From Eledone cirrhosa (Eukaryota), in NCBI GenBank assembly GCA_964016885.1, contig OZ024740.1, positions 349,184,001 through 349,248,000 on the forward strand: a DNA stretch of 64,000 nucleotides. Reading direction: 5' to 3'. A program made the position numbers and the translations under genes. Below are positions 1 to 64,000 of the stretch, one piece after another (positions within the stretch are counted from its first letter, which is position 1; every line of letters begins with the position of its first letter). Under the pieces are notes generated by a model. It saw only the letters and a program-made list of their open reading frames with translations. It was not told where the DNA came from and ran no database searches.

Positions 1-78
1 TTCTTCGGCCCAGATCTTTTCCCAGAATTCTTGCACTTCCTCCTTGGGCGGTATTGAATTAGCTGTTATTGTTGACTT
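1..78 (-). mobile_element. 5'-truncated end of an R4/Dong-like LINE copy continuing left of the window
   Basis: Near-identical reverse complement of about 5687-5763 inside the Dong-like element (ggaggaagtgcaagaattctgggaaaagatctgggccgaagaa). Confidence 0.8.
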
Positions 79-504
79 GCTGGGGATAAAATCTGCACTA
101 GTAATCTATTAAGAAAAATCGAAAATGTAAACACTGCAACACTTGTCTCAGAGAAAAAACATTAGCGTAACCAAACTATCAGTTATTTCGAAACAAAGAA
201 ATTGGATGGACATGAAAAACAAAAATAAAAAATGCGTTATCTGTCTGTCGTTTAAAATCATTGCTTCTAAATGAAAATCTCATAAGGCTTTATGCTTTTT
301 TTACAAAATATGTGCTTGTTTTGCGGTGTATTCAAATAGGCTTGTTTTCAAGTAAAAATATTGTTTTAAAAGACTTTTTAATGGAAATGAAGCAAAATGG
401 AAGCTTAATGTTGAAATTTTGAACTCATAAATTTTGCAGGTTAAAATTTTGCTGACCCGAAAGATCGTGTATTTTTGAACTTTTGCACGCGTTAATTATT
501 CGTA

Positions 505-1034
505 ACGTAAATAGATAAACAAATGACGTGATAAAAGGGAAATAATTCGTCTCTCATCTCTATTTATACTTTTGAACTGAAAAATCAATACATTACAAAT
601 TCGACTTCTGCACTTGGCGTGGGTCGATTTGAAAATATTTTTGACCGATGTCTCCGCCGGACCTTCATCTATAAGTGTAGCAATTTCACTGAAATTTGAA
701 CGTACGGTTTAGGGTGAGATGTGTGCCGATCGTTTTAGTAGACAGACAGACAGACAGACAACCTCAGTTTTATATATATAGACGTAAATAGATAAACAAA
801 TGACGCGAAGGCTACGGAAATAACTCGTCTCTCATCTCTATTTATACATTTGAACTGAAAAATCAATACATGACAAATTCGATTTTTGCACTTGGCGTGG
901 GTCGATTTGAAAATATTTTTGACTGATGTCTCCGCCGGACCTTCATCTATAAGTGTAGCAATTTCACTGAAATTTGAACGTACGGTTTAGGAGGAGATGT
1001 GTGCCGACCGTTTTAGTAGACAGACAGACAGACA
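505..1034. repeat. Tandem duplication of a ~277 bp unit ending in (GACA)n; resembles non-autonomous Helitron/Lep1-like repeats
   Basis: acgtaaatagataaacaaatgacg starts at 505 and again at 782. Both units end in gacagacagacag, the first followed by ttttatatatatag. The family label rests on resemblance only. Confidence 0.6.
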
Positions 1035-4090
<3,056 letters not shown>

Positions 4091-4202
4091 TAAAAGGAAT
4101 TCCAACTTTGTCTGACTTACTCGTTTTATTTACAATCGTTTAAAATTTATAATGGTATTAGAATGAAATAGTATGGTAGAATATTAAATGTTAAGTGTTA
4201 AT

Positions 4203-4241
4203 TGAACAAGTACTTTCATGGTCTCGAAATCTTCAGGTTCA
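4203..4241 (-). ncRNA. Degenerate type I hammerhead in a short PLE-end relic
   Basis: Minus strand tgaac-CTGAAGA-tttcgagaccat-GAAA-gtac-TT-gttca. Stem I is perfect but stem II is damaged. Confidence 0.5.
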
Positions 4242-4319
4242 TATTCTGTGGTGAGAGTCAAGTTTGCAATTTTCAACAGTTGAAAATTGCAAACTTGCTT
4301 TTAATATTATAATCTACTA

Positions 4320-4527
4320 GGGCGCTGAATTGGCAGTATCGGTAGAGGGTCGGACGCCATGCTTTCCAGTTATGTCCCTTTACAATCTGAGTTACGTCCT
4401 TTACAATCTGAGTTCAAATCCTGCCGAGGTTGACTTTGCCTTTCATCCTTACGGGGTCGATAAAATAAAGTACCAGTAATGCACTGGGTAATTGCTGGCC
4501 TTGTGCCTAACGTAGAAACAATTATTA
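4320..4527 (+). mobile_element. tRNA-derived SINE (octopus-type, Meta-domain-like)
   Basis: A-box-like tggcagtatcgg, B-box gagttcaaatcc, core gactttgcctttcatccttacggggtcgataaaataaagtaccag, (att)n end. Four more copies in the window. Confidence 0.8.
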
Positions 4528-4589
4528 TAATCTTCTATACACAATCATACATACCCGTGTATATTTAACTATATATATATATATTAATG

Positions 4590-4654
<65 letters not shown>

Positions 4655-4655
<1 letters not shown>

Positions 4656-5503
4656 CTTTCTTTATTAACCACAAGGGTTTACATAAAGTAGACATTAAGG
4701 ACAGTACAGGACAATACAGGACGGTACAAATGGGCATTTCTGCGTGTAAAAAAAACAAAGAGTATAATAAAAAAAATAACAATGAAAAATTCCCCAATAG
4801 GGAGGAGACTTCCGAGGGACATTTGTGGAGAAAGCCCATTAAAAGGCCACAGTGACCCTGACCACAAGAGCAAGTGCCCTCTCCCAGTTTTCCATCTTTA
4901 ATTTACAGACACATACTCAGAGTAGGCCCATTCACTCGGGTCATTCTTGCCTCTCTCACCCATCTTTCAACAAAATGCTGGGAAGAGAGCATTTCCCTTT
5001 CTACCCTGATTTTCCTTTTTAAATGAAATTTGAAAAAGTTAATCAGGGCATCACCGAAGAGATAAGTGCTCGTCTTCAGCCCTTTCAAACGTGTTCACCA
5101 TACTATCTCTTTCGCCATGGCCACCAGACAGATAAAAACTGCCTGCCCTTCCCGGCTAAAGGAAGAGGGCGGGGCAATCCTCACGATGGATTCAGCTGAT
5201 AGCCGGATCCGTCCTACACGCGTCAGTAAGCAGGTGTTCGACATAAACCCACAAGTCAGCAATTCTCGGACACTGGACGAGTGCGTGCAGGACGTTTCGT
5301 CGCCCTGCGCGCATCTCGGTAGCACTGCCAGGCCAGGGATTTCTGGAAGTAGTCCATAGGCCCCGGCCCGAAAGTTCTTCCGAAGAGATTGGTTAGTTGA
5401 TTTTCGTCGAGGCCTAGAGTTTCCCCAAGTACGTCGTCGCTCTTCCCCTCCACTAATCCTATATAGAACACCGAGGTGGAGTTTCCACCGATCACATTGC
5501 CCG
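4655..5503 (-). mobile_element. Tx1-like (L1 clade) LINE 3' fragment inserted in (TAA)n
   Basis: Minus-strand frames give KSLAWQCY, PRCAQGDET..HALVQCP (damaged CCHC knuckle), AKEIVW.TR and FVERW stop. The 3' UTR ends aataaagaaagc then (TTA)n. TAA runs at 4591-4654 and 5504-5589. Confidence 0.7.
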
Positions 5504-5589
<86 letters not shown>

Positions 5590-8247
5590 GCTGCTCGTAT
5601 AAGGCGCTTTGAAAAACGATCTAGATTCTATAAGGACAATAATATGTTCAAAAACAACCAAAGAAACTTCTACAGAAAAATTGGTAAGTCAACAATAACT
5701 GCTAAATCAATACCACCCAAGGAGGAAGTGCAAGAATTCTGGGAAAAGATCTGGGCCGAAGAAAAAGTTCATAACATACATGCCCCATGGACAGACAGAC
5801 AAATGAAAGATACAGCTCACCTTGAGGAACAAATATGGGAAAATATAACAGTTAAACAGTTGCGCTTGGCTCTAAGAAAGACCAGCAAATGGAAATCCCC
5901 AGGAAAAGACAAAATACAAAATTGTTGGATAAATGCCTTCACAGAGTCTCAAGCTGTTAGCCCAACTTTACAATGAAATAGTTAAGGAGCCAGAAAAGAT
6001 GCCATCATGTCTAGTTAACGGCATTACATTCCTGCTTCCGAAGAATGATGAGACAAACAATCCCAAAAATTACAGACCGATAACTTTCTTGACCACAATT
6101 TATAAAATTTTAACATCAGTTCTAACTGAATATACATATGACGACCTGATAACAAATGACCTATTTCCCATTGAGCAGAAAGGGTGTAAACGAGGCTCAT
6201 ATGGCTGTAAGGATCAGCTTTTGGTTAACAAAATGATACTGGAAGATTGCTTGGATAGATTATAACAAAGCATTCGATAGTTTGCCACACAGTTGGATTG
6301 AAAAATGTTTAGAGATTTTCAAAATATCTCCCGTTGTCAGGAGGTTTTTGTCATTCAGTATTAAGACATGGAAAACGACACTCCTCTTGAATAGTGAAAC
6401 AAAATCACTGGAAGCTGGAGAAGTTAATATTAATTGTGAAATTTTTCAGGGTGATTCTTTATCACCGCCTTTATTCTGCATCGCACTTATAACATTAAGT
6501 AAAATGCTCAATGAAACAAAACATGGATATAAAGTCTATGACAAAACCATTAATCACTTGTTATACATAGATGACCTGAAACTATTTGCAAAAAATGATG
6601 AACAATTGCAAGGGCTATTATCCACTGTGGAGCAGTTCAGTGATGACATTAAAATGGAGTTTGGACTAGATAAATGCGCCAAAGCAACGTTCACCAGAGG
6701 AAAGCTGCTGAAAAGTTCAGACATTAGTCTTGATCGGGGGAATATGATAAGAGAACTTGATCAAGAGGAAACTTACAAATAACTAGGTGTTTGTGAAGGA
6801 GACGAAATCAAGCACTCGACAATGAGGGAAAGGATAAGGAAGGAATGTTACCGCAGAGTAAGAGCAATCTTAAGAACGGAATTGAATGCAAGGAATAGGA
6901 TCGATGCCATAAACACGCTTGCCATACCAGTAGTAACCTACAGTTACAATGTCATCAGCTGGTCAAGCACAGAGATCCGTAAGCTCGATACAAAAATTCG
7001 AAAATTCTTAACCATGCACAGAATGCATCACCTTAAGGCAGATACAGATAGAATATATCTCCCTAGGAAAGAAGGAGGACGTGGGTTAATCCAGTTAGAC
7101 ATTGCGTTGAAAACTGCAACAATTGGATTATCTACATATCTAAGGGAATCACATGATTGGATGATCAAACTCGTTTTGAAACACGAAAGCATCAAAAGAT
7201 CATACTCCATTACAAAAGATGCACAAAGATACAATAATGGACTACAAATTTCAGAAGTCCCATTTACTGCTGAAATGGAAAACACAGAAAAAGCAAAGCA
7301 GGTAAAAGTAACTGCAAAGAAAGAACTGCTACAGAAACTGGCTAAGAAATGGCAAGAAAAGCCTCTGTATGGAAAATACCCAGAACGAGCTAACAATCCT
7401 GATGTTGACAAAACTTTAACCCATCAGTGGTTGGCATCCTCTGGACTGAAATCGGAGACTGAAGGACTGATTATATCAGCACAAGATCAGTGTCTGCTAA
7501 CAAAAAATTACCAAGCCAATATAATAAAAAGTGGATGCAGCCCATTATGCCGTGTATGTAAAAAACAACCAGAAACCATTGACCATATAATTTCAATGTG
7601 CAGTCCTATAGCTCCAACCGAATACCTAAACAGGCATGACAGAGCTGCACAATACATACATTGGATAATGTGTAAGCATTTTGATCTTCCCCCATCAAAA
7701 GAATTGGTGGGAGCATCAACCACCTCCCATACTTGAAAAAGATCACATCTCAATCTTGTGGAAACAGACCGAAAAATAGATGCAAATAGACCTGATATAA
7801 TATTGAAGGACTTTAAAATGTGAGTATGCCTGCTAATTGATATGTCCGTTCCAATAGACAAGAATGTATCTATAAAAACATTTGAAAAATTGAGCAAGTA
7901 TAAGGACCTGGAGATAGAAATTGGAAAAATGTGGAAATTGAGAACTAAAACAATACCAGTGGTTGTAGGCGCTCTAGGAATGATACCTAAGGGGTCTAAT
8001 GATTACTTATCGCAAATCCCAGGAAACCCGCGTATAGGAGAAATACAAAAGATAGTACTAATGGGAACTGCCCATATACTAAGGAAGATTCTGTCAATAT
8101 AAGTACATCACAAGTCTAAACACCTAAAGATGCATGTGTGAGTATGTATGCTCTTTCTTGAACATGGCGGACCTTGTTGTCTCTTGAGGTCACTGGTTGT
8201 GACTTGGTGATAACACGTATGAACATAAAGCAAGATAAATGCAGCTG
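5590..8247 (+). mobile_element. R4/Dong-clade non-LTR retrotransposon, 5'-truncated, frameshifted (RT, CCHC, restriction-like endonuclease)
   Basis: KWKSPGKDKI, PKNYRPIT, EQKGCKRGSYGCKDQL, FQGDSLSP, YIDDLKL, CRVC-x8-H-x4-C, YLNRHD, NRPDII..IDMSVP..K..KY. (TAA)n on both sides, the known Dong target. Confidence 0.9.
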
Positions 8248-8272
8248 TAATAATAATAATAATAATAATAAT

Positions 8273-8441
8273 GCTTTTTTTATTAACCACAAGGGTTTAC
8301 ATAAAGTAGACATTAAGGACAGTACAGGACAATACAGGACGGTACAAATGGGCATTTCTGCGTGTAAAAAACAAAAACAGAGGATGTAATAAAAAAAATA
8401 ACAATGAAAAATTCCCCAATAGGGGGGAGACTTCGGAGGGA
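8273..8441 (-). mobile_element. Second short 3' fragment of the Tx1-like LINE in (TAA)n
   Basis: Near-identical to 4655-4820 and bounded by TAA runs 8248-8272 and 8444-8464. Confidence 0.8.
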
Positions 8442-8566
8442 TTTAATAATAATAATAATAATAAATTTGAGTTTCAGAAGATCCCGTTAAGGGTGAAAGC
8501 AGCGATTCTTTGCTTAAACTTTAATCTGTTATTTTAATAAATGTATATATATACACACACACACAT

Positions 8567-8637
<71 letters not shown>

Positions 8638-8640
<3 letters not shown>

Positions 8641-8930
8641 GTTGACGGACCCAGCATATTTATCAATGCCAGTACCGGTTGTAACTCAGCGCACTCAATG
8701 GGCAATGTAAGATACACTACCAGAGTATACACATAGTTATTTGCCTCAACACAACACACCTAAAACGGTTGCCTATAAGGTTCCTGGACTCGAGTTTCTG
8801 CAGCACTATTGCAGCAGTAAGGTGCACTTCACCATCTGTCTGCATATATTATGCAACAATGCACAATCGGCTTATGCGGCTTCATCAGCGGGTATCGCCT
8901 AATCAATAACCAATCGATCGACATAATCCA
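8638..8930 (-). mobile_element. PLE-end/retrozyme-like repeat with degenerate hammerhead (8783-8892); second copy 21293-21583
   Basis: Two diverged copies next to (TA)n. Their minus-strand consensus gives cccg-CTGATGA-agccgca...tgtggcc-GAAA-ctcgag-TC-cggg. Confidence 0.6.
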
Positions 8931-9857
8931 AACAGCGGCCCGTGCCGGTCATGACTGTTTGTGACAACCGACACGCTAAAGCGATTAACTGGCAACCGAT
9001 AGGACTTTATCTCTCAACTACCCACTGATTTATAAATTTTACGTGGGGACGGGAAGCTAAAAAGAATCAATCTATTAGTTCCTGTCAGAAGACTCAGCCA
9101 ACGTGTCTCACACAAATTATCAAGGGGTGAAAAGATGGCTATTAGAAATAGCAGTTCAATATATACCTAGTTTTATGCCTGCCTTATACTTGGAAATGGG
9201 GGCCTCTGCTGTATATATATATGCACTTGTGCGTACATATATATATACACACCTGTATCGATTTGTGTTTGTAGATGTGTGTGTGTCTGAGGGGGTAGGT
9301 GTGAGTGTATGTACAAGTCAACCAACATAAGTCCTTTTATTTCTAAACTTTCTAAGTATTTGACTCTAACCATTATTTTCAGTATTACCACCCCACATTA
9401 ATTCCTCAATTTGTATGTGTGGGTGTGTGTGTGTGTCTGTGGAGGTGGGTGGAGTGTATGTGCAAGTCAACCTACATAAGTCTTTTTATTTGTAAATGTT
9501 CTAGTAGTCTACTCTAACCATAATTTTCAGTAGCACCACTCCACATAAATTCCTCAATTTAAGAATGACCTGTAGTATCTATTTCATACTATTAACCTTA
9601 ATTGAATATATATCTGACCAGGAATGCTTTTTGTGAAAATCAGTCATATGGAACTATTGTCATCTTGCCTGATGGTTTGAACTTTACAACACCACCTGCC
9701 TCTTTGAGGTCAAATACCAACCCAACTAGCATCTACAAACTGACCAATGAGAATTAAGACTATTCCGGCTGACAACGTTAAATTATTCCTAACAAGCTCA
9801 TATGTCCCAAGGCTCTGATACCATCAACACAGAGCTGGCATATCTAAGAACTGACTA

Positions 9858-9913
9858 ACTGCCTGATGAGGTCATAGCCATTCAATGGCTATCATCGAAA
9901 TATATATAGCAGT
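9858..9913 (+). ncRNA. Minimal type I hammerhead at a PLE-like 3' end (degenerate homolog about 53575-53613)
   Basis: actgc-CTGATGA-ggtcatagcc/ggctatcatc-GAAA-tatata-TA-gcagt, followed by aataaa and (TA)n. Confidence 0.7.
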
Positions 9914-9979
9914 AAATAAAGGATTATGAGTTCATGCAATTGACATATGTTTCGTCACTATATATATATAATATATATA

Positions 9980-10699
9980 TAGTAATAATAATAAAATTGA
10001 AGACTAAAATCCAGAGAGGGCTCGATAAGGAAAATATATATCAAATATATAAGAACCGGAGAGCAAATATTTATTAAAATAACAGATTAAAGTTTAAGCA
10101 AAGAATCGCTGCTTTCACCCTTAACGGGATCTTCTGAAACTAACAAAGTCAATCTGTAAACGCAGAACTGGATATTTCAAAAAACGTTGCAACCGGAGGA
10201 AGACAGGAAGACGATACTTTGGTTCATGGTGACGTTCGCTGGCAAAGAACGGGAAAAAACGAATAATACGTCATTAATAGGAGCGGTGAAAAACAATTAC
10301 GTGCAAGAACAGAACCACGTTTATGGTATAAAAGAGGTCGTAGACTAATGTTCTCTAAGTGGTGCATAGAGACGTTCTCTGGCAATGAACGAAAAAACGA
10401 AGATAATAAGTCATATGTGGAGCGTGGAGAACAATAGCGTGCAAAGACAAAACCACGTAAATGGTATAGCAGAAGTCGTAGACTAAAATTCTAACTAGGA
10501 GACCCCGAATGAATCTCCGCTACAGAGTTAAGAACAAAGCAAATAAATACAATACAGACGTAATAGGAACAAATAAATACATACACGCAAACAGATACGT
10601 ACATACACAAGCATACGCATAACTTGTTAGTTTCAGAAGATCCCGTTAAGGGTGAAAGCAGCGATTCTTTGCTTAAACTTTAATCTGTTATTTTAATAA

Positions 10700-10700
<1 letters not shown>
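9980..10700. mobile_element. Inverted terminal-repeat fragments of the PLE at 53850-57316 (others at 8460-8540, 32630-32800)
   Basis: About 10070-10500 is the reverse complement of about 56880-57316. 10625-10700 is the same end in plus orientation. Confidence 0.8.
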
Positions 10701-10756
<56 letters not shown>

Positions 10757-10761
<5 letters not shown>

Positions 10762-12255
10762 AAACTTGGACGGGAACAAAAACAGAGAGGCAGTAGGTTC
10801 ACGCTCTTGAGATTGGGGGGAACGACGTTTCGGGCATAAGCCCTTCATCAGGAGAAAAGTGGGTAGGAGGAGAGTTCCGAGGGTCTGTGGGGGAGTGGTG
10901 GAGGGACATTTAGAAAAAAGTGAGGGTAGAAATAAACGGTGGAAGGGGTACAAATAAAAATAAACATAAAGATAAACAAGTGGTGGAAGGGTGTGAGGCG
11001 TGTAGGGATGGTGGCGGGTGGAATAGGGAAAGGGAGGCGGGATGTCCGAGCGGGGAGGGCTGAAGTTGGTGTATGTGTATGTGTGTAGGTGTACGTGTGT
11101 GTCTGTGCATGTGTATGTGAATGTGAGAGTTGGGGGAAGAACGAAGTTCCATGTTCAGGAAAGGGTGTGTGCGTGGGGTGGAGTGTAGGTCGGTGTGTGC
11201 GTGTGGATAAGGAGGGGTCAGAGGGGTGGGGGGAGGGCGTGTAGATTCCGGAGGCTGAGTGTGTATATGTGGGGATACGCACGTGTGTGTTGGTGTTTAT
11301 ACGTGGTATGGATGCGTGTGGCGTGGTTCGAAAAAAAATTGTGAGTGCATGTTCGTGGGTAAGTTAATAAGGTAATCCCGTGGAGTGTGCGATGAGATGC
11401 TGGATATTTTTCATGTTACGGGGTGGATAGCTGGAACGATAACCGGTGGTGTGAAATCCATAGGTTGTGGTGGTCGGAAGTGGAGAGACTTGGGGTGCGC
11501 GCGCAACAGGAAGTGGTCAAGGGTAAATGCAGGGCGAAGTGATAGCAGCAGAGGAGAATGACAGGTGGAGAAATGGTCAGTGCATGGTGAGGACTGTGTG
11601 TCTGTGTGCGGAGGTGTGGTGGACAGGGGAGAGGATGAGTAGGTGTGAAAGGGGGAGTGGGGGAGGGGCGATGGGGGATGGGGTGTGTATTAGTAGAGGT
11701 GTTAGTGGGATGTGTGTGTGTGAAGGGGTGTAGGTTGAGCGGGGAGAGGGGGAGGAAGAGAAAAGGTGTTGGGGACGGAGGAGGGAGTGTAGTGTACTGG
11801 TGTGTGTGTGCGTGTTTGGATGAGTGTGTGTGTGGTAAAGGGGGTGATAGTGGGTGTTAGTATACTGGTGGTGGGGAAATGGTGGATGCGGGTGTGTAAG
11901 TGGAGGTTAGTGGTGATTGGCTGTGTGGAGTGGGTGGTGTATGTAGGAGTGGGTGGGTGTGAAGGTGTGTGGAGTAAGAGTGCGTGTATATATGTACAGG
12001 TGGGTGTGTGCGTGATAGGGGGAGGGGTGGGGATGTTAGTATTGTTAGTTGGGGGAGGGGGGCCGGGGTGTGTTAGTATTGTTAGTTGTGGGGTGGGCCA
12101 ATGGGGTGCGGCGGTGAGAAGGAGGAGTGTGTTAGTTGTGTTAGTGGGGGATTTGTGTGTGGGGGGAAACAGGGCGGTCGAAGGTTAAAGGAATAGGGAT
12201 GGGGAGTTCAGGCATGGGGGGGGGGTTCTGTAGGTGAAGATGGTGCGTTGTTCGA
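10757..12255 (-). mobile_element. Neptune-like PLE 3' portion (G/T-rich on plus) with terminal hammerhead-like motif
   Basis: Homologous to 42659-44310. Minus strand CTGATGA-a-gggc-ttat-gccc-GAAA-cg-TC at about 10825-10851. Confidence 0.75.
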
Positions 12256-12499
12256 AAAGCATCAGATATCATGTGGATATGATGCTTGCAATACGAAAAT
12301 ATGATTATCAGAATTTGTATTCAGTATGATAGCTAGGTACATTAATCATAATATATAGATATGGTAATATACGGAGCGAACAAACATAGATTCATACATC
12401 GATAACCGAACCCAAATATTAGAATTAAATCCTCAAACTGATGTACTATATGTAACTTAACATTACTCACCAATATATATTATATATATATTATATATA

Positions 12500-13645
12500 T
12501 ATAAGTATATATGTATGTATGTATGTATGTATACGTACATACATATATGTATACAGACGTACAGTAGTATGTATATATATACATACAGGCACACATATAT
12601 ATATGCACGTATCGTTTTACCGAACATTTATTATAATGCTCGGTTTGTTTGTTTGTAAACAAACAAACAGCCCGAATTACGCCGTACAGTGTTTAGGCAA
12701 CCACGTCACCTTTTTGTTCAACACTGACACAGGAACGATGTACTAGTTTCAAGCTTATTAGCTATCGTCAGCATCGTATACTTTCCTGCCAGATGGTTGA
12801 ACGTCTGAAAGTATATACTTTCCTTATGCATATTAACGGCTGAGCAGCCTAATTTGCATATCGAGTGAGTTCAGTCGGCCGGGCACACCGAAAAGGATAA
12901 ATGGAATAAAATGAAACGAAATTTCATTTCTCACTCTTAGTACGGCACTTACTTAAATGTAAGTATGTATGTATGTATACGTACATACATATATGTATAC
13001 AGACGTACAGTAGTATGTATATATATATACATACACGCACACATATATATATGCACGTATCGGTTTGCCGATACGTGCATATATATATACACGTATCGGT
13101 AATATGCACGTACAAACAAACAAACCGAGCATTATAATAAATGTTCGGTAAACCGATACGTGCATATATATATGTGTGTGCATGTATGTATATATATACA
13201 TAATACTGTACGTCTGTATACATATATGTATGTACGTATACATACATTCTTACATTTAAGTAAGTGCCGTACTAAGAGTGAGAAATGAAATTTCGTTTCA
13301 TTCTATTCCATTTATCGTTTTCGGTGCGCTCGGCTCGATATGCAAATTAGGTTGCTCAGCCGTTAATATGCGTAAGGAAAGTATATACTTTCAGACGTTC
13401 AACCATCTGGCAGGAAGGTATACGATGCTGACGATAGCTAATAAGCTTGAAACTAGTACATCGTTCCTGTGTCAGTGTTGAACAAAAAGGTGACGTCGTT
13501 GCCTAAACACTGTACGGCGTAATTCGGGCTGTTTGTTTGTTTACAAACAAACCGAGCATTATAATAAATGTTCGGTAAACCGATACGTGCATATATATAT
13601 GTGTGCATGTATGTATATATATACATACTACTGTATGTCTATACG
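12500..13645. mobile_element. Retrozyme-like non-coding element, family A (~425-440 bp unit), partial tandem plus inverted copies
   Basis: Unit 12520-12960 restarts at 12961 and is mirrored at about 13070-13645. No ORF. Hammerheads at 12735-12777 (-) and 13422-13464 (+). Confidence 0.75.
13422..13464 (+). ncRNA. Minimal type I hammerhead ribozyme (family A)
   Basis: acgatg-CTGACGA-tagct-aata-agctt-GAAA-ctag-TA-catcgt: perfect 6 bp stem I, palindromic ACTAGT stem III, GUA site. Confidence 0.85.
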
Positions 13646-13646
13646 T

Positions 13647-14068
13647 TATACACATACAGCCCATTATCACATGTACCTATATGATTGAGGACTGTCATTT
13701 CAGTATACACTGCCACACATTGGTGATTGTTGCCAGGGTCCTCATAATCACCGCCACACACTACTTCTGCACGTTTTGAAGAGAAGACTGTTGAATCATG
13801 GATAATCCTCAGGCTCCAAAGACAAAGTGAACGTTCATGGACGAGATCAGAGTAAACAGCAGGTGTTTTACTAGTTTCACTAGTTTCTTTCTCTCGTGAC
13901 TGTTGTTTGTTATTTACTGCTTAAGTCATTTCAGCATGTAGAAAAGAATTATTGCCAAAGGTTGCACTGGACAAACTCTCGTTTTCATATTACACATTGG
14001 ATCCGGATTTGTGCCGAAGTCACAATTAAGATATAGTTGACGAGAAGAATGACAATCTGTAAAAGAAG
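13647..14068 (-). pseudogene. IL17: IL-17-like pseudogene, exon 2 (3'-truncated)
   Basis: Aligns with 60210-60646 (LLLQIVILLVNYILIVTSA...DLVHERSLCLW...EVVCGG...HQCVAVYTEMTVLNHIGTCDNGLYVY). A 17 nt deletion creates TGA (13985-13987), there is a TAA at 13921-13923, and the C-terminus is cut by the family A element. Confidence 0.9.
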
Positions 14069-15166
14069 CTGCAATATATAAAATATTAATCGAGATATTG
14101 TTTCATAGTTTTAATATGACATTTATTCAGATAAGATTAGAGAATAATAGTATACTTCAAAACTATATAATTTATAAAAATCAATGCCAGAGACATTTAT
14201 TTATTACACCATATTCGACGACTGATCATGAAAGAGGCCATATATGGTAAAAACTAAACGTTTTTTTTTACAATATATATATGATATAGTGTATATATTT
14301 ATACAATATATATATATGATATAGTGTATATATAGTGTATATATATTTATTATTGTTTAAATTGAAAAGAGCTAACAATAGACGTTAGTGTGTGCATCTG
14401 TTCACATAGGAGGAATGTAGGACAAAATAATCACAAGTATTATAAACAGAGTGGTGGTCTGAGTTGTCATATTTCTGCGAAATTGTAAATATACAATAAT
14501 GTCTACAGTTTAATGAAATAACAGAGAGTGTGACAGAGGCGGAACAAAATTTAAAAACCCTGTAATGATATTTAAAGCTTCATAATTAATGCATACTTTG
14601 TTTTTGTAGAGATGCATTTCAATCAGGGTATAAAGTTTATATTTATTCCTCCGAACACAGTCGATAACTATATTTTCCACATTTGAAGACAATCAAACAA
14701 CTGGATTAAATTATTTTGATATGTAAAACAATATATTTTACAAACAGAAGTTATACAATGATGGAAATATTAAAAAGAGATACAAACAAAATTAAGTAAT
14801 GAAAAAGCAAGAGAGAACGTGTAAAGAAGGGCATATCTGGCTGAATAGGAAAGCAGAAGAAAGATTATAAATGGAATAAATGAGAAGAAAATTAGAGAAA
14901 TAACAAGCACCACGCGAACAATGGCAAACGACACCCGCTGCAACAGCCAACGCAACTCGTGGGGCTGCTTCCTCAGACGGGCGGCTAAGGTTCCGATTTT
15001 TCGGAAGAGTTCGGTTGTACAGAATCCGAGGAGGCCTGAGGTCTAAACGACAACCGGCGCAAAAGGTATATTCTTTCTCACGCCCGTCAATAATACACAC
15101 AAACACATACACATATATATATATATATGTCATATACCATTTGTTGAATCTACATACAATTCATTA

Positions 15167-15350
15167 TTGGCAGTATCGGTAGAGGGTCGGATGCCATGCT
15201 TTGACGCATAGAGTTACAGCCCTTACCATTCTGAGTTCAAATCCCGCCAAGGTTAACTTTGCCTGTCATCCTTACAGGGTCGATAAAATAAAGTACCAGT
15301 AATACACTGGGTATTTGCTGGCCTTGTGCCAAAAGTAGAAACAATTATTA
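15167..15350 (+). mobile_element. tRNA-derived SINE, same family as 4320-4527
   Basis: Direct sequence similarity. Confidence 0.8.
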
Positions 15351-15351
15351 T

Positions 15352-16837
15352 GAAATTAATGAAGAGTTTAGCGTAAAAGTTGGCGTCCATCAGGGCTCTG
15401 TTCTCAGTCCACTACTATTTATTATTGCCCTTCAGGCTATAACAGAGGAGTTCAAGACAGGCTGCCCATGGGAACTCCTATACGCAGACGACCTGACACT
15501 CATAGCGGAATCAATGGCCAAGCTAGAGAAGAAATTCCAAACATGGAAGCACGGCCTAGAGTCAAAAGGACTTAAAATTAACCTGGCTAAGACCAAAGTG
15601 CTAGTTTGTAGGAAAGAAAACAAGGCGGCGGTCCCTTCTGGGAAATGGTCGTGCTCGGTGTGTAGGAAAGGCGTAGGTAGAAACTCCATTTTATGTCCTA
15701 AATGCAAAGTATGGGTGCATAAAAGATGTAGTGGGATCACAGGTAAGCTAACTAAGAACATAGATTTTACATGTGGCCGGTGCTCTGGTGCAATAAGTAG
15801 CAGCAAGTGCCCACAAACTACTAGCTCTTTCAATTGCGCAGAGGGTTCTATAGAAATAGTGGACAGCTTCCGTTACCTGGGCGATAAAATCAGCAGTGGG
15901 GGAGGGTGCTCTGAAAGTACTGTAGCTAGAGTCAGAACTGGTTGGAAAAAGTTCAGAGAGCTTATACCACTATTAGCTGCTAAAGGGTTCTCACTAAAAA
16001 TGAAAGGCAGGTTGTACGATGCCTGCATACGAACAGCAATGCTGCATGGCAGTGAGACCTGGGCATTGTGTGCAGAGGATATACGCAGACTAGAGAGGAA
16101 CGAAGCTTGCATGCTCCGCTGGATGTGTAACAGTAATATACGTGAACGGCAAAGCATAAACGAACTAAGGAAAAAATTAGAGATAAGAGGGATCAGATGT
16201 TGTTTACTCGAGAGAAGGCTACGTTGGTATGGACACGTGATGCGCATGAAAGTCGATAGCTGTATAACAAAGTGCAGGGCAATAAAGATAGACGGTAGTC
16301 ACGGAATAGGCAGACCTAGAAAAACCTGGGACGAGCTGATAAACTCCGACATCACACACTTACACCTCTCCAAGACAATGTCACTGGACCGAGACCTTTG
16401 GCGGTACTCAGTAACAGAGAAGACCCGCCTTACCTAAATATATAGTAAAACCTACTCCAGCCAGTAGGCATCTCTAACAAAATACACCCCGCCCCCCCCC
16501 CCCCCGTCCCCACCCGATCCACACCACCCCGTTCTATGTAAAGTTATGTTGGTGCCGCGCCTTCGAGGCCGAAACAAATGAGATCGTGTAGGTGTCACGA
16601 CAAAAAAACACACAGTCCACGCTGTAATGTGGCCGTGTAGGCAACACGGTAAAAACCTCCCAGACCCACACTGTAAATGTGGTTGGTGTTAGGAAGGGCA
16701 TCCAACTGTAGAAAACCTGCCAGACAGTCCTATGCGAGCAAGACAATCACTCTTGCCTCAAGTGGGACTACCCCCGCCCAAACCCATGCAAGCGTGGAAC
16801 ACGGACGTTAAACGTTGATGATGATGATGATGATGAT
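15352..16837 (+). mobile_element. RTE-clade LINE, 5'-truncated, with PHD-like finger inside RT and (GAT)n tail
   Basis: GVHQGSVLSP and LLYADD (15481), then ORF 15514-16437 with CSVC..CPKC..WVHKRC..CGRC, FRYLG, LHGSETW, RLRWYGH, GRPRKTW. Tail aaacgttgatgatgatgat. Confidence 0.9.
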
Positions 16838-16954
16838 AATTATATAAATATGTAATATATTCTTCAAATATTATTCCGCAGCTCATATCTTCAACTATAA
16901 TTTCATTGTATTTGTTATTGCCCTGAATACTAATGTAACTATATATATCTAACA

Positions 16955-17265
16955 TCCCGCCGAGGTTAACTTTGCTTTTCATCCTTACGGGGTCGATAAA
17001 ATAAAGTACCAGTAATGTACTGGGTATTTGCTGACCTTGTGCCTAAAGTAGAAACAATTAATTTAAATGGTTAAAGGCGGTGAATTGCCAGTATCGGTAG
17101 AGGGTTGGACGCCATGCTTTCTAGCATAGTTACGTCCCTTTACAGTCTGAGTTCAAATCCCGCGGAGGTTAACTTTGCCTTTCTTTCTTACGGAGTCGAT
17201 AAAATAAAGTACCAGTAATGTACTGGGTAATTGCTGGCCTTGTGCCTAAAGTAGAAACAATTAAT
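16955..17265 (+). mobile_element. Two tandem SINE copies (3' half 16955-17060; full 17075-17265)
   Basis: Same family as 4320-4527; both end gtagaaacaattaatttaaatggtta. Confidence 0.8.
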
Positions 17266-17741
17266 TTAAATGGTTATAATTCTTATTTTCCTTTATGTAT
17301 ATCATTGGTTCTATTCCACTGGAATCTGGCAGTAAAATATTCACATCAAATGTGAATTTATGATAAAATAGGAATTATACATATACATATTCTACTTACA
17401 TAAAACTATTTAAATATTGCACATTACAAATGAGTCTAGCAAAGTGTTAATAGTAAGGAAACTGGAGCGAATATTGTAGCCTGCGCAAAATACGAATTTA
17501 AAGTGAATAATAATTTAGATATCATAACCAATATACACTAAATCTCTAACGACGAATCCACTACAGTTGAATTTGTATCTTCGGTGCTTCTTATAATTCT
17601 TCACAGATATTAGCTAGTTTTAATTAAAGCTACCTATAGAATGTAATATATGTTAAAGTTCGCGTTGCAAATACACTTATGAAAGTATTCCAAATAACTA
17701 CACACAGAAACATGAGATATCATTAATTAAAGGATACTTGC

Positions 17742-17756
17742 ATTGTTTATTTTCAT
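17742..17756 (-). pseudogene. IL17: IL-17-like pseudogene, exon 1 coding part (MKINN, GC donor)
   Basis: Minus strand ATG AAA ATA AAC AAT|GCAAGT, positional homolog of 62093-62107 inside a conserved flanking block. Confidence 0.7.
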
Positions 17757-18150
17757 TATATTCTTGTTCACTTGCAAATGAAAAATATAACGAAAAGAGT
17801 TAGGCGTGAGTTTGTTCGTTTCCCAATGTGATATACTTTTGTAATGAAATCAATGGTGAACTATTTACTTATATATATGAGGGACCGGTAGCGAATTTAC
17901 ATGAAACATTAGTTATAAAAAAGTTAAGACATTTATGAATATATTCAGGTGGAACTATCAACAATACGGGACATTTTATATCCGCCGAGGTAAAGTATAA
18001 GTACTTAGTATATCATATATTGGAAATACACTGAATACTAGTATCCGTTGTAACTGCTATCCTATATATTATGTTAGGAGCTAAATTTACATTACTTATA
18101 TATATGAAGGACCGGTAGCAGAATTTACATGAAAAATTAGTTATAATTTA
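17757..18150 (-). promoter_or_regulatory. Promoter/5' UTR of the IL-17 pseudogene with duplicated TATA module
   Basis: TATATAA on minus at 17869-17875 next to gagggaccggtagc. The module recurs at about 18091-18150. Homologous to about 62108-62470. Confidence 0.55.
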
Positions 18151-18840
18151 GTGCAAAAGCGTGAAGCATTTTGTGTCAAGGATTTCACTCCTCTCTATTA
18201 ATTTTTTCATTTTTTTTAATTTTTGTTGATGTTTTAATTTTACTTCAAACGTACAAAATCAAATCTCTTTCTCTTACAGAAACACACACACACTCACACA
18301 TACATGCACACACATGCACAGATAGACGCAGAAACACACACTCCGACATACAAACAGGCGAACCTGCATACATACACACAAACATAAACATACCAAAATG
18401 ACTCTCCCATTCGCTCTCCTATACCACATCTGTTTCCTCTCCTGGATTTCACGTCTTCCTTTTCCCAATTGTTTTTCTTCTCCTTTTGCTCCATTTTCCT
18501 GCATATCACCCAAACAACTTAGTTGATTCATATACAAGTTGATATTCTCCTGCATGTTTATCCCCAGCTGTGTAGACGATATACTCGTGCTTACTTCGAC
18601 CCGTGATGAGGCCCTCAAAATACACGAAAGCTCCAATATGTTTCCCGAACATATAAACAGCAAAGTTGAGCATCCAGACAGCGATTGATCTTTATACCTA
18701 ATCGATTTCCAGCTCGCAAACAGAGAGAGCAGATCTATTTATACCAGATTTTTTAAAAGGGTGACATGCAGGAACATATTCGTGCACTATGATTCAACCC
18801 TTTCCACCTGATCAAAACCCCTCTACCTACATACAGAATG

Positions 18841-18945
18841 ATGGGAGATTTCAATGGACATGTTGGCACAGATTACATGTCGAGGAACGGAATATTTGGA
18901 AGGAACTGTAATCCCGATTTAAATACGAATTGAGAGGCCTTATTA
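18841..18945 (+). mobile_element. Relic of an RTE-type AP endonuclease
   Basis: Translates as MGDFNGHVGTD..RNGIFGRNCNPDLNTN*EALL. Confidence 0.6.
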
Positions 18946-19511
18946 ATATATTAATTATATATTCATTAAACTGTGTTCGACATGTGGAAGATGCAGTGTA
19001 ATGTCAACATATGTTTATTTAAATAAAAGTCGAATGTCGTCCGTCCGTCTGTCATATGGAAGGTGGATGGTGAAAATTCTACGGCGAAAACAAAATATCA
19101 AACAACGTTTCAACTGTTGCACAAAGCTCTGTGTGAGTATATGTGTGTATGTGTGTGTAAAAGGGAGGAAGGGGGATGGTGAAAAAACTACAGCAAAAAC
19201 CTTTCCACACTCTGCGTGAGTCTATGTGTATGTGTGTTTGTGTGAATGTATGTGTCTAATTGTGTGAATGTATATGTGTGTATTTGTGTGAATGTATATG
19301 TGTGTATTTGTGTGAATGTATGTATGTGTGTATGCGGGTTTACTTGTGTCACTTTATCGCTGTTTATATTTATACACACAAATATATAAAATAACAACGA
19401 TATTAATTCAAATGTAAATACATGTGTATATAACGATTCGAATGTTAATAATATATTCAATATGTTTGTATATATAAGAATATGAAATTATATATATATA
19501 TATATATATAT

Positions 19512-20605
19512 AGTGAAAATTGGAACGGGAACGAAAACAGAGAGGCAGTGCAAACAAAGATTTATTGGTTTCACGCTCTTGAGAGTGGGGGGACGTTTCT
19601 GGCATAAGCCCTTCTTCAGGAGAAAAGTGGGTGGGAAGAGAGTTCCAAGGGTATGTGGGGGAGTGGTGGGGAGACGTTTAGAAAAAAAAGGGGGGGGGGG
19701 CAGTGGAAGGGGTACAAATAAAAATAAACATAAAGATAAATAAGTGGTGGAAGGGTGTGGGGCGTGTAGGGGTGGTGGCGGGTGAAGTAGGGAGAGGGAG
19801 GTGGGGTGTCCGAGCGGGGGAGGCTGAAGGTGGCGTTTGTGTATGTGTGTAGGTGTATGTGTGTGTGTGTATGTGAATGTGAGAGTTGGGGGAAGAACGA
19901 GGTTCCATATTCAAGAAAAGGTGTGTGTGAGGTGGGGTGTAGGTCAGTGTGTGCGTGCATGTGGATGGGGAGGGGTCAGAGGGGTAGGACGGGGGGGGGG
20001 GATTCCGGAGGCTGAGTGTGTATATGTGGTGGTACGCACGTGTGTGTTAGCGTTTATACGTGGTGTTGATGTAGGTGGCGTGGTTCGAAAAAAAATTGTG
20101 AGTGTATGTCCGTGGGTAAGTTCCTAAAGTAGTTCCGTAGAGGGTGCGAAGAGGGCCGGATAATTTTCATGTTATAGAGTGGATAGCTGGAACGATGCCC
20201 GGTGGTGTGTAATCCATTGGTTGTGGTGGTCGGAAGTGGGGAGATGGGGGTGCGCGCGAAACAGGAAGTGGTCAGATGAAGGCAGGATGAAGGCAGAGGA
20301 GAATGGCATGTGGAGAAAGTCATTGTGTCTGTGTACGGAGGTGCAGTGGACAGGGGAGAGGATGGGTAGGTGTGAAAGGTGGAGTGGGGAGGGGGTAATG
20401 TGGGGGGATGGGGTGTGTATTAGTAGAGATGTTAGTGGGATGTGTGTGTGTGAAGGCGTGTGGGTGGAGCGGATAGAGGGAGAGAAAAGGTGTGAAGAAC
20501 GGTGGAGGGGGTGTAGTGCACTGGTGTGTGTGTGCGTGTTTGGATGTGTGTGTGTGTGGTAAAGGGGGTGTTAGTGGGTGTTAGTATACTGGTGGTGGGG
20601 AAAGG
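19512..20605 (-). mobile_element. Neptune-like PLE 3' portion, second copy
   Basis: Aligns with 10757-11880; hammerhead-like motif at about 19594-19620. Confidence 0.75.
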
Positions 20606-21671
20606 ATACATATATATAATAACAGGAGACTGGACCGGTGTAATTCCTTACAGGTTTATTATGCTATGAACATTTCAATGACCGGGTTCAGTATGAATCC
20701 GATGATATTATCAGGTATTCCGAAATTTATCTAACAAAAGAATATAATAATAGACCCAATCCAAGGGGCTAAAAAGCAGAGAGAAACGCCCAAGACGAGA
20801 AGAAGGCCAAAAATTAGCAGTTGCTAGTCCGAGCGGCCGCCTTCAAGTGAGGAATCTACTTAATCTTGTCTTGTCAGTCTGGTCAAGGGGCCGTAAGTTT
20901 ATAGTGTATATTACTACTACCACTCCGTCATGGACAAATGCTAGCGGTAAGATCAGGTTACATAGAAGTTAGTCAGAAGTGTTAAAAAGTACTAAGAAAT
21001 ATATTTAAAAATATATATATAGTGGACGGATGTACAGTAGGTTTTTTTAATGTAAAGATAGAAATTACGATTAAAGATTAGAAATGTCAAATTTACGTTT
21101 AGAATTAAAATGTATAATTTAAGATAAGATTAGAAAAGTGTGATTTAGGTTTAAAATTGGTAGATTTAGTTAAAGATTTTGCAGAAGGAAGCATTTATGG
21201 AAAGGTTAAATGTATTATTGATAGTCATAATACACACATTCACACACGCACACACACATTTTATGCGTGTAGAAATATATATATATATAATAAGGAGTTG
21301 ACGGACCCAGCATATTTATCAATGCCAGGACCTGTTGTATCTCAGCGTACTCAATAGGCAATGTAAGATACATTCCCAGAGAATACACATAGTTATTCGC
21401 TTCAATACAACACACGTAAAACGGGTGCCTATAATAGTTCCCGGACTCAAGTTTCGGCCACACTTAATGCAGCAGTGTGGTGCACTGCACCCTCCGTCTG
21501 CATATATCATGCAACAATGCATAATCGGCGTATGCGGCTTCATCACCGCGTATCGCCTAATCAATAACCAATCGATCGACATGTAAAATCTTTACATGCA
21601 AAATTTTTACTTTCAGTTTTTGTCTAGCGTATGTCAAACTCTAATTGAGTTGATGCATTATTCGAGGCCTT

Positions 21672-21716
<45 letters not shown>

Positions 21717-21719
<3 letters not shown>

Positions 21720-24700
21720 ATCAAAAGATGGTTAAAGGAGTTCCATGTATTTTATTATGCGCATTTCAAAAACAAACATCATCATGCAATAATATTTGTG
21801 TTTTCATCAGATAAAACAGGAGAACATGATATGAAGGCTAAAAAACACTTGTGGATAGTGCAGTTTTAAATCAACATATGAAAAGTAGTTTTAGATTGAT
21901 GTGTGATATTGGGAAAAATATTTTATTTAGAGAGGGGGGGTGGAAAGGATGAAAAAAGGGGAGGAGATGAGAGTGAAGGTGGAGAGAGAGAGATGGGTGA
22001 TAGAGAGAAAGAGATAGTTTTTATAACTGAGAAAAGATATATTGTTTTACATAGAAAGGTTGAGAACCGTTGGAAGATAATGTATAAATTAAAAGAATTT
22101 GAAAATTAACGAAGGGAAAGAGAGGGAGTTGATATGTATTGAGATTTAAAAGTTTGAAGATAGAGAGAAAAAATAATAATTGCGGATGAATATTCTAACG
22201 TCAAAAAGGTGTATGTTTATAAGTATTATGGCAATTTCAAAATTAACGAAGAGAAAAAAATTATTAAGGTTTGTGTGTTGAAGTTAAAGTTTGTATATTG
22301 AAGGAATTGATAATATGTGCGAAGAAAGAGTTAATATGTATTACAATTATTAAGGTTTGTGTATTAGATGATTTGAGAAAAATAATGTGAAGTTAAGGTT
22401 TTTATATTGAAGGAATTGATAATTTGTGCGAAGAAAGAGTTAATATGTATTAAGAATGAGTTAGTTGATGGGAAGAAAAAAAAAAAAATTATTAAGGATG
22501 AATATTCTAGCGTCAAAAGAAGGAGAGGGAGTTGATGTATTGAGATTAAAAAGTTTGATGATGGAGAGAAAAAATAATAATAATTGCGGATGAATATTCT
22601 AACGTAAAAAAAACAAATGTATATGTTATGAAGGATTTTACAAGGTGAAGATAGAATGAGGGTAATGAGTAAACAAGTATTATAGAGTGTATAATGCCCT
22701 TTGAAGTAAGGTAGGAAGATGGGTATATTTTAAAGAGGTGTATGTATATGTGCCTTTGAGAAAAGATTCTAAATTGATAAAGAATTGAATATTAGCTGTA
22801 TACTTTGTGAAAAGTCCTATGGAATTTATGCAGGCAGATAGAAAACAAATCTGTACGTTATTATAGAATCTAGATTAGAGATAATGGTAAATTTTTCATT
22901 TAGGCAGAGATTACAGATTTTAGATAGAGAGCTGTTCAAGTATGAGGACGCAGAAGAAACCTTCTTCCAAAAGATGGTATATTTAATGTTTTTGTCTTTC
23001 AAGGACCATATGTGTTCTGAGAGAGCCGTGTTGGTTCTTTTAAGTTTGTATTTAAAAGATGAATGATGATTATAGAGACGAGCTTTAAAAGAGGTGGAAG
23101 TGGAGCCAAAATAGGTGAAGGAATAGGTGAAGACAAAAACATTAAATATACCATCTTTTGGAAGAAGGTTTCTTCTGCGTCCTCATACTTGAACAGCTCT
23201 CTATCTAAAATCTGTAATCTCTGCCTAAATGAAAAATTTACCATTATCTCTAATCTAGATTCTATAATAAATAGACGTACAGATTTGTTTTCTATCTGCC
23301 TGCATAAATTCCATAGGACTTTTCACAAAGTATACAGCTAATATTCAATTCTTTATCAATTTAGAATCTTTTCTCAAAGGCACATATACATACACCTCTT
23401 TAAAATATACCCATCTTCCTACCTTACTTCAAAGGGCATTATACACTCTATAATACTTGTTTACTCATTACCCTCATTCTATCTTCACCATGTAAAATCC
23501 TTCATAACATATACATTTGTTTTTTTTACGTTAGAATATTCATCCGCAATTATTATTATTTTTTCTCTCCATCATCAAACTTTTTAATCTCAATACATCA
23601 ACTCCCTCTCCTTCTTTTGACGCTAGAATATTCATCCTTAATAATTTTTTTTTTTTTCTTCCCATCAACTAACTCATTCTTAATACATATTAACTCTTTC
23701 TTCGCACAAATTATCAATTCCTTCAATATAAAAACCTTAACTTCACATTATTTTTCTCAAATCATCTAATACACAAACCTTAATAATTGTAATACATATT
23801 AACTCTTTCTTCGCACATATTATCAATTCCTTCAATATACAAACTTTAACTTCAACACACAAACCTTAATAATTTTTTTCTCTTCGTTAATTTTGAAATT
23901 GCCATAATACTTATAAACATACACCTTTTTGACGTTAGAATATTCATCCGCAATTATTATTTTTTCTCTCTATCTTCAAACTTTTTAATCTCAATACATA
24001 TCAACTCCCTCTCTTTCCCTTCGTTAATTTTCAAATTCTTTTAATTTATACATTATCTTCCAACGGTTCTCAACCTCTCTATGTAAAACAATATATCTTT
24101 TCTCAGTTATAAAAACTATCTCTTTCTCTCTATCACCCATCTCTCCCTCTCCACCTTCACTCTCATCTCCTCCCCTTTTTTCATCCTTTCCACCCCCCTC
24201 TCTAAATAAAAAAATTTTTTCCTCGTACATATTTTTCCCTTCGTTAATTTTCAAATTCTTTTAATTTATACATTATCTTCCAACGGTTTTCAACCTCTCT
24301 ATGTAAAACAATATATCTTCTCTCAGTTATAAAAACTATCTCTTTCTCTCTATCACCCATCTCTCCCTCTCCACCTTCACTCTCATCTCCTCCCCTTTTT
24401 TCATCCTTTCCACCCCCCCCCCCTCTCTAAATAAAATATTTTTCCCAATATCACACATCAATCTAAAACCACTTTTCATATGTTGATTTAAAACTGCACT
24501 ATCAACAAGTGTTTTTTTTAGCCTTCATATCATGTTCTCCTGTTTTATCTGATGAAAACACAAATATTATTGCATGATGATGTTTGTTTTTGAAATGCGC
24601 ATAATAAAATACATGGAACTCCTTTAACCATCTTTTGATCTTATATATTATGTATACTCCAGTCCTACAAACTGTAGAGTGCTTCTTATCCGATATCTGC

Positions 24701-24734
24701 ATTGCTTTATTGTACTACAATAAAACTCACCTCC

Positions 24735-24737
<3 letters not shown>
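21717..24737. mobile_element. Large fold-back Penelope-like insertion (GIY-YIG C-terminus plus 3' UTR in both orientations)
   Basis: Minus arm 21717-23129 reads YFGSTSTSFKARLYNH..TALSEHIWSLK..CNLCLNEK..SICLH. Plus arm 23130-24642 is its near-perfect mirror with a ~95 bp extra tail. Flanked by (TA)n. Confidence 0.85.
24543..24609 (+). ncRNA. Type I hammerhead ribozyme (mirror 21750-21816 on minus)
   Basis: ttttat-CTGATGA-aaacacaaata...tgtttgttttt-GAAA-tgcgca-TA-ataaaa. Confidence 0.75.
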
Positions 24738-24805
<68 letters not shown>

Positions 24806-24808
<3 letters not shown>

Positions 24809-25647
24809 TATGTACACGTACATACATATATGTATACAGACGCACAGTAGTATGTATATATATATACATACATGCACACATATATATATATGTACGTATG
24901 GATTCACCGAACATTTATTATAATGCTCGGTGTGTTTGTAAACAAACATCCCGTATTAAGCCGTAGTGTCCAGCAACCGTCATTGCTCGTTTGTTCAACA
25001 CTGACAAAGGATCGCTGTACTAGTTTCAAGCTTATTAGCTATCGTCAGCAACGCATACCTTCCTGCCAGATTGTTGAATGTATATACTTACCTTATGCAT
25101 ATTAACAGCTGAGAAACCCAATTTGCATATCGAATGGGTTAATCGGCCGGGTGCACCGAAAACGATAAACGGAAAAAAATGAAACGAAATTTCATTTCCC
25201 ACTCTTAGTACGGCTGTTACTTAAATATAAGTATGTACACGTACATACATATATGTATACAGACGCACAGTAGTATGTATATATATATATATACATACAT
25301 GCACACATATATATATGTACGTATGGATTCACCGAACATTTATTATAATGCTCGGTGTGTTTGTAAACAAACATCCCGTATTAAGCCGTAGTGTCCAGCA
25401 ACCATCGTTGCTCGTTTGTTCAACACTGACAAAGGAACGCTGTACTAGTTTCAAGCTTATTAGCTATCGTCATTATATTAAATGTTCGGTGAATCCATAC
25501 GTACATATATATATGTGTGTGCATGTATGTATATATATATACATACTACTGTGCGTCTGTATACATATATGTATGTACGTGTAGATAATTATATTTAAGT
25601 AACAGCCGTACTAAGAGTGGGAAATGAAATTTCGTTTCATTTTTCCC

Positions 25648-25650
<3 letters not shown>
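24806..25650. mobile_element. Retrozyme-like family A, tandem plus inverted copies in (TA)n
   Basis: Unit repeats at 24806 and 25229. Hammerhead 25013-25053 (-), second one truncated at about 25472, octamer ATTTGCAT at 25121-25128. Confidence 0.75.
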
Positions 25651-25706
<56 letters not shown>

Positions 25707-25711
<5 letters not shown>

Positions 25712-26595
25712 GACGTAAAATAAGAAAATTATAAAAATTAACTTACTTACTAAAATCTCACTCAAACTAATTAGTTTCTGAAAGGGAATAATAAACATGG
25801 TTTCCATATGGATAGCATGGAGAAGCCTTTTCGTCATCAGGAAGTCTGTTCTCAGCTAAGTTACCAGGGGATGCGTGGACACAGGGAACTTATACAAAAA
25901 TAATTCAGTGGATGGAAAAAAGCAAGCGTGGACTAAATTCCAAGACATTGAAAAAATCACTGGCTACTTGGTCGGTGGCAAATTCAAAAGAATCAATCAC
26001 GTGACATCGAGGTTAATCAGTGAGGAGTGGGGTGTTAAAAAGACAGTAGCCGAGCCATTACTATGAACTCTAGTAGCAGTTTTGGTAAATGTTTGCTCAA
26101 CAAAATAATTTGGAGATTATTATAAAGAATTAGTATATCTACCAACATATATATACAGATGCATACCTATGCTAGCAAATATATAGGTTTTGTCTTAGTA
26201 ACTTTGTGGTTCAATGCAAGGGGGTGTAGAACAATTATATGAAAGACGTAAAATAAGAAAATTATAAAAATTAACTTACTTACTAAAATTTCACTCCAAC
26301 TAATTAGTTTCTGAAAGGGAATAAACATGGTTTTCAAATGGAAAGCATGGAGAAGCCGTTTCGTCATCAGGAAGTCTGTTCTCAGCTAAGTTACCAGGCG
26401 ATGCGTGGACACAGGGAACTTATACAAAAATAATTCAGTGGATTGAAAAAAGCAAGCGTGGACTAAATTCCAAGACATTGAAAAAGTCACTGCCTACTTG
26501 GTCGGTGGCAAATTCAAAAGAATCAATCACGTGACATCGAGGTTAATCAGTGAGGAATGGGGGTTAAAAAGACATTAGCCGAGCCATTACTATGA
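25707..26595. repeat. ~360 bp direct repeat with 533 bp period, in (TA)n
   Basis: tgaaagacgtaaaataag starts at 25707 and 26240; both copies end gagccattactatga. Confidence 0.8.
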
Positions 26596-26599
26596 TCTT

Positions 26600-26660
<61 letters not shown>

Positions 26661-26821
26661 ATGTGTGTGTATGTATATATATATTTATATGTATGTATAT
26701 ATGTATGTATATATGTATGTATATATATATATACATATATATGTATATATATTCATGTATATATGTATGTGTATATATGTATGTATATATGTATGTGTAT
26801 ATATATATATATTTATCTATC

Positions 26822-29800
26822 TAGGGCGGATAAAATTCCCGAGATCCATGAACGAGTTCTCTCCGGCGGTCTCTGTCCCTCATCATCGCTGCCATGTCCT
26901 GCGTCTCCAAGTGACCAGTGTCTGACCATAGGGCATCAACATATATCAACCTCGGTCTCCCTTTTCTAGTGTGTCCGTGCAGGGGCCCCCAAAGGACCAC
27001 TGAGTGCAGTGTCAACTCTGGATGTCGGTGAGCATGTCCAGATAACCTCAGTCTCCTCTGTGCTACTTTCGAGCTGGCTTTTTGGAGGCCACCGTATAGC
27101 TCTTCATCCTCAGTGTATACTGATTAATTTCAGGGCCATCCTCAGCATTCTCGTGTAGAACCCATCCACCATCTGAGTGAGTTTCTTGGTCAGTATCCAA
27201 GTCCCAGTCCGTACAGCAGCACAACTCCACTACAGCAACGAAGAGACGGATCTTCAGGTCTTTACGAAGGTCCGACTTCCACACCGATCTCAAACTGTGG
27301 CACACCGCCCAGGCTTTGCCCTTCCTCTCAAACACATCATCCTCTGTGTTTCCAATTTTTGCTCCCAGATACAGGAAGTCCTCAACCAATTCTACCGGCT
27401 CCCCGCCTACATTCATAATCTTATTTGGCTTCTTAATATTCTCTATCAGATACTTCGTCTTAATCTCATTCATTCTCAGCCCCACACTCATTGACACAGT
27501 CTCCACTCTTGCATCAACTCCTCTGCCTCCTTCGCTGTGTTTGTCACCAGAACTATGTCGTCGGCAAATTCAGCATCTGATATCTTTTTCGCCTTAACTC
27601 TCCTGCTCTGGGCCCGTGTTACAGTAAAGCCAGAGTCCTGGTGTTTCTCCAGCGAAGACGCATACAATAGTCCACTGCGATGATAAAAAGGTAGGGAGCC
27701 AATGTATAGGAGCCAATGGAGCACTCCAGCCATTATCTCAAAGTACTCCGTCATCCCATCAGGTGTAATGACTTGGGCTTTGGTGTTGGTGTAGAGCAGT
27801 GATATCAAGTCCACTATCCTCTTGGGGATTCCATACGCCTGTAAGTTCTTCATCAGACAGTGACAGTCTATAGAATCAAAGGCTTTCCTAAAGTCAATGA
27901 AAACCATGACAACAGGAAGGCTCTTTGCTTTAGCTCCCTCTAATATCAGCATGTGACTGGTGGTTGACCTTCCCTCTCTGAAGCCGTTCTGGTTGTCCCT
28001 GAGCTTCTTCTTCTCGGGCTGGATCCTGTTAAGAATCATCATGTTGGGGGTCTTTGCTACAAGTGACGTCAGTGAGATCCCCCTTTTTGGCACAGGGATG
28101 ATGTTACTGATCCTCCATTGATTCGAGGCAACTCTTTTCTTCAGTACCTGGTTACAGAATCCAAGGATATCATCAAAATCACACATCTTCATCACCTCTG
28201 ATGGCACTTCATCTTCTCCATGAGCCTTGTGCTCCTTGATCTTCTTCTTGGCTCTCTGAAGCTCTTCTCTTGTGAAGGGTCATGTCTCAATATACAGTTC
28301 CTCAAGCAGCCGCCTGAACTCCCCAGTGTTTTGAGCTGTGGATGGCGGCTCTCCTAGTAGGGTCCTAAAATGGTCCAGTCATTTCCTCTTCTTATCCTCG
28401 GACCCTATTCCCTTGATCTGACTCGAACCCCTTCTCTTCATCCCTGTGATCTCGTTGATGATCATCCAGCTTTCCTTACACCCAGACCTGTCAACCGCTC
28501 TCTCCACACTTCTGATCTTCTCTATCAGCGCCTCCTCTCTGACCTCATCCCCTCCATAATCTCCTTCCTCTCCTTCGTAGGATCAGCATAGAATTGGTCC
28601 TTAGCAGCTTTCAGGTGTTCTCTGGCTGCACACACTTTTGGGTCTGCAGAGCTGACGTGCTTCCTCTTCTTCTCTCTCCTTGGCACCAAGGTCTCACTTG
28701 CTTCCGCCACTGCATTGGTGAAGTACCCGTACCTCTTCGTCACACTCTCCTCAGTCCCTCCAATATCTCCCTCCTCTGCCTCTCCACACAGAGCATTGAA
28801 CTTGTTCCTTACTTCTAGCTTATCATCTTCCTTGAAAGCTCCCCAGTCATAGATTGCTCTCCGGGGCTGAGCATTACACTTTCTTAAGCTTACCCGGACC
28901 TCATTCATAACAAGCCGGTGGTCACCGCCCAGTGTGCTGAAGTAGTTGTATGGTTCTGTGTTCAGAACACTATTCCACCACTTTTTCATCACCAGAATGA
29001 AACCAATCTGGGATTTGGACAGGTGCATATCAGAGATGTAGATCCACATATTCCCCGGATTCTTCCTAAACCTTAGGAAGGTTGCCATCAAGTTCACCTC
29101 CAGCAGGGTATCTCTCAGTAGTCCTCCATTTCGGTTGGTGTTGTTATGGAAGTACTAGCACGGGTCTCCTTACTCAGGTGTACATTGAAGTCCCCCAGAA
29201 CAATCAAGATGTTATAAGCTGGTGTGGTGTTGACAGCGCTAAACACTTCCTCATGGAACTCCTCCGCACTCACATCACTGGCTCCCTCGGTTGGCCTATA
29301 GACTGAGATGACTGTCAGTCTTGTGTTTCCATTGAAGGTCACCCTCAACACTCGCGGGGAGACAGGTATGATTCCCGTCGCCAATATATTGGTTTTTGCA
29401 CTGAACACAAAACCCACCCCTCCTACTGCAGCATTCGTTATGTTCCACACAGCTGATGTGGTGATGAGCTGGCTCCTCTTACCAATCATTACGCTTTTCA
29501 CAGGCTCATCATGTAGTATTCTGTGTTCTTGGATCGCAAGTATCTGCATACCACTCTCCTCGGACAGTTAACCCAACTCCTCTCTCTTTTCCAGCGTCCG
29601 AACAGTCCTCGCATTCAGAGTGCCCATTTTAATGGATCGTCTGCAGCACAAAACTGCATTCTTTATATTTGTCTCAGATACAGCTGATCCATCGTCCACT
29701 AGCCCACCCTGTGGTTCTAAACCATCAGAGTCATAACGATCAGATTGCTCCTTGACAGGGTAGTTAGGGGCTCTAATCCTCGTACTGTTAAATCTAGTCT

Positions 29801-29998
29801 CCATGGTTCTGTTGAGTGGCTGATAATACCTTACCGGCACCACTCGAATAAGGTAATTATTTAACCCATAAATCGAACCTTAACAGGTACTAGTACTCCA
29901 AGCCAGAGCAGAGCTGGGAGCGATAACAACTAAGGGTTAACTCCACGTTCCCCACAGCTCCTGAACTCCCGAACTGGATCCTTGCCATATCCAGGACA
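26822..29998 (-). mobile_element. Near-full-length degenerate RTE-type LINE (APE plus RT)
   Basis: GTLNART, ILAIQEH, GGVGF, VYRPT, LGDFN, QNGFREGRST, FIDFRKAFDSI, FADD, FLYLG, RKGRP across several frames. Confidence 0.85.
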
Positions 29999-30029
<31 letters not shown>

Positions 30030-30039
30030 ACGGCGATGA

Positions 30040-30534
30040 ATTACTTTTGCGAAGTTTTTTATATGAAATCGTGTGTCGAAACAAATATTGTTATAGATGG
30101 GGAGGGCCATATTTGTGTAATATTGCCAGAATTAATAACAGAACACACTCACTGTTTGGTTGGTTTTCGCTTTTCGCTTCTGTGTCTTTTATATCGGTAA
30201 TCTAATTTATTCGGTCCTCAATGTTGCCATTGACTGACCGACGGTCAAAAATAATACAGATACAATATAGACACAAAGAGGAAACAATAGCACCACTGAC
30301 GATGTTGCAGATGTGCAACGAAAGAACTTTGATAAACTATATATATGTGTTTGTGTCTATATTGTATCTGTATTATTTTTGACTATCGGTCAGTCAATGG
30401 CAACATTGAGGACCGAATAAATTAGATTACCGATATAAAAGACACAGAAGCGAAAAGCGAAAACCAACCAAACAGTGAGTGTGTTCTGTTATTAATTCTG
30501 GCAATATTACACAAATATGACCCTCCCCAAGTAT

Positions 30535-30540
<6 letters not shown>
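30040..30540. mobile_element. Fold-back copies of the 3' terminal repeat of the Naiad-like PLE
   Basis: Matches 40745-41041 in both orientations. Hammerhead-like CTGACGA-t-gttgca-gatg-tgcaac-GAAA at 30296-30323. Confidence 0.75.
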
Positions 30541-30598
<58 letters not shown>

Positions 30599-30664
30599 AT
30601 ATGTATATATATATATATGTATGTATATATATGTCGGTATATACGTATATATATATGTATGTAT

Positions 30665-30697
<33 letters not shown>

Positions 30698-30848
30698 GAT
30701 ACATATACATATGTATATAGATAGATATATATAGATATATATATATATATATGTGCGTATATAGATTCATATATACATGTATGTATATATATATGTATAT
30801 ATATATATATATATATTTGTATATACATACACATATAAATACACACAC

Positions 30849-30888
<40 letters not shown>

Positions 30889-31005
30889 TTATATGTGTAT
30901 GTATATATAACAAAGAGGGTGTGGTAAGATATCAGGTGGACTATAATGCACCAGGCTAATCAATACTTAGGGTAATATGTATATGTATATATATATATAT
31001 ATATA

Positions 31006-31722
31006 GAAAAAGAGATGAAATCGAAAATGCAACTGGAGTCTTATTTTTTTTTTTAAATATATATATTTATTTGGTTCCTTTACCGGTTTCGCAGTTCTTC
31101 TGCTTTTCAAAAGGTGAGTTGAGATGGAGGGTCTGTGGTTTTTCTCACATCTGGTTGGTCTCTGAATGTTACTTGTTTTATATGGAAAAAGTGGCTCGAA
31201 ATGCCAGGTTTTTCGAGAAGTAATTTGATTGGTTTGTCAATAATTATAATAAATTTCGCGCCAGTTCGCGTTACAATAGTTCTTCAAATAAGAGGGGTTT
31301 GTCACAGGTTGTTTTTTCATATATGAGTGTTGAAAAAACAACCTGTGACAACCCCCCCCCCCCCCCCTCTTATTTGAAGAACTATTGTAACGCGAACTGG
31401 CGCGAAATTTATTATAATTATTGACAAACCAATCAAATTACTTCTCGAAAAACCTGGCATTTCGAGCCACCTTTTCCATATAAAACAAGTAACATTCAGA
31501 GACCAACCAGATGTGAGAGAAACCACAGACCCTCCATCTCAACTCACCTTTTGAAAAGCAGAAGAACTGCGAAACCGGTAAAGGAACCAAATAAATATAT
31601 ATATATATTTTTTTAAATAAGACTCCAGTTGCATTTTCGATTTCATCTCTTTTTCTTTATACTTTCACTCGTGTAGGACACCTCGGTTATTTTTCATTTT
31701 GTAAAAAAAACCTCACTTTCTA
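31006..31722. mobile_element. Fold-back PLE-end insertion with variant hammerhead (31547-31584 +, mirror about 31077-31114 -)
   Basis: Arms about 31006-31318 and 31333-31655. cctt-TTGAAAA-gcag-aagaa-ctgc-GAAA-ccgg-TA-aagg. Confidence 0.75.
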
Positions 31723-31810
<88 letters not shown>

Positions 31811-31856
31811 ATTTAAGTATATATGTGTGTATATATATATGTATATGTATGTATGT

Positions 31857-32330
31857 CAGGTCACCAGTTGGTGCTACTGGTAACATGTATCCAAGTACAA
31901 CCTGTCTCATGGTCGGGTCGTTGTCGACTAAACTGGCAACCCCACCAAGGTTTCTTGGTGAGGAGGGTGACTTTGGACATTCTGCCGGACTAAAAACAAA
32001 ACCTGTCAAAGGGCAAAGGAGCTCTCAAGAGTCAATAGCCATTCAAAATCACCGGGAGAGATGACCCCTTAGCCTTTGTCAAGGCAGAATTCTAGGAGAA
32101 GGAAAACTCTGATATAACACCTGCAACCCTGACGGTATCCAATGATGTTGACTTGTTCTTCTTTTTGGTAAATATCATCTTGGTTAAGAGAGTGTAACTG
32201 GCTTTGTGCAGTGCCTTTGCTCACTATAAAAGCTTCACGGCACAGGCATTGCATTATATCTGGAGATCTCTCTGCACTTGTCGTCACATGGTACCATGGG
32301 CCCAGCACTATGTGTCAATAATTGTCACAA
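31857..32330 (+). mobile_element. Probable RTE-related non-autonomous element or 5' UTR fragment
   Basis: Non-microsatellite block with gtcaaggcag...ggagaaggaaaactctgat, resembling RTE 5' regions. No ORF. Confidence 0.35.
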
Positions 32331-32462
32331 GTGTAGTGTTTGTACCAGAATTTCCAAGTCGCTGGCTGGACTAAAAAGTCACACTCGTTCAGCGCATCGG
32401 TAGGGGTTCTCCTACATGGATATAAAGTAGTGGCCGTACTCGAAAACGAGTTGGCAGCCACC

Positions 32463-32494
<32 letters not shown>

Positions 32495-32565
32495 GTATAT
32501 GTATGTATATATATGTATATATATATGTATATGTATGTATATATATGTATATATATATATATGTA

Positions 32566-32624
<59 letters not shown>

Positions 32625-32827
32625 GTATATAGTAATAATAATAAATTTGAAGACTAAAATCTTCCTGTCTTCCTCCGGTTGAAACGTTTTTTGAAATATT
32701 CACTTCTGGGTTCACAGATTGACTTTATTAGTTTCAGAAGATCCCGTTAAGGGTGAAAGCAGCGATTCTTTCCTTAAACTTTAATCTGTTATTTTAATAA
32801 ATATATATATATATGTATATATATATA

Positions 32828-35335
32828 TACTTGTACTTGTGTCGACATTCACCCGGGACGGGTTGAGCCGGCTTCTTCCCTTGTCCTGACGGCATCCAGA
32901 ACCATGGCAGCCCACGCACGACGGTCCCAGGCTAGGTCACTGGAGATAGCGAACCAGTCACGGTTCCATCGGCGCAGGCCGACCACCTGCGGACCTGAGA
33001 GTTCGGAGAGGTCCTCCTTGATCGTCGCTGTCCAGGTCTTCAGCTCCGCGCCAACGCGCTTGCGCCAGTTAGGGAGTTGAGGTTGGAGGAGAACATCGTG
33101 GATCAGCTCACCCTCAGGGCGCTGGGCTGCGTGACCAAACCATCTCAAGCGCCGTTGCAGAAGCACTGAAGGAAGTGGTCGAAGATTCAGGCGAAGATGG
33201 AGACTGGTGGTAGGTACCCGATCAACGCGTCGGCAGCGAAGAATGCGGCGGAGACAGTCATTGTCGAAGACATCCAGCCCTCGTTGATCGACTACCCTCA
33301 TAGATCATGTTTCACAGCCATAGAGGAGGATAGTGCGAACGAGGGCCTGGTAGATTCGCCCTTTGGTCGCCGAGGTGATCTCCCTCCTGTCCCACAGACA
33401 CCGCTGGAAGCGCCCAAAAGCGGATCTGGCAGCACCTATGCGACGTTTGACCTCGGCTGCGCCCTTTCCCCTTGCAACCACTGTTGAGCCCAGGTAAACG
33501 AAGAACTCCACATCCGCCAGGTCCACTCCCTCGAGAGATATTGGCTTCTAGGCATCAGGCGAGACCAGTGACGTCATGTCTTTCGACTTGGCGGCATTGA
33601 TTCGTAGACCAACAACGGCGCCAGCAGTGTGCACCATTTCGAGTGCACCTTGTACCGTTAACGCCCATCAGCACGATGTCATCCGCGTAGGCCAGGTCCG
33701 TCACCACGACCCCTCTCCCGACCTCTACGCCCGGGTAATCCCAGATCGCTGTGTTGAGAGTGTAGTAAATGGCGTAGTTAAAGAGAGTTGGCAATAGCGC
33801 ACACCCCTGCCGAACACCGGTCCCAACATCGAACGACTCCGTCTCTTCATCATAGACCCTCACTCGAGCCCGAGTCGACCGGTAGTAGCCTTGTATGAGA
33901 CGAAGCAGCTTCACTGGGATGCCGTCCGCCTGCATTATACGTCATAGGGCTTGCCGATCTACCGAGTCGAAGGCAGCTGCAAAGTCGATGAAGCAGAGGA
34001 TGGTAGGCTGTTGATGTACCCACCGTTGTTCCAGGACACGCCGGAGAATGAAGATTTGATCAACGCACCCCCTCTCCGGATGGAAGCCGCCCTGAGCAGA
34101 CGAATTGCGAAGGTCTTGGCAGCAACGTCAATTAAACTGATACCCCTGTAGTTGGAACACAGTTTCCTGTCGCCTTTTTGAAGAAAGGTAGGAGAGTTGC
34201 CTCGCTCCAGTTACCAGGGAACCGCTCCGTCGCTCACACGAGAAGACTCGATAGAGCCAAGCTGCGAAGACATCAGGGTCGGCCTTGTAGACCTCAGCTG
34301 GAACGTCATCCTCGCCCGGCGCCTTGTTGTTCCGGATATGTGTCAGGACACCACGTACCTCCTCGACCGTTGGAGAGGCAGTGCTGCACCCGTATTCTTC
34401 TCCGGAAGACTGCACGTAGGTTGGTGTGGATGGTGGCGGGTGGTTGAGCAGCTTGGAGAAATGGTCCCGCCATCGGACTAGCCGGTCATTAAGATTGGTA
34501 ATGACCGCCCCGTTCCGATCATGGATCGTCTCGCTGACACCCGTACTGCTTCGGCTGGCCCGCTTCACCAGTTGGAAGAGCTTGCGCGAGTCACCACAGG
34601 CTGCTGGCCTCTCTGTCTGCTCTGCAAACTCGCGCCAGTGTGCATTCCGATCAGCCCGAATAGCCCGAGATGTACGACGTCGGAGATCTCGAAGATTGGG
34701 TGCACCCTCGAGTCGGGCCACTCACGCCCTCTCCGCGAATTCAAGAGTGCCGCCGGAGATCCAGTCCCGACGACGCCTTTGGATCGACCCGATATGCTCC
34801 CTGACCACCTCAACCGTCGCCGCCCTGAGCGCGTTCCACTCCTGCTCCGGTTGCTGTTCCACTTCGTTACTCAGCATTTGGTATTGGTTTCACAGCACTA
34901 GCCGGAAAGCATTTCCAGCATCGAGCATGAGTCGCGAGATGTCGATCCTTTTCTGGCGTTGGGAGGAGGTTTCGCCGGCTGCCGCAGACGAGAGGTTACT
35001 CGAACAAGAGTATGGTCTGACCCATGCTCACTGCCCGTATCATCCCCCCTTTTCCCCACCGACACGCACGCGAGTCCATCACTGAGCTGGCCCATCGAGA
35101 TCTGACCAGGATGTAGTCAATCTGATTGGCCGTTCTCCGTCATTGGATCGCCACGTGACGAGGTGACGCTGGGGATGTTGGAACCGGATGTTGGTGACGA
35201 TAAGACGAATGGCATCCGCGAAGGACACGAGCATTTCACCATTGTCACAGCGTACGCCTAGGGCGAAGCGTCCTAGAATATGCCGTGTTGTATCATCAGC
35301 CAACCCTGTCCTCGCATTCCAGTCCGACTCATGGA
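32828..35335 (-). mobile_element. GC-rich RTE-clade LINE, 5'-truncated, frameshifted, (CAAGTA)n tail
   Basis: TNIRFQHP..TWRSNDG, NNKAPGED, GVRQGCAL, LAYADD, FVYLGS, LLYGCET, RRLRWFGH. Minus-strand end gtgaatgtcgacacaagtacaagta. Confidence 0.9.
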
Positions 35336-35540
35336 AGAAGTGTCATGGGAGTAGTGAATTCACAAGCGGTCTCCCAAAAAACCCCATGTATATCTCGAAC
35401 GAGGGGAAAAAAACGTCCATATATACATATATGCATATATATATATATATGCATATATCTATATGTATATACATATAAATATATATACATATATATATGT
35501 ATGTACATATATATATGTATGTATATATATATATATACAT

Positions 35541-38500
35541 AGCTTAAAGGTTATTGAAAGACACTGTTTTCTGTTATATAAAAACTACAATATCAGCAGA
35601 ACTAATCCGCTTCTTAAAACACTGTGTTTCCTTCAAAATATACACAACAAACATATCAAAACAAGTAAATAATTTATTATTGAACAAAACACAAGCTGAA
35701 CGACTAAAACACACAATAACAGTTAATATGAAAAGAACAACATACACAAAAGTTAACGAACTTTACAGACAGAAACGCATTAACGGTAAGGAAGTCCGAA
35801 ATCTCACCACACCAAACGAGAGGGATGACTTCATGAGCGTCATTCGACGTGAAACGAAATACGCCCGAAACGAATGCAATAGGCATTTCAATAAGAAATT
35901 ATAATGGATGAATAAGAAAAAACTAGAAGAAGGAAAAATAGAATATTCACAAAAATACCCAGATAACATCAACAATATCCGTATGACTGATGTAGAACTA
36001 CCGGCAGAATTTACCAATGACCACACAGTAAATATTTATGGGAACACTTTAATCAGTGAACAAGAACAACAAATCCTGCAGCTACCACCAAAATTTGCAA
36101 TCTACAAAAAGATTAACCCTATTGAGTGCAAAACGGAGCTGGAAAAGTGTTTCACAAAAATACGTTGGAATGCAAAACTAAACAACAACAACAACTATAC
36201 GGACAACAACAACAATAATAACGATAGTAGTAATATAAACAATAACTCTGAGTAAGAGAACTTGATCAAGAAAAAACTTACAAATATCTAGGTGTTTGTG
36301 AAGGAGACGGAATCAAGCACTCGACAATGAGGGAAAGGATAAGGAAGGAATGTTACCGCAGAGTAAGAGCAATCTTAAGAATGGAATTGAATGCAAGGAA
36401 TAGGATCGATGCCATAAACACGCTTGCCATACCAGTAGTAACCTACAGTTACAATGTCATCAACTGGTCAAGCACAGAGATCCGTAGGCTCGATACAAAA
36501 ATTCGAAAATTCTTAACCATGCACAGAATGCATCACCCTAAGGCAGATATAGATAGAATATATCTCCCTAGGAAAGAAGGAGGACGTGGGTTAATCCAGT
36601 TAGACATTGCGTTGAAAACTGCAACAATTGGATTATCTACATAACTAAGGGAATCACATGATTGGATGATCAAACTCGTTTTGAAACACGAAAGCATCAA
36701 AAGATCATATTCCATTACAAAAGATGCACAAAGATACAGTAATGGACTACAAATTTCAGAAGTCCCATTTACTGCTGAAATGGAAAACACAGAAAAAGCA
36801 AAGCAGGTAAAAGTAACTGCAAAGAAAGAACTGTTACAGAAACTGGCTAAGAAATGGCAAGAAAAGCCTCTGTATGGAAAATACCCAGAGCGAGCTAACA
36901 ATCCTGATGTTGACTAAACTTTAACCCATCAGTGGTTGGCATCCTCTGGACTGAAATCGGAGACTGAAGGACTGATTATATCGGCACAAGATCAGTGTCT
37001 GCCAACAAAAAATTACCAAGCAACATAATAAAGAATGGATGCAGCCCATTATGCCGTGTGTGCAAAAAACAACCAGAGACCATTGACCATATAATTTCAA
37101 TGTGCAGTCCTATAGCTCCAACCGAATACCTAAACAGGCATGACAGAGCTGCACAATACGTAAATTGGATAATGTGTAAGCATTTTGACCTGCCCCATCA
37201 AAAGAATTGGTGGGAGCATCAACCACCTCCCATACTTGAAAAAGGTCACATCTCAATCTTGTGGAACTTTAGCATCCAAACAGACCGAAAAATAGATGCA
37301 AATAGACCTGATATAATATTGAAGGACTTTAAAAAGAGGGTATGCCTGCTAATTGATATGTCCGTTCCAATAGACAAGAATGTATCTATAAAAACTTTTG
37401 AAAAATTGAGCAAGTATAAGGACCTGGAGATAGACATTGGAAAAATGTGGAAATTGAGAACTAAAACAATACCAGTGGTTGTGGACGCTCTGGGAATGAT
37501 ACCTAAGGGGTCTAATGATTACTTATCGCAAATCCCAGGAAACCCGCGTATAGGAGAAATACAAAAGATAGTGCTAATGGGAACTGCCCATATACTAAGG
37601 AAGATTCTGTCAATATAAGTACATCACAAGTCTAAACACTAAAGATGCATGTGTGAGTATGTATGTTCTTTCTTGAACATGGCGGACCTTGTTGTCTCTT
37701 GAGGTCACTGGTTGTGACTTGGTGATAAATCGTATGAACATAAAGCAAGATAAATGCAACTGTAATAATAATAATAATAATAGAAACATTAACTACAGAC
37801 ACAGCAGCAGCGACCACAGTAGTAATAACGGTAACAATACGAATAACAACAACAACAACCACAGTGGTAATAATAGAAATAATATTTGTAGCAACATTAA
37901 TGACAGACACAACAAAAACAAGAAACATAATAAAAGTAACAACCACAATGGTAGAAATAACAGTAACAACAATAACGGTGGAGAAAACAACAACAATACA
38001 TCTAACAATCACAGCAACAATACATCTAGCAATCATATCAATAATAATAATGCTAATGACAGGAACAACAACAACCACCATAATAACAATAATGGCAACA
38101 CACAACTACGACGATAGATATAATGACAACCCCTTAGAGAAACTATTCTTCAACCCAGCTGACAAAACATATAAGATGGGTAATAACTATCCTACGAGGT
38201 TACCCTTTAATAAAAGAGTTTGCATACCACAACAAATAGATGACGAGACAGAGGCACAGTTCACCATAGCTAGAAATAAGATTAAACAAATAGTAGACCG
38301 GTTTACTAAGAGACAGAGCAGACCAGAGGTCCAACAACTTGGGAGGAAACCTGTAGAAGGCTTGGTTAGCCTCAAGCAGCGCACAAGGGATGGTGAGGTA
38401 GTATGTCTACCTACGGATAAGTCTGGTAGGATGTCAATAGACAGCATGCCGAACTACATCAAGGCTACGCAATCCCACATCACCAACACGAGCGAAATTG

Positions 38501-41039
38501 CACAGCAAATACATGATGGGGGAGAGAAAATCCTCAACACCACATGATGATGTGGACCGACATTCTAAAGCCAAGCAGACGCACTGCCAACAACTTCCAG
38601 GCGTCCAACAATGGCGTACCACACTTGTATGGGCTCCGCAAAGACCACAAGACAGTCGACGACCCGACAATAGGACCACCAACAAGACCTGTATGCGGAT
38701 CAAATATAGCTAGCAACTACAGGATCTCCTAATTCCTCTCAATGGTTATACGCCCCATAATCAAGATGTCCCCAGATGTATGTGACAGTACAGAGGACCT
38801 CCTCAGCAGAATCAGTGAGTGCAACAAAAACAGGAACCTATCCAACTGCATAATAGGCAGTATGGATGTGGTATCACTGTACCCATCGATTAACATTGAT
38901 TTTGCTGTGGTCAAATGTGTGGAGATAATCATTGAGAGTGACGTGGAGTTCTGCGACGTCGACACAGACGAACTGGGCCTCCTACTTAGACTCACCTACG
39001 ACACTGACTACCTAGAGAGCCATGACCTTAGACGTTTCTTCCCCAGTAGACCCATAAGAGGTAGACTCCCCACCATAACCTCAATGGCAAAAAAGACTCC
39101 CATGGGAAGGTGAATTGGGTGGACCAAAGCTATACGGGCCCCCAAAACAATGATCAGGTCAGAAAAATGGTCGCACATGCAATAGGAGCTAGTATCAAAA
39201 CTACCCTAAAGGGCCACATATTAAAGTTCAGCGAGAAGATCTACACCCAAAATGAGGGAGCAGCCAATGGCGTCAGCATAGCTGGTGACGTTGCCAACCT
39301 TTTTATGGTATGGTGGGAAAGGAGACTCAAAGATCTCCTTGATGAGAGCTCCATAGACCTCATCATGTACTCTCGTTACGTAGACGACATCAATATAGTA
39401 ATAAGGACATCCCCACAAGAGAGCACTAACAAGTTTGATTTAGAACGTAGCACAATGGAAAGCATCCAACAGATAGCTAATTCCATACACCAGAGTATAA
39501 CTGTAACTATCGACTACCCTTCCAAACACCCTAACAATCAACTACCTGTATTAGACACGGAACTCTGGATTAACACTATAGACGAGAGAGCCCAAATTCT
39601 CCACTCACACTATGCTAAACCCATGGCCTCCAAATACATGATACTCAAAAACTCAGCAATGTCCAGTAGTGCTAAGTTTAATATTCTGATCGCAGACTTG
39701 GTACGAGTGATGAAGAACGTGTCCCGCATGTGCGACCCAACAGAAATGGAAAGGCACATCCAACACTTCATCAACCGCATGCAGTTCTCTGGCTACAACC
39801 AAAGAGACAGAATCAGAGAATACGAAGGAGCCACGGAGAAGTATAAGACCCTCATAGAACTGGACATGAAAGGAATTTGCCCATTATACAGGAGCAAATC
39901 ATGGAATAGCTAAGATAGGGAAAGCCACCTCATGGTACGATAACCAGAGATACAAAAGTGTCATGTTTGTGGACGCTACGCCTGGAGGGAAATTAGCTAA
40001 CCAGTGTAGAAACTCCCTGAGAAAGACCCACTTAAAGATTAAGGTGGTAGAAAAGCCAGGAACCAGCATAAAATCCCTGATCAGCAAAACCTACCCTTTT
40101 GAGAAAACCCACTGTACTAATAGGAAATGTATCATATGTAGAGTAAACCCCCGGATAAACTGTTAAACTAGAAACGTAGTCTATAGCATAAGATGTCCAG
40201 AGGGTACTTGCAGAAACATGACAACAACATAAATAGACGAGACAGCTCGTAGCATAGGTGAAAGGATAGACCAACACTAGGGGGAACTAAAAGGACGAAA
40301 AAACGGTTCAGTACTATACGAACATGCCAGACAACAACACGACAGTAACATAGACAACATAGAAATTAGAATAATATCTAAACATAGAAATGACCCAGCA
40401 GATAGGCAAATCAGAGTGGCCAGCGAAATAGAACTTAGAAGGCCAAGGCTAAACAGAAAAAATGAATGGAATAACAACACCCAAACAAACAACACTGACC
40501 TAAGAGAAGTATAAATAAATAAATACACAAGCACAATAACAACAAACACATATAAACACACACTAGTAAACTAAGATAGAATACATTAACCAATACACAG
40601 TCATCCAAACAAGAACACACATCAAACAAAACACTATACACACACGCAAACGCATGCGCAGAGAAGACAAACAAAAATAAATAAACAAATAAATAAATAA
40701 ATAAACAAACTAAATAAAGATGGCGTAAGCATACAATGCAACGGGAGGAAACATAATAGCACCACTGACGATGTTGCAGATGTGCAATAAAATAACTCTG
40801 ATAGACTATATATATGTGTCTATATTGTATCTGTATATTTGACCGTTGGTCAGTCAATGGCAACATTGAGGACCGAATAAATTAAATTAACCGATATAAA
40901 AGACACAGAAGCGAAAACCAACCAAACAGTAAGTGTGTTCTGTTATTAATTCTGGCAATACTATTACACAAATATGATCCTCCCCAAGTATAACAATATT
41001 TGTTTCGACACACGATTTCATATCAAAAACCTCGCAAAA

Positions 41040-41041
<2 letters not shown>
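35541..41041 (+). mobile_element. Naiad-like Penelope element (RT plus GIY-YIG), degenerate, interrupted by a Dong copy
   Basis: LPPKFA, TDKSGR, PPTRPVC, GSMDVVSLYPSI, YSRYVDDI, DYPSKH..LPVLDTELW, MFVDATPGGKLA, CTNRKCIIC, NVVYSIRC..*IDETARS. The 3' repeat has a hammerhead-like motif. Clade assigned from motif recall. Confidence 0.8.
36253..37762 (+). mobile_element. R4/Dong-clade LINE, 5'-truncated copy nested in the Naiad-like ORF
   Basis: Highly similar to about 6748-8247. Ends aactg(taa)n. ORF 36995-37618 retains CCHC, RHD and the PD..D endonuclease motif. Confidence 0.9.
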
Positions 41042-41135
<94 letters not shown>

Positions 41136-41286
41136 TATATGTATATACATATATATATGTATATATATACATAATTGTGTATATATATACAAAATTGTGG
41201 TACCCTTGAAATATATATAATAAAATAAATATGGTTTTATAAATATAGTGTCCATTTATTTAATATCATTGATATATATGTATATT

Positions 41287-41318
<32 letters not shown>

Positions 41319-41525
41319 ACAAAGGAATTGTGGTAATGAACCTGATGGACCATAACGCACCAGAGTACTTAATACTTAGGGTAGTAGAGTGGGAAATAGG
41401 AAAAAGTATGACCCCGACGGCAGACCTCAAGCCGTTTCGACGGCTATTTCTGAAATACGACGGCTATTCCAGAAATAGCCATCGAAACGGCTTGAGCTCT
41501 GCCGTCGGGGTCATACTTTTTCCTA

Positions 41526-41569
<44 letters not shown>

Positions 41570-41571
<2 letters not shown>

Positions 41572-42546
41572 TAAGTTAAAAATGTACATCCACATATGTA
41601 TACTGAAATATGAATACACACACGTATACATATGTAGATGTACCGAGTTTTTCACTGGTCACTTTACTGTGAGTGTCCAGCTATTCTGTATGTAAACACA
41701 CAGACAAACCGGTTTTTAGAGTCATACTGGTTTTTGAGGAAACACCTTTCCTCTATTCTTCAGAAAGCCAGACAAGGAATATTGAACTAGTTTCGTTGTT
41801 GTTACAACTCATCAGCAATATTTACCTATCTTCCGGCCTTTCTAGAGAATCGTAAAAGCACATATCGTTATATGCTTTTTCTATGAAAATTAGTAGTGGG
41901 CAGACTAATTTGCATAGAGCGTGAGTACGTACCGGTTCAATGGAGACGATAAAAACAAATAACGAAACGTATGTATACATATGTGGATGTACATTTTTAA
42001 CTTAATTGTTTAAGCGTCAGTCATACAAAAGTGAGTTACAAACGAAACGAAATTTAATTTCGTTTCGTTATTTGTTTTTATCGTCTCCGTTGAACCGGTA
42101 CGTACTCACGCTCTATGCAAATTAGTCTGCCCACTACTAATTTTCATAGAAAAAGCATATAACGATATGTGCTTTTACGATTCTCTAGAAAGGCCGGAAG
42201 ATAGGTAAATATTGCTGATGAGTTGTAACAACAACGAAACTAGTTCAATATTCCTTGTCTGGCTTTCTGGAGAATAGAGGAAAGGTGTTTCCTCAAAAAC
42301 CAGTATGACTCTAAAAACCGGTTTGTCTGTGTGTTTACATACAGAATAGCTGGACACTCACAGTAAAGTGACCAGTGAAAAACTCGGTACATCTACATAT
42401 GTATACGTGTGTGTAGTCATATGCATACTAGTATTTCAGTATACATATGTGGATGTACATTTTTAACTTAATTGTTTAAGCGTCAGTCATACAAAAGTGA
42501 GTTACAAACGAAACGAAATTTAATTTCGTTTCGTTATTTGTTTTTA
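41570..42546. mobile_element. Retrozyme-like family B (~466 bp unit), inverted plus tandem copies in (TA)n
   Basis: 41570-41968 mirrors 42055-42475. gtatacatatgtggatg recurs at 41973 and 42439. Octamer at 42115-42122. No ORF. Confidence 0.75.
42208..42252 (+). ncRNA. Minimal type I hammerhead ribozyme (family B; mirror about 41778-41822 on minus)
   Basis: aatattg-CTGATGA-gttgt-aaca-acaac-GAAA-ctag-TT-caatatt: 7 bp stem I, 5 bp stem II. Confidence 0.85.
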
Positions 42547-42579
<33 letters not shown>

Positions 42580-42658
42580 TCATATATATATATGTATATA
42601 CATATATATTTATATATACATATATAGAAATATACATATATATATATTTATATATATA

Positions 42659-44701
42659 ATGGAAAATTTGAACAGGAACAAAAGAGAGAGGCAGTACAAC
42701 GAATGTTTATTAATTTCACGCTCTGGAGAGTGGGGTGGTGGTGGGGAACGACGTTTCGGGCATAAGCCCTTCCTCAGGTGAAAAGTGTGTGGGAATAGAG
42801 TTCAAAGGGTGTGTAGGGGGGGGGAGACATATAGCGAAAAGGGGGTGGGAGGAAACGGTGCGATTGAAATTAAAAATAAAAATAAAATGAAATGAAATAA
42901 AAATAAAAGCATGATCAAAATAAACTGAAATTAAAAAGGGGTAAAACAGGTGGTGGAAGGGTGTGGGGTGTGTAGGGGTAGTGGCGGGTGGAGTGGGGAG
43001 AGGGAGACGGGGTGTCTGAGCGGGGAGGGCTGAAGGTGGTGTGTGTGTGTAGGTGTACGTGTGTGTGTGTGTGTGTATGTGAAAGCAAGGGTTGGGGGAA
43101 GAACGGAGTTGCATGTTCAGCAAGAGGTGTGTGTGGGGTGGGGTGTAGATCGGAGTGTGTGTGCGTGTGTGGATAGAGGGGTGGGGGGAGAGGAATCCGG
43201 AGGCTGAAGGTGTAAATTTGTGGTGGAAAGCACGTGTGTGTGGGGTTTAAGCGTGTTGTGGGTGTAGGTGGCGTGTGGGAGAAAAAAAAATGTTTTGGGT
43301 GTGTGTGTGGGTGAGTAATATAGGTGATTCCGTAAGAGGATGTGGTTGTAATGTTGGTAAACTCCTATGATGGTAGTAGATTCCACGGTCAAGCTCCACA
43401 TACGAGTATTCTATGAAGAGATGGTCGGAAGAGAAGACATGTGGGGTGAGCGCGCAACAGGAAGTAGTCAAGGCGGTAGGAGTGCTGTGTGTCTGTGTGT
43501 GCTGTGAGGTGGTCAGAGGGCATAGCAGCAGTCGGGTGGAATGGTAAAGGGGCGAGGATGGGTAGGTGTGAAAGTTGGAGTGAGGAGGGTGTGTGTGTGT
43601 ATTAGTAGAGGTGTTAGTGGGATGAGTGAGTGTGGAGAAAGGGTGTGGGTGGAGCGAGGAGAGAAGGATGTGGGGGGTCGATGGAGGGAGTGTAGTGTAC
43701 TGGTGTGTGTGTAGTTTGATGAAGGGGGTGTTAGTGGGTGTTAGTATACGGGAGGTGGAGAAAGGGTTGAATGCAGGTGTGAGTGGGGGTTAGTGGTGGT
43801 AGGGTGTGTAGAGTTGGTGGTGTACGAGGGTGTGTGGGTACGTGTGCGTGGGGTTGGGGGTGTTAGTGATGTTAGTTGCGTGTGGGGTGGGTGGTGTAAG
43901 TGGGTGCGTGTGTTCGTGTGCTTGGGGTCAGGGGGTGTTAGTGATGTTAGTTGTGGGGTGGTGGGATGGAGGTGTGGGGGTGAGGGTTAGTGGTGGTAGT
44001 AGGGTGTGTGTTTAGTGTGAGCGCGTGTATATATATGCCGGTGGGTGTGTGCGTGTGATAAGGAGGGGGAGGAGAAGAAGGGAGGGATGTTAGTATGTTA
44101 GTTGGGGAAGGGTGGTCGGATGAGGGGTGGAGTGGAGGTGTTAGTATTGTTAGTTGTGGGGTGGGCGGTGAAAAGGAGGGGTGTGTTAGTGGTGTTAGTG
44201 GGTGATATGTGTGGGGGGAGGGGGCGGTCGAAGGCTAAAGGAATAAGGGTGGGGAGTTCAGGCCGGGGGGAGTGTGGGTCTGTAAGATGAAGATGGTTCT
44301 TTGTTCAACTCTGAGGAGATTGGCGGGTGTTCCGTGGCATTGGAGTAGGCCACATTCTGTGAGATGGCGTGCGGAATGTCCAGGGGCACCAAAGTGGCGG
44401 GCGATGGGGGAACTACCACCGACACGAATATCCCGGAGGTGCTCAGTGAATCGGTCCGCCAGGCGACGTCCCGTCGGTCCGACCTAAGTCGCGCTGCACT
44501 CCGTGCAGCGAAGTCCGTAGACTAGGTTGGAGGAGGTGCAGCGGAAGACATGCCGGACACAGAGAGAGTGGCCGTTGGGACCCTGGAAGGTGGTGGTGTT
44601 GGTGATGTGGGGACAGGTGTTGCAGCGGGGCCTAGAACAGGGAAAGGAACCGGGGGGGAGCGTGGGTTGGGGGTAGGGAGCTGTGGACGAGGTGGGTGCG
44701 G
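42659..44701 (-). mobile_element. Neptune-like PLE fragment: Cys linker, GIY-YIG and long 3' UTR
   Basis: Minus strand about 44240-44655 reads PCSRPRCNTCPHI...CTSSNLVYGLRCTEC..*VGPTGRRLADRFTEHLRDI..PIARHF..EQRTIF..PPGLN. Hammerhead-like motif at about 42748-42778. Confidence 0.85.
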
Positions 44702-44768
44702 AGATTATAGTTACATATATATCAATGATATTAAATAAATTGACACTATATTTATAAAACCATATTTA

Positions 44769-44825
44769 TTCTATTACATATATTTCAAGAGTACCAAAAT
44801 GTTGGTACGCTTTCATCAGATAAAA
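44769..44825 (-). ncRNA. Type I hammerhead at a PLE-like 3' end
   Basis: Minus strand ttttat-CTGATGA-aagcgtacca..tggtactctt-GAAA-tatatg-TA-atagaa. Confidence 0.65.
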
Positions 44826-45390
44826 TACAAAGTTTGTTTTATAAATATTGACATCTCCAGGAAGGAGGTCTTAACTGTTCAAGTTTTTTCTGGATAGTAA
44901 AAGGAAAGAGGGGAAAAAGAGGAAAAGTCAAATATTTCAAATTATTAAAATGAATATGCAAATGAGGGTGAGGTATAGGGCTGAAAAAAAAACGTTATTT
45001 TTAGACGCTAGGTAGATTTTTAAAATTATTAGGATATATATATGTACGTATGTGTAGGAACAAGAAAGAGAAAGAAAGAAAAGCTTGTATTACCGTGAAT
45101 TTAAAAAGAATTAACGGTTTGTAGGCGTGGTGGAATATGATTCCAGAATTTAAAAAATTATTTAGCTATATTATAAGTTATAATATTATATATATAATCA
45201 ATTAGATTATATGAAGAATTATGGTTGTAAGTACATTTTATCTTATTACATTGCAACAGGTTGTAAGTATATAAATATCTATATAGATTAATAATTGTGC
45301 AAGTATAAATATTATTGGTGATTTTATAGAAATAAACCACACGTATTAATTGTTTGCATTTCTAATATGAGTACAATAAAACTCACCTCC

Positions 45391-45428
<38 letters not shown>

Positions 45429-45430
<2 letters not shown>

Positions 45431-45842
45431 AATTGGTGCTCTGAAATAGCCATATATATATGAATGTATATATAGGGTATTTTGCAATACACTTTATGCT
45501 TAATTAAAAGCATTTTGAAGACTTTATGCTATTGTTTTAGAGTAGTGACAGACTCACTTACTTTAATTTCAGCAAACAGGGGGAGATAAAGCTGACACTG
45601 CCTTGTTTCTGCATTTATTGATACTTATCAAAGCCAACTACTCCTCCCATCTGCTGAAATAACGGATGTTATGTTCTTATAGAATTCTAATAAATAATCA
45701 GGAACTGATTATACAGAGCGGTTGCCGGTCAAGCAGAAATTAAAAATTAGAATTGGTGTTCTGAAATAGCCATATATATATGAATGTATATATAGTGTAT
45801 TTTGCAATACACTTTATGCTTAATTAAAAGCATTTTGAAGAC
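45429..45842 (-). mobile_element. Retrozyme-like family C (320 bp unit, partial tandem) with U3-A8 hammerhead at 45590-45635
   Basis: agaattggtg(c/t)tctgaaatagc at 45429 and 45749. Minus strand ggct-TTGATAA-gtat..atgca-GAAA-caaggcagtg-TC-agct. Confidence 0.65.
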
Positions 45843-46329
45843 TTCTCAAACACTAACGCAGGCCTGCGTGTGTATTTGTATTTGTGTATGTATGTATGTA
45901 TGTATGTATGTATGTATGTATGTATGTATGTATGTATGTATGTATGTATGTATGTATGTATGTACGTATGCATGTGTGTGTATGTTCGTATGTATGTATA
46001 TGTTTTCATCACCACTGCTTCTTTTTGTTGTCATTTCTGTTGAAGTTGTTATTGTAACTGTTGTCAAAGTTGACATCCTTATATTCATTTTCTTTGATTT
46101 CTTTCATGTTTTTATCCCCCTAGGGAATTCGTTGACACGCTTCTTTTATTTATTTTCTTCGTTTTCTTCATTCAAATGCATTCATACTGGCTGTCTAAGA
46201 GCCGTACAAATATGACTTATAAAACTTACCAAACTAAAAAACTAAAGGGGCTTCCAGCGCCCCCGAAGCTTCAAACACCCCCTAACGTCCCCTTGCTCGA
46301 ATATAGAATATTGGACGGACCTTGAATCT

Positions 46330-47232
46330 GTTTCTGTTTTCGTAATTCATCAATGCCTATTGCTTTAGCCCTTTCTATTCCATTATTTATTAGTAAGGGT
46401 TGGTACTGTCTTTCGAGCAGAATTTCTTTAATTCTTGAAGGCTTTTATTTCGCGTTTCATAATTGGAGACAATTGGGCAAATTCTTCTTGCTAGATTAAA
46501 AGGGATGTTCGTCTTTGTGTGCTTTGGATTGCTGAGGTGAATAGCAGGTATTGTTTGGAATCTGTTGGTTTGTAGTGTATGTCAGTTTCAATATTTGTGT
46601 CTTTTTCATGATTAAGATGTCCAGAAATGGGAGTTGATCTTGGCTGTATTCCATTGTGAATTAGATGTGGTTATTGATGCTGTTAATTAAATTTTTAAAA
46701 TCATTTAGTTGGTCGAGTGTGTGAGACCAAAGAATAAGGCAGTCATCCAAGTAGCGTTTCCAATTCTCTGATAAATATTTGTGGAAGTTCAAGCCGTATT
46801 TTGATTTGGAGTGTTAGTATATCTGGACTTCCAAGTATGCCATGACTAAGTTGGCGTAAGTTGGAGCAACGTTTGTACCCATCGCAGTCCCCGATATTTG
46901 TTTGTAAGTACTGCCATAGCAATCAAAACTGTTGTTCTGTAAAATAAATGTTAATCCCTCGGTGATGAAGCTTTTTTTCTATTCTGTCAGGTATCTCATT
47001 GGAGTATTTTTCTAGCCAGAATCCTATTGCTTCTAGTCCGTATTGGTGTAGGATCGTCGTGTAGAGATTCACTACATCGAAAGACACAATAATAGTGACG
47101 CTGTTGACATGTTTGGGGAGGTGGTTTAAGAGGTCCATGTCGTCTCTTACAAGGCTTGGTATGTATTTGAGAATTGGTTTTAGTAGTATGTCTATAAAGT
47201 TGCTCAGCCTGTGTGTTTCACACTGTGAGCCG
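46330..47232 (-). mobile_element. Degenerate PLE reverse transcriptase fragment
   Basis: SFDVVNLYTTI, GTAMGTNVAPTYANL, WKRYLDDC, LPFLD, YKPT; many frameshifts. Confidence 0.85.
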
Positions 47233-47283
47233 TAAATAAGTCGACCGTAAATAAGTCGACCGTAAATAAGATTAATAGCTCTA

Positions 47284-47672
47284 GGAGAGCCATGAACGAC
47301 ACCACATCTTTTTAACTTTGATTTTGAAAGTAGGTTTATAATTATTAATTTTGATTATACATTTGAAGCTTCTCGGGGTCTTTTTGGGGAGAATCATAGC
47401 CGGTGTTGGTCCTGGTGTGAAATTCGATCCTGGTCGGCAGTAGGGATCCCGGTAAACCTTTTCAGTTTTTTTCGATGGGAGGTAAAATGAAAACTGAAAA
47501 AGATTACATGTTCCTCACGATCAGGATTGTACCCAAGACCAGGATCTCTACCGCTCTAGTACCTACCGCCAGTCCACTGAGACAGCCACGAAAATCTCCT
47601 GAAAATTCATACTTATAAACCTACTTTCAAAATGTTCAATACAAATTGATATGGTGTCGTTCATGTCTCTCT
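47284..47672. mobile_element. MITE-like element with imperfect ~60 bp terminal inverted repeats
   Basis: gagagccatgaacgacacca...ttttgaaagtaggtttataa mirrors ttataaacctactttcaaaa...tggtgtcgttcatgtctctc. Confidence 0.5.
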
Positions 47673-47811
47673 CAATGTTATTGCTCCCACAAGGTCGACT
47701 TCTAAACCATTTGGGTGTTCCATAAACTACATCCTCATTTAGTTTCTCATCGATCTAGACTCTATCTTAACCTGTAATCTATGTTTCATTTCTGTTGCAC
47801 TTCATTTCTCC

Positions 47812-47967
<156 letters not shown>

Positions 47968-48047
47968 ATATTTGAATCTTCTATGATTTCGGCTTACTTT
48001 ATTCATATATATATGTTTTTGTATGTCAGTTAGATTCAAACATACAA

Positions 48048-48087
<40 letters not shown>

Positions 48088-48204
48088 TAAATGGAAACTA
48101 TCTTTATAAAAATATATATATATATAGTACCAATCATTGTAAGTTTGAATCTAACTGACATGCATAACATATATACATGAATAAGTTATATAAGATTCAA
48201 ATAT

Positions 48205-48274
<70 letters not shown>

Positions 48275-48604
48275 AGGGGAAGAAATGAGGTTTAGTGGTG
48301 GACTGGGTCTAATGAAATTGGTTACCAGAGGTGAAGGGGCCCGCCTACATATAGAATGCTATCATTTAATTTTTATAATGAATAAATAACATTTAAAAAA
48401 AATACATATGTGGAAATAAAACAGTGCAATCAAATTTTTCCGGGAAAATATCTTACCGTCTCCAATAAAAATGTATTTTGCGAAATCCAGAGAGTTTCAA
48501 TAATGACTCACTCAATAATTTCCCACTCACTCAATATATATATATATGTGCGTGTGTGTGTGTGTGTGTGTATATACATATATATATTCATATATATATA
48601 CATG

Positions 48605-48635
<31 letters not shown>

Positions 48636-48700
48636 GTGTGTGTGTGTATATATATACATGTATATATATATGAATATATATATGTATATATATATACATG

Positions 48701-48731
<31 letters not shown>

Positions 48732-48802
48732 GAATATATATATGTATATATACATATATATATTCTTATATATATACATGTATATATATATACATATATA
48801 TA

Positions 48803-48865
<63 letters not shown>

Positions 48866-49017
48866 TACGTTCACCACTAATTGATTTGACAGATGTCTTT
48901 AACACATTAGTATCAAACATTAATTTGTCAGTAGCTCGTGTGTATGTGTAAGTATATATATGAGTAAGTATATATATATGTGTGTGTGTGTGTTTCTGTG
49001 TGTCTGTGGGTCTGTGG

Positions 49018-49120
<103 letters not shown>

Positions 49121-49317
49121 GCATGCATGAATTCACTAAGCTTTAGATTTAGTAGAATGTACAACCACTGATTGCAGGTTTTTGTACTATCGTATATTTT
49201 GGTTTCTAATAATTCCTGAGAAATTGGTTGACCAAATCCTTTGCCTAATTGTTTTATTTATTCTTTTTTTAAATTTATACTTTCACTCAGACTTCATGTA
49301 TTTTTTTTTAAATACTA

Positions 49318-49413
49318 CAGTGGGCCCTGCAATGCTACTGCTGGCTCCTGCAATGCTACCGTGGGCCCCCTGGCGCCCACTTGCCATTGAGCAACCTGGC
49401 CAGTCCGCCACTG
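49318..49413. mobile_element. Tiny MITE-like element TA-CAGTGG...CCACTG-TA
   Basis: GC-rich 96 bp island with 6 bp inverted ends and TA on both sides. Confidence 0.35.
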
Positions 49414-49616
49414 TATATATAAGATCTGTATATAAATACAAGGCTACGAATTGGCGCAGTTATTAGAGCAACGTACAGACTGCTTTGGGATATGTGTATC
49501 GACACTCAACAAAATCAACTTTGAATATCATCCATTTGATGTCGATAAAAATGTACCGGTCAAATAATGCTGTAGATTCTTTCTCTCGCTCTCTCTCTCT
49601 CTCTCTCCCTTCTCTT

Positions 49617-49670
<54 letters not shown>

Positions 49671-49864
49671 GATAAATCCACCAATTAATGGTAGGGTCTA
49701 AGCCGTATGAAGAACTCAATGTAATCCGTATGTAGAAGATGTCGTGAAGCAAAGTTTAAAATACAAAATTTCAACGATATAATTCATTGGATACAGAGTC
49801 AAAAATACAAATAGTGAAAACAATCAAATTAAACAAAAAACGGTTAATTCAAAGTAAAACTCAT

Positions 49865-49995
49865 TATTTTACGATCGTTTCTGGGGGGTAGTTCCCCGTA
49901 TGTCCATTCTATTATTGATCTATGTAAAATATATTACAAATTATCATAGTAAGAAAATATACATACGTCTTTTCTACCCGCCGTCTTCAGAAATA
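49865..49995 (-). ncRNA. Type I hammerhead with ~80 nt loop II, in fold-back 49813-50158
   Basis: Minus strand tattt-CTGAAGA-cggcgggtag...ctacccccca-GAAA-cgatcg-TA-aaata. Confidence 0.65.
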
Positions 49996-50153
49996 AATCA
50001 AGACGTATGTATATTTTCTTACTATGATAATTTGTAATATATTTTACATAGATCAATAATAGAATGGACATACGGGGAACTACCCCCCAGAAACGATCGT
50101 AAAATAATGAGTTTTACTATGAATTAACCGTTTTCTGTTTAATTTCATTGTTT

Positions 50154-50192
<39 letters not shown>

Positions 50193-50231
50193 TTTCTGAA
50201 TTTGTTTAGCAAGATGACCCTCCCAAAGTAT

Positions 50232-50276
<45 letters not shown>

Positions 50277-50280
<4 letters not shown>

Positions 50281-50872
50281 TGCTCTGAAATAGCGATATA
50301 TATATGAATATATATATAGTGTATTTTGCAATACACTGTATGATTAATTAAAAGCATTTTGAAGACCATATGCTATTGTTTTAAAGTAGCGACATTGTCG
50401 CTTACTTAAATTTTCAGCAGACAGGGGGAGATAAGTTGACAGCGTTGTTTCGTACTGTTTTGTACTTTTCAAAACTCACTACTCTCCCTGTCTGCCGAAA
50501 ATTATGTGTGTTGGATTCTTATAGAATTCCAGTAACAATCAGGAACTGATTTTACAGACCGGTCGTCGGCCCAGCAGAAAATTTAAGTAAGCGACAATGT
50601 CGCTACTTTAAAACAATAGCGTATGGTCTTCAAAATGCTTTTAATTAAGCATACAGTGTATTGCAAAATACACTATATATATATTCATATATATATCGCT
50701 ATTTCAGAGCACCAATTCTAATTTTCAATTTCTGCTGGGCCGGCGACCGCTCTGTAAAATCAGTTCCTGATTGTTACTGGAATTCTATAAGAATCCAATA
50801 CACATAATTTTCGGCAGACGGGGAGAGTAGTGAGTTTTGATAAGAACAAAACAGTACGAAACAACGCTGTAA
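50277..50872. mobile_element. Retrozyme-like family C, fold-back insertion; hammerheads 50434-50476 (-) and 50833-50872 (+)
   Basis: Homologous to 45429-45842. agtt-TTGAAAA-gtac-aaaaca-gtac-GAAA-caacgctg-TC-aact. Confidence 0.7.
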
Positions 50873-51207
50873 ATTATGTGAAAATACTAAAAACAAATAT
50901 GTATTGAACTAATATATATAAACATTATTATACAGGAAGCTAGAATAATTAATAGAAGGAATGTTGATTGGACATTTTTAACATTTCATGGAATCAATGA
51001 AAATTAACGAAGGACCGAAAAAAGCGCATCGCAGACATTCTAACAACTCAGAATTTTACATATATCTGCACCAAGTGCAGCAAGAATTGTTACTCATGCT
51101 TCAGTCTGCACAGTTACCGCAGACGAGCCATACCTATGTGCATTAAGCATGGTCTCCCGAGACTGCGCTCTCAATGAATATATATATATGTGTGCGTGTG
51201 TGTATAC

Positions 51208-51276
<69 letters not shown>

Positions 51277-51433
51277 TAGGAATTAGCTTCATGCATTGCT
51301 GTATACATATGTATTGAAATTTCGTATTTAAAAAAAAATACGATATGTTTATGGATAAACATTTAGAAAGCCATATCTATGCAAAAACCGGAGCTATCGC
51401 CCTCTGGTCGTGTCCAGCAGAAGCAAGGGGACA

Positions 51434-52247
51434 ATTAGAGAATAATAGTATACTTTAAAATAATATCATTTATAAAAATCAATGCCAGAGACATTTATTT
51501 ATTACACCATGTTCGATGACTGATCATGAAAGAGGCCATGCATGGTAAAAACTAAACGTCTTTTTTTTTTTACAATATATATGATATAGTGTATATATTT
51601 ATACAATATATATATATGATATAGTGTATATATAGTGTATATATATTTATTATTGTTTAAATTGAAAAGAGCTAACAATAGACGTTAGTGTGTGCATCTG
51701 TTCACATAGGAGGAATGTAGGACAAAATAATCACAAGTATTATAAACAGAGTGGTGGTCTGAGTTGTCATATTTCTGCGAAATTGTAAATATACAATAAT
51801 GTCTACAGTTTAATGAAATAACAAAGAGTGTGACAGAGGCGGAACAAAATTTAAAAACCCTGTAATGATATTTAAAGCTTCATAATTAATGCATACTTTG
51901 TTTTTGTAGAGATGCATTTCAATCAGGGTATAAAGTTTATATTTATTCCTCCGAACACAGTCGATAACTATATTTTCCACATTTGAAGACAATCAAACAA
52001 CTGGATTAAATTATTTTGATATGTAAAACAATATATTTTACAAACAGAAGTTATACAATGATGGAAATATTAAAAAGAGATACAAACAAAATTAAGTAAT
52101 GAAAAAGCAAGAGAGAACGTGTAAAGAAGGGCATATCTGGCTGAATAGGAAAGCAGAAGAAAGATTATAAATGGAATAAATGAGAAGAAAATTAGGGAAA
52201 TAACAAGCACCACGCGAACAATGTCAAGTGACACCTGCTGCAACAGC
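51434..52247. repeat. ~810 bp near-identical direct copy of 14136-14947 (intron of the IL-17 pseudogene)
   Basis: Collinear match from attagagaataatagtatac to gctgcaacagc. The track shows identical 60 aa pseudo-ORFs at 14510 and 51810. Confidence 0.9.
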
Positions 52248-52489
52248 ATGGTGTGGATGGAGATCCCCTGGGTATCTCCATGCAGCTCACATTTCCGATC
52301 ACCGGGCTTCACCATTCACGCCTGGTCTGTAATCCGGTTTTCAGAAGGTCAAGCTACCTCCAAACTAATTCCTTTCGCACATAAACGTCAGTAGTAACAG
52401 TGATAAGTAAATAAAACGTAAATATTGTTTCTTTTTCTATCCCTCTAAAGCATACATATGTGTCTATGTATGTGTGTACGTATGTGTGC

Positions 52490-52572
<83 letters not shown>

Positions 52573-52980
52573 GGCGCATGGCTTAGTGGTTAGAGCAGTA
52601 AGCTTGCAATCGAAAGGTTGTGAGTTCAATTCTCGGACCGGGTGATGTGTTGTTTCCTTGAGCAAGACACTTTATTTCACGTTGCTCCAGTTTACTCAGC
52701 TGAAAGTGAGTACCAGAAATGGCTGGAGGTTTCGCCCTGCGATGCACTGACGTCCTGTCCAGGGGGGGGGGGGGAGTCTTGTACTCTCAGTCGCTTCACG
52801 CCATGAAACTAGGATAAGCACCGGCCAAATGAACCTTCTGGCTTAAGACAGACTTTAGACTTATGGCCTGCCCGCCCAGCCAGTGGGATGGCGTCATCGT
52901 ATGGCTAAAACAGCACGTGCTGTGACCAGCGGCGCCGAGTGGCGCCCGACAGACTGGTCGGTCAAGGTGATCAAGGTGAT
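52573..52980 (+). mobile_element. tRNA-derived SINE with CORE-like and V-like domains
   Basis: ggcgcatggcttagtggttag (A box), gagttcaattc (B box), tccttgagcaagacacttt, ccctgcgatgcactgacgtcctgtccagggg, and a (tcaaggtga)2 tail. Confidence 0.75.
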
Positions 52981-53773
52981 ATATATATGTGTGTGTGTGT
53001 GTGTATATATAGATATATTTATGAATGGATGTGTGTGTATATATAGATATGTGTGTGCGGGTGTGTACTAAATATTTACAATATGAATTATAATTTTTAA
53101 CACCTACAGTTATAATTCTAACATCTCTTACTATCAGGAATCTTAATATTGGTAAGCATTCACATTCCCAGATGAACCCATATCTGGTTACATACATGAA
53201 TTCTTCACTAGCAACTACAATACTACCGCAAAATGAGTGGTAATAGTGACCTGTTTACACTACTGCCACTAAGGTCAATTAGACCAGAACACCCCTATTT
53301 TCTAGGTATATACAGTTATTATAGTTGGTTGTTAGAAACACCCTAGCAGACCTCTTTCAAGGACAACTGACCTAAGAAATTCAATAGACTCGGTACTGGA
53401 GTGTTAAGATAGTATCTGACCAATGGAAGGTGTAGTGTTCGGATGCTTGAATTCGGTCATTCTAAATCATATGCCACCAGTTCTTTGAAACAACACCACA
53501 CTTCGGAACTGGCCATATCAAAGGTCCGAAAAAACGAAGGCAAACTTTGTTCCACCATTATATTCAAGTTCTAGATGCCTGATGAGGTCATTATCAACGA
53601 AATATATATTGCAGCAAATATGAATGAACGAAGTTAATTTTAACCTGCCGACTTACACTTCTTTTTGGTATATATATATATATATAAAACAAAGAAAGTG
53701 TGGTAAGATAGCAGGTGGTCGGATCTAGCTGTCGAAACGACCGGAGCTCTGCCATCGGGGTCCTGACACTTTT

Positions 53774-53849
<76 letters not shown>

Positions 53850-53851
<2 letters not shown>

Positions 53852-56800
53852 TAATAATAAATTTGAAGACTAAAATCCAAAGAGGGCTCGATAAGGATAA
53901 ATATATATCAAATATATAAGAACCGTAGAGCTACGGTTTTTATATATTTGATATATATTTATCCTTATCGACATCTCTTTGGATTTAAGTCTTCAAATTT
54001 ATTATTATTATTACTATTTGGCTACCTCGGTTGAGCACTCTATTGACTTATATTCATCATGCAGAAACAACATCTGAATATTTCTACAAAGAACATACCC
54101 GTACCAAGCAGGAAACATATCTAAAACTCCTGATACAGAAAACAGACGCGTTCATTAAAAGGTTGCGTTGGCGTGCCTTTTATTTCGATAATCAGGAAAA
54201 AGCAGACAACAAACAGGATAAATTTGGGTTTAAAACCTATAATAACCCTCTGAGTAACCCAGCATTGCTACCCTTCGAAATTGATGTCTTGGAACTCATA
54301 CGGAGTATCAAATTTCAGAATAGGAGCAATTCCTTCAAGCATGACCTGAAGAATATAATTCGTTCTATTAAGGATTCTAATGCCGTGCACGTCCATTCCA
54401 ACAAAACTGGCAATCTATATCAAGTGGGGCGCAGTACTTACCATCAACTGCTACATAATACTGAAACTAAGGATTACCGTAAAACTAATCGGAGCGTCAT
54501 TAATGAAATCAACCATGCTAGGTTTAAAATCACCTCTGATCTCAACATCCTGGACCGGACTGAACCTCTGGACCCTATTTCTCCCCACTTTACTATGAAG
54601 GATCACAAATCCACTTTTCCGAACAACCCCTCTATTCGGCTTATTAACCCTACGGAGTCCGATTTAGGTAGACTTAGTAAAAGGATTCTTGATAGAATTA
54701 TACCTGAAATTAGAAGTTTGGCCCCTCATGCACTGTGGAACAATCTTTCGCGGTGATTGATTGGTTCAACTGCATATGCAACAAGGAACATTGCCGTTTT
54801 ATCCAATTAGAGATCAATAATTACTACTCCTCCATCACTTTACCACTTCTCCTTAGAGCTATCAATTTCGCTAAAACACTCACAGTGGTTAAGGATTTCG
54901 AAGTTGATGTCATCCTCAATGCCCGTAAGTCGGTGATTAATTTCGACGACTCTATTTGGATTAAAAAATCTAATAGCACCCCATTCGACATGAGTATGGG
55001 CGCCAGCGATTCTGCGGAAGTTACTGATCTTATCGGCCTTTTCCTTCTTTTCTCTATCAAGGAAGAATTCCCCAACGTGGGCGGTGGTTTGTACCGTGAT
55101 GATGGTCTTTTGACCATGACTAAGTGCGGCCCACGTGCTTGCGACAGGTTCAGAAAAGAACTCACAGCCTTCTTTAAAGGCTTCAACCTCTCCATACAGG
55201 TTGAGGCCAACCTCTCGGTCGTTAATTACCTCGACGTTACCCTCAATTTATCGAATGGCTTGCATTACCCATATAGAAAGCCGAATGATACGCTTAATTA
55301 CATAAGCAAGCATTCTAACCATCCTGGCAGCATAACCAAGAACCTGGTAAGAAACGTTTCTTTGAGGCTTTCCCGTCTATCTACTAACGAGCATATTTTC
55401 AACGACCATTCCACATATTACAATGAAGCTCTTGCTCGGAGTGGATTTGTCGATAAGGTAGCATATACAGAATACGAGAATAGACCTAGAAGAAATAGAT
55501 CCTGACGCATTATATGGTATAACCCACCATATAATATAGAGGTGGCCACACCATTAGCTAAGATCTTTCTCTCCCTTATTATGAAGCATTTTCCCCCTAC
55601 ACATAAATATAGTAACATTTTTAATAGAAACTAATAAATACTATTAAATACTATTAAAATGTCTTACTCTGCGACTCCTAACCTTGCACATAACATCACA
55701 GCTTCAAATTTAGCTAAACTACCTAGCCGTAGGAACACATGCAACCCTGTAATTAGTACTAACTGTAATTGTAGGAATCGGGTTGACTGCCCCTTATCCG
55801 GGAAATGCCTCTCTAGTAACATTGTCTACAAATGTAAGGTTGAAACACCCACGTCCCGTAGGGCCTACATAGGGTTAACCGCCAATAGATTCAAGCAGCG
55901 TCTTTACATGCATACCCATTCTTTTCATAACCCTTTAAGAAGGAATATGACGTCACTTTCAGCTGATATCTGGAGTCTAAAAGACAACCACACCCAATAT
56001 AAGTTACACTGAGAGATCCTAGCTAGGGCTAGATCGTATAACGGAAATAAAAGACCATGTGACCTCTGCGCCGCTGACGCCCTAGAAATACTCTACGCCA
56101 AAGATCACATCTTAAACAAAAAATCTGAGGCAATTTCGGCTTGTAAACATAAATTGCACAAAACTTTCCTGTATTACAGCCCCACATTATACCCTAACGG
56201 ATAGTACGAACTATACGCGGATATTTTACGGTTTGATGTGGTAGCTAAGTATATGTTATGTTTATATCATTACTTATTTGTATAGGTAAAAATATATATT
56301 ACCTGTATGTTTTGTGAAGGTACGTATACTTTCTCGTACGTATATTTGATTGTATATGTTATGGCGTATATATTATATATTCTGGTACATATGCTTTTGG
56401 TTACGTAAGTTTTGCTTCTGTGTTAGTATGCGGGTTCGTACGTTTGTAGGGTGTATGTATATGTGTACTTTGTGTTTTGGTTGACGTACGTCTCCGAACA
56501 TATGTGTATGTACATGTAGGTATGTGTGTGCGCTTGTTATATACGTATTTATTTATTTATATACGTTTATTTAATTATATGTATACACGCACACACACAC
56601 ACATATATATATTTTTTTTTTTTATATATATTTTTACGTGTATTTGGTGTATACATTCGTATGCGTGCGGGTACAGGCGTTGCGTGGGTTCTGTATGTGC
56701 GTGCGGGCTTTTTTTCTTCTTTTTTTGTGTGTACGTACGTGTATGTGTATACCTATGGCGAGCGTTTTCGCGTATGCTTGTGTATGTTCGTATATGGATG

Positions 56801-57316
56801 CGTGCATGTATTTATTTAATTTCAATTACCTATGTATTTTATTTACTTTATTCTTAACTCTGAAGCCGAGAATCATTCGGTTTCCTAGTTAGAATTTTAA
56901 TCTACGACTTCAGTTATACCATTTACGTGGTTTTGTCTTTGCGTGCAATTGTTCTCCACACTCCACATATGACGTATTATCTTCGCTTTTTCCGTTCATT
57001 GCCAGAGAACGTCTCTATGAACCACCTAATAGAATATTAGTCTACGACTTCTTTTATACCATAAACGTGGTTTTGTCTTTGCGTGTAATTGTTTTTCACC
57101 GCTCCAAATAATGACGTATTATATTCGTTTTTTCCCGTTCTTTGCCAGGGAACGTTTCCACGAAGCAAAGTATCGTCTTCCTATCTTCCTCCGGTTGCAA
57201 CGCTTTTTGAAATATTTACTTCTGCGTTCACAGATTGACTTTGTTAGTTTCAGAAGATCCCGTTAAGGGTGAAAGCAGCAATTCTTTGCTTAAACTTTAA
57301 TCTGTTATTTTAATAA
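53850..57316 (+). mobile_element. Near-complete Nematis-like Penelope element (frameshifted RT plus GIY-YIG, 5' inverted terminal piece, 3' UTR)
   Basis: FIKRLRWRA, KDHK..F..RLINP, MGASDSAEV, GLYRDDGL, NYLDVTLNL, SNHP, WYNPP, CNCRNRVDCPLSGKCL, IVYKC..YIGLT. Hairpin at 53850-54015 and terminal hammerhead-like motif at 57246-57296. Confidence 0.9.
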
Positions 57317-57331
57317 ATATATATATATATT

Positions 57332-57380
<49 letters not shown>

Positions 57381-57422
57381 GTGTGTGTGTGTGCGTGTGT
57401 GCGTTTGCGTGTGTGGGGTGTG

Positions 57423-57504
<82 letters not shown>

Positions 57505-58802
57505 GCAAGTATTGCACCAAGAAAAATAAAACGTCGGCAAGAGATTAGGAGTTTATTTACATTGGCATATGTTTTTCTGATTATTATAAATTGTCTACAT
57601 ATGCAGACTACATTATCTATTGTTCAATCATCTGCCATACTTAATTATTTATTACACTTCATCAGAAAGCTTATAGTAGTGGAATTCAACTATTCACAAC
57701 GCGGTAGGATTCATCAAAGGGATTTTCGTTTAAGAGAATGTAAATAAGTTTAAAATAGAATGAAATAGAGTCAGTGAGTGTGAGAGTAGAGAGGAGAAGG
57801 AGTGGGGATAAAGAGATTTTCACTATTAATCAGTGTTCTGTGGTGTGGAGCAATTATTCTTTGACCATTGGTATAGGTGAAGGATTTGAAGGTATAAAGC
57901 AAGAGACAGAAAAGGAGAGAGTAGAAATTAAGAAGAGGCTAGAGTGGGTAAAGAGGAAGGGAAATAAGAAAATGATTGTTTTGAATATTATTGATCCTTT
58001 GGATAGGTGTGAAAAGTTCAATTGTCACAGGAAATGTACTAAAAAGGATGTAGTAAAACCTAAACATTAAGGATCGAATCTTGTTCTATTCCAGTTTGTA
58101 TTCAGCGAAGGATTTTATAACCTTGTGTTATATATGTATGTGTGTGTTTGTATGTTTTTGAGTGTGTATATTTGTAAGTGTGTCTGGTTTGCGCGTTTAT
58201 GTTTATATTCACATAAAAGCACGCACACATGTGTACACATACGCATTATCGGGTTGAAAAACATTCTAGTATTTTAATGAATATATATATATAAATATAT
58301 ATAGCAAAAGAATGAAGAATAACCTGGTCGGCTGTACAATAGGGTTTATTTACAGTATTAGAAATTGTTTCTTTAGTCCGATGTGTCTAAAAGTTGCTGA
58401 TCGTTAGAAGCTACGTCACTCGACCTTAAATACAGTCGATGCCCGACCAATACGTCAGAATACAGTGCGCTAGTAATTCATGTGGAATATGGTGTAACTA
58501 TTATTATCAATCAGGCAGATTATTATTAATAAATATGTATATACACTGACTGAACAAAAATCGCAGGATCAAGTTCTCAGTGTCACAGCTGACAGTTTAA
58601 CATCTTACCTGAATATTAACATAATCAATAAATGTCTTGGACAGTTTAGAAAAATTAAAAAAACAAAATATCAAACTCGAAATTTATTATCACATTTTAT
58701 TTTATTAAATATAAAAATACGATTATTTTATAAAGCAATTAATTCTCATAAAAATATAAATTTTCAATATAAAGGTTATCACAATATATATATAATATAT
58801 AC

Positions 58803-59650
58803 TGAAAAAATGAAACGAAATTTCATTTCTCACTCTTAGTACGGCTGTTACTTAAATATAAGTATGTATACGTACATACATATATGTATACAGACGTACA
58901 GTAGTATGTATACATATATGTGTGCATGTATTATACATACAGTAGTATGTATAATACATGCACACATATATATATGTACGTATGGATTCACCGAACATTT
59001 ATTATAATGCTCGGTGTGTTTGTAAACAAACATCCCGAATTAAGCCGTACAGTGTATATATATATACATACATGCACACATATATATATGTACGTATGGA
59101 TTCACCGAACATTTATTATAATGCTAAACAAACATCCCGAATGTATATATATATACATGTATATATATATACATACTACTGTACGTCTGTATACATATAT
59201 GAATGTACGTATACATACTTATATTTAAGTAACTAAGAGTGAGAAATGAAATTTCGTTTCATTTTTTCCGTTTATCGTTTTCGGTACCCCGGCCGATTAA
59301 CTCACTCGATATGCAAATTAGGCTGCTCAACCGTTAATATGCATAAGGAAAGTATATACTTTCAGACGTTCAATCATCTGACAGGAAGGTATACGTAGCT
59401 GACGATAGCTAATAAGCTTGAAACTAGTACAGCGTTCCTTTGCCAGTGTTGAACAAATGAGCAGCGATGGTTTCTAGACACCGTACGGCTTAATTCGGGA
59501 TGTTTGTTTACAAACAAAGCGAGCATTATAATAAATGTTCGGTGAATCCATACGTACATATATATATATATGTGTGCATGTATGTATATATATATACATA
59601 CTACTGTGCGTCTGTATACATATATGTATGTACGCATACATACTTATATT
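58803..59650. mobile_element. Retrozyme-like family A, fold-back copy downstream of IL-17
   Basis: Octamer at 59311-59318 and hammerhead at 59393-59435 (+). Closest to the 24806 copy. Confidence 0.75.
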
Positions 59651-59893
59651 TATATAATATATATTGTAAATATAGTAAAGCTTAGAAACAGTGAAGTTTA
59701 GAAAGTAAAAATTAAGATTGGAAGATACATAGTTTGAGGATTATATTTTGAAAAAATCGAATATTCGATAAGGATATGTAAGGATATATATATATATATA
59801 TATATTTAGGTTTGTTGGATGGTCAGTCCTCCTCTTGTCTATGATTTTCAGCCCCATGGATTTTATCTGTTATATTCCTTTGATATATTTCGA

Positions 59894-59951
59894 ATACCTG
59901 ATGATATAACCGGATTCATACGGAACCCGGTCATTGAAATTATCATAGTAT
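59894..59951 (+). ncRNA. Type I hammerhead in a PLE-end relic (homolog about 20660-20710 on minus)
   Basis: atac-CTGATGA-tataaccgg...ccggtcatt-GAAA-ttatca-TA-gtat, then aataaa. Confidence 0.6.
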
Positions 59952-60121
59952 AATAAACCTTTCAAGGATTTACCCAAGTCCAGCCTCCTGTTATTTTATT
60001 ATAATATATATATATATATGTATATATAAAACAAAAACCACATGGTGGTCAACTGAATGTTTCATATCATGAATACATTTTGCGTTACAACGCAGTTTTA
60101 TAATTTTCAATATGACTGCTT

Positions 60122-60646
60122 TTATTCCTCATACTCGTTATTTCCCTTAGTTATCACATCAACTTTCCGTGCATAAACACAGGATGTTGCCACATTTATT
60201 ACAATTGGACTATACACATAAAGTCCATTATCACATGTACCTGTATGATTGAGGACTGTCATTTTAGTATATACTGACTCACATTGGTGATTTTTGTCGG
60301 GGAACTCAACATTATCCCCACGACATACTACTTCTGTACGTGATGGAGGGAAGATTGTTGGATCATGGATAATCTTCAGGTTCCAAGGACAAATTGAACG
60401 TTCATGGACGAGATCAGAAGAAACAGCAGGTGTTGTACTTGTTTCATTCTCTCGTGACAGTGTTGTATCGTTATTTACTGCTGGAGCCATTTCAGCATGT
60501 AGAAAGAATTTATTGCCGATGTCTGCACTGGATAAACTCTCGTATTGGTCTTTTAGGTCAGTTGGTATTTCACATTGGATCTGGATTGGTGCCGAAGTCA
60601 CAATTAAGATATAGTTGACGAGAAGAATGACAATCTGTACGAGAAC
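60122..60646 (-). CDS. IL17: Interleukin-17-like cytokine, exon 2 (174 of 179 aa)
   Basis: Open frame after acceptor tttatatattgcag. Hydrophobic signal VLVQIVILLVNYILIVTSA. IL-17 motifs ERSICPW, DPTIFP..EVVC, C.SVY..MTVL, C..G.Y.Y, VATSC. Sequons NDT, NET, NHT. Confidence 0.9.
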   Translation of the reverse strand, partial: VLVQIVILLVNYILIVTSAPIQIQCEIPTDLKDQYESLSSADIGNKFFLHAEMAPAVNNDTTLSRENETSTTPAVSSDLVHERSICPWNLKIIHDPTIFPPSRTEVVCRGDNVEFPDKNHQCESVYTKMTVLNHTGTCDNGLYVYSPIVINVATSCVYARKVDVITKGNNEYEE

Positions 60647-62092
60647 CTGCAATATATAAAATATTATATCAAAGAGTGCTTCATAATTTTAATGTGACAC
60701 TTATTCAGATAAACAAATCAGAAAATAATAGTTGAGATGATTTGAAAATAGCTGACCAGAAAAATACATATATTTAACGAAGATTATATGAGAGAAGTGT
60801 GTGTGTGTGGCGGGGGGGGGGGAGTATTATAACAATGAAGATGAAATAGAGTAGAGATATTATTGCCAATTTAAACGTTTATTACTGCTACATAAAGAAG
60901 TGGTTTTTCTCCGTAGTCTAAGAAGTTAGACTTGAATATGTGACATTTCAGAAAAAATAATACACTCGCTCATGAAACAAAGTAAACATCTTTAGATCAT
61001 CTCATTCATTAGTAAATTTATAACTTGGGGTTGCAGATGTAATGCAGTGTTGCTGTGTAATTACTTACCCATATATATATTTCTACTTTTTTCGGATTAG
61101 TTGAGTGGAATGGTGTCATTATATATACTGTTATATAGTCCAACATATATACTATACTGGCTGCCAACAATCCCAACGATCGCTAATATTCCTTTCACCC
61201 TTTCGAAATTGATAAATAAATACCGGTCCAGTACTACTGCAGATACTTCCCCCATATTTCTATCTCACTCCATATCACAACAATGTCTCACAATCTATGG
61301 AAAACATTGTATGTGATCAGAGCAAGTGATTACATAGGCTCTTCTTAAAGTTAAAATATGTCCCAGAATCCACTCTAAGTTATGGATAGGTTAGAAGGGA
61401 AGAAAGAAAGAGAGGAAACTAAAAAGAGGTAATACTATATGAGTTTCTAATATAGTTTCTAATTTCACACATGAATTACCAATCGTTAGGATGCTATTAG
61501 TCATATAATTCTGCAATACATTTTGCCAATGTAACATTTAGAACCTGTCTAACCTGTTAAAATATTTTCAATATGTTTATTATTTCTATGATTATTTCAG
61601 AACCTCATAATACTGGTATTTTATTTAACTACATAAATGTATCTCTATTTAAGGCTAACATTACCCATATTAAATTATTATATTTATTATTATTTTACAT
61701 TAGTTACATATGTTACATGTGATCCCAGTTCAATTCTTACTGCATCTCATCTCTTAAATTTTCAGGTCAAAGTTAATTCTTCTGATAACGTAGATAATAG
61801 TTTTAACAATATACTAACTCACAGTGAAAAATACATTAGATAACCCAACATAAACCTACATTAATATAAATTAAACATCTAATAGTAATCTGCAGTGAGG
61901 TATAAAGACAAGAAATCCTACTGGGGTGCAATCGTTTCATACATATATTGTCATAGGAAATCATATGTGTCAATTTAAGTTATTTCAAGTAAATAGCATT
62001 TTTGTTAAACTTTCTTTACCCATAACTATGTATTACTACATAACTACATAAAGGAATATATGAGATAATAATATTAATTAATCGTTACTTAC

Positions 62093-62107
62093 ATTAGTTA
62101 TCTTCAT
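62093..62107 (-). CDS. IL17: IL-17-like gene, exon 1 coding part (MKITN)
   Basis: ATG AAG ATA ACT AAT|GTAAGT gives a phase-0 join to exon 2 (intron 60647-62092). Conserved in the paralog at 17742-17756. Confidence 0.75.
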
Positions 62108-62209
62108 TATATTGGTGTGTTCACTTGGAAATGGAAAATATGAAGGAAACAGTAAGATATTTTACAAACGAGACGTGTATTTGTTCAGTTCTCAAAGTGA
62201 TAAACTTTT

Positions 62210-62470
62210 GTAATTAAATAATTCGTGATATTATTTACTTATATACACGAGGGACCGGTAGCGGAATTGACATCAAACGTTAGTCATAATGTAGTGGGAA
62301 TAATGGAAGTCATTTATAAATATATAGAGACGGAACTATCAACTATACGGGAAAGTTTACATCCGATGAAGTAAAGTAGAAGTACTTATATCTTTTATTG
62401 GAAATATACATATTTATAGTATCCCGCATAAATAATGTCCAATATATTATGTTATCAGCTAAAATAACAG
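62210..62470 (-). promoter_or_regulatory. IL-17 core promoter with TATA box
   Basis: TATATAA on minus at 62239-62245, about 130 nt upstream of the ATG. Block conserved with 17860-18080. Confidence 0.6.
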
Positions 62471-62884
62471 ATTAACATGTATATATATTATTTGTTCATT
62501 CTATATCGTAACCTGCAAAATGTGTTTTTCTGTGTTTTGGTCACCGTATATTTGTTGATAGCATTATTCCATTTATATATCCGTATTCTAACATAGACAG
62601 AAGGCTTCAACTTCATGGAAAGGAAGCAGTCAATTACATCGTCACATGGAATGTAGTAGTTGCCACTTTAATTCCTTGGCTCCGGAAGCACTGTAAATAA
62701 TAGGGAACTTAGTCGGAGATATTTTCAAACATGAACGGACTATATAAATATTGTAAGGCATTATATCTGAGACTCTAAGGATTCTACCAAGTAATAATAT
62801 GCCATATATTTAGATGGTAGACAGAGAGATTTTTGCGGCGTCAGAATGTTTTATCTGGTAATTATCTGGGAAATAATTCTTTCT

Positions 62885-63055
62885 ACATTTGGAACAAGGC
62901 CAGCAATAAACCAGTGCATTACTGGTACTTTATTTTATCGATCCCGTAAGGATGAAAGGCAAAGTTAACCTCGGCGGGATTTGAACTCAGAATGGCAAAG
63001 GACGTTACTCTATGCGTCAAAGCATGGCGTCCGACCCTCTACCGATACCGCCAAT
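62885..63055 (-). mobile_element. tRNA-derived SINE, same family as 4320-4527
   Basis: Reverse complement of the family sequence. Confidence 0.8.
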
Positions 63056-64000
63056 CCACCAACCCAATTATCTGGGAAATAATGTTCTAGTTTCAGATAA
63101 GATTAATCCTAATTTTCATTTTTATTCTTACGGCATCGATAATAATCTATATTATTTGTCAGGGTTCGCCTTCATTAACTATATCTTCCCCGAATGTATT
63201 TTGTTTGGGGCCAGTGAGAGAATTCAAATATATTTCGGTCGAACGTTTTATGTGTTCTAGAAATGCTGCGCTATACTATGTGCATATTTTGCTAAACCGA
63301 TATATTGTATGTGTCGTTATAATTATTTCAATTGTGACTGAATTAAAGTCAAGCTCCAGTTTAATTGTCGACCAGATATCTATGCTAATTCTACAAATCG
63401 AATACTCTAGTTATATCACACCTGCGGTCTTTGAGGAAGCACATAGTATACGCAGCCCCTCTTTGTGATATACTTCATGTTCATTATGAGGAAAAGCATA
63501 TCACATAATGTATGCCAAAGTAATATCGCAGAAACAAGTTTAGTTTAGAAACAAGAGATATTTTGCAGGACATTATTTCAATGTCGGTAATAAATACCAA
63601 TGATGTTCCTGGAAACAGTCGTGGCTCTATGGTCAAAACGTGAACGTTTCAACAATATTTCTCAGGATTTTGGTCACCACACTTGAAATATTATGCTAGG
63701 CACGAGACTCTACTATATAACGTAGATTTTAATTTTCATGTATAATTTGTGTATGCAGTTTATTTATATATGTATGTGTATATTTAAATTTAGATGAATT
63801 CATATACTTTTAAAAGGATGACCACATATAGGCTTGTATTTTCTCCAATATACTTCAAATAGATAATATAAAAAAGAATTACGTAGGAGAGTAATATCGA
63901 ACATAAAAGATAATCCTAGAAGAAAAACAGGAGAAAAGAAGATGGAAGGAACGTTTTACACTGTACGTTTTGCCAATACCTTGTTCTAAAAGCAAGCAGG

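Follow-up and report, generated by a model that had tools for sequence, protein, structure and literature searches.

A high-copy non-LTR retrozyme, in which a hammerhead ribozyme stands behind a likely U6-type promoter and which is likely mobilised in trans by Penelope elements, is the reading we favour, with a probability of roughly 0.6, for a short tandem repeat of the window (the whole stretch of DNA that was analysed, 64,000 nucleotides). The repeat is a non-coding unit of ~435 bp, family A, accompanied in the window by a ~466-bp relative, family B (41568-42547). That the element is a retrozyme is, as judged from its sequence, very probable. As far as the accounts considered here go, the transcription of animal retrozymes and the enzyme that mobilises them are open points of the literature; the family gives exact coordinates for a predicted start, two promoter elements and two reverse-transcription start sites.

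Repeat unit and hammerhead ribozyme

An earlier note on this DNA had described the unit as non-coding and had placed it at three loci, as partial tandems with fold-back arms. Self-BLAST and the sequence bear this arrangement out, and no ORF of at least 120 aa is present at the retrozyme loci; a fourth, related locus (family B, 41568-42547) had been missed. The placement of the arms in (TA)n holds in general, with the exception of the plus arm of locus 1, which ends at 13645 at a truncated IL-17-like segment. Families A and B have units of 432-467 bp with a GC content of 0.355-0.366; the period of family A is about 440 bp at locus 1 and about 423 bp at locus 2, and family B is 66-77% identical to family A over parts of the unit. 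The order of elements is motif, TATA, hammerhead, hairpin-rich body, and a terminal hairpin with a T-run. The motif ATGCAAAT is found at 13340 (+), 59311 (+), 25121-25128 (-) and 12852-12859 (-). At the three family A loci CTGACGA starts 88, 88 and 80 nt past the start of the motif, in keeping with the ~75-90 nt given before, and is followed by GAAACTAGTA, such that each locus harbors the type I hammerhead that had been reported. The features are as follows.

12502..13071, minus strand: locus 1, inverted arm of family A (about 1.3 units) that runs up to the second fixed 3' site in (AT)n
12741..12860, minus strand: locus 1, second copy of promoter and hammerhead (motif 12849-12860, core 12765-12771, stem III 12741-12750)
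13116..13645, plus strand: locus 1, family A forward arm, ending against the IL-17-like segment
13284..13315, plus strand: terminal hairpin together with fixed 3' site 1 (TTTAT), which lie inside the locus 1 copy
13339..13350, plus strand: TATGCAAATTAG, a predicted PSE-equivalent with the same sequence as the proximal element of host U6 locus L084
13382..13388, plus strand: TATA-like box, 42 nt after the motif (46-48 in host genes)
13407..13475, plus strand: type I hammerhead of locus 1 (core 13428-13434, stem II 13435-13448)
13449..13458, plus strand: GAAACTAGTA, with predicted cleavage after 13458
24805..25472, minus strand: locus 2, family A inverted arm, variant with an 8-nt shorter spacer and its end at site 2 (motif 25118-25129, core 25042-25048, stem III 25018-25027)
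25443..25472, minus strand: locus 2, partial hammerhead
25471..25653, plus strand: locus 2, forward arm with its end at site 1 in (AT)n
41568..42012, minus strand: locus 4, inverted arm of family B (466 bp) with its end at site 2 (motif 41905-41916, core 41809-41815)
41973..42547, plus strand: locus 4, forward arm of family B that runs up to site 1 in (AT)n (motif 42114-42125, TATA-like box 42158-42163, core 42215-42221, stem III 42236-42245)
58804..59058, minus strand: locus 3, arm that stops within the T-run, a few bases before site 1 is reached
59141..59646, plus strand: locus 3, arm ending at site 2 (motif 59310-59321, TATA 59353-59359, core 59399-59405, stem III 59420-59429)

The pattern motif-N60-90-CTGANGA has 25,764 matches (13,195 and 12,569 on the two strands) in the 3.0-Gb genome to which the window belongs, against only 6 (5+1) for the reversed control. 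Unit arrays of 29 and 13 near-identical copies occur, with a mean identity of 99.3%. A 14-kb array of about 30 family B units (L103-L104, G000:C1:5737000-5757000) looks like the inverted arm of a single insertion, with site 2 at one end and, at the other, a fold back to a 346-bp arm that ends at site 1. The sequencing runs of two other organisms gave 26% of words, with six contigs on the unit in one run (X5) and none in the other (X6), numbers that are too few to build on.

The unit encodes a predicted self-cleaving hammerhead of canonical type I with covarying stems. Helix I has 6 bp and is extended distally, helix II spans 4 positions and carries a 6-nt loop, and the palindrome ACUAGU closes a helix III of 2 bp; in family A a U.U replaces the G-C at the base of helix II, a feature shared by axolotl HHR_Amex2 in the published account (PMC7229834). 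The ribozyme had been called minimal. Minimal Penelope hammerheads have a long helix II, a short helix I, little or no helix III and an extra nucleotide between 9 and 10.1 (PMC4209133); the geometry found here is instead that of the canonical type I as defined in the same work. Among 14 variants of families A and B, hand-picked from the commonest forms, 94% of cells are paired and 6 of 12 pairs change on both sides, as compared to at most 44% pairing in slid controls; kinship of the variants inflates the shuffle test, and the aligner misplaced the rows of a further family (C, see below), which for this reason do not enter the pair count. An intact core is present in 52 of 70 copies of family A and 28 of 29 of family B. 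The local fold of the hammerhead is strong in B (z -4.9) and weak in A (z -1.75 to -0.08), and predicted unit circles fold at z -3.7 to -9.9 relative to 25 shuffles. An Rfam scan of the window returned mostly AT-repeat microRNA noise: among the 150 of 193 matches listed, only family B is found at HH9 (two hammerheads at the locus, E 6.1e-6, 37.7 bits, under the gathering score of 52), and family A hammerheads are absent. A separate repeated hammerhead family with the palindromic stem III ACAGACTGT is found at loci L040, L034 and L243, without the upstream motif. For comparison, cleavage in vitro is reported for one of nine Xenopus retrozyme dimers in a 2026 preprint (bioRxiv 10.64898/2026.07.22.740005).

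Predicted promoter signals and host snRNA-type genes

All five host Pol III type-3 loci with an intact upstream region carry the sequence TATG(C/G)(A/T)AAT(T/G)AG at -76 to -78 and a TATA at -30. Three of the five are distinct U6 loci, one is the best U6atac locus and one the only RNase MRP locus; U6 loci L089 (interrupted by an insertion) and L097-L102 as well as U6atac loci L116-L120 are not part of this count. The copies at L097, L099-L102 and L116-L120 are promoterless, several of them adjoining (AT)n, and are likely retrocopies. A U6-type motif near -77 is found in none of the eight host U1/U2 loci, even at two mismatches. Across the snRNA loci inspected (L061-L096, L115, L121), U6, U6atac and MRP combine TATGCWAATKAG at -77 with TATA at -30, and in the U1 and U2 genes TCAGT (about -57) and an AATTA motif (about -90) are seen; a distal motif resembling TTACCTCCCTT is present at about -260 in host U1, U2 and U6.

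The 12-mer of the element is letter for letter that of host U6 locus L084. The earlier note had set conservation across copies as a test for its octamer, and among copies chosen without regard to the motif an exact ATGCAAAT is present in 46 of 52 (A) and 33 of 35 (B). Within families the motif ranks 8 of 227 windows in A and 65 of 227 in B by conservation, which is weak evidence because the copies are young. Between families, the 12-mer itself is the longest exact block common to A and B. A TATA-like box follows at +42 (A) and +43 (B, C), and the spacing from motif to TATA stays at 42-43 while that from TATA to core varies by 20 nt; in the host the box is found at +46 to +48, so that the value in families A, B and C is 4-5 bp, or about half a helical turn, under that of the host. 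T-runs of five or longer are located at the unit end in 40 of 62 ends of family A and 21 of 25 of family B, with no run over T4 in the other 22 of 62 family A ends; family B has a T6 at unit position 346 and a T5 at 428.

The claim that the unit contains an snRNA-type promoter finds support in the sequence, where motif and TATA precede the hammerhead, in families A, B and C 4-5 bp closer together than in the host U6-type loci. The motif had been taken for a distal octamer enhancer; it sits instead at the position of the proximal element of host U6, U6atac and MRP, together with a TATA. The predicted PSE of Schistosoma japonicum U6, located at -71, begins GTGCGAATGAG (PMC5460494), a similarity that favors a proximal element over a distal octamer. 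A working promoter in the unit is probable on these signals. Motif and TATA likely point to Pol III type 3 rather than to the Pol II type of newt satellite 2, and Pol III as the specific polymerase is somewhat favored.

The pattern of host consensus, TATA and core also retrieves related families (452+464 matches, compared to 1+0 in the control). Most of these matches belong to family C, a 328-bp tandem unit that is unalignable to A or B (L232 at G000:C1:118162000-118168700, L212-L216, L219-L221 and L233-L241). Family C has its own full hammerhead with the palindromic stem III ATGCAT, the motif TATGCAAATGAG and a TATA at +43; the 12-mer is the only in-register block between C and either A or B, and in the predicted fold of C it is not part of a stable helix. 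A single T-run of four or more is found in the 328 bp, at the unit end. Families D (L217, L218, L223-L229, L239) and E (L222) are older, decayed hammerhead repeats with the same motif and a TATA at host spacing (+47 in D, +48 in E). The TATA of C, D and E is not independent evidence because the search pattern demanded motif, TATA and core; in families found by the pattern, only the full ribozyme and the anatomy count as such.

We note that Penelope-type hammerheads in the same loci lack the motif. A GAG variant of the 12-mer occurs in a Penelope-type terminal repeat (window 44955-44966, plus strand, and also at L098); the window copy is antisense to the hammerhead of that repeat at 44819 and has no fitting TATA.

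Insertion anatomy and competing explanations

A pattern of terminal hairpin, TTTAT and (AT)n has 9,408 matches (4,644+4,764) in the genome, compared to 4 (1+3) in the control, and loose ends at 13315 followed by (AT)n are found in 70 contigs of public run X1. A total of 87 insertions were mapped from 90 of the first 100 listed junction places, all on contig C1. An inverted arm is present at the 5' break in 50 of the 87; direct arms span the predicted cut site in 60 and include their own motif in 48. Inverted arms were mapped in 49 cases, four of which run off the locus and are left out: 39 of the remaining 45 (26 of 32 in family A, 13 of 13 in family B) end in (AT)n at a second fixed site located 60-70 nt upstream of the first. 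Two fixed ends are also present in family C (10 of 11 junctions), and the coding Penelope elements of the same genome likewise end at two sites in (AT)n. A Penelope enzyme cuts and extends both strands in vitro and starts at two internal RNA sites that define a tail, a property called unique to the Penelope group (PMC11167929); the reverse-transcription sites mapped here match this mechanism. The Penelope-type mobilisation proposed before is in line with the two fixed 3' ends, the 5' inversions and the (AT)n targets, and a Penelope-like reverse transcriptase/endonuclease acting in trans is the likely agent. The template must have been circular or uncleaved, because most copies run across the cut site, and the data fit both forms alike. 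At the cut site the 5' breakpoints show no enrichment in family A (2 of 62, expected 1.85) and a weak one in family B (3 of 22, p = 0.02 uncorrected); at the predicted transcription start there is no pile-up in A (0 of 62) and at most a weak one in B (2 of 22).

Searches for a partner element were without a positive outcome. Co-insertion with one Penelope family was rejected, as the sequence beyond (AT)n consists of many different repeats in both orientations; and a short likeness of the family A end to a Poseidon-type element is too weak to name a partner. The 3' ends of 30 GIY-YIG loci, a narrow sample, show no homology to the unit that would identify an autonomous partner. These 30 are the best-scoring of 10,597 candidates and comprise about five families.

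Under the favored reading, transcription would start about 30 nt past the TATA (~13412), within the 5' strand of hammerhead stem I and about 47 nt before the cleavage site. Some transcripts may read through the T-run into the next unit, by which the promoter would be copied. The hammerheads, probably acting as dimers via the palindromic stem III, would cut the read-through RNA into unit-length RNA, which may circularise. The Penelope enzyme would then nick both (AT)n strands and prime at the two fixed sites of circular or uncleaved multimeric RNA, and priming at two sites would result in fold-back insertions that bring the promoter to a new location. Gene-external promoters are normally lost in retroposition. 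It is an even bet, in our estimate, that a superfamily of ribozyme retroelements (at least families A-D) captured a whole gene-external U6-type promoter and has kept it via the copying of circular or multimeric RNA. If so, such copying solves the loss of external promoters, every unit of the tandem would amount to a full Pol III gene whose RNA cleaves itself and circularises, and the start points of the Penelope enzyme on the RNA circle would be those mapped by the two fixed ends.

The same retrozyme with the same upstream signals might also be transcribed by Pol II, in the mode of newt satellite 2, which is reported as a Pol II product of an snRNA promoter in PMC2220036 and PMC6765202. Pol II would pass the T-runs freely and yield the multimers that the insertion data call for, it would be indifferent to the internal T5-6 runs of family B that Pol III would meet before the next promoter, and it is compatible with a spacing of motif and TATA that is 4-5 bp off the host Pol III genes. 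We regard this reading as rather unlikely: the motif matches the host Pol III genes (5/5) and not the host Pol II snRNA genes (0/8), the lone T-run of family C is placed like a terminator, and family D (47) keeps the host spacing. A somewhat different proposal is that of an ordinary retrozyme that is transcribed by read-through from neighbors, with the 12-mer kept for an RNA hairpin, for protein binding or by ancestry. The motif does form part of a hairpin in the folds predicted for A and B, its conservation in family B does not exceed that of the flanks, it also occurs in an unrelated repeat, and the host distal motif TTACCTCCCTT is absent from the sense strand of the four monomers tested at up to two mismatches. 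That the longest exact block shared by A and B recurs before the hammerhead of the unalignable family C, where it is outside any stable helix, that the motif of the element is variable at the very T/G position where its host counterpart varies, and that the TATA-like box keeps a fixed distance in A and B, neither of which was selected for TATA, makes this proposal improbable.

The unit could, finally, be the detached pseudo-LTR of an unsampled coding Penelope family, and the earlier note had itself raised a terminal repeat of a coding Penelope-like element; no such copy occurs among the sampled loci. The insertion anatomy resembles that of Penelope, and 24 of 57 Xenopus retrozyme families are homologous to known elements, nearly all of them Penelope termini, in the 2026 preprint. 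With 12 Penelope queries set against 162 overlapping loci, however, no ORF abuts the unit as its own terminal repeat; three Penelope ORFs located upstream in sense orientation are each separated from it by their own 3' end and an (AT)n tract; neither the unit nor the motif forms the 3' repeat of any of the 30 best-scoring GIY-YIG loci; and pure arrays of 29 and more units exist. We consider this origin very unlikely and retain the retrozyme with a likely U6-type promoter.

Comparison with known systems and window neighbors

Self-promoting hammerhead repeats as such are already known, namely newt satellite 2 (Pol II) and repeats of Schistosoma (Pol III). Newt satellite 2, as described by Coats, Zhang and Epstein in 1994, reportedly has an octamer and a start offset of ~46 nt. 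The promoter of Schistosoma SM-alpha is internal and of tRNA type, whereas that predicted here is of the gene-external U6 type. SM-alpha otherwise resembles the unit in that a Pol III promoter is followed by a hammerhead in tandem units, and its promoter lands at the 3' end of the cleaved RNA, so that tandem copies are needed (PMC6765202). Newt satellite 2 likewise is a hammerhead tandem with an snRNA-type promoter within the unit and a start shortly before the ribozyme; it is reportedly transcribed by Pol II (PMC2220036; PMC6765202), whereas the signals described here match host Pol III type-3 genes.

Metazoan non-LTR retrozymes are also non-coding tandem units of 150-450 bp with a GC content under 45%, and share with the unit a canonical type I hammerhead, a strongly folded predicted circle and coexistence with Penelope, according to Cervera and de la Pena 2020 (PMC7229834) and the 2026 preprint. 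Their expression and their circles have been demonstrated in these works, while those of the present unit are predicted from sequence. In the text of PMC7229834 consulted, 'octamer' does not occur and 'promoter' refers to T7 only, and the part of the preprint by Li, Clavereau and Pollet (bioRxiv 10.64898/2026.07.22.740005) that was available describes no promoter, in contrast to the U6-type element and TATA of the unit. The two fixed reverse-transcription ends mapped here are a further difference from the metazoan retrozymes in these accounts. A literature search, with most subscription papers, Dfam and Repbase outside its scope, returned no description of the family and, with the same reservation on subscription papers, no retrozyme with a U6-type external promoter.

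Penelope-like elements such as Poseidon of Anolis share with the unit the (TA)n targets, 5' truncation, inverted 5' arms, partial tandems and two internal initiation sites that give rise to a tail, in PMC11167929 and PMC8557442. The unit differs from them by the absence of an ORF, by a canonical rather than minimal hammerhead and by a tail of 60-70 nt (45 nt in family C) in place of 30-40. SINEU (Kojima 2015, PMC4494074) is likewise a non-autonomous retroelement tied to snRNA genes: it consists of an snRNA body without the promoter, whereas the unit has promoter signals without an snRNA body. If the promoter works, the family would represent a retroelement equipped with an external promoter of U6 type, which retroposition normally leaves behind, and a compact natural cassette for circular RNA. 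The host U6-type promoter consensus defined here is useful for guide-RNA expression in this animal group.

The window also contains several other features. Two IL-17-like segments (13648-13980 and 60122-60688, both minus strand) are 68% identical, and the second matches Pfam PF06083; both are within about 500 bp of a family A locus, and the first is truncated at its border with locus 1. The best Atlas cluster of the IL-17-like protein is mostly Mollusca, with clusters of Chordata scoring equally. Broken coding Penelope-like elements of several kinds (971-2474, 38733-41050 and 53989-57320, plus strand; 46923-47354, minus strand) end in microsatellites, and the 3' region of the element at 53989-57320 contains a variant hammerhead-like motif with CAGAAGA. 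Penelope-type hammerheads are found at 21810 and 24549. Other fold-back insertions bounded by microsatellites are located at 3126-3928, 21914-24218, 30085-30542, 31000-31661, 47901-48271, 49805-50166 and 50431-50877.

Follow-up and report, generated by a model that had tools for sequence, protein, structure and literature searches.

By its sequence, the insertion at 41567-42547 of the window (the whole 64-kb stretch of Eledone cirrhosa DNA that was analysed) is a non-LTR retrozyme, high in copy number and non-coding, with a predicted ribozyme. This insertion, family B, was probably copied by a Penelope-like element (PLE), and its octamer, which is the motif of host U6, U6atac and MRP genes, probably serves as its own promoter.

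A 466-bp repeat with a predicted hammerhead

The insertion consists of a minus-strand arm of 0.9 unit placed back to back with a plus-strand arm of 1.2 units, inside a (TA)n target (left flank 41524-41567, right flank 42545-42658). The left arm (41567-41969, minus strand) has its outer end, site X, in (TA)n. The right arm (41973-42547, plus strand) is built of the 466-bp repeat, and its outer end, site Y, is followed by (TA)n; a 3-nt filler (41970-41972) forms the junction between the arms. The stretch 41973-42081 (109 nt) is repeated 466 nt further on with 100% identity. The 466-bp unit described in the earlier note is thus present, but as two opposed arms rather than as a plain tandem.

The modules named in that note are found in place: a hairpin (42041-42069), TTTATCGT (42077), ATGCAAATTAG (42115), CTGATGA (42215), GAAACTAGT (42236) and TGTTTAC (42332). 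The hairpin has 13 bp, its core is common to family A, and a second copy lies at 42507-42535. It is contained in a "tail" (42007-42081, plus strand) that extends from end X (about 42007-42012) to end Y (42081), and a second tail copy (42473-42547) forms the right end of the insertion. Further along the plus strand are a 12-mer, TATGCAAATTAG, with an octamer core (42114-42125; minus-arm copy 41905-41916), a TATA-like box, CATATAAC, 42 nt after the start of the 12-mer (42156-42163), a predicted transcription start at about 42186-42188, and a predicted type I hammerhead (42203-42255) with a predicted cut after 42245. The hammerhead copy of the left arm lies at 41775-41827 on the minus strand. What had been noted as a tgtttac block corresponds to a predicted hairpin (42326-42345, plus strand) in which a G-C pair closes a UUUA loop, and the same loop is found on different stems in families A and C. 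An internal inverted repeat with two 20-nt arms occupies 42387-42458 (plus strand).

B has the make-up of a retrozyme: its units, a few hundred bp long, stand in tandem and each contains one type I hammerhead. Arrays have a period of 465-469 bp, are tandem and back-to-back, and lie mostly in (TA)n. Across the 3.0-Gb genome, the 32-nt ribozyme core matches exactly at 5,192 places and the octamer combined with the hammerhead core at 24,979; reversed controls gave 0 in both searches. The monomer RNA is predicted to be strongly self-paired (-166.2 kcal/mol, z -12.2, 0/100 shuffles). No coding capacity was found beyond a chance 140-aa frame overlapping the left edge, and neither a reverse transcriptase (RT) nor a nuclease is encoded.

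The predicted hammerhead has a stem I with a UA bulge, a 5-bp stem II, a 2-bp stem III with the palindrome ACUAGU, and a GUU triplet. GUU, the triplet of most B copies, is weaker than GUC, which occurs as a variant in B, or GUA, the triplet of family A. Family A has U-U where B has the usual G10.1-C11.1 pair. Across six sequences, 92% of 102 cells are paired, against 32-50% in slid controls. Both-sided changes are seen in 6/17 pairs, and the covariation score is reached by 0/500 shuffles, although the six rows amount to two lineages, a modest depth. These compensatory changes support the claim of the earlier note that the ribozyme structure is under selection. The same covariation had also been taken as an argument for selection on the octamer, which does not follow, since the stems say nothing about the octamer; the case for the octamer rests instead on the presence of the 12-mer and TATA at host U6, U6atac and MRP genes and on their recurrence in four other hammerhead families. 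An Rfam scan of the 64-kb window returned 0 matches at the gathering threshold. Cleavage of dimers through a palindromic stem III has been described (PMC4209133). Hammerhead-like motifs that are not accompanied by the 12-mer occur in the window at 3126-3928, 21914-24218, 9863, 53579 and 59898, two of them in long inverted elements.

As family A we took the related insertions at about 12.5-13.6, 24.8-25.7 and 58.8-59.7 kb of the window. The first (12519-13643) has two arms, with one end at X and the other elsewhere; the second (24799-25653) ends at X and Y, and the third (58804-59652) at a Y-like site and X. Two interleukin-17-like exons are also present in the window, one at 60122-60688 (minus strand; Pfam IL17, E 8.9e-8) and a second copy, 82% identical, at 13647-14151. 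The proposal that A and B conserve the same modules in the same order is borne out, and the alignment spans the whole unit. Outside the hammerhead, the similarity of A and B exceeds shuffled controls in 8/8 tests, with 0/1000 dinucleotide shuffles scoring as high. Local alignment of B with two A copies against these shuffles gives z 10.0-17.2 on the 5' side of the hammerhead and z 6.8-10.1 on the 3' side. When the 12-mer is cut out, the signal is weaker but persists (upstream z 6.2, 0/200; downstream z 3.0, 2/200). These alignments confirm that families A and B are homologous outside the hammerhead.

Paired insertion ends and A-to-G marks

The hairpin and TTTAT modules are the fixed ends of the insertion, a point absent from the earlier note. 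Outer ends fall at the two sites X and Y, about 70 nt apart, with the 13-bp hairpin between them. Both ends were called in 30 of the 49 B insertions examined, and all 30 pair X with Y (15 each way); X/X or Y/Y ends number 0 in this set, and all 30 combine a partial tandem with an inverted arm and carry the tail at one end only. In the other 19, one end was called, the second arm being very short or absent, the region cut off, or the end a variant. The loci were drawn from the first 100 listed core matches, mostly on contig C1, plus 15 chosen for an octamer variant, and L155 was left out of the end census. Family A uses the homologous sites, with X/Y in 10/10 insertions whose outer ends are both readable (by eye, 29 sources). 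Inner arm ends are evenly spread round the unit (n=56, Rayleigh p 0.67), and 0/56 lie within 8 nt of the predicted cut, against 2.0 expected. Targets are AT-rich or microsatellite DNA. Where the target is something other than pure (TA)n, duplications, microhomologies included, measure 17 nt at L365 and 12 nt at L138, the rest of the 8 loci inspected being uninformative. At L008 and L153 the flanks are mutually inverted, not direct.

PLEs are described as forming partial tandems with an adjacent inverted copy and a 30-40 bp tail at one end, in (TA)n targets (PMC8557442). The PAc protein of the green anole is reported to extend both strands and to start reverse transcription at two sites that bound the genomic tail (PMC11167929). 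Given this precedent and the X/Y ends, the hairpin and TTTAT modules are most simply read as RT-binding and start sites. We infer that the tail-bounding sites X and Y are a pair of reverse-transcription start sites, and B was likely copied by the enzyme of a PLE.

No autonomous PLE that shares the tail or 3' end of B, or a pLTR, was found in the 64-kb window. A broken PLE at 37744-41042 retains an RT, a zinc knuckle, a GIY-YIG-like end and a pLTR with a damaged hammerhead. As a parent of B this element (about 37.7-41.0 kb) was rejected: it has its own pLTR and hammerhead, shares neither tail nor promoter, and is separated from B by a (TA)n tract and another repeat. Its pLTR also builds an inverted element at 30085-30542. 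PLE-like ORF fragments occur at 971-2174, 53989-56012 and 46923-47354 of the window, with a GIY-YIG match at 1785-2171.

B insertions also carry A-to-G changes, several of them in the octamer. At L136/137 (C1:30.83 Mb), 17/17 full units of both arms are identical and all have a triple A-to-G change in the octamer, which is the only difference from the nearest insertion. The same triple-edit haplotype is found at L365 (C1:85.31 Mb), L366 (C1:322.55 Mb), L367 (C6:54.09 Mb) and L368/369 (C18:30.95 Mb); all five are young insertions, and the stretches fetched from them (one with a masked flank) contain no intact octamer. Genome-wide, A378G, which changes the middle octamer A, occurs in 114 units and at no fewer than 16 loci among 100 listed; the loci among the matches listed comprise 5 triple, 3 double and 8 single edits. 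The control change T380C, two bases on, was seen in 4 single units at 4 loci, in no case together with another change. The nearest relative without the edit varies among the edited loci, with 7 different insertions in that role, and three loci share one A378G haplotype. This sharing, together with the triple edit at five loci, indicates that broken octamers do spread; the octamer-breaking variants count against selection on the octamer. Two other interpretations were rejected: the triple-edited octamer is not a dead end at one locus, since 5 loci carry it, and L365 is not a mixed source locus, since no intact octamer is found there. Either one RNA lineage may have seeded the five insertions, or an array can be transcribed without the octamer.

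Outside the octamer, array-wide changes comprise 17 A>G and 5 T>C (p 0.017; 49 insertions, L154 left out), in a set that includes 15 loci chosen for the octamer edit. The excess in the 34 unselected insertions is not significant (8 vs 2, p 0.11), and a count that includes the divergent L154 has no A>G bias (5 vs 6). The 5' neighbours of the array-wide A>G sites are U in 8 cases, A in 7, G in 2 and C in 0. Single-unit changes outside the octamer comprise 7 A>G and 14 T>C. Between L370 and its nearest relative there are 12 changes, 8 of which are A-to-G. The best reading of these marks is ADAR editing of the sense RNA before reverse transcription; RT error bias may be an alternative source. On the editing reading, the template would contain the promoter, and the two arms would derive from a single molecule. 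The marks suggest that each insertion was templated by one RNA, edited by ADAR and probably circular.

Array structure bears on the same question. Substitution-free arrays of 20-27 units (L136/137, L368/369) favour rolling-circle copying. At L371 (C5:63.09 Mb), both arms alternate between two unit types that differ in their A-to-G marks, a pattern that may stem from a dimeric circle; DNA-level turnover is also possible. Periodic variants at L151, L155 and L371 may likewise reflect DNA-level turnover, so long arrays need not all be rolling-circle products. If B were a DNA-level satellite, a MITE or a rolling-circle DNA element with the hammerhead as a passenger, its long inverted arms, its tandem arrays and the periodic variants of older arrays could be accommodated. 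The two different fixed ends, never alike on both sides, the random inner joints, the strand-biased A-to-G changes common to both arms and the compensatory ribozyme changes are contrary to such an origin, which is already disfavoured and appears very improbable.

A U6-type motif in six hammerhead families

Host snRNA genes were retrieved from the genome with Rfam models. Upstream of host U6, U6atac and MRP genes, the motif TATG(C/G)(A/T)AAT(T/G)AG is found at -77 to -79, with a TATA at -30. The genes that bear it are two single U6 genes, a U6 array on C19, the best-scoring U6atac (1/10 fetched) and MRP (1/1). It is absent from 14 other dispersed U6 copies and from the 9 remaining U6atac copies, which have unrelated flanks and which we read as retrocopies. 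With a matrix built from the 5 host promoters, the six A/B sites rank 1-6 of 127,956 window positions. When each promoter is left out in turn, the true site comes first in 5/5 cases, and 8 U1/U2 upstream regions reach at most 4.4 bits, against 15.0-22.9. This provides a candidate U6/U6atac/MRP promoter consensus for Eledone cirrhosa.

Host U1/U2/U5 promoters (L056-L065, L036-L055, L207-L213) have AATTAA at -90, TCAGT at -57 and a TATA-like box near -31. A matrix from 14 of these promoters does not fit families A, B, C or D (full-length scores -17 to -34), whereas left-out host promoters score mostly +10 to +55, with two at +3 and -6. A U1/U2/U5-type Pol II snRNA promoter was rejected for B, in which the host AATTAA (-90) and TCAGT (-57) layout is not seen. 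The promoter block shared with host snRNA genes that the earlier note had envisaged is therefore found for the U6 type (U6, U6atac, MRP) and not for U1/U2/U5. A TACCTCCCTT-like element near -260 is common to host U1, U2 and U6.

The 12-mer with a TATA at host-like spacing has 248 matches in the genome, compared with 5 in the control. Among the segments fetched, a hammerhead core (at most 1 mismatch, not in the query) lies 80-125 nt downstream in 20/30, compared with 2/30 control segments; of these 20, 3 are A copies that contain small insertions, and chance may account for 2. The fetched matches, together with 12 additional loci, define at least four more families (C, D, E and F), each with its own hammerheads and, in C and D, its own paired ends. 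These families share little else with A and B and are largely unalignable. Across the six families the 12-mer is invariant, with its predicted pairing partner on the 3' side in A, B and D and on the 5' side in C, E and F. The older families C-F lie at L179-L205 and L222-L241. In family C, the ribozyme is followed by a pyrimidine tract and CAG, resembling a splice acceptor. At L223 (C3:148134562), the 12-mer and a TATA at host spacing precede a short stretch ending in T8; it lacks a hammerhead core and may be a Pol III gene not yet annotated or a degenerate copy of family F. A metagenome scan for 12-mer, TATA and hammerhead returned 113 loci, of which 6 passed a loose stem filter and 1 was well formed. 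This one (L269:506-662, minus strand), single-copy on a metagenome contig, combines the same 12-mer with a TATA box at a distance of 54 nt and a type I hammerhead of good form; this arrangement may exist in other organisms.

From these matches, the 12-mer and TATA likely serve as the promoter of B. As to the polymerase, we place Pol III somewhat below an even chance and consider Pol II a strong contender, and a 12-mer that lacks any promoter role appears unlikely. The 12-mer-to-TATA distance is 42 in B and 43 in A, against 47-49 in host genes; a TATA at host spacing is thus lacking in A and B and present in family C, whose matches pile up at the host spacing of 48. Runs of T4-T6 fall within the tail and promoter of A and B, and host U6, U6atac and MRP genes end in T6 or longer. 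Together, the short A/B spacing and the T-runs leave the polymerase between Pol III and Pol II. The T4-free stretch after the predicted start (272-329 nt) is not significant (p 0.13-0.22), and T-run depletion was rejected as a sign of Pol III. The 12-mer resembles what we take to be an optimal POU site, which makes "octamer" a fair name; it lies in a proximal position, and the host genes that bear it are of Pol III type 3.

That resemblance underlies a second reading, in which the same retrozyme uses the 12-mer as a POU-factor site in a Pol II promoter of octamer and TATA. It differs from the preferred account only in the polymerase, so that its standing is simply the Pol II share given above. 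The template RNA must span the T-runs and the octamer, as edits there are copied; families C and F have T5-T8 right after the hammerhead, and the 12-mer-to-TATA spacing ranges from 41 to 48 across families. Moreover, since host U1/U2/U5 also have their TATA-like box near -31, the TATA is no mark of Pol III here, and A13 has TCAGC 26 nt before its TATA, like the TCAGT of U1/U2/U5. Newt satellite 2, reported to contain an octamer and a PSE, resembles this arrangement. Its promoter is described as an snRNA promoter for Pol II (PMC2220036). The misfit of A, B, C and D to the U1/U2/U5 matrix weighs in the other direction, as do the restriction of the 12-mer, among host genes examined, to Pol III type-3 genes and the concentration of family C at spacing 48.

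The 12-mer might instead have no present promoter role, being kept by descent or as the arm of an RNA hairpin, with transcription of the arrays reading through from nearby promoters. A predicted RNA hairpin does take in the 12-mer in A, B and D, its partner covaries in A and B, the A/B spacing is half a turn shorter, and the triple-edited octamer is present at 5 loci on 3 chromosome-scale contigs. Nevertheless, the 12-mer is constant in six families though its predicted pairing partner differs, it matches host promoters in sequence, polarity and downstream TATA, and within B the stretch from 12-mer to TATA varies by 0-1.3%, against 4.4-4.7% in the flanks (the insertions not being independent).

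On the preferred account, the 12-mer and TATA of one unit would start transcription about 20 nt before the hammerhead, and the transcript would run through the next unit, promoter included. Two hammerheads would pair through the palindromic ACUAGU and cut, and the monomer would be circularised. This highly paired RNA would be edited by ADAR, with octamer As among the targets, as genomic A-to-G patterns suggest. A staggered cut in AT-rich DNA would provide two primers, of which one would start RT at X and the other at Y on a single RNA, with the tail hairpin between the two sites, producing the end pairs observed. Each enzyme would roll round the circle, covering from 0.1 to 16 or more units. 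The two cDNAs would then be joined at random positions, and the resulting back-to-back arrays would again supply the next round with an upstream promoter.

A broader and more doubtful proposal is that at least six retrozyme families depend on a U6-type (Pol III type 3) promoter captured from the host, and that single ADAR-edited RNA circles survive or multiply as RNA, each of them seeding several insertions. If true, rolling-circle reverse transcription would keep an upstream promoter that ordinary SINEs lose on copying, and the genome would record the edits of individual RNA molecules along with a strict one-site-per-end rule of PLE integration.

Comparison with known elements

The class of element and the logic of its insertion are already known. 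What is new is the sharing of a U6-type motif by six families, the strict pairing of the ends and the editing marks that extend over whole arrays. A PLE origin of non-LTR retrozymes has been argued before (PMC7229834; bioRxiv 10.64898/2026.07.22.740005), and RNA editing figures in the available text of PMC7229834 only as a possible cause of circRNA heterogeneity. Our search of the accessible literature turned up no account of retrozymes in cephalopods, of a U6-type promoter in a retrozyme or of paired X/Y ends, although supplements may list such families; in the main text of an octopus repeat annotation (PMC13282606), ribozyme and retrozyme are mentioned 0 times. The literature consulted treats as open both the transcription of animal retrozymes and the way in which PLE machinery produces tandem and inverted insertions. 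B offers testable answers, namely a defined candidate promoter borrowed from host U6-type genes and array-wide A-to-G marks, which favour a single circular template for each insertion and the writing of RNA edits into germline DNA.

Like the metazoan non-LTR retrozymes described in PMC7229834 and bioRxiv 10.64898/2026.07.22.740005, B is a non-coding tandem with one type I hammerhead per unit and thousands of copies, and the RNA is strongly self-paired in both; PLE-driven mobility through circles has been proposed there. Its unit of 466 nt is longer than the 170-400 nt given for invertebrates in PMC7229834 and lies within the 51-972 bp range of bioRxiv 10.64898/2026.07.22.740005. In the parts of the published non-LTR retrozyme accounts consulted, no promoter, fixed paired ends, inverted arms or genomic editing record was found; B shows such ends, arms and A-to-G marks, and a candidate promoter.

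PAc and other PLEs resemble B in their partial tandems, adjacent inverted copy, one-end tail and AT-rich or (TA)n targets (PMC11167929; PMC8557442), and also in the palindromic stem III and, if X and Y are read as above, in two tail-bounding RT start sites. Unlike PLEs, B has no ORF, and its tail is longer, measuring about 70 nt (56-59 nt in family A) where 30-40 is given for PLEs. PAc is reported to show no start-site difference between strands in vitro, whereas each site is used once in B insertions; this strict X/Y rule sharpens the two-start-site model of the PAc study.

With respect to transcription, the SM-alpha element of Schistosoma is a hammerhead repeat transcribed by Pol III and described as SINE-like (PMC6765202). 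It needs tandem copies, because the promoter falls at the 3' end of the cut monomer (PMC6765202). Newt satellite 2 (Coats et al. 1994, cited in PMC2220036) is, like B, a tandem hammerhead repeat with a built-in snRNA-type promoter. That promoter is reported as Pol II (PMC2220036), whereas B matches host Pol III type-3 genes, with its octamer near the TATA.
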